From the NCBI GenBank assembly GCA_003345545.1, contig PRDH01000068.1, forward strand, positions 1-28,898: 28,898 nucleotides of DNA. The letters are read 5' to 3'. Positions within the stretch are counted from its first letter, which is position 1; each line of letters begins with the position of its first letter. Source of the DNA: Candidatus Thorarchaeota archaeon (GTDB lineage Archaea; Asgardarchaeota; Thorarchaeia; Thorarchaeales; Thorarchaeaceae). A model generated the notes under the pieces. That model was not told the DNA's origin, ran no database searches, and saw only the letters and a program-made list of their open reading frames with translations. The translations under genes and the position numbers were made by a program. This document shows, piece after piece, positions 1 to 28,898 of this stretch.

Positions 1-1
1 A

Positions 2-763
2 GATTCTTGGTTCGATGCGATTTACCTAAGGCATTCTCAGAGAAGATACTCTGGAGAGAAACCAGATGAGAAGATAGCGGATAGACTGGACATGGTGTGT
101 AATGGTTTTCAACCATTCTCTGGTGCCAGAGCTGTTCTTGTGAGACAACCAGGAGAGGATGTGTTCAGGGGAATCATTGGTTCATATTTCAAAGTCACAG
201 ATGCACCGTATTATGTGGCATTCATTGGCGATATGAGAGAGCCTACTGTCCAAGAGGTCACAGGATACCTCGGAGAGGGAATCATCCTTGAGGCAACAGT
301 CCTTGGCCTCAATACATGCTGGGTGGGGGGTTTCTTCCGCCGTGATACTGTCGCAAGACAGATTGATCTGCAGAACAATGAACACGTACTAGCTGTCACG
401 CCCGTCGGATACTCGAAAGACGAGATTGATAGAGTAGGCGTTTCCACTAAGGTTCACAAGAGGAAGGATTTCAACAGACTCGTCGTGAATGGTGACTTTG
501 AAGGGAGCAGCTGGATTAAACCAGCAATTGAGGCGGCTAGGTTAGCACCTTCAGCAGCCAACAGGCAACCATGGAAACTTGAGATTGGAGAGAGCTCAAT
601 TATGGTTTCAGCTGACAGTAGAAGACTTGATTTCGGCGTTTCAAGAAGACTTGATTGTGGAATTGCAATGCTACACATAGAGCTTGGAGCTCTCTCGGCC
701 GGTGTCCATGGGAAATGGGAGTTACTCGAGCACCCGAGTGTTGCCATCTACAGAGTCAATTAG
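2..763 (+). CDS. Nitroreductase family protein (5'-truncated by window edge)
   Basis: The frame is open from position 2 (DSWFDAIYLRHSQRRYSGE), giving the nitroreductase R-x-S-x-R-x-Y FMN motif upstream of the ATG at 92. Also GLNTCWVGG and a second-domain ARLAPSAANRQPW motif. Confidence 0.85.
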   Translation, partial: DSWFDAIYLRHSQRRYSGEKPDEKIADRLDMVCNGFQPFSGARAVLVRQPGEDVFRGIIGSYFKVTDAPYYVAFIGDMREPTVQEVTGYLGEGIILEATVLGLNTCWVGGFFRRDTVARQIDLQNNEHVLAVTPVGYSKDEIDRVGVSTKVHKRKDFNRLVVNGDFEGSSWIKPAIEAARLAPSAANRQPWKLEIGESSIMVSADSRRLDFGVSRRLDCGIAMLHIELGALSAGVHGKWELLEHPSVAIYRVN

Positions 764-830
764 GTTCCATCTCTATCTGGCTGTCTTGCTCAGTATTCGG
801 AACACGTGTTCTAATTGATTGCATCCAAAG

Positions 831-2435
831 CTAGGCACTCTTCTTCTGAAGATAGGGACCTCTGTCAACAAAACCCAGCTCACGATAGTATTCTTTGACT
901 CCTATGCCACTGTTGACAAGAATCTGGGAGGCATCGAATTCAGTACGAGCAATCTCTTCAGCACCAGTAATCATCTTCTCACCCAGTCCAAGGTGTTGCC
1001 AAGCGTCTGCATCTCTATGACCAATGTCAACAACGGGGCCATATACTCTCAATTCACGAATGATGACAGACGGTTTCTCGACGATTTCAGGTCTGTGAGC
1101 AGCTTCACTCGGGACACGAAGACGGATGAAACCAAACAACACATCCAGATCTGGGTCTTCAAAGGAAACAAAGATCTCTTTGCCATCAGAGGCGTCATAG
1201 TCACGACGGACTAATCGGATGTTATCAGGGTCTATCAGCTCATCGGACCGCATCTGAAAATGGCCAATCTCACGATGCCGAATCGTCGGATCCCGCAGAC
1301 CCGCAGATTTCATCTGCTGATCGACGAGTTCGCGAAGGTTACCCTGATTCAGACCAGCTTCTATCTGATGCAGGGGAATGTCTCTCTGCATCCTCTGAAT
1401 CCGCACGTATTCAGGCATGGCACTTACAGCAGCGGAGATTACTGAAACCACCTGCTCATTTGTGTAGGGCGTGTACACCCCGGCCTGCCACCAATCGTAC
1501 AGTTTGGTGTGCTTCACAACAATCGTAGGATAAATCTTGAGCATGTCAGGCCGAAACCGGGAATCTGAGAAGAGCTGCTTGAAGGTTTCAATGTCGTCTT
1601 CAGGAGTGGCTCCCGGGAGGCCCGGCATCATATGATAGCATACTTTGAGGCCGCTATCACGAAGGAGCTTCGTCGCTCTGACTGTGGCATCAACCCCATG
1701 ACCCCGCTCCACGAGTGTGAGTATTTTGTCAGAGAGAGTCTGTACCCCAATTTCAACCCGCGTTGCACCCATCTCGAGCATCGCATCGATGCTCTCTCGT
1801 GTCACCCAGTCAGGACGTGTTTCAAAGGTCAGACCAACATCACGGACCGCAGCAGTCTCATTCATTTTCATCGAGGTTTCTAGATTGTCACTGACCGCCC
1901 CATTCATTGCATCAAGACAGCCCTTTACAAAGAACTGCTGGTATTCTCTTGGTTTGGAACACCAGTCTCCGCCCATCACTATCAGCTCGACCTTGTTTAT
2001 GCTGTGGCCTATATTCTTGAGTTGGCGTAGTCTGCTCTCTACTTGCCGATAGGGGTCGAAGTCGTTCTGAATGCCTCTCATAGTGGCAGGCTCATACCCT
2101 GTATAGCTCTGGGGAACTCCTTGTTCAGGGCCGCCGGGGCAGTAAGCACATTTTCCGTGAGGACATCCATACGGCCGAGTCATGGCCGCAACGATAGCTA
2201 CTCCTGAAACTGTGCGCACTGGACGTTTCTGAAGAAACGGTCGAAGAAGATCAGTTTCTTCAGGAACGGTGGCACCGAGAATATCAGCATTTGAGGGGGT
2301 CTTTTTACAGTGATATTTCGCACAGACGCGGTTCTTGATCCTATTGACCGTTCTACGACTCAGAGGCTCATTGGAATTGAGTAGAGCCTCAACAATCTCC
2401 CTATGGACTCGATATTCGTCGTGAGGGTCAGTCAT
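831..2435 (-). CDS. elp3: Elongator protein 3, tRNA U34 carboxymethyltransferase (radical SAM + GNAT)
   Basis: RTVSGVAIVAAM, CPHGKCAYCPGG, QSYTGYEP, ETRPD, RVEIGVQT, LKIYPT, RELRVYG and WQHLGLG motifs. Confidence 0.95.
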   Translation of the reverse strand: MTDPHDEYRVHREIVEALLNSNEPLSRRTVNRIKNRVCAKYHCKKTPSNADILGATVPEETDLLRPFLQKRPVRTVSGVAIVAAMTRPYGCPHGKCAYCPGGPEQGVPQSYTGYEPATMRGIQNDFDPYRQVESRLRQLKNIGHSINKVELIVMGGDWCSKPREYQQFFVKGCLDAMNGAVSDNLETSMKMNETAAVRDVGLTFETRPDWVTRESIDAMLEMGATRVEIGVQTLSDKILTLVERGHGVDATVRATKLLRDSGLKVCYHMMPGLPGATPEDDIETFKQLFSDSRFRPDMLKIYPTIVVKHTKLYDWWQAGVYTPYTNEQVVSVISAAVSAMPEYVRIQRMQRDIPLHQIEAGLNQGNLRELVDQQMKSAGLRDPTIRHREIGHFQMRSDELIDPDNIRLVRRDYDASDGKEIFVSFEDPDLDVLFGFIRLRVPSEAAHRPEIVEKPSVIIRELRVYGPVVDIGHRDADAWQHLGLGEKMITGAEEIARTEFDASQILVNSGIGVKEYYRELGFVDRGPYLQKKSA

Positions 2436-2507
2436 AGCACACTTAGCTCAACGATTTCGGATTAATAGGATGCGGTTTGACTATGGTTTCACAAGCTTCG
2501 TGTAAGC

Positions 2508-3089
2508 CTATTTCTCAGGAGGGGCGGGTGATGTGAAACCATCAATGCTGATGCTCTCAACACTGTTATCATTATATGAGTGGGTGAGTTCACCAACTAA
2601 AACCGTTTCAACGCCGAACCGTTTGCAGGCATCCTCCAGTGTCGATACGGCCACCCTTGTCCAACCAGTGACATCAATCTCTCCTGGAACTGCTACCTCT
2701 CGTACCATTATGCTGAATGGCCTCACATGTTCAGCAGTGAGTATCTTTGCCACAACGGACAGCACCGTCCTTCTGTCCTCGTTCAAGGAGTGAGCGTAGG
2801 CCAGTATCAGTCTGTCAACTGCATCGGGGCTTCCAATGGCAGACAACGTTGTCAGTCCTGTGAGCCATTCATCGTAATCATTAGAGCTCAGTAGCTGTTC
2901 GCAGTAATCCATTAGATCAGGATCATGTCTACGAGCCAGTTCTAGGAGAGCCGGTCTACGAAGAAGAAGATGAACAGTACCATCATTGACCAAGTCCCAC
3001 AGCCGAGCACTATCGATATCCACGTGTAGAGGGGTATGGTCTTCGACCTGATAGGGTTTCAATAGCAGTCGCAACTGTGGGCAGGTCAT
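2508..3089 (-). CDS. Hypothetical protein with HEAT/PBS-lyase-like helical repeats
   Basis: 193-aa ORF filling the gap. The pattern 'RRPALLELAR...LLSSNDYDEWLTGLTTLSAIGSPDAVDRLI' resembles HEAT_2 repeats. Confidence 0.55.
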   Translation of the reverse strand: MTCPQLRLLLKPYQVEDHTPLHVDIDSARLWDLVNDGTVHLLLRRPALLELARRHDPDLMDYCEQLLSSNDYDEWLTGLTTLSAIGSPDAVDRLILAYAHSLNEDRRTVLSVVAKILTAEHVRPFSIMVREVAVPGEIDVTGWTRVAVSTLEDACKRFGVETVLVGELTHSYNDNSVESISIDGFTSPAPPEK

Positions 3090-3229
3090 GAACTGCGGTA
3101 TCGGCCAGGACTATTAAGGTCGTCATAGATCTAGACATGAGAACAAATGCTGTCGGTCCTGCTAGCGTCAATTGGATAGCTTTTTATGACATCAGCTCAG
3201 AACCACAGTACTGACAAGGTGAAGTATCG

Positions 3230-3391
3230 ATGCCTGGTTCACATGGTTCACTAACAAAGGCGGGAAAAGTACGCGAGTCCACACCAAAGGTCAAGGGTCG
3301 TGAGAGGCATACACCGATTCCTCGACTGCGGAACAAGAGGAACTATGTAAAGCGCTTTGTACAGGGTCAGACAATTGGCGTCCGCAAATGA
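3230..3391 (+). CDS. rps30e: 30S ribosomal protein eS30 (S30e), not in ORF track
   Basis: Manual translation gives MPGSHGSLTKAGKVRESTPKVKGRERHTPIPRLRNKRNYVKRFVQGQTIGVRK, with the HGSLxxAGKVRxxTPKV signature. SD-like AGGTGA lies just upstream and TTTTTATG is at 3181. Confidence 0.95.
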   Translation: MPGSHGSLTKAGKVRESTPKVKGRERHTPIPRLRNKRNYVKRFVQGQTIGVRK

Positions 3392-3434
3392 ACACTGTTT
3401 CTGAGTATAGGTTTCTGATAAGTCGAGCAGAGGT

Positions 3435-4256
3435 TCAACATTCTTTCTTCGAGCCCATTTGGTCTCGATAATGCCGTCCAAAATCAGAGAGTTTCTTAAG
3501 CTGCACTCCTGTGAACACAGGTCCGTCCAAACAGACCAGATCACCTGTGGGGTCCATTGCACAGGTACCACAGATGCCGCAGCCACATTTCATGAACCGC
3601 TCTAGAGATGCCTGAAATCCAATACCGGCCTTGGTGGCCAGTCTAAACAACTTAGCCATCATCAGTTCTGGGCCACATGTATAGAGTGTATCGAACTCCC
3701 TAATATTCAGAAGTTCGGTCACACCTTCAGTAGCCATCCCCTTGAACCCGGAACTTCCATCATCAGTCGTCGTTATCAGTCTGAAGGCACTGTTAGTCTG
3801 TTCAGAGAACTCCCTGTGAAACACAAGGTCATTCTTCGTCTTGGCTGCGATGAGCAGAGTGACTTCTGCGCCTTCTTCAAGAAGATTGTAGACAAGGGGT
3901 CGCAATGGTGCCATTCCAACACCCCCACCAACAACAAGCGCCCTCTTACTGTCAGTATCAAATGATTTCCCAAAGGGGCCCCGTATTCCAATCCAGTCAC
4001 CAGTGGCCATGGAGATCAACGCCTTTGTGGCTTCACCTATGTTCAAGACAGTTATTTCTGCAACCGGAGGGGTCCATTTTGATATACTCATGGGGACTTC
4101 GTCGACTCCGGGAACCCATACCATCAGGAATTGACCTGGGCAGAATTTCATAGTTTCGTTCATACTGAACTGCAGCGTCCGGCATCTCGAAGTTTCGGGG
4201 ACGAACCCTGAGATCCTGACTGAAACAAAATTCCCCAGAAGATCCTCAATTCTCAT
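3435..4256 (-). CDS. pyrK: Dihydroorotate dehydrogenase electron transfer subunit
   Basis: PGQFLMVW, RGPFG, VGGGVGMAPL, CGPELMM and the 2Fe-2S motif CGCGICGTC...VCLDGPVF. Its start overlaps the pyrD stop (ATGA). Confidence 0.93.
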   Translation of the reverse strand: MRIEDLLGNFVSVRISGFVPETSRCRTLQFSMNETMKFCPGQFLMVWVPGVDEVPMSISKWTPPVAEITVLNIGEATKALISMATGDWIGIRGPFGKSFDTDSKRALVVGGGVGMAPLRPLVYNLLEEGAEVTLLIAAKTKNDLVFHREFSEQTNSAFRLITTTDDGSSGFKGMATEGVTELLNIREFDTLYTCGPELMMAKLFRLATKAGIGFQASLERFMKCGCGICGTCAMDPTGDLVCLDGPVFTGVQLKKLSDFGRHYRDQMGSKKEC

Positions 4257-5179
4257 GTTTCGGACCTCCGTGCAGCGCCAATTATGTCATCCACACTCTT
4301 CAGACCTAGTTGCTCAATGTATCTGCTCACACCACTCTTGACCTTTGAGAAGACCTCAATGTCATTCATCACAGCAGTACCAATCTGTATGGCAGTCGCA
4401 CCAGCGAGATGCATCTCCACAGCGTCCTCCCAAGTTGATATGCCACCCACTCCGATGATGGGGATTGAGAGTGCAGTATAGAGGTCATAGACACACCTGA
4501 CAGCGATTGGAAATATCGACGGTCCAGAGAGTCCGCCAACCATATTTCCCAGAATCGGTCGCCGCTGACGAATATCTATCCTCATAGCTCGAACTGTGTT
4601 TATAGCCACAACGGCATCTGCGCCTGCATCCTGTGCGGCCTTTCCCACGGAAACATAATCAGAGGCGTTAGGAGTCAGCTTTGCAAAGACTGGGATGTCG
4701 ACAACCTGCTTTGCAGCACTCACATAGTCAAATGTCAGTTTAGGACTGTGGGATATCTGGCTGATTTCTGCATGAGGACACGAGAGATTCAGTTCGATAG
4801 CTGATGGCTTCATCCCTGCAGCCTTCTCTGCAATGTCTGCAATCTCTTGCGGAGTGTTACCAAAGATGCTCATGACAACCGGAATGTTGGCCTTCCGCAG
4901 CAGCTTCATTTCGCTCTCAAAGGCATCTATGCCTGGGTTCGTCAGACCAACCGCATTCAGTAGGCCGCCATGACTCTCTGTCAAAACTGGACCGGAATTG
5001 CCTTTTCGTGGTCTGAAACCTATAGATTTCGTGACAACCGCATCAGCTCCAGAGTTGACTACTCTAATCATTGTGGAGGCAGCAACACCTAGAATTCCTG
5101 AAGCCAGCCAGTAGCCACGTATTTTCAACTTGTCATCATTTATGTTGGGGTCAGCGCTCAGTAATAAGCTAGTTGGCAA
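4253..5179 (-). CDS. pyrD: Dihydroorotate dehydrogenase family 1B catalytic subunit (start uncertain)
   Basis: LASG, VTKS, NAVGLTNPG, ELNLSCPH (catalytic Cys), KLTPN, AINT, GGLSG and IIGVGGI motifs. Confidence 0.93.
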   Translation of the reverse strand: MPTSLLLSADPNINDDKLKIRGYWLASGILGVAASTMIRVVNSGADAVVTKSIGFRPRKGNSGPVLTESHGGLLNAVGLTNPGIDAFESEMKLLRKANIPVVMSIFGNTPQEIADIAEKAAGMKPSAIELNLSCPHAEISQISHSPKLTFDYVSAAKQVVDIPVFAKLTPNASDYVSVGKAAQDAGADAVVAINTVRAMRIDIRQRRPILGNMVGGLSGPSIFPIAVRCVYDLYTALSIPIIGVGGISTWEDAVEMHLAGATAIQIGTAVMNDIEVFSKVKSGVSRYIEQLGLKSVDDIIGAARRSET

Positions 5180-5235
5180 GACTTATTCGGTATGTAATCA
5201 CTCAATCAACCAACTCTATTGAGGATGGATTGACT

Positions 5236-6510
5236 GTGCCAGTGTATCTTACGGTTTCGGCCTTTGGGGCGTTCGTGCTCAACCAGCACAATGAAGTCAT
5301 TGCAAGACAGGTCGCATATCCTGACGAAGCATTAGCGGTCTCTAACCTTCTCGCGATCAGTGAGGGAAAACCTACCGATCTGATTAGATCAGTGGTATCG
5401 GAGATTGTCAGACTTGGCACGACTGAGGTGTTCGTTGAGGATCAGATGCTAGCACGCTCTCTAACACAATTCGAGAACATTGTGGTGAGGGTTGCTGATG
5501 ATGGCGTGATAAAGTGGTTCAGGGAGAATCTTGGAGAGTACCTCAGGCAACTCAGTATAGTGAGGTCTCAAGAAGAGATCTCTTCGTTCAGGTATGCCGT
5601 GGCCATTCGACTATCCAAGGCCAAGTTGAGCGCGGCGAGTGGAGAGAAAGACTTGCTTGCGAAGAATGCAATTGATGCTATCGACGAGGTGGATAAGGCA
5701 ATAAACGTCCTCGTGATGCGAGCTCGGGAGTGGTACTCGATTCATCATCCCACGCTGAGCGAACTCGTACAAGACCAAGATCAGTTTGCACAGATACTCA
5801 TGTCCTGCTGTGGAAAGGCAAGAGTGACCAAAGAGTGTCTAGAGAGGGCGGGGGTCCAAGAGGACATCAGGAACCAAGTGCTGAAAGCAGTAGCTGGCGA
5901 CATCGGAGCAGACATGAGAGAAATCGATCTTGGTATTATTCAAAGCCTTGCACGTACAATAGATGGCCTCCACAATACCCGCAGGGAGATTGAGTCCTAC
6001 GTGACCACCGTCATGCAGAAAATAGCGCCAAACATGACTGCACTAGTAGGGCCTCTCATTGGAGCGCGCCTGATCAGTCTCGCAGGATCACTCAAGGAGT
6101 TGGCACGAAAACCCTCAAGCACCATTCAAGTGTACGGGGCTGAGAAAGCTCTCTTCAGGAGTCTGAAGACAGGAGCAGATCCACCAAAACATGGAATCAT
6201 ATACCGCGTGACGGAAGTCAATGGTGCACCATACTGGCAAAGAGGAAAAATAGCGCGAGCACTGGCAGGCAAGTTATCGATTGCTGCACGTATTGATGCA
6301 TATGCAGAGAGAGACATGGGTAACTCTCTTAGAGAGGCCTTCTTGTCCAGAGTCGAGGAGATACGGAAGCAGAATCCAGAGGCTCCGGTCAAGGAGGCTA
6401 AACCACTCAAACCAAAACCAGAGGAAAAACGAAAACAACCACCCAGAGGTCGGGATAGGAGCAAGGGACGGAATCGAAAAGATAAGAGGCCCCAAGGAGG
6501 GCGAAGATAA
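5236..6510 (+). CDS. nop5: Box C/D RNP protein Nop5 (Nop56/58)
   Basis: REWYSIH, APNMTALVGPLIGARLI, PSSTIQVYGAEKALFR, PPKHGII, RGKIARALAGKLSIAARID and a basic C-terminal tail. The start is probably GTG 5236 (or TTG 5230) after GAGGATGG. Confidence 0.95.
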   Translation: MPVYLTVSAFGAFVLNQHNEVIARQVAYPDEALAVSNLLAISEGKPTDLIRSVVSEIVRLGTTEVFVEDQMLARSLTQFENIVVRVADDGVIKWFRENLGEYLRQLSIVRSQEEISSFRYAVAIRLSKAKLSAASGEKDLLAKNAIDAIDEVDKAINVLVMRAREWYSIHHPTLSELVQDQDQFAQILMSCCGKARVTKECLERAGVQEDIRNQVLKAVAGDIGADMREIDLGIIQSLARTIDGLHNTRREIESYVTTVMQKIAPNMTALVGPLIGARLISLAGSLKELARKPSSTIQVYGAEKALFRSLKTGADPPKHGIIYRVTEVNGAPYWQRGKIARALAGKLSIAARIDAYAERDMGNSLREAFLSRVEEIRKQNPEAPVKEAKPLKPKPEEKRKQPPRGRDRSKGRNRKDKRPQGGRR

Positions 6511-7208
6511 TGTCAACAGTGGCACCACACAAGTTCGCTGGAGTATACACATCAACAGATGGAGAATACACTTCTCTCTCCACAAAGTCGCTGGTCCCAG
6601 GGGTCAGTGTCTATGGAGAGAAGCTTGTCAACGTAGGACAGGACGAGTTTCGTATTTGGTCACCAAGACGGTCCAAACTTGCAGCAGCCATAAAAAAGGG
6701 CCTAGCGGAGATGCCCATCCAGCCGGGCTCTAAGGTGCTGTACCTAGGTGCAGCATCAGGCACAACAGTGAGCCATTGTTCGGATATAGTTGGAAAGGGT
6801 GGTGTTATCTACGCAGTGGAATTTGCACCTAGAAGTGCAAGAGACCTGGTTCAGCTCGCTGCCTCACGCACCAATGTGATTCCGATTATCGAGGATGCAA
6901 GGCATCCTACACGTTACGCCCCGCTTGTGTCCGGCCCAATAGATGTCATCTACCAGGACGTAGCACAGCCAAATCAGGCGACTATTCTCTGTGAGAATCT
7001 CAAGACATTCTGCTCATTTGGAGCTTGGGGGATGCTTGCCATCAAAGCTAGAAGCATTGACTCGGCAACCAGTCTTGACAAGGTCTACAACAAGGAGATT
7101 GCAGAGCTTGACAGGAGAGGATTGGATGTCGTGGAGAATATCGATCTCGAACCACTAGAGAGAGATCACCGGTTCGTTGTATGCCGAGTGACGGAGGATG
7201 TGACTTGA
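6510..7208 (+). CDS. flpA: Fibrillarin-like rRNA/tRNA 2'-O-methyltransferase
   Basis: VYGEK, RSKLAAAI, VLYLGAASGTTVSH, AVEFAPR, DVAQPNQ and IKARSID motifs. TAATG coupling to nop5. Confidence 0.97.
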   Translation: MSTVAPHKFAGVYTSTDGEYTSLSTKSLVPGVSVYGEKLVNVGQDEFRIWSPRRSKLAAAIKKGLAEMPIQPGSKVLYLGAASGTTVSHCSDIVGKGGVIYAVEFAPRSARDLVQLAASRTNVIPIIEDARHPTRYAPLVSGPIDVIYQDVAQPNQATILCENLKTFCSFGAWGMLAIKARSIDSATSLDKVYNKEIAELDRRGLDVVENIDLEPLERDHRFVVCRVTEDVT

Positions 7209-7675
7209 GTCCATCGATAGACAGACTGATTGAACATGAAATTGACACTCTTAATGACCACCTCCCTGAGTCCAGAGTTACACTTCGGGAACTCTGCGAA
7301 ATGGACAAGCCATGTTTCAACACACGATGTGGAGAGCAATCGGTCTTCCGTGTTGAGGAGTTGGAGTGGCTTCGAAAGCAGGTTCCTGGGTTGTATCATG
7401 ACAGCGTACGGTTACCTATTGTGATTTTGAGGCGGCTCGACTATGGTCTAGGTGTATATACAGTAGCAGGCAACAAGATAGAGCTCTTCATGATTCACCG
7501 CATCCTAGGATATGTTGACCTAGAGTGGGAGGATTTTGCAGCATGGAAACCTGTTGAGCGCTTAGCTAGGCCACAGGTTCAAGTTCTCAGAAAGAGGATG
7601 CCTTCAACTTCATGTATCGGAATCGTGCATGCTACAAGGGAAGATGCAACAGAAGACTCGAAACCTGATGTATAA
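7205..7675 (+). CDS. DUF61 (UPF0216) family protein
   Basis: EIDTLNDHLPESRVTLREL, F..EELE and VRLPIVI motifs, plus 'QVQVLRKRMPSTS'. The likely TTG start at 7205 overlaps the fibrillarin stop. Confidence 0.75.
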   Translation: MSPSIDRLIEHEIDTLNDHLPESRVTLRELCEMDKPCFNTRCGEQSVFRVEELEWLRKQVPGLYHDSVRLPIVILRRLDYGLGVYTVAGNKIELFMIHRILGYVDLEWEDFAAWKPVERLARPQVQVLRKRMPSTSCIGIVHATREDATEDSKPDV

Positions 7676-7738
7676 TATGTTTTCACTATTAGATAATCTG
7701 AAAAGGATTTATTGTTGAACAGAAGCTGGTCGATGAAA

Positions 7739-8692
7739 ATGACTAAAGCCAGAACTCAACTAACACAGGAGATAATCACCCAGTTAGGTGAGGCTGGATT
7801 TAGCCTATCAACTCAGTGTGACGTACGGCCAAGCTGTTTTGATATGGTGGCCCGCAAAGGCGACCGGCTCTTGCTTGTAAAGGTACTATCCAATATCGAT
7901 GCCTTGACCAAGGAAGATGCAGAGGCACTGCAGCTAGTGGCCAACTTCTTCAGCGCCACTCCGCTGATTGTCGGTCACAAGACAAGGAAGGGACAACTTG
8001 ACGAGGGTGTAGTATACAAGAGACATGGGCTCTCTACTATCGCACCCCCAAGCCTTCAAGGTATGATTGCAGAGGATCGAATGCCCCGCGAATTCGCACA
8101 GAGAGGCGGTAGACTGGTAGCAATAGATAGTGCCAAGCTCAGAAAAGCACGTCTAGAGCGCAAGATGACTACCGGTGACCTTGCAGATTGTATTCAGGTA
8201 TCTGCGAGAGCTGTTCTTGCATACGAGAAGGATGAGATGGACGTCAGTATTGAAACAGCAGAGCGTCTTGAGGAAGTACTGGAAACAGACCTGATGATTC
8301 CTATTGATCTCCTCCGAGAGCAGGAGGAGAAGATGATGCCTCAGCAAGGCGCCCCGACAGACATGCTTGAACAGCGTGTGAACGAGTTCTTTGCAAGGCT
8401 TGGCATGAAAGTCCTCTGGACTGATCGTGCCCCATTCCATGTAGCAGCAAAAGAAACAGGTCCACCTCTGATATCAGGTGTGGGCTCGATAAAGAGCTGG
8501 AGCCTGAAGAAACGCATGGAGATTCTCAAGAGCGTTTCCAAGGTATCAGAGTCTGATGCAGTGATATTTGTCGAAGAGGGTCAGAGCGAAGAAACAGTTT
8601 CGAGTCTCCCGGTCATACGCCAGCTTGAACTTGATGCTATTGATAAACCTCGAGAACTCAAGAAGATCATTGCGGAGAGGTCCAGTGAGTAG
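7739..8692 (+). CDS. Archaeal HTH transcriptional regulator (COG1395-like, nuclease-like domain + XRE HTH)
   Basis: RPSCFDMVARK..LLVKVLSNID and an HTH segment LRKARLERKMTTGDLADCIQVSARAVLAYE. BRE/TATA (GAAAAGGATTTATT, 7700-7713) suggests a leaderless ATG at 7733 or 7739. Confidence 0.85.
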   Translation: MTKARTQLTQEIITQLGEAGFSLSTQCDVRPSCFDMVARKGDRLLLVKVLSNIDALTKEDAEALQLVANFFSATPLIVGHKTRKGQLDEGVVYKRHGLSTIAPPSLQGMIAEDRMPREFAQRGGRLVAIDSAKLRKARLERKMTTGDLADCIQVSARAVLAYEKDEMDVSIETAERLEEVLETDLMIPIDLLREQEEKMMPQQGAPTDMLEQRVNEFFARLGMKVLWTDRAPFHVAAKETGPPLISGVGSIKSWSLKKRMEILKSVSKVSESDAVIFVEEGQSEETVSSLPVIRQLELDAIDKPRELKKIIAERSSE

Positions 8693-8702
8693 AGCACCCG
8701 AA

Positions 8703-9380
8703 TCAGAGGATGCTTGTTTGTTTCGCTTCATCCTGAATTCTCTTCACAGAGCTCCAGCTGTGACGGACAATGGATGGCAATCTCTGCCCATCTCGAACCA
8801 AGTTGGTCACAAATGCCACTGTCTTGGGATCAGAGGGATACCCCGAACCAAAATCACCATATCTATCATGTAAGCCTGTAATCACCAAGTCGCGCTGAAC
8901 CTTGGCGAGAATTGAAGCGGCAGACACAATCGGATACGTTGAGTCAGCTTTGTGCTCAGACACGAACACTGTACCTCTCGAGGCAAGACCACTGATTTCG
9001 CCTATCTTGATACCGAAACGTTCTGCATTCACATCGACAGCATCGAGATAGACCCTCTCGGGTCTTAGTGCCTTTACAATTTCAATGAACTCCCTGACCT
9101 CTACTTCATTCAGCGTGGTTTGTTTCCTGAGCCTGTCGATCTCAACGGCCGAAACGGACCGAATAACAATCTGTTCAGCTATGGATTCAATCTTCACACC
9201 TATCTTCTCACGACGAGATGGTGTGAGTTTCTTCGAGTCTCTCACGCCAATGCGCTCAAGCTCTTGGAGTGTGTCGGGGAGTACTAGGACTCCACAGATG
9301 ACCATGGGACCAATCAGTGGCCCGCGGCCAGCCTCATCTACCCCGGCAATTCCACGAAGACCAGCCCCTCTCTCTGTCAT
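8703..9380 (-). CDS. rnhB: Ribonuclease HII
   Basis: GVDEAGRGPLIGPMV, DSKKLT, HKAD..YPIVSAASILAKV and GSGYPSDP motifs. The true start is ATG 9380; the longer ORF call runs into the tRNA. Confidence 0.96.
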   Translation of the reverse strand: MTERGAGLRGIAGVDEAGRGPLIGPMVICGVLVLPDTLQELERIGVRDSKKLTPSRREKIGVKIESIAEQIVIRSVSAVEIDRLRKQTTLNEVEVREFIEIVKALRPERVYLDAVDVNAERFGIKIGEISGLASRGTVFVSEHKADSTYPIVSAASILAKVQRDLVITGLHDRYGDFGSGYPSDPKTVAFVTNLVRDGQRLPSIVRHSWSSVKRIQDEAKQTSIL

Positions 9381-9439
9381 ACTTCGACAGATGAACCAGC
9401 CGCTTATTACTGTCACGGCTGAGCAAGTTGAAGAAAGAG

Positions 9440-9577
9440 TGGTGGGGACGGTGGGATTTGAACCCACGATCGACGAGTTACGCCAAGACGACGGTCATTT
9501 CTTGACCCCGCTCATTTCCAGTGCGAATTGCACCCAGATCTGGAGCCCGTCGCCTTACCGGTCTAGGCCACGTCCCC
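9440..9577 (-). tRNA. tRNA-Trp(CCA) with 61-nt intron at 37/38 (intron 9479-9539); 3' CCA encoded
   Basis: Reverse complement reads GGGGACG TG GCCT AGACCGGTA AGGC G ACGGG CT CCA G [intron] A CTCGT CGATC GTGGG TTCAAAT CCCAC CGTCCCC A CCA. All four stems pair. Confidence 0.93.
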
Positions 9578-9605
9578 GGCGTCGAGAGGCTGGACTGTCG
9601 TACAC

Positions 9606-9620
9606 GTTAAGAAGTTTTCG
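9606..9620 (-). promoter_or_regulatory. Putative BRE/TATA promoter of tRNA-Trp
   Basis: Minus strand CGAAAACTTCTTAAC about 30 nt upstream of the tRNA 5' end. Confidence 0.45.
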
Positions 9621-10073
9621 TCAATCTGATTGACTGGTGCTCTGTTGCAGGTTCAGGTGGGAATACAGTAGTGTCAAACATATGAACTGTTGACTGGTCT
9701 AGATAAAGGAAACGCAGAATATCATTCATGTTAGCGATGATTGATTGATTTGTTTCAGAAATACTGCTGGAATTCGACAATTATGGATGTACATCGTTAT
9801 GCACTGATTCTCTGTATTCACATTCAGTGACAAAACAATGAGACCATCACTTGAACCAAGCTTACCCGAACCATGGTAAGACAAAACTCGTCGTCAAGTA
9901 CATAATGCAAAGTCCCTTCATCGGGACTTTCGTTCTCTTTTTCATCATACTTAGGATTCTAATCCTCTCTGCGTTCTCATCTTTGCATAAGAGTGATGAG
10001 AAATGCAACTAGGGGAAGTTCTAAAACGTGGTAATAGGATGAGCTACAGAACACTCTTCAGGGGAACCTCTGG

Positions 10074-12095
10074 ATGCCTGTTTCTGAAATGCAAGCAGTG
10101 AAAGTGTGGAAGACTTCTGAGGACTATGAGATAGGAACTCTCTCATACGGGTCTGAGGATGTCTTTGTCAAATTGGGATCCGGAAGAGTCATCGCGGGCC
10201 AGAGTTCAGAAGGCGTCAGGGTAAGCCTGCAAGACAAAGTCACAATGGATGACAACGGTAGAAGCGTGGTCGAACCAATTGGATTTGAAGTAACAGCAGT
10301 ATTGAAACCAGTTCTTATGATATTCCATCCATATACCTGTCAAGGAGGGCAAATACTGGAGGATGTTTTTCCACCTTCGACCTCGGGATTCTATGGTAGA
10401 TTACAAGCAGGCAGTGCGGACGCACTCTATATTGTTCAAAAGACTGAAAACAATGAACGATTTTGGCTCACAATTGTTAACCCACAGAAAGGAACAATCT
10501 ATGAGTCCTGCTTGATTCAGCCTTACGAGGCTGAAGCACTCTCTTTGTTCGAAGACCATAGAGCGTTCCATGCCCTCTCTCGCAGTTCTTCTATTGACAG
10601 AGAGAGGACAAGGCATGAAATTCTAAGTGTTCTAGACGGGCCACCGCCATCGTGGCAAGAGTTATCGAGAGTTCTTGGTGATGTCACTATTCCAGATTTG
10701 AATGTGAGAACAACAATGAGGAACACGCTTGAAAAAATAGTTCCAACTTCATTCCCGGGTACTATTAGGGAAGAACTCATGGCATTTCTTGCCTATGCAA
10801 TGAAGAGCAGAATTCCTGACGATGATCCCTTGATGTACTCGTTCAAGTTCTCCACAATGACAATTATAGATGAACTCCTACGTGGACATGTGATGAATCT
10901 GATTGATGGAACAGAGTGGCCGCCCTATGTAAAACTCATGCTATTGGCAGCAAAAGGGCAACTTGATGCTCCTAAGAGAGCTGTTTCTGACTCGATTAGT
11001 AACGTGCCATGGCTTCTCTTCAGCCAAAAGTGTGCGGAGTTGCTTCCAAATTGGCTGAAGCTAGCTGTCCAATCAGCGAAAGCTCTGAATGATTCAGGAA
11101 CAATAGTGCTAGGAGTACCCACGACAAGAGGAGCAGCAAAGAGATCTAGAAGGGCATGGAAAAGACGTTTTGCAGAAATATCATACGGAATCAGAGTCGG
11201 AGGTTATATCAGCCCAGCATCTCTGGGCTTGTGTGAATTGGTGTACCTCGGTGCAGCGTATCGATGGGCGCATAGACATATGAAATTCATCGCTCAATTA
11301 GGTGGTGTTCTTGAGAATTCTCCCCATCTGCATGTAATGATAGCACCTGTGAGAGCTGCGGAGCGTATCAGAAGGGCAATTCCAAGTATTATGAACGTAG
11401 CATGGACGTTTCGGACCTCGAATATGAATATCTTTGACGATGAAACAAGTAGCTGGTTAGTACCCGGCCAGCAAATCATCGAATCAATAGAGAAGGAGTC
11501 CTCCCTTAGAAGTCTCAAGAAACAATTCGGAGGGGCCAGCACTACTGATATGTACTCATTGTCAAAGATTGAGGCAGAAGTGGCGGACCTTGTGGCAGAG
11601 GGTATTGAGCTGGCCTATCTTGAGAAACCAGAGTATCTCAGGAGTCTGAAGTTGACAAAGAGAAGAATGCATGCAACTCTCTCTGCACTTCTACGTCACA
11701 GAATTCTGCATTTCTCATATGAAGTGTCAGACTCCAGACTGATATCTCTGGCCACCATCATTCAGGGAGAGCGTGCGTCTGTCACATCTCTCGTTTCAGC
11801 ATTCCTACGTAACACGCCTACATCCTACGCTAGGTTAGATCAACATGGAGAGAACGCAATTATCCTCTCTAGACTTCCTGAAGAATCAGTCTACAGCATT
11901 GCTTCTCAGTTGCCATCCCGCGGAATGGAACAGGGACTGAATATTCGATGTATGCGGCCCACTACATTCCGAAGGTATACATCGAATCTCTATCAAAGAC
12001 TGCTTAGAGAAGATGGAACGTGGGATGATGATGTGAGCGCGTTCCTCTCTCAGGCTAGATCCAGAAGAAGAGAGCTGTCAGAGAGTAATGCTTAA
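10074..12095 (+). CDS. Large hypothetical protein (673 aa) with possible C-terminal winged-HTH + RAM/ferredoxin-like region
   Basis: Long uninterrupted ORF. The C-terminal 'LSKIEAEVADLV...LKLTKRRMHATLSALLRHRILHF' looks wHTH-like and is followed by an alternating beta/alpha segment. No family recognised with certainty. Confidence 0.6.
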   Translation: MPVSEMQAVKVWKTSEDYEIGTLSYGSEDVFVKLGSGRVIAGQSSEGVRVSLQDKVTMDDNGRSVVEPIGFEVTAVLKPVLMIFHPYTCQGGQILEDVFPPSTSGFYGRLQAGSADALYIVQKTENNERFWLTIVNPQKGTIYESCLIQPYEAEALSLFEDHRAFHALSRSSSIDRERTRHEILSVLDGPPPSWQELSRVLGDVTIPDLNVRTTMRNTLEKIVPTSFPGTIREELMAFLAYAMKSRIPDDDPLMYSFKFSTMTIIDELLRGHVMNLIDGTEWPPYVKLMLLAAKGQLDAPKRAVSDSISNVPWLLFSQKCAELLPNWLKLAVQSAKALNDSGTIVLGVPTTRGAAKRSRRAWKRRFAEISYGIRVGGYISPASLGLCELVYLGAAYRWAHRHMKFIAQLGGVLENSPHLHVMIAPVRAAERIRRAIPSIMNVAWTFRTSNMNIFDDETSSWLVPGQQIIESIEKESSLRSLKKQFGGASTTDMYSLSKIEAEVADLVAEGIELAYLEKPEYLRSLKLTKRRMHATLSALLRHRILHFSYEVSDSRLISLATIIQGERASVTSLVSAFLRNTPTSYARLDQHGENAIILSRLPEESVYSIASQLPSRGMEQGLNIRCMRPTTFRRYTSNLYQRLLREDGTWDDDVSAFLSQARSRRRELSESNA

Positions 12096-12123
12096 AACCA
12101 AACGGAGAAACCAAACGTCTTGA

Positions 12124-12237
12124 TGGCGGCCATAGGTTCCCGTGTTCACCTGAACTCGGCCGAACTCAGAAGTTAAGACGGGAGTCGTTTAAGGAAGTGT
12201 ACGCTGCGCGAGCGCGTGACAAGCCTTAAAGCTGCCA
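12124..12237 (+). rRNA. rrf: 5S rRNA (stand-alone)
   Basis: Helix I TGGCGGC/GCTGCCA, CATAG, CACCTG..., the conserved CCGAAC.CAGAAGTTAAG loop, helix II TTCCCGT/ACGGGAG and a GCGAG(C) terminal loop. About 114-120 nt, followed by a T-rich tract. Confidence 0.9.
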
Positions 12238-12239
12238 CA

Positions 12240-12250
12240 TTTTCCTTCTT
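12240..12250 (+). terminator. Oligo-T tract after 5S rRNA
   Basis: TTTTCCTTCTT immediately after the 5S 3' end, typical of archaeal termination. Confidence 0.45.
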
Positions 12251-12319
12251 ATGATGCCTCAAGAATTGTTGAGATAGAAGCCATTAAAAGACTAACAAAA
12301 GAAGACGGACTTGATTCAT

Positions 12320-13438
12320 ATGCAGCTAGGCGCAACGAGCGAATACAGTTGGATTATCAATATAGCATTCTTTGCCTTCATCATGCTATTCAGCCTCTAT
12401 GGGGCAAAGTTCCAGATGTGGCAGTGGTTGAAGCAAATTGAGGTGGGACTGAGCGAGATGAAACGAATGTTCCTCGAGTCCCGGCAGACTGCTATTGATA
12501 CATTCAAGAACTATGGCAAATCTGAGGAGGCCATAGCCAAGGATCTGGATAGATGGATGGATTTCTTCACAATAATGCCTGTCGACTTAGATCCAGCAGG
12601 TATACTGAAGAGACTCGACCACCTGCTTGATGAACGCAGAGACCGATTTCAGGAGTTCGTTGCAGAACTAGCCCCTGAGTCTAATGCAACTACGAATCAG
12701 AATCTAGAAAACACACTTGAAGTCACACAGGTGCTCGGACTGATATATCGAGTTGTCAGGCACTTCTACATACTTGGAAAGAAGACTGGGAGCCAGATCA
12801 TGATTATGCAGATTCAGATGCAGATGCCGGAGCTCCTTAGAATGGCCAAAGCATACTACGATGCTATTGGAGCCTTCTCGGATGGCAAGCCTATTGGAGA
12901 CGGTATCGGGCCACTAGTCGTTACCAAGTTCGCCAGAGCGCATGGTGCAACACCTGAGAGCTACAACCACGAGATTTCACGAGAGGTCGGGTACTATGTT
13001 GTCGAATCAGAGGGACGAACAGTCTATGCCCTTAGAGCAACGGGGCCAGGTGGAACAGTCGGGAAACCAGGTTTTGGCGTAGAGAAACTGGTTGAAAAAT
13101 ACGAGAAAGGTATTGCTCGAATCATCACAATTGATGCCGCACTGAAGTTCGAGGGCGAGGAACTAGGAAGGGTTTCTGAAGGAACGGGTGCCGCTATTGG
13201 GGATCCGGGACCAGAAAAATATGCTATTGAACAGACAGCGACTCAGCATGGAATAGGCATAGAGGCCATAGTGATTAAAGAGGATGAGGCAGCAGCTGTT
13301 GGTGTCATGGACAAGAAGGTTCTTGATGCTATACCGGAAGTGCTCGAGCGAATAAAGGAATCAATCCTGAAGAGAACAAAGCCAGGAGACAGCATTATCC
13401 TAGCAGGGATTGGAAACACAATGGGTATTGGCCTTTGA
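12320..13438 (+). CDS. DUF1512 family membrane protein
   Basis: N-terminal TM helix; DFFTIMPVDLDPAGI, RVVRHFY, PIGDGIGPLV, GPGGTVGKPG, ITIDAALKFEGE, GPEK and GIGNTMGI motifs. Confidence 0.85.
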   Translation: MQLGATSEYSWIINIAFFAFIMLFSLYGAKFQMWQWLKQIEVGLSEMKRMFLESRQTAIDTFKNYGKSEEAIAKDLDRWMDFFTIMPVDLDPAGILKRLDHLLDERRDRFQEFVAELAPESNATTNQNLENTLEVTQVLGLIYRVVRHFYILGKKTGSQIMIMQIQMQMPELLRMAKAYYDAIGAFSDGKPIGDGIGPLVVTKFARAHGATPESYNHEISREVGYYVVESEGRTVYALRATGPGGTVGKPGFGVEKLVEKYEKGIARIITIDAALKFEGEELGRVSEGTGAAIGDPGPEKYAIEQTATQHGIGIEAIVIKEDEAAAVGVMDKKVLDAIPEVLERIKESILKRTKPGDSIILAGIGNTMGIGL

Positions 13439-13447
13439 GGTGAAAAA

Positions 13448-13807
13448 ATGAGTACAGTAACAAGATTGCTTGGCATCGCCTTGGCAGGAGTGGGTTTTGT
13501 CATCCTCTTCTTTGGCATGAACACTGGTGATGTGTTGTCATGGATCTGGTCGTTTGTAGGCCTCATTGTCATGTCCTTTGGATTCGCTCTGCTTACAGCA
13601 GGCAGGACAGCACAGAAGAAACCGCCTCCTCCAACAGTCACTGAGATACGCTGCAGTAGCTGTGATTTCAAAGAGATACGTGACTTCAAGAAAGGAGACT
13701 ATGTCTTGATGCCTGTTGGAGATGCATGCCCGAAGTGCCACAGTGCCATGACCATCGAAGGCGTCTACATCGTAAGAGAAGAACCTGAAGTCAAGTACAA
13801 CGTCTAG
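13448..13807 (+). CDS. Two-TM membrane protein with C-terminal Zn-ribbon
   Basis: Two hydrophobic segments, then CSSC-x-REIRDFKKGDYV-like...CPKC...MTIEGVY. Located 9 bp after DUF1512 with a GAGGTGA SD. Confidence 0.75.
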   Translation: MSTVTRLLGIALAGVGFVILFFGMNTGDVLSWIWSFVGLIVMSFGFALLTAGRTAQKKPPPPTVTEIRCSSCDFKEIRDFKKGDYVLMPVGDACPKCHSAMTIEGVYIVREEPEVKYNV

Positions 13808-14703
13808 GCCCTCTTTGTCAAGACCACAGGGCCCTCTTCAGACACAAAGATTGTATGCTCAGCCTGACTCACCGGGCGACCTTTCTTCTCCATCTGAAGT
13901 GGGAATCCTCGAATTGCCTTTGCCCGGACGAGCGTTCGAATCTCATCAACGATGTCCACATCCTTTTTGGATGATCCAATCCATCTCGATGCAAATGGAA
14001 GAGAACGGTATTTTTCCAAGAGATATGTTCTGAGAGTTTCGGTGGTTCCTGTGAGCTGTATGTCCAATCCAGTATTGGCAAAGATGTAGACATAGTCACT
14101 ATCGACTACTGTTCCAGTCCCACTTGTCGCAAATGGCTCGACGGCATAGTACTCCCCCACTTCAACCATTGGTAGTCCTCGAATCTTTGTGTTGGGAACC
14201 TGTTTTCCAGCGTGAAGCTGGTATCTCTTGATGTCATGGCCAGTCAGGTTGGAGATTGGTCGAAGACCGTATTCTTTGATGACGTGCTCGATATTGGCTC
14301 CAATGTCCCCTAATGAAACCGTGGGATGCATCATTGCAATGGACTCCTCAAGTGCATCTTCCGTGGCTGCGATGAACCCTTCGAGCGTTCCATCAATATC
14401 GACCGTGAGCGCAGTATCTGTGATATAGCCATCTACATGCACACCAATGTCTAGCTTGACAAGCCCAAATTCTGGTATTTCACTACGATCGCCTTTGGGA
14501 GAAGTGCTATGTGCTGCTATATGATTGACCGAAACATTACATGGGAATGCTGGAATACCACCATAGTCACGAATCTTCTTCTCTGCAGCTGTGCAGATCT
14601 TGATTATTTTGACCTTTGGTTCAATCATCTCACTGATCTCTTTGAGTACCCGTGCTGCAATCTCCCCAGAACGAACCGCAGATGGATTTGGACTGGTGAC
14701 CAT
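13804..14703 (-). CDS. map: Methionine aminopeptidase type II (copy 2)
   Basis: PAFPCNVSVN..AAH, KLDIGVHVDGYITDTA, NLTGH, LHAG, AVEPF and QAEHT motifs. All five metal ligands are present. Likely ATG at 14703. Confidence 0.92.
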   Translation of the reverse strand: MVTSPNPSAVRSGEIAARVLKEISEMIEPKVKIIKICTAAEKKIRDYGGIPAFPCNVSVNHIAAHSTSPKGDRSEIPEFGLVKLDIGVHVDGYITDTALTVDIDGTLEGFIAATEDALEESIAMMHPTVSLGDIGANIEHVIKEYGLRPISNLTGHDIKRYQLHAGKQVPNTKIRGLPMVEVGEYYAVEPFATSGTGTVVDSDYVYIFANTGLDIQLTGTTETLRTYLLEKYRSLPFASRWIGSSKKDVDIVDEIRTLVRAKAIRGFPLQMEKKGRPVSQAEHTIFVSEEGPVVLTKRA

Positions 14704-14760
14704 GATATCGCCTTGAAGAAACGAAGCAATAACCACTCTTAAGCGGTTCCATGTCCGCCA

Positions 14761-15675
14761 CTAGACCTCGCCCTGTCGTCGTGTTGAAACGATTGCACCC
14801 TCTTCTCCCACAAAGACACTATGTTCGAACTGAGAAACCATACCGTCCTTTCCTTCAAACAGGACAGGATATCCGTGAATGGCGCCTGCTCGTATCAGCG
14901 CTTTGATGGCTATATCTACATCGACTCCGTGCACATTGTCATGAAGCCAGCGGGATGCCCATGGAAGTGATTTGAACAGCTGTCGTGATATGCTCCGGAC
15001 CTGCTGCGCAGACGGATCGAGTTTCTTCTTGTTCTTTAGATCGTTTGAAAAGATGTATGCCGTCTGTCCACTCCTAATTGTGCCATTTCCATTCGTGGCA
15101 AATGGCTCGATAGCATATGTTTCTCCGAGATTCATCGAGGGAGACGTCTTTTGCCCGATGTTTGGAACATTCTTTCCTGCATGAAGCATCCATTGTCTGA
15201 GTTGATGTCCTGATAGCTGGTGAACCGGTCTGAGACCGTACTTCTTAACCGTGCGCTCTATTACCTCTCCAACCTCGCCCACACGAACTCCTGGACGAAC
15301 CATCTCGAGGGCAGCATCGAGGGCATTCTTTGCTGCTGCAATGAAGTGCTCATAGGATCCGTCCAGATCAACCGTGATGGCGGTATCTGAGATGTAGCCA
15401 TTGACATGGGCTCCGATGTCCACTTTCACAAGGCCTCTATCCGGAAAGATTCTCTTGTCATCATATGGACTTGTGTAATGCGCAGCCTCGTTGTTGATTG
15501 AAACATTACAGGGAAAAGCAACACCAGTCGCCCCAAGCTCTAGTATCTTCTCCTCCGCGAGCCTGCATACCTTCAGAACTTTGACACCAGGACGGACCTC
15601 ATTCTCCAGTATGGTAAGAACACGTCCCGCGATTTTGCCGGCCTTCAGGAAGTCTGGATGGGGCAATACGGTCAT
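14761..15675 (-). CDS. map: Methionine aminopeptidase type II (copy 1)
   Basis: AFPCNVSINNEAAHYT, KVDIGAHVNGYISDTA, LSGHQ, LHAG, AIEPFAT and QFEHS motifs. Metal ligands are intact. Confidence 0.93.
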   Translation of the reverse strand: MTVLPHPDFLKAGKIAGRVLTILENEVRPGVKVLKVCRLAEEKILELGATGVAFPCNVSINNEAAHYTSPYDDKRIFPDRGLVKVDIGAHVNGYISDTAITVDLDGSYEHFIAAAKNALDAALEMVRPGVRVGEVGEVIERTVKKYGLRPVHQLSGHQLRQWMLHAGKNVPNIGQKTSPSMNLGETYAIEPFATNGNGTIRSGQTAYIFSNDLKNKKKLDPSAQQVRSISRQLFKSLPWASRWLHDNVHGVDVDIAIKALIRAGAIHGYPVLFEGKDGMVSQFEHSVFVGEEGAIVSTRRQGEV

Positions 15676-16547
15676 AGTCTGTCACCAGATTTGTCGGAAG
15701 TGCGAGGGTGTATTTAAGTCTCAGATTCTGATCATGGAAGTGAATCTTGAGGACACTGGCAGATGTGTCGTCAAGAGAAGGTAATAGGTCAGAAACAGGA
15801 TATCTGCAGTTAAGACACAATTCAATATCAAGTCGACACAGAAACAGTGGCCGGTACCTGTATCCCTACACTAACTCCCAACATCATGGCTTCAGAAATG
15901 CATCTGGCTCCGCTGAGCTGTCTCGGACAGGGAGTAGTGGTACCGACCGGCCAGTCAATGTACGAGACCAAGGTGACCCGCACTTCATCTGAAGGACATT
16001 CATCCACATCAGGCGAGTCCGTTGTGGCTCGTCCTTTCGGTCCTTGACAGGCAAGTATTCAAGACTTCGAATTCTCTTGAACATATGGTTCTATGAACGA
16101 GGGGTCATTAGCATTCCCACATGGCGCGGATTCGTCATTCTCTCTGGTGAGGAAGGATAGACATTGGTCGAGTTCCATGGTGGTAGCGACATCTTCAAAT
16201 ACGTTGAGAAGGCAGCTCATCTCGTACAGTACCGCTGCAGCAATTCAGCCGTACTCTGCAAATCATCATATCACATAATCATCAGCGCCACGTATCCCCC
16301 AAAGCCAATCGAATAGATATCAGGCGGGAGAGCTCGCGCGGGTCCCAGGACCTTTATCACTCACAGATTCATCACATCACGGTTATCATATCACACTCCA
16401 GACATGGAATAGAATGAGAGTCGAGGTAGACTGAGTCCAGACATAGACACGAGGCATTGAGCTAGGCCATAGGACGACGCAGGCATTGACCACCTTGGTC
16501 GAAAGGTAAGGGCACGTGGCAGTACAGTATAGGAGACGTGCATAGAA

Positions 16548-17849
16548 ATAGGAACAGATTTCGACCAAAGCACAGCAAAATATGTCATCAGAGCAAGAAT
16601 GGAGATTGATGGCGTGGTCGATAAACCGGATGTCGTAGGAGCTGTCTTCGGGCAGACTGAGGGACTGCTTGGAGAAGACCTGGACCTACGAGAGCTTCAA
16701 CGCACTGGTCGTATAGGGAGAATTCAGATTGCCATTAGATCACAGGGCGGAAGCACTACAGGTGAGATCGTGATACCTGTATCGCTCAACAAGACTGCCA
16801 CTGCGATACTCGCAGCCGCCTTAGAAACTGTTGATCGGGTTGGTCCCTGTACAGCCAAAGTGATTCTTGAGAAGCTTGAGGACATTCGGGGCGCCAAGAG
16901 ACGAAAGGTTGTAAGCAGAGCAATCAGTATCTTGAAGGGCTGGGAAGAGGACATCTCCCCTGGCACTGAGGAGATAACCACCGCGGTCACAAAGGGGCAC
17001 AAGGTATCAGTGTCTAAGTACGGCCCCGATGGGCTACCCGCAGGTCCAGAACTGAATGGCAGCTCTGAAATCATCATCGTCGAGGGCCGCGCAGACGTCA
17101 TCAACCTCATGAAATGTGGAATAATGAATACAGTAGCAGTCGAGGGAACTCATGTTCCGAAGTCGATAGTCGAACTCACAAAGAAGAAAGGTAAGAGAGT
17201 GACTGCATTTCTCGACGGTGATAGAGGTGGAGACCTCATTCTACGAGAACTCATGCAGGTTGCTACCGTTCACTATATTGCCAGAGCACCTGAAGGCAAG
17301 GAAGTTGAGGAACTCACAAAGCGTGAAGTGATGAAAGCACTTCAGACTCAAATCCCTGCAGAACAAGCCTTGTCGCTAGTTCAGGATAAGAAGACTGCAA
17401 CAAGACCCAAGAAGTACGCTACAAGGAAGAGCATTCCCAAGAGTGCTGAAGAAAAGGCACGTAGTGAGCCAAAGGAGGTTGAGGGAACATCTCCAAAGAG
17501 AGAGAGAACCGCAACACCGATTGGTAGACCAACAGCAGCTCGGAGAGCACCCATATCTGTCGATGAGGCATATGTTTCGAAGATTAAGAGCATCAAAGAA
17601 GCCTTCAAAGCAGTCCTATTCAACGCAGACAAAGAGGTCATGGTTGAGTGCGGCGTCGCAGAGCTTGCCAAGAAGCTTGAGGAACAAGAAACTGTCCCAG
17701 CAGTCGTTTTTGATGGGGTGATAACCCAACGTCTAGTGGATATTGCAGCAAAGAAACAGACGACGCTCATCATTGGGGCAGCCATTGCGGACATTGAAAA
17801 CAAGCCGAGTGGTCTGAAACTTGTCACCTTTGACGATCTTGGCCAGTGA
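16548..17849 (+). CDS. dnaG: Archaeal DnaG (TOPRIM primase-like, exosome-associated); probable non-AUG start upstream of ATG 16599
   Basis: DGVVDKPDVVGAVFGQTEGLLG, LRELQRTGRIGRI, VEGRADV, FLDGDRGG and C-terminal FDGVITQRLVD motifs. The conserved TAKYVIRA segment lies upstream of the first ATG. Confidence 0.92.
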   Translation: MGTDFDQSTAKYVIRARMEIDGVVDKPDVVGAVFGQTEGLLGEDLDLRELQRTGRIGRIQIAIRSQGGSTTGEIVIPVSLNKTATAILAAALETVDRVGPCTAKVILEKLEDIRGAKRRKVVSRAISILKGWEEDISPGTEEITTAVTKGHKVSVSKYGPDGLPAGPELNGSSEIIIVEGRADVINLMKCGIMNTVAVEGTHVPKSIVELTKKKGKRVTAFLDGDRGGDLILRELMQVATVHYIARAPEGKEVEELTKREVMKALQTQIPAEQALSLVQDKKTATRPKKYATRKSIPKSAEEKARSEPKEVEGTSPKRERTATPIGRPTAARRAPISVDEAYVSKIKSIKEAFKAVLFNADKEVMVECGVAELAKKLEEQETVPAVVFDGVITQRLVDIAAKKQTTLIIGAAIADIENKPSGLKLVTFDDLGQ

Positions 17850-17879
17850 ACTCGACGCAAGTTGGACTCATTTCACAGC

Positions 17880-17913
17880 AGGTCGTGAAGCGTGCAAGAA
17901 CCGCTTCACACCT
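17880..17913 (+). other. Stable stem-loop downstream of dnaG
   Basis: AGGT-c-GTGAAGCG (9-nt loop) CGCTTCAC-ACCT forms a 12-bp stem with one bulge. Confidence 0.5.
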
Positions 17914-17977
17914 CGAATTTTCTCGAGTAATACTCACAATTATGTCATAGAAGCAGTGAGTCATCTACGGAGCAGAC

Positions 17978-19426
17978 GTGAGGCTCTCAACCTTGACATC
18001 GATTTTAGATGGACTGGAAACAACAGCACAGGTAGTAACACCAAAGAGCCCTTTTCAGAGGGTCATAGGTCAAGCGCACGCTGTGTCAATAGTACAGTCT
18101 GCCGTGAAACAAAGGCGGCATGTTCTCCTGTGCGGCGCCCCGGGAATAGGAAAGTCTATGCTTGCAAAGGCGGCCTATTCGCTCCTCAGTCCACCCAATC
18201 AGGAGATACGCCTTCGAAGGAATCCGTCCCAGCCAGACAGACCCATCGTCATAGTATCTGGCTCAGAGTATGAGCAGGCTACACAGAGTGCGGGCGATGA
18301 GCCTAGTTTTTCACTATATATGACACCTGATAGACTTCCAGTTGATATCTCTATCAAAATGGGGTATAGATGTCAAAAGTGTGGAAGTCTATCCGTGCCA
18401 ACAGATCCATTATGTCTAGACTGTGGAGCCGCGAAAAGATGTGACTGGTTGGGAAGCGATTCCTATCATGCTCTTTTCAGGATAATAGACGTCGTGAGAG
18501 AACCTGCCCTTCAGACCGTCACTAGCATTGAGAAGATAGCAGATTCTACGTACCATACGACCTATGAGAGGATAGGAGACACTGAGATCTCTGTAACCCG
18601 CCGAAGATTGGAAGATAGTACGCAGACTCCTCCGGAACAGAGAACTGATGCGGAGAGAGTCCTAGTGGCAAGAGAGGCATGCAGATTCATCAGAGTGAGC
18701 GGTGCAAGTCATGTTGAACTCCTTGGGGACGTCAAGCATGACCCATACGGTAGCGCTGAGTCACTCGGTATGGCAGCTCATCTACGAGTGATTCCAGGAG
18801 CTATTCATGAGGCACATGAGGGTGTCCTCTATATCGACGAGATTTCAGCTCTTGGTCCACACCAAAGCCACCTCTTGACTGCCATGCAGGACCACGTCTA
18901 TCCAATATCAGGACATAATCCTCTCAGCTCAGGCGCTGCAGTACGAGTGGATAACGTGCCCTGCGATTTCATTCTCTTTGCATCATGTAATCCCGAAAAT
19001 ATCGGTGCTATCCTACCAGCTCTGAGGTCTCGAATCCGGGGCTACGGATATGAGATTATGCTATCGTCGTGGATGAAGAAGAGTGTTGAGAGTGTCAACG
19101 ATATTATCAGATTCATTTCACAGACAGTCGAGGAAGATGGCAAGATACCGCACCTCACCGTCAAGGCTGCTGAAGAGGTGATAGCTGCTGCTGAAAAAAT
19201 GGCCTTTCAATATGATGGACAGAGAGATGCGCTCACACTGCGTCTTCGCGAACTTGGAGGCCTCATCAGAATAGCTGGAGACCTTGCTGTGCAGGACAAT
19301 GCAACGCTGATTCAGCCAGAGCATGTGAAGAAGGCAGGAGTGTTGAGCAGAGGTATTGACCTAGACGAGATGGTTTCTCACTCCTATGGAGCCCCAGAGA
19401 TGGCTAGCAGAAACTATTTCTTCTAA
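17978..19426 (+). CDS. LonB-type AAA+ ATPase lacking both protease domain and TM anchor, with Zn-ribbon insert
   Basis: VIGQ..A, Walker A GAPGIGKS, LLGDVKHDPY, PGAIHEAHEGVLYIDEI (Walker B), SSGAAVR...VPCDF, PALRSRIRGYGYE and LTLRLRELGGLIR motifs. CQKC/CLDC insert. The protein ends about 25 aa after the AAA lid. Confidence 0.88.
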   Translation: MRLSTLTSILDGLETTAQVVTPKSPFQRVIGQAHAVSIVQSAVKQRRHVLLCGAPGIGKSMLAKAAYSLLSPPNQEIRLRRNPSQPDRPIVIVSGSEYEQATQSAGDEPSFSLYMTPDRLPVDISIKMGYRCQKCGSLSVPTDPLCLDCGAAKRCDWLGSDSYHALFRIIDVVREPALQTVTSIEKIADSTYHTTYERIGDTEISVTRRRLEDSTQTPPEQRTDAERVLVAREACRFIRVSGASHVELLGDVKHDPYGSAESLGMAAHLRVIPGAIHEAHEGVLYIDEISALGPHQSHLLTAMQDHVYPISGHNPLSSGAAVRVDNVPCDFILFASCNPENIGAILPALRSRIRGYGYEIMLSSWMKKSVESVNDIIRFISQTVEEDGKIPHLTVKAAEEVIAAAEKMAFQYDGQRDALTLRLRELGGLIRIAGDLAVQDNATLIQPEHVKKAGVLSRGIDLDEMVSHSYGAPEMASRNYFF

Positions 19427-19453
19427 CGGCGGAATCTGTCCTGTGGTGACGCA

Positions 19454-20542
19454 TTGAAGATCCTGAAACGCATCCTCAAGGAAGGAACAATTGTCCTGAA
19501 GATTGAAACCTTGGATGATCTTTGGCACCTGTATAACACAGTTGGTTCCGGAGATGTGGTGATATCAAGGACTGTTCGCCGAGTGAGAGTTGGAGATGAG
19601 GAGAGTAGAAAACAGGATAGTGTCAGAAAACCTATGACACTGAAACTTCGGGTCGAGGATGTGGCATTTCACACCTTTACTAACCGTGTCAGGATTAAGG
19701 GCCAGATACTAGAGGGACCAAGTGACCTTGTGAGCATAGGATCGTATCACACAATAAACATTGAAACCGGCGACACGCTGACCATAGTGAAGGGCCACTG
19801 GCCAAAGTACATCTTGGATAGGCTTGAGGAGGCCACAAAGGACCGGTTACACTCTGTCTGTCTCATTGTTACCATTGAGGATGGCGATGCAGAGATTTTC
19901 CTTGCTGCAGACTACGGATTAAAGGAGGTAGTACGGGTACGAGCTAATCTCTCTCGTAAGAGGGGGGACCAAAAGGCATACGACTCAACGATGCATGACT
20001 TCTTTGTGGATGTCACTCTTGCAGTACGGTCTCAGCTAGAGCAGAGTCAGATAGGACTCGTAGTCTTGGCGGGGCCTGGATTTGTGAAAGATCATTTCAA
20101 GGACTATCTTGGCAAGGCAGGAATCAAGAACTTGCCTCCCATGGTTATTGAGGGTACGAACTCAATTGGCATTCCGGGTGCAAAAGAAGTGCTCTTCAGA
20201 GGCGTCATTGGAGAAGTCATAGATGAACTCAAGGTGGAAACCGAGACCAAGTTGGTGGAGAAACTTGTCGAGCACATATCGAAGGACAATGGGCTAGGAA
20301 GCTATGGTGACGAGCAGGTCGCCAAGGCAGTTCAATATGGAGCAGTTCAAGATCTGCTCATCACAGATAAGAAACTCAGAGAGGGCTCTGATGAGGTCAG
20401 ACGAGAGATGGACGACCTCATTCGAAACACCGAGAAGACGAAGGGAGCCATCCATATCGTATCGACAGACCATCCCGCAGGAAACCAACTCCATCGACTG
20501 GGCGGAATTGCAGCCATTCTTCGTTTTCGTATCGTAGAGTGA
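19454..20542 (+). CDS. pelA: Pelota (mRNA surveillance / ribosome rescue factor)
   Basis: ETLDDLWHLY, GSYHTI, AGPGFVKD, SYG...V..A.QYGAV.DLLITD and C-terminal GGIAAILRF motifs. TTG start after GGTGA. Confidence 0.96.
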   Translation: MKILKRILKEGTIVLKIETLDDLWHLYNTVGSGDVVISRTVRRVRVGDEESRKQDSVRKPMTLKLRVEDVAFHTFTNRVRIKGQILEGPSDLVSIGSYHTINIETGDTLTIVKGHWPKYILDRLEEATKDRLHSVCLIVTIEDGDAEIFLAADYGLKEVVRVRANLSRKRGDQKAYDSTMHDFFVDVTLAVRSQLEQSQIGLVVLAGPGFVKDHFKDYLGKAGIKNLPPMVIEGTNSIGIPGAKEVLFRGVIGEVIDELKVETETKLVEKLVEHISKDNGLGSYGDEQVAKAVQYGAVQDLLITDKKLREGSDEVRREMDDLIRNTEKTKGAIHIVSTDHPAGNQLHRLGGIAAILRFRIVE

Positions 20543-21664
20543 CTAGACAGGGTCGAACTGAATCTGAAGGCGGTCCCATGTTGGGTACTCATATGAAATG
20601 CCTATCTCCAACTCTCCGATGTTTTCAAGACTGCTCTTGATCTCTTCGGCACACTCCTCGAGAAGTGTTGGAGCCAACTCGATTCGCATTCGAATGATAT
20701 CAGTATTGATGAGATTGTTGGGAATCCCAAGCTGAACACTGAGAATACCACGAATATGCTGCAACTGCTGAAAACTCAGGCTGGACCCATGAGGAGCTCG
20801 AATGATTCCCAATACTAACAGGGGGTCTGTATCGTCACGTTCCTCAAACTCCCGGATGGTCTGCTCAAGTCTCCGTTCCAGCCGATTCCGCAACTGAATG
20901 GCATCCTTATAGCGTGCAGAACAGAAATGAACTGAGAGTCTGGTGAGACTATTCGCAGCCCACTCGACCACTTCTCTTGCTGTTTTGGCACTGCCCTCGA
21001 TGCTGGCACTTGCCATATCTGTCAACCGCATGCCCTGAGACAACAAACTCTCGAAATTAGTTTCGCTGGCCTCAAGCTCATTGATGTTGAGAAAAGAGGC
21101 TCCCACCTCTTCAGCTCGACGTGCGGTCTGCTTAAGCCTCTCCGCACTTCCAGGGACTGCTGGAACCTCCAACCCAACATCCATTCCAGTGGCTACTGCG
21201 AGCCCTATTCCACTCCAATCATCACTCTGAGGATGAAATCGAATCTCATCGAGTCCAGCCTCTCGTAGTCGTCGGAGGTCTTCTTGGCTGACTGAGGTCT
21301 TGCTTGTGTAGAGATGAATATGAAAATCTGGGCCATACTTAGACTTCAGAAGATGGATGTATTCCACTGTTCGGTCTAGAGCGCAGAGTGGATCGCCACC
21401 ACTCATTCCTGCACCTTCACCCTTTATTGCATCGACCTCGAAGAGAATATCGTCTTCAGTGGAAACTGGAAGCTCATCTGCAAATACGACATCCGTACCT
21501 GCTTTCTCCTGAGAGAGAGGGCAGTAGTAACAGGAACTATCGCATAAACCAGTGACAAACAGCACCATCTTTGACCCTCTGGCACAGAACATGCAACCTC
21601 GTGGCAGTTCTCCCACAAGAAATGACCCACCTTGATGCTGCTCAATCTCACGGGTCATTGTCAT
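20543..21664 (-). CDS. Radical SAM protein, COG2108-like uncharacterised archaeal family
   Basis: LPRGCMFCARGSKMVLFVTGLCDSSCYYCP (CxxC + CxxxCxxC), SGGDP, HIHLYT, GLDEIRFHP, LNINELE and HFCS..YKDAIQ motifs. Confidence 0.85.
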   Translation of the reverse strand: MTMTREIEQHQGGSFLVGELPRGCMFCARGSKMVLFVTGLCDSSCYYCPLSQEKAGTDVVFADELPVSTEDDILFEVDAIKGEGAGMSGGDPLCALDRTVEYIHLLKSKYGPDFHIHLYTSKTSVSQEDLRRLREAGLDEIRFHPQSDDWSGIGLAVATGMDVGLEVPAVPGSAERLKQTARRAEEVGASFLNINELEASETNFESLLSQGMRLTDMASASIEGSAKTAREVVEWAANSLTRLSVHFCSARYKDAIQLRNRLERRLEQTIREFEERDDTDPLLVLGIIRAPHGSSLSFQQLQHIRGILSVQLGIPNNLINTDIIRMRIELAPTLLEECAEEIKSSLENIGELEIGISYEYPTWDRLQIQFDPV

Positions 21665-22374
21665 CGCCTCCTTCCTTGTCGACGATCAATTGTACGGCGA
21701 AGAGCAGGATCATTGTCTTGGAGTTGCTTCGTGACTTCCTCGAAACTCTCTGACTCCTCTAGGGAACGCTTGAGATAGACACCAGTTCTACCTACACTAT
21801 CACGGCGTGTCAGTACTCGCACTCTCTCTTTGGCTATTTCGGTACTGACTGAAAGCCTCTTGGCAATCTCCTGCTCATGACCAATTACTCCATGTTCTGT
21901 ATGGCCGTATGGAGCCGGTTCTATTAGAACCAGTCTCTTATTCACCCCAGGCACTCTCTCATCGGACTCGAGGCCCTTCAGATCTATAGCTCCGCCCCAG
22001 TGGTAGAACTCTTCCTCTCTCGGTCTGAGTTTGAACATCGGAAAACTGACAACAGTGTTGTCTTCGAGATGAAGATGGCCCTTCAGGACCATCGACGGCG
22101 TTGCCTGTACCAGCTCTCTCTGCAGAGAAGGACCAAGGGCCAACTCTAGGCGATAACTGGAAACGGGCTGGCGAATAATGATGTCGATGTCAGATGATTC
22201 TGACACATCGCCTCGGGCGAGGGAGCCATGCACCAAGGGCCGGACAGCAATGGATGATTCAATCTTGTGCATGATGTCGATGGCACGCTGCCGCAGCCTA
22301 TTCAGAAGATGCCAATGGGCTTCATCATATGTGACAACCCTGACGTCGTGCAGTACCTCCGGTCGCCTTGCCAT
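21661..22374 (-). CDS. Pol-beta superfamily nucleotidyltransferase (COG2413-like)
   Basis: HGSLARGDVSESSDIDI, QATP, EEEFYHWGG, RVPGVNKRL and ERVRVLTRRD.VGRTGVY motifs. Confidence 0.85.
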   Translation of the reverse strand: MARRPEVLHDVRVVTYDEAHWHLLNRLRQRAIDIMHKIESSIAVRPLVHGSLARGDVSESSDIDIIIRQPVSSYRLELALGPSLQRELVQATPSMVLKGHLHLEDNTVVSFPMFKLRPREEEFYHWGGAIDLKGLESDERVPGVNKRLVLIEPAPYGHTEHGVIGHEQEIAKRLSVSTEIAKERVRVLTRRDSVGRTGVYLKRSLEESESFEEVTKQLQDNDPALRRTIDRRQGRRR

Positions 22375-22383
22375 TCTGCATCA

Positions 22384-23307
22384 TCACCTGATCGTATCCA
22401 GCATCTCACAGGCTTTACATATTCTTGTTGAGGAGGGACTACCACATTTCTCACACGACATGAGCTTCCACTCTTGTCGAGATTCCCTGAAAGCAGATAC
22501 TATCGCCTCAGATGACCGTAGGATTGCCAGCAGTGTGCCAGGACGTCTGTACTCCGCGTCGTTTAGGAATGCCCTTACATCATTGCGATAGGCATCGTTC
22601 GCATATGGACATGGTATATCGTGATAGGGAAGACTGAGATGGTGAGAGTAAGTGACAATATCACGTTCTGTTAGTTCCGTCAGAGGTTTGACACGCGGAA
22701 CAAACCCCTGCGTGGGCTGCTCTCGGGACACGTTTGTTCTCGCAATTCTTGGACTATCCCCTCGCATGAGATTCATGAGCACGGTCTGTGCTTCATCATC
22801 AAGATTATGGCCTGTTGCAACTACGCTTGCCCCCAGTTCCTGTGCAGCAGTGTTAAGGGCACGTCTTCGAAGAACACCACAATATGAGCATGCACCCAGC
22901 GAACTTGATGGCTTACGTTGTACTATCTTGTCAAGAGAATAGCCAAATAGCTTCCTAAAGGAGAACACTTCGAGAGTAAGATCCAATGAACGAGAGAGCT
23001 CTCGAGCTGACTCAAGAGACTTGTCCCGATACCCTCTGACTCCTTCGTCGATGGTGACGGGAACAATCTCGGACTTAGGAAAAGCACTCTCTATATTGTG
23101 AAGTATATGTAGAAGAGCTGCGCTGTCCTTTCCACCAGAAATGGCCACCAGAATTCGGTCGCGCTCTAGGAACATCTTATGTCGATTGATGGTCCTTCGT
23201 ACGCGATCCACTGTCGTCTGAACTAGACATGAACCGCACAGCTGTTCTGATGTATACCTACGCAAGTAAATGGCAGGTTTTCCACACTTTGAACATTCTG
23301 GTTGCAT
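22384..23307 (-). CDS. tRNA 2-thiolation protein (TtuA/Ncs6/Ctu1 family, TIGR00269-like)
   Basis: N-terminal CxxC...CxxC, PP-loop SGGKDS, IDEG, CSYCGVLRR, ATGHNLDDEAQ, CPYA and C-terminal CxxC...CxxC. Confidence 0.9.
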   Translation of the reverse strand: MQPECSKCGKPAIYLRRYTSEQLCGSCLVQTTVDRVRRTINRHKMFLERDRILVAISGGKDSAALLHILHNIESAFPKSEIVPVTIDEGVRGYRDKSLESARELSRSLDLTLEVFSFRKLFGYSLDKIVQRKPSSSLGACSYCGVLRRRALNTAAQELGASVVATGHNLDDEAQTVLMNLMRGDSPRIARTNVSREQPTQGFVPRVKPLTELTERDIVTYSHHLSLPYHDIPCPYANDAYRNDVRAFLNDAEYRRPGTLLAILRSSEAIVSAFRESRQEWKLMSCEKCGSPSSTRICKACEMLDTIR

Positions 23308-23455
23308 GACGGCGACGCCTCTGAGCCACCGTATCTTGCACTGTCAAATTAAAGGTATTCAAGAGTCCGAACGTTTTTTTTTTGCCTTGGCGTCGGCGGT
23401 TTCCTTAATCCTGATGCCGTCAACTTAGCTCTTACAATTTCGCTTCTTAGTGATC

Positions 23456-24625
23456 TCAGAAAAGCCCCTTTCCCATCACTAGGCTCAGAACGATACTAAG
23501 AACTACAATCGCAAGGGCTGCAAAGCGTATCGGGTACATTATATACCGAATCTTCTTCTCGTCAGAGATCCGGAGGCTCAGACCATTTGACAGCAACTTG
23601 TCGCCATCTAGGAAAGGAATTGGGAGAAGGTTGAAGACTGCTAACGAAACGAGGATGAGGTAACACCAGAAGATTATCTGTTGAGAATGGAACACAAGCA
23701 TCGGAGAGAGTATGAGATTCCAGCCTGGTTTGGGTTCCCAATAATCAGCCCCATAGATGCCAAGGTATCCTCGCGAAGCATTCGACTCGCTCGCTGCCAG
23801 TACGAGTGTCAAATTCTCATTCAGCGTATGTACAGTCACCTCAGACCCTGCAGGAGCTCCATTCATGAAGGCACTGACAGCAGACCAGTTGGCAATCACC
23901 GTATCATTCAGGCCAATTATCACGTCGCCTACCTCAAGAGCTGCAGCTGCGGGACTTCCCTCACTCAGCTGATAGATGTACGCTCCACTCGGCGGATTGT
24001 ATGCGATTGAGGCAATGGAATTGAAATTGACCAAGAGTGCGAGAAAGACGAAGCTCCAGATAATATTGGAGTAGGAGCCAGCAGCAAGCAGGCGCATTCG
24101 AGCTTTTGGAGTCGCTTCTTTCTCGAACGCCTCCTCATCTGGCTCCACGAACGCTCCGAATAGTACTAGGAAACCAAGTAGACCGGAGCTCTTAATCGGA
24201 ATGTTGTCCTTAGATGACGCAAGTCCGTGAGCAAACTCATGTGTGAGGATTGCCACTGCAAGCGCAATCAACATGTATACCAGGGGCAGTCCCGTGATCG
24301 TCACTCCCGGGATTATTGGTACAACGCCCCCTGCGGCTTCCGGTTGTACAAAGAACTTGATGAGATTCTCACCAAACATCCAGAAAGAGAAGATCATTCC
24401 TCCAAACCCAACGACTACACCGATGTTGAAGAAGATCAGTGGGAATTTCTTGCCCATGCGAGTCAGGAACGCATTGAGACGCTGAGTTCTCCACATGAAG
24501 AAGAAGGGAGTTCCAGCCTCAACGCCCCTCTGTTTGAGACGCTCAACACCAATGTACTGTGCAACAGTATAGATGATCAGCCAGAAGAGCCCTATGAGTA
24601 TGAAAGCGAGCACGGTACTATCCAT
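23456..24625 (-). CDS. Site-2 protease (M50) with PDZ domain
   Basis: HEFAHG, GAFVEPD, AAGSYSN, PDZ segment (SPAAAALEVGDVIIGLND), FNLLP..LDG and multiple TM helices. Confidence 0.92.
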   Translation of the reverse strand: MDSTVLAFILIGLFWLIIYTVAQYIGVERLKQRGVEAGTPFFFMWRTQRLNAFLTRMGKKFPLIFFNIGVVVGFGGMIFSFWMFGENLIKFFVQPEAAGGVVPIIPGVTITGLPLVYMLIALAVAILTHEFAHGLASSKDNIPIKSSGLLGFLVLFGAFVEPDEEAFEKEATPKARMRLLAAGSYSNIIWSFVFLALLVNFNSIASIAYNPPSGAYIYQLSEGSPAAAALEVGDVIIGLNDTVIANWSAVSAFMNGAPAGSEVTVHTLNENLTLVLAASESNASRGYLGIYGADYWEPKPGWNLILSPMLVFHSQQIIFWCYLILVSLAVFNLLPIPFLDGDKLLSNGLSLRISDEKKIRYIMYPIRFAALAIVVLSIVLSLVMGKGLF

Positions 24626-24819
24626 TAGTCACTGCACGTCCAACTGGAATTTAGTGGGGGAAACTATGGAGGGCGTTATAATGGTTGTGACATGGGTATA
24701 TTAGACCAAGTCAAAAAAACAGGCTCGACCCGACCGCAACCCTCATAAAGTGACCTCTTCAGCCTAGCGCTGATGTCCAATAGGACTCACATCATAGATC
24801 TAGGTAGGCGATACAGTAG

Positions 24820-25203
24820 TTGCCGTTCAAGCTTGTGATTTCAGACCCTGAAACTGGGAAAGCCATCCAGTACGAACTAGATGATGCAAAGACGAATGCT
24901 ATGGTCGGTAAGCATGTTGGTGATATGGTAGAGGGCGATATGTTGGGCCTACCAGGGTACAAGCTGAAGATCACAGGCGGTAGCGATTCTGCTGGATTTC
25001 CGATTCGCCCAGATGTTCATGGAAGTGGAAAAAAGCGGCTTCTGATTCGAAGCGCACCTGGTTTCAGACCCACTAGAAAGGGAACAGGAAAGCGGAAGAC
25101 AGTACGTGGAAAGGAATTGAGTTCTGCTATTTCTCAGGTGAATATGCGAGTCGAGGAGAAGGGTGCAACGCCCCTTGAAGAGCTCGTCATGAAGACAGCC
25201 TAG
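24820..25203 (+). CDS. rps6e: 30S ribosomal protein eS6 (S6e)
   Basis: FKLVISDP, KLKITGGSD.AGFP and RKTVRG motifs. TTG start. Confidence 0.96.
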   Translation: MPFKLVISDPETGKAIQYELDDAKTNAMVGKHVGDMVEGDMLGLPGYKLKITGGSDSAGFPIRPDVHGSGKKRLLIRSAPGFRPTRKGTGKRKTVRGKELSSAISQVNMRVEEKGATPLEELVMKTA

Positions 25204-25316
25204 TCACAACATCCACGTCGACAGTCATTGTGCATAGTGTGAACCATATACTTCTTATGTGCAACAGGAAAGGTGTGACCACGACCGAATAAGTCACAGC
25301 TGGAAGTGAAGACTAG

Positions 25317-26558
25317 GTGACTAGAAAATACGCAGGGCAATCCGAGGTAAGTATTGGTACGTTGGGTCACGTGGACCATGGAAAAACCACATTAGTTTCA
25401 TATCTCACAGGTGAGTGGACCGATAGACACTCTGATGAGATCAAGCGGGGTATTTCCATTCGGCTGGGCTACGCAGCGACCACGATAATGAAGTGCAAGA
25501 ACTGCCCTGAGCCTGATATGTACACGACCTCACATCTAGCAAAGGATGGCAAGTGTAGCAAATGTGGGGGGTCTCTTGAGGTCCTGCGCGAGATATCCTT
25601 TGTCGACAGTCCCGGTCACGAGTCACTGATGGCGACCTGTCTGAGCGGCGCCAGCCTCTTGGATGGCGCAATCTTGGTGATTGCAGCGAATGAACCCTGT
25701 CCCATGCCTCAGACTGCAGAGCATCTCCGTGCTCTGGAGATTATAGGTGTGAAGAATATCATCATAGTTCAGAATAAGATTGAGCTCGTCACAAAAGAGC
25801 AGGCGAAGAAACACTACCAGCAAATCAAAAACTTCGTGAAGGGGACTATCGCCGAAGGCTCAGCAATCATCCCAGTATCTGCAGTCTTTGGAGCCAATAT
25901 CGATCTTCTGGTCAAGACCATTGAGGAGGTCATTCCAACACCCAAACGTCATGAAGATGCCCTACCAAAGATGTTCGTTGCTCGTTCCTTTGATATCAAT
26001 CGTCCGGGTACTATTCCGGAAAACCTGCGTGGCGGAGTCGTGGGCGGATCGGTGATTGAGGGAAAACTGAAGGTCGGTGACGAGATAGAGATTTCCCCCG
26101 GTGCGAAGACTGAGAAGGGATTCAAACCAATCAAGACCAAGATAATCAGTCTCTTATCAGGAAGCGGCAACTCTCTCCAAGAGGCATTTCCCGGGGGTCT
26201 AATAGGTGTGGGTACTTCCTTGGATCCGGCTTCAACGCGTGCGGATCGCCTTGTTGGTAATGTTGTCGGCAGAGTTGGCAAGTTGCCCAAGGCCATCGAG
26301 AAAATGATGGTAAAACCAATTCTCATGCAGAGGGTCGTGGGGATGGAGAGTAAGCAACAGGTGGAGAACCTGAAACTCAATGAGTCGATGATGATTGTGA
26401 TCGGTACCGCATCCACTGTCGGGGTCATCACCAGACTGCATGGTGATGAGATAGAGTTGACACTCAAACGTCCGGTCATTGCAGAAAAGGGGCAGCGCAT
26501 TGCGATTGGTCGCCGTGTTGAGAATAAGTGGCGGCTAATCGGGCATGCGGAAGTGTAA
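25317..26558 (+). CDS. eif2g: Translation initiation factor 2 gamma subunit (aIF2gamma)
   Basis: [18 protein letters not shown], Zn ribbon, [20 protein letters not shown] and WRLIG motifs. Confidence 0.96.
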
Positions 26559-26561
26559 GTA

Positions 26562-26966
26562 GTGCCTCTCATCGTTGTTCTTGATACCAATATGTTGACT
26601 GTGCCTGCTCAGTTCGGTGTGGATGTTTTTGCCGAAACAGAGAGAATTCTTGAGAGAAACATTGAGTTTGTCGTGCTTCAGTCTGTTGTGAGCGAACTTG
26701 AGAGAAATCTTGTGCATGAAACCAGAGCAGGGGGTCAGATGTTCAAGATAGCCTTGGATCTTGTACAGAGATGCCGAGTTGTTGAACCCGGAGAGCCAAG
26801 AGAAGGCATACCTGTGGACGATGAGATCTTGAGATATGCGATCACCACTGGCGCCGTCATTGCAACAAATGATAGGAGACTTAAGGAGCGTGCGCTCTCC
26901 CAAGGAACTCCCGTGCTCTACCTCAGAGGCAGGAAGCAACTTCAACTGATTGGATTCATTCCATGA
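26562..26966 (+). CDS. PIN-domain protein (Fcf1/Utp24-like, COG1412)
   Basis: VVLDTN, V..EL, VDD.I and IATND..LK motifs. Conserved position after aIF2gamma. Confidence 0.88.
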   Translation: MPLIVVLDTNMLTVPAQFGVDVFAETERILERNIEFVVLQSVVSELERNLVHETRAGGQMFKIALDLVQRCRVVEPGEPREGIPVDDEILRYAITTGAVIATNDRRLKERALSQGTPVLYLRGRKQLQLIGFIP

Positions 26967-27097
26967 GCCGTGTCACAACGTTTTTATGGTTTACAAAGCG
27001 ATGAGCCGCTGAGCCGTCTGGTTCAGACCCTTGGGCACATCCCAGAGTCTGAAGTGTTCTGAGAAGAATTATTCTGTCAGGCGAGGAGCGTCTTAAG

Positions 27098-27694
27098 TTG
27101 TACAGTATAGTGACAGTGAAAGATGTCGTACGCATTCCACCAGCACAATTCGGGTCACCTATAGAGGATGCAGCGATGATTCACTTGCGGAAACAGCATG
27201 AGAATGTCCTGGATCGCGATGTTGGCCTGATGATTGCTGTAATAGGGATAGATGAAATTGGGCAGGGTCGCCTGATTCCCGGTGATGGAGCAACATACCA
27301 TGCGGTGACCTATCGTGTGCTTACGTTCAAGCCTCTCCGAGGAGAGCTTGTAGAGGGTAATGTCGTCGAGCTCATGGACTTTGGGGCATTCATTCGAATG
27401 GGCCCACTGGACGGTCTATGTCATGTGAGCCAGATATGTGATGACTTCATCACTCAGGACACAAAGGGAAGTGCACTTCTTGGAAAGGAAACTGGACGTA
27501 TGCTCGCAGAGGGCGACATGGTTCGTGCCAGAGTCACATCAATCAGCTTCGAGTCTGGCAATAAATCAGGAAAGCTGGGACTCACTATGAGACAGCCATT
27601 CCTTGGAAAGATTGGACCAGACCAGTCATGGGTAGAGGATGATGTGAAGGCTGCCCGCGGCGAAACCAAGAAGGAGAAAGAGAAGAAGAAGTAG
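27098..27694 (+). CDS. rpoE1: RNA polymerase subunit E' (Rpo7)
   Basis: DVVRIPP, GDGATY, S1 domain FGAFIRMGPLDGLCHVSQI and LTMRQPFLGK motifs. Confidence 0.96.
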   Translation: MYSIVTVKDVVRIPPAQFGSPIEDAAMIHLRKQHENVLDRDVGLMIAVIGIDEIGQGRLIPGDGATYHAVTYRVLTFKPLRGELVEGNVVELMDFGAFIRMGPLDGLCHVSQICDDFITQDTKGSALLGKETGRMLAEGDMVRARVTSISFESGNKSGKLGLTMRQPFLGKIGPDQSWVEDDVKAARGETKKEKEKKK

Positions 27695-27719
27695 CTGGGA
27701 GGGAAATGAAATAGCAAAG

Positions 27720-27923
27720 ATGAAAGCGTGTCGAGCCTGTCACTACCTCACAAGCGAGAGTATGTGTCCCAACTGCAAGAGTACTAGTCTGTCTACTTCA
27801 TATACGGGGATTGTAGTCATTCTTCCAGGAAAGAGCCTACATGACGACCCCAGAAAAGACTCCTATGTGGCCTCGCGACTCAACATTGACAAGCCAGGCA
27901 AGTACGCATTGAAAGTTCGCTAG
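27720..27923 (+). CDS. spt4: Transcription elongation factor Spt4 (RpoE'')
   Basis: KACRAC...CPNC and PGKYALKVR motifs; follows rpoE'. Confidence 0.93.
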   Translation: MKACRACHYLTSESMCPNCKSTSLSTSYTGIVVILPGKSLHDDPRKDSYVASRLNIDKPGKYALKVR

Positions 27924-27933
27924 TGTCACTGGT

Positions 27934-27946
27934 GAAAGATTTATTA
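27934..27946 (+). promoter_or_regulatory. Putative BRE/TATA for rps24e-rps27ae
   Basis: GAAAGATTTATTA in the spt4-rps24e spacer. Confidence 0.45.
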
Positions 27947-28011
27947 GACAACTCCAAGTCGGCTGGCTGACCCCACAGCTGATGTGGTCTGATTCTCAGT
28001 AAGTGATGCCA

Positions 28012-28317
28012 ATGAAAGTAGAGATTCTAAAGGAGAAGGAAAACAAGCTCCTCGCACGAAAGGAGATAGAGTTCAGGATAGAACACGTAGGTGCAACTAC
28101 TCCGAGTAGGGCTGACATTCGTGCGAAGATCTCAGCACAGTATAATGCGGACGCCGCAGCCGTTGTGATCAAGAAGCTCAAAACAAAGTATGGAATCGGA
28201 AAGACCGAAGGCTCCGCAAGGGTATATGCCACTCCTGAGCAGATGAACAGGATTGAACTCGACTACATCATTAAGCGTCATGAACCAAAGAAGAAGAAGA
28301 AGGAAGGCGAAGAGTAA
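28012..28317 (+). CDS. rps24e: 30S ribosomal protein eS24 (S24e); alternative starts 28003/28006
   Basis: [15 protein letters not shown] and TKYG..KTEG.ARVY motifs. Confidence 0.95.
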
Positions 28318-28478
28318 TGCCACAGGCACATACCATGTACAAGGTCGACAAGGCCGGAAAGGTGACAACCAACAAGAGAGCATGTCCCCGTTGCGAAAAA
28401 GGCACCTTCATGGCAGAGCACTCGAATCGATATGCCTGCGGTCGCTGTGGATATTCCGAGTTCAAGCGTAAGGACTAG
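28317..28478 (+). CDS. rps27ae: 30S ribosomal protein eS31 (S27ae), not in ORF track
   Basis: Manual translation gives [53 protein letters not shown], with CPRC..FMAEH..R..CGRC. TAATG coupling to rps24e. Confidence 0.95.
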
Positions 28479-28531
28479 GAAGGTATTCCTTCTGCATCTC
28501 GTCACATGCGTTTTTTCCTGCAGCGGTCAGA

Positions 28532-28789
28532 CTATTCACCCACAATGGCCATCACCCATCTGATGAAGAGAAGTACGCCAACGACCATCGTCAGGAGAAT
28601 GTCAGCCAAGAACGCTCCGGGCACAGTGATCTCCAAGATCGAAGAGAGAATGAGCGCTACTGGAAAGGTCACTATGAAGGGGAGCGTTGCAATCGTGAGA
28701 GAGACCTCCTCGCTTGATACCATCACGTTCACGAGCAGGACTACCCAGATGGCGTAGATAGCAATCAGGAGTGAGGCTTCGATAATCAT
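28532..28789 (-). CDS. Small three-TM hypothetical membrane protein
   Basis: 85-aa hydrophobic ORF with three TM-like segments. ATG preceded by GGAG on the minus strand. Confidence 0.65.
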   Translation of the reverse strand: MIIEASLLIAIYAIWVVLLVNVMVSSEEVSLTIATLPFIVTFPVALILSSILEITVPGAFLADILLTMVVGVLLFIRWVMAIVGE

Positions 28790-28898
28790 TGTGCACGTTC
28801 TCCGTTGGTGAAGCTCTATTCCTATGATAGAACAGTGTGTGTATAACCGGTATGAGCAATCAATAAGAGCTGTTCCGTTCCTTTTCAGCCCATATGAA

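Follow-up and report, generated by a model that had tools for sequence, protein, structure and literature searches.

The 482-aa protein encoded upstream of pelota in the analysed window (the whole 28,898-nucleotide stretch of Candidatus Thorarchaeota DNA) is an intact representative of an ancient archaeal family of single origin, which arose from the AAA+ module of LonB. In this family, the membrane hairpin has been exchanged for a Zn-ribbon domain, and the Ser-Lys protease domain for an aromatic-ended tail that is modelled as flexible. Literature searches on the LonB/Asgard, HbYX/Lon, and DnaG/Lon themes retrieved no description of this family, which is apparently unstudied.

Architecture and origin of the protease-less LonB family

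The first-pass annotation of the window described a protein with intact LonB AAA+ motifs and no Ser-Lys protease domain, and the profile and motif analysis confirmed this description. The NCBIfam LonB model (TIGR00764) matched the protein with 325.2 bits, below the curated cut-off of 516.6. Because the match covered only positions 5-84 and 169-402 of the 608 in the model, the region of the transmembrane (TM) hairpin and the protease domain are both missing. Coherently, no Pfam match to Lon_C (PF05362) was found in the 482-aa protein. The LonB-type AAA+ module is present with its Walker A, Walker B, sensor, and Arg-finger motifs (Table 1; sensor-1 is N338), and the alignment of the homologues showed that these motor motifs are invariant across the family. 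The two-helix membrane anchor between Walker A and Walker B is absent (TIGR00764 positions 85-168 are unmatched), and its position is occupied by a hydrophilic Zn-ribbon domain, the maximum hydropathy being low among the members carrying the ribbon. If translation began at the alternative TTG codon at 17993, the protein would have 477 aa, a length shared by many homologues.

Table 1. Position of the LonB-type gene, its motifs, and the adjacent genes in the window
Feature	Coordinates	Strand	Description
dnaG (archaeal Toprim DnaG, exosome subunit/primase)	16599..17849	+	immediately upstream; NF003108, 466 bits vs cut-off 300
Protease-less soluble LonB-type AAA+ ATPase gene	17978..19426	+	482 aa, GTG start, C-terminus ...EMASRNYFF followed by the stop
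Walker A GAPGIGKS	18134..18157	+	residues 53-60; G53, P55, G56, G58, K59 invariant in alignment
Insertion domain in place of LonB TM hairpin	18230..18682	+	residues 85-235; Zn ribbon and three-stranded beta-meander
Zn ribbon CQKC-x10-CLDC	18371..18424	+	residues 132-149; four Cys invariant in alignment
Pore-loop-1 region GDVKHDPYG	18725..18751	+	residues 250-258; aligns to GDVRHDPFQ of T. onnurineus LonB
Walker B VLYIDE	18824..18841	+	residues 283-288
LRSRIRGYGYE, Arg-finger region	19022..19054	+	residues 349-359; R350 invariant, R352 nearly invariant
LTLRLRELGG, sensor-2 region of lid	19232..19261	+	residues 419-428
C-terminal linker and tail	19346..19423	+	residues 457-482; linker variable, hydrophilic; S-R-N-Y-F-F at 19406-19423
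pelota (aPelota/Dom34 homologue)	19454..20542	+	TIGR00111, 282.6 bits vs cut-off 177.65

The closest known system is archaeal LonB (TIGR00764; T. onnurineus, PDB 3k1j and 4zpx; MEROPS S16), with which the protein has in common the AAA+ alpha/beta and lid domains, the full set of nucleotide motifs, and a pore loop with an aromatic residue. In sequence and structure comparisons, phmmer gave an E-value of 1e-74 to 3k1j and 4zpx, and Foldseek a TM-score of 0.89 (normalised by target) to the ATPase domain of 4zpx. Unlike LonB, the Thorarchaeota protein has a Zn-ribbon domain in place of the TM hairpin, no Ser-Lys protease domain, and a short, probably disordered aromatic tail after the lid; moreover, it belongs to a separate clade and scores below the family cut-off. 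The second-best structural match was LonC of Meiothermus taiwanensis (PDB 4fw9), which is also a Lon variant left with a single one of the two activities of Lon. LonC, however, retains the protease and lost the ATPase activity, and the protease-less family is its converse.

The AlphaFold2 (AF2) monomer model of the 482-aa protein had a pLDDT of 82.5. Its final helix stops at about residue 468, and the pLDDT falls below 50 for residues 468-482, consistent with a disordered, flexible tail. From the homology to LonB, the protein would be expected to form hexamers. The insertion domain, folded alone, reached a pLDDT of 73; a structure search of the PDB with this model returned nothing at E ≤ 0.001, and the fold gave no functional lead.

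In the phylogenetic tree, all the 27 sampled protease-less forms were grouped by one bipartition (support 99/95) with the canonical LonBs outside, and the Thorarchaeota protein was placed among the protease-less forms, separately from canonical LonB. Homology to the family is collinear over the whole length of the protein, including the insertion domain, in which the CxxC-x(n)-CxxC pattern is invariant; the Zn ribbon was found in 118/118 non-Thor representatives. Members of the family occur among Asgard archaea in the Thorarchaeota, Jord/Frey-like, and Heimdall-labelled lineages and, outside Asgard, in Aciduliprofundum boonei and other Thermoplasmata, in the Methanomassiliicoccales (Thermoplasmatota), in Korarchaeota, and in the Anstonellales (DPANN).

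A truncated protein would be expected to have close relatives with a full-length Lon. This possibility, raised at first pass, was ruled out, because the 120 nearest homologues all have a length of 475-536 aa (with Lon_C in none of them), whereas the match to full-length LonBs is limited to residues 232-471, with ~47-51% identity. More generally, we rejected the interpretation of the gene as a decayed or truncated LonB or a pseudogene, considering that the family is monophyletic and that its length and motifs are conserved across phyla. That the gene is a decayed LonB, or half of a split Lon whose protease domain is encoded elsewhere, is hardly conceivable: the missing domain, and nothing more, speaks for it, but pelota begins too soon to leave space for a remnant, and the genome has no Lon_C. 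Indeed, the gap of 27 bp between the stop of the LonB-type gene and the start of pelota bears out the earlier statement that a frameshifted protease remnant is impossible, and a six-frame search for PF05362 found no match in the source genome (92.9% complete). In the phylum sample, PF05362 was detected in 6/43 Thor-family genomes, only as weak matches in unrelated proteins of ~800 aa, and in 0/5 and 0/6 genomes of two further carrier families. With no Lon_C in the source genome nor in 37/43 genomes of its family, a separately encoded Lon_C partner was also ruled out.

Conservation of the C-terminal tail

The open reading frame does end in EMASRNYFF, as annotated, and the proposed conservation of a penultimate Tyr or Phe was borne out by the C-termini of the homologues lacking the protease. 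Position -2 is F or Y in 230/238 family cluster representatives (120 Thor-type and 118 non-Thor), compared with a background of 5.7% among the 1606 ORFs of at least 200 aa in the source genome; the background for the full operational HbYX motif (see below) is 3.4% in the same genome. At position -3, the 238 representatives mostly carry G, L, M, or Y. In the Thor-type tails, compared across the 120 closest homologues, the linker is variable and no exception to D(-4) or Y(-3) occurs; F occupies position -2 in 108/120 sequences (Y in 12/120) and position -1 in 114/120 (L in 6/120). The non-Thor tails mostly end in G-Y-x, L-Y-G, or M-F-x, with F or Y at -2 in 110/118 and Y in 101/118; the A. boonei protein (WP_008084136.1), for example, ends in ...DGYQ, and a Jord/Frey-type protein in ...SLYG. 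A non-aromatic tip, D-V-R, occurs in the Anstonellales, and the tail is absent in P0165 and P0187.

The first-pass annotation considered Y-F-F an HbYX-like tail, and this claim stood in part. The tip agrees with the operational definition used by Forouzan et al. 2012 (PMC3493965), in which position -3 holds a residue that is small or hydrophobic and position -2 holds Phe or Tyr (R-Y-G tails depart from it at -3), but not with the strict motif at the free C-terminus (hydrophobic residue, penultimate Tyr, any residue), having Phe at -2. The non-Thor relatives, mostly with Tyr at -2, conform to the strict motif. In the solved HbYX complexes, the hydroxyl of the penultimate Tyr bonds the carbonyl of alpha-Gly19, and the bridging distance matters for gate opening (PMC10349142). 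Phe carries no such hydroxyl and, since Tyr sits at -3 and Phe at -2, the Thor D-Y-F-F tip is predicted to be unable to make the canonical Tyr-OH to Gly19 bond. Furthermore, MAFFT aligned the terminal D-Y-F-F of the Thor tails with an internal Y-N-Y-W-N of the Thermoplasmatota tails and not with their terminal G-Y-x; the Thor and HbYX-type tips may therefore not correspond to each other. The predicted complex between three copies of an alpha subunit of the same genome and the C-terminal 45 residues of the protein scored 0.02, which gives no answer and is evidence in neither direction.

The source genome encodes 20S proteasome subunits (two alpha and two beta genes, for a total of four PF00227 genes), PAN, and two Cdc48; the last three proteins end in M-Y-C, G-Y-M, and M-Y-G, all with Tyr at -2. 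PAN is present in nearly all the carrier genomes and its distribution is not complementary to that of the LonB-type family, so this comparison is uninformative. A proteasome alpha gene of the source genome adjoins an open frame which, read by eye, encodes a putative exosome subunit Rrp4.

Gene neighbourhood

The deep and recurrent gene partner of the family is dnaG, not pelota. A same-strand dnaG gene was found upstream in all the Thor-family loci, in a Heimdall-labelled lineage, in Aciduliprofundum, and in P0124, P0184, and P0411. In at least four deep lineages it immediately precedes the family gene, which it overlaps by 4-8 bp in three, and the stop and start codons of the two genes sometimes overlap. 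The neighbours of the family genes are mostly nucleic-acid enzymes (dnaG, Hjc, EndA, XPB, and AP endonuclease); apart from dnaG, each was found in a single lineage, except for Hjc in two related ones.

The adjacency to pelota, from which a link to ribosome rescue had been proposed at first pass, held within the Thor family and failed in the other lineages examined. The order dnaG-lon-pelota, with gaps of ~27-30 bp, is kept in all the Thor-family loci examined, down to ~50% Lon identity. Conversely, a search of ~5 kb around the gene revealed pelota in none of the non-Thor lineages examined (Jord/Frey-like, Heimdall-labelled Asgard, Aciduliprofundum, Anstonellales, and Korarchaeota). Pelota was consequently rejected as a family-wide partner, its adjacency being confined to the Thor family.

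Possible function of the family

Archaeal 20S proteasomes work with PAN, Cdc48, and AMA, which are all classical AAA proteins. The LonB-type family has a conserved aromatic tail tip like these ATPases (Forouzan et al. 2012, PMC3493965) and could share with them a ring-type unfoldase architecture and the flexibility of the tail; most of its members end in a small or hydrophobic residue followed by Tyr-X. It differs from them in belonging to the Lon-type AAA+ clade, in lacking an OB or N-domain of the PAN/Cdc48 type, and, for the Thor subgroup, in ending in Y-F-F with Phe penultimate; docking to the 20S is here a candidate property only. Another comparable system is the HslU of bacterial HslUV, a member of the HslU/ClpX/Lon/RuvB group without its own peptidase and with an intermediate domain inserted in the AAA module. 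The hydrophobic tail at the C-terminus of HslU activates a peptidase of the proteasome-beta type. Unlike the HslU system, no HslV is encoded in the source genome, where the PF00227 genes are the alpha and beta ones described above, and the inserted domains are unrelated.

On these sequence grounds, we consider it possible, if somewhat short of probable, that the protein is a soluble Lon-type unfoldase that passes substrates to a partner docked on its tail, plausibly the 20S, and that its ancestral context is DnaG. The protein would form a soluble hexameric unfoldase unable to degrade substrates itself, and would hand them to a separate partner reached via the C-terminal tail. The partner would most plausibly be the 20S proteasome, with the tail reaching the pockets between alpha subunits, so that the protein would join PAN and Cdc48 as a proteasomal ATPase. 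The ancestral functional context would be DnaG, either in the exosome or as primase, and the dnaG-lon-pelota operon would be a Thorarchaeota-specific extension, which may, but need not, tie the protein to the rescue of stalled ribosomes. The architecture and motor motifs, the single origin of the family, the absence of Lon_C, the presence of 20S genes, the conservation of the tail tip beside a variable linker, the recurrent dnaG-lon pair, and the putative Rrp4 frame beside a proteasome alpha gene favour this reading. Against it stand Y(-3)/F(-2) in the Thor tails, their alignment with an internal motif of the Thermoplasmatota tails, the lineages without an aromatic tip or without a tail, the nucleic-acid neighbours and, further, the Tyr at -2 of PAN and both Cdc48 in the same genome.

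The recurrence of dnaG opens a different reading, which we judge somewhat unlikely: the protein would be an autonomous AAA+ remodeller or chaperone that is linked to DnaG (as RNA exosome cap or primase) and works with no protease, and the tail would bind DnaG, the exosome, or an adaptor, or would regulate the ring in cis. The dnaG-lon pair is the sole neighbourhood recurring across deep lineages and is often translationally coupled, the conserved internal Y-N-Y-W-N indicates that the tail holds more than a terminal tripeptide, and the Thor tips depart from strict HbYX. However, the tip is conserved also where the adjacency to dnaG is lost (the L-Y-G and R-Y-G lineages), and we know of no precedent for DnaG binding by C-terminal tails of this kind. 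In addition, tails that finish in G-Y-x or L-Y-G behind an acidic linker are the hallmark of 20S docking (PMC3493965). The nucleic-acid neighbours (dnaG, Hjc in two related lineages, XPB, AP endonuclease, and EndA) could otherwise suggest, together with the Zn ribbon, a RuvB-like motor of the HslU/ClpX/Lon/RuvB clade, acting with DnaG and Hjc on DNA or RNA and binding nucleic acid through the ribbon. This is very improbable: the core and the pore loop, which retains its aromatic residue, are closest to the protein-translocating LonB 4zpx (the TM-score normalised by target given above), the neighbours besides dnaG are limited to single lineages, and the docking-type tail is left unexplained.

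The same tail evidence that favours the 20S model, added to the dnaG-lon-pelota order kept in the Thor-family loci, would also fit a 20S-coupled unfoldase acting with pelota in ribosome-associated quality control and pulling nascent chains from split ribosomes. We regard this version as improbable, since the order is confined to one family, in which synteny is largely inherited, and pelota is not near the gene in the other lineages examined. Operons of mixed function are, moreover, common among archaeal housekeeping genes.

If the proposed coupling to the 20S is correct, a Lon-type motor that traded its own peptidase for a proteasome-docking tail would represent an evolutionary switch of protease partner, and the family would be a new class of regulators in the archaeal proteasome network. 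As it also occurs in cultured or model-adjacent organisms (Aciduliprofundum boonei and Methanomassiliicoccales), the hypothesis is directly testable with existing reagents. The linkage to dnaG offers a new way of approaching what DnaG does in archaea, which is poorly understood. The genomic association of exosome and proteasome genes has long been noted in archaea. As a long shot, the family could be a fourth, Lon-derived class of proteasomal ATPases that physically couples RNA decay by DnaG and the exosome (and, in Thorarchaeota, rescue by pelota) to the 20S. It would then be the missing protein link behind that association, as well as an analogue, in the archaea most closely related to eukaryotes, of the ribosome quality control driven by Cdc48.

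Lastly, canonical LonB appears to be entirely missing from Thorarchaeota, as it is from the Jord/Frey-like lineages, and one may ask which protein carries out membrane protein quality control there.

LonB-type motor core of the protein encoded between dnaG and pelota

The best family match of the 482-aa protein (see table) is the LonB model TIGR00764, with 325 bits against a model cut-off of 516.6 bits. Only positions 5-84 and 169-402 of the 608 model positions are covered, thus neither the membrane hairpin nor the protease domain is present; Pfam likewise found no Ser-Lys Lon protease domain (Lon_C, PF05362) in the protein. All the motor motifs are present, and they are invariant or almost so throughout the family: Walker A (GAPGIGKS), the pore loop (GDVKHDPYG, which pairs in the alignment with GDVRHDPFQ of the T. 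onnurineus LonB), Walker B (VLYIDE), the sensor-1 Asn, LRSRIRGYGYE, and LTLRLRELGG. Model coverage, motif alignment, and Pfam therefore confirm what the first-pass annotation had observed, namely intact LonB AAA+ motifs in a protein without a protease domain.

The stretch from residue 85 to residue 235 is a hydrophilic insertion that carries an invariant CxxC-x10-CxxC zinc ribbon. The AF2 model (pLDDT 82.5) has a confident AAA+ core, whose top structural matches are the T. onnurineus LonB structures 3k1j and 4zpx (TM 0.89, normalised by the 4zpx target), and a disordered stretch of 15 residues at the C-terminus.

Features of the dnaG-lon-pelota region (window positions)
Feature	Position	Strand	Details
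dnaG, archaeal	16599-17849		NF003108, 466 bits; precedes lon
Inverted repeat	17885-17922		GTGAAGCG...CGCTTCAC, then T-run; in the 128-bp dnaG-lon spacer
lon (protease-less LonB-type ATPase)	17978-19426	+	GTG start; 482 aa; C-terminus ...EMASRNYFF
Alternative lon start	17993		TTG; gives 477 aa, the annotated form of many homologues
pelota	starts 27 bp after lon		TIGR00111, 282.6 bits
Radical-SAM gene	20543-23307	-	convergent on pelota

Extent and phylogeny of the family

All of the 120 nearest cluster representatives measure 475-536 aa and none carries Lon_C (0/120), thus relatives with full-length Lon, which the first-pass annotation had named as evidence of recent truncation, were not seen among them. 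In the maximum likelihood tree of the AAA+ core, which is unrooted and built on rows hand-picked from search matches, 27/27 protease-less rows group together in a single bipartition (99/95), and the 21 canonical LonBs lie outside it. These lengths and this bipartition exclude a truncated LonB. As judged from sequence comparison, the protease-less LonB is an old family and not a truncation.

In a sample of 201 genomes from the phylum, the protease-less form occurs in four families, including 42/43 genomes of the Thorarchaeota family (hereafter, Thor family). Proteins of the three further carrier families share 39-44% identity with the subject protein across its full length; the remaining families have canonical LonBs of 640-690 aa, matching residues 232-471 only. 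Representatives at 50% identity were searched exhaustively and then with a profile, which added Aciduliprofundum boonei (WP_008084136.1), many Thermoplasmata, Methanomassiliicoccales, Korarchaeota, and Anstonellales, as well as proteins that carry Frey-, Jord-, or Heimdallarchaeota labels. The family lacks an NCBIfam model, and its members are named “ATP-binding protein”, “AAA family ATPase”, or “Lon protease family protein”. Literature searches found no published description of it; the survey of C-terminal hydrophobic-Tyr-X (HbYX) tails in archaeal ATPases was limited to classical AAA proteins.

Elsewhere among archaea, membrane LonB is reported to be nearly universal. Across the phylum sample, the distribution of Lon_C is nearly complementary to that of the protease-less form: the domain is wholly absent from 37/43 Thor-family genomes, the other six (6/43) having only weak matches in unrelated proteins of ~800 aa, and it was found in 0/5, 0/6 (two other Asgard families), and 2/3 genomes of the further carrier families. 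Such ~800-aa Asgard proteins (e.g., at G134:C16, G146:C58, and G011:C31, the G-numbers denoting genomes) give weak partial matches (E ~1e-9, model positions 108-200), are frequent in one Asgard family (18/19 genomes), and represent a different Lon-like protein.

The labels on near-identical proteins assign the window to Thorarchaeota. The window's own genome (2.69 Mb, 92.9% complete) contains no second LonB-like gene, and the search for a stand-alone Lon_C gene suggested by the first-pass annotation returned none in any frame. A split Lon gene is thereby excluded.

Gene neighbourhood of lon

Wherever the flanks reach, dnaG, lon, pelota, and the convergent radical-SAM gene are kept together (~37 Thor-family loci, down to ~50% Lon identity). 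The radical-SAM gene, found in the same position in all Thor-family loci, is tightly clustered with a nucleotidyltransferase and a TtuA-like tRNA thiolase. The inverted repeat and T-run of the dnaG-lon spacer may be a terminator or attenuator, in which case lon and pelota may have a separate promoter.

Outside the Thor family, the recurrent neighbour is dnaG, on the same strand and directly upstream of lon. This was seen in 2/2 loci of the Heimdall-labelled lineage, in the A. boonei type (4-bp overlap), and beside proteins P0124 (same strand), P0184 (4-bp overlap, after a split Toprim gene), and P0411 (8-bp overlap). Since these carrier lineages do not all lie on the same side of the protease-less clade, gene order suggests that the pairing is probably ancestral. 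It was lost in the Jord/Frey-like lineages, where the upstream neighbour is EndA or a Zn-ribbon gene and the downstream one a methyltransferase, and likewise in Anstonellales, Korarchaeota, and a tail-less group. In the L-Y-G and R-Y-G lineages (loci L055 and L053), one or two Methyltransf_11 genes follow lon, and the gene before it encodes the tRNA-splicing endonuclease EndA or a small Zn-ribbon protein.

The C-terminal tail and its candidate partners

Thor-type tails (n = 120 representatives) have a freely variable linker and a fixed tip: D(-4) and Y(-3) never vary, position -2 holds F (108) or Y (12), and position -1 holds F (114) or L (6). The subject protein itself has N instead of D at -4, and the tip of deeper Thor genera reads G-[DS]-Y-F-[FL]. 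Among 118 non-Thor representatives, the penultimate residue is Tyr in 101 and Phe in 9, the usual endings being G-Y-x (mostly G-Y-Q), L-Y-G, R-Y-G, and M-F-x. Overall, 230/238 representatives have F/Y at -2, compared to 5.7% of the 1606 long ORFs of the own genome (3.4% for the full operational HbYX motif), thus the conserved penultimate aromatic residue that the first-pass annotation proposed to look for is indeed present. The operational motif is the HbYX assignment rule of Forouzan et al. 2012, which asks for Phe or Tyr at -2 after a small or hydrophobic residue at -3 (PMC3493965). One caveat comes from the HbYX complexes that have been solved: there, the hydroxyl of the penultimate Tyr bonds the Gly19 carbonyl, and the bridging distance counts for gate opening (PMC10349142), whereas the Thor-type Phe cannot form this bond.

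The own genome encodes two alpha and two beta 20S subunits, one PAN (with the C-terminus M-Y-C), and two Cdc48 (G-Y-M and M-Y-G); PAN and Cdc48, the bona fide activators, have Tyr at -2, whereas the subject protein has Phe. PAN is present in nearly all carrier genomes, so the protease-less LonB would supplement it and not substitute for it. The second alpha gene (own genome, G000:C15, ~7027-7860), with no ATG ahead of the conserved N-terminus, comes before an S1/KH Rrp4-like gene, which was recognised by eye in the translation. An alpha gene followed by an Rrp4-like gene is the classical archaeal exosome-proteasome superoperon arrangement, and the pair fits the gene association reportedly described by Koonin and colleagues in 2001.

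The most likely reading, which we hold tentatively, is that the subject protein would be a soluble hexameric unfoldase whose tail would dock on a separate partner, the 20S alpha ring being the best candidate; if so, it would be a Lon-derived proteasomal ATPase. Archaeal DnaG is a cap subunit of the RNA exosome (PMC3672285, PMC4227792), and the main alternative, somewhat unlikely, is a remodeller associated with DnaG and the exosome that uses its tail for another interaction. The full ribosome-rescue reading is improbable and would be lineage specific: the synteny with pelota proposed as a check holds in the Thor-family loci, but pelota was never near lon within the non-Thor flanks examined (3.5 to ~6 kb). 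A nucleic-acid motor is less likely, in view of the tail and of a pore loop that resembles that of LonB. The interpretation of the first-pass annotation, a proteasome-coupled unfoldase tied through pelota to ribosome rescue, is thus supported in part.

Two further caveats to the HbYX comparison concern the tails of other lineages. Thermoplasmatota and Heimdall-labelled tails have a second, internal aromatic motif, Y-N-Y-W-N; in Thermoplasmatota (P0417-P0529), (P)Y-N-Y-W-N lies ~8-12 residues upstream of the terminal G-Y-x. MAFFT pairs the Thor terminal D-Y-F-F with this internal motif, not with the distal G-Y-x, and the Heimdall-labelled proteins of loci L061/L062 stop at the internal motif itself (...N-L-W-N-G). 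A few lineages have a non-aromatic tip (D-V-R) or no tail. A divergent tail-less subgroup (contigs of proteins P0165 and P0187; 442-443 aa) adjoins a DEAD helicase, a Fic gene, or an integrase of phage type, and not dnaG, possibly a mobile or defence context.
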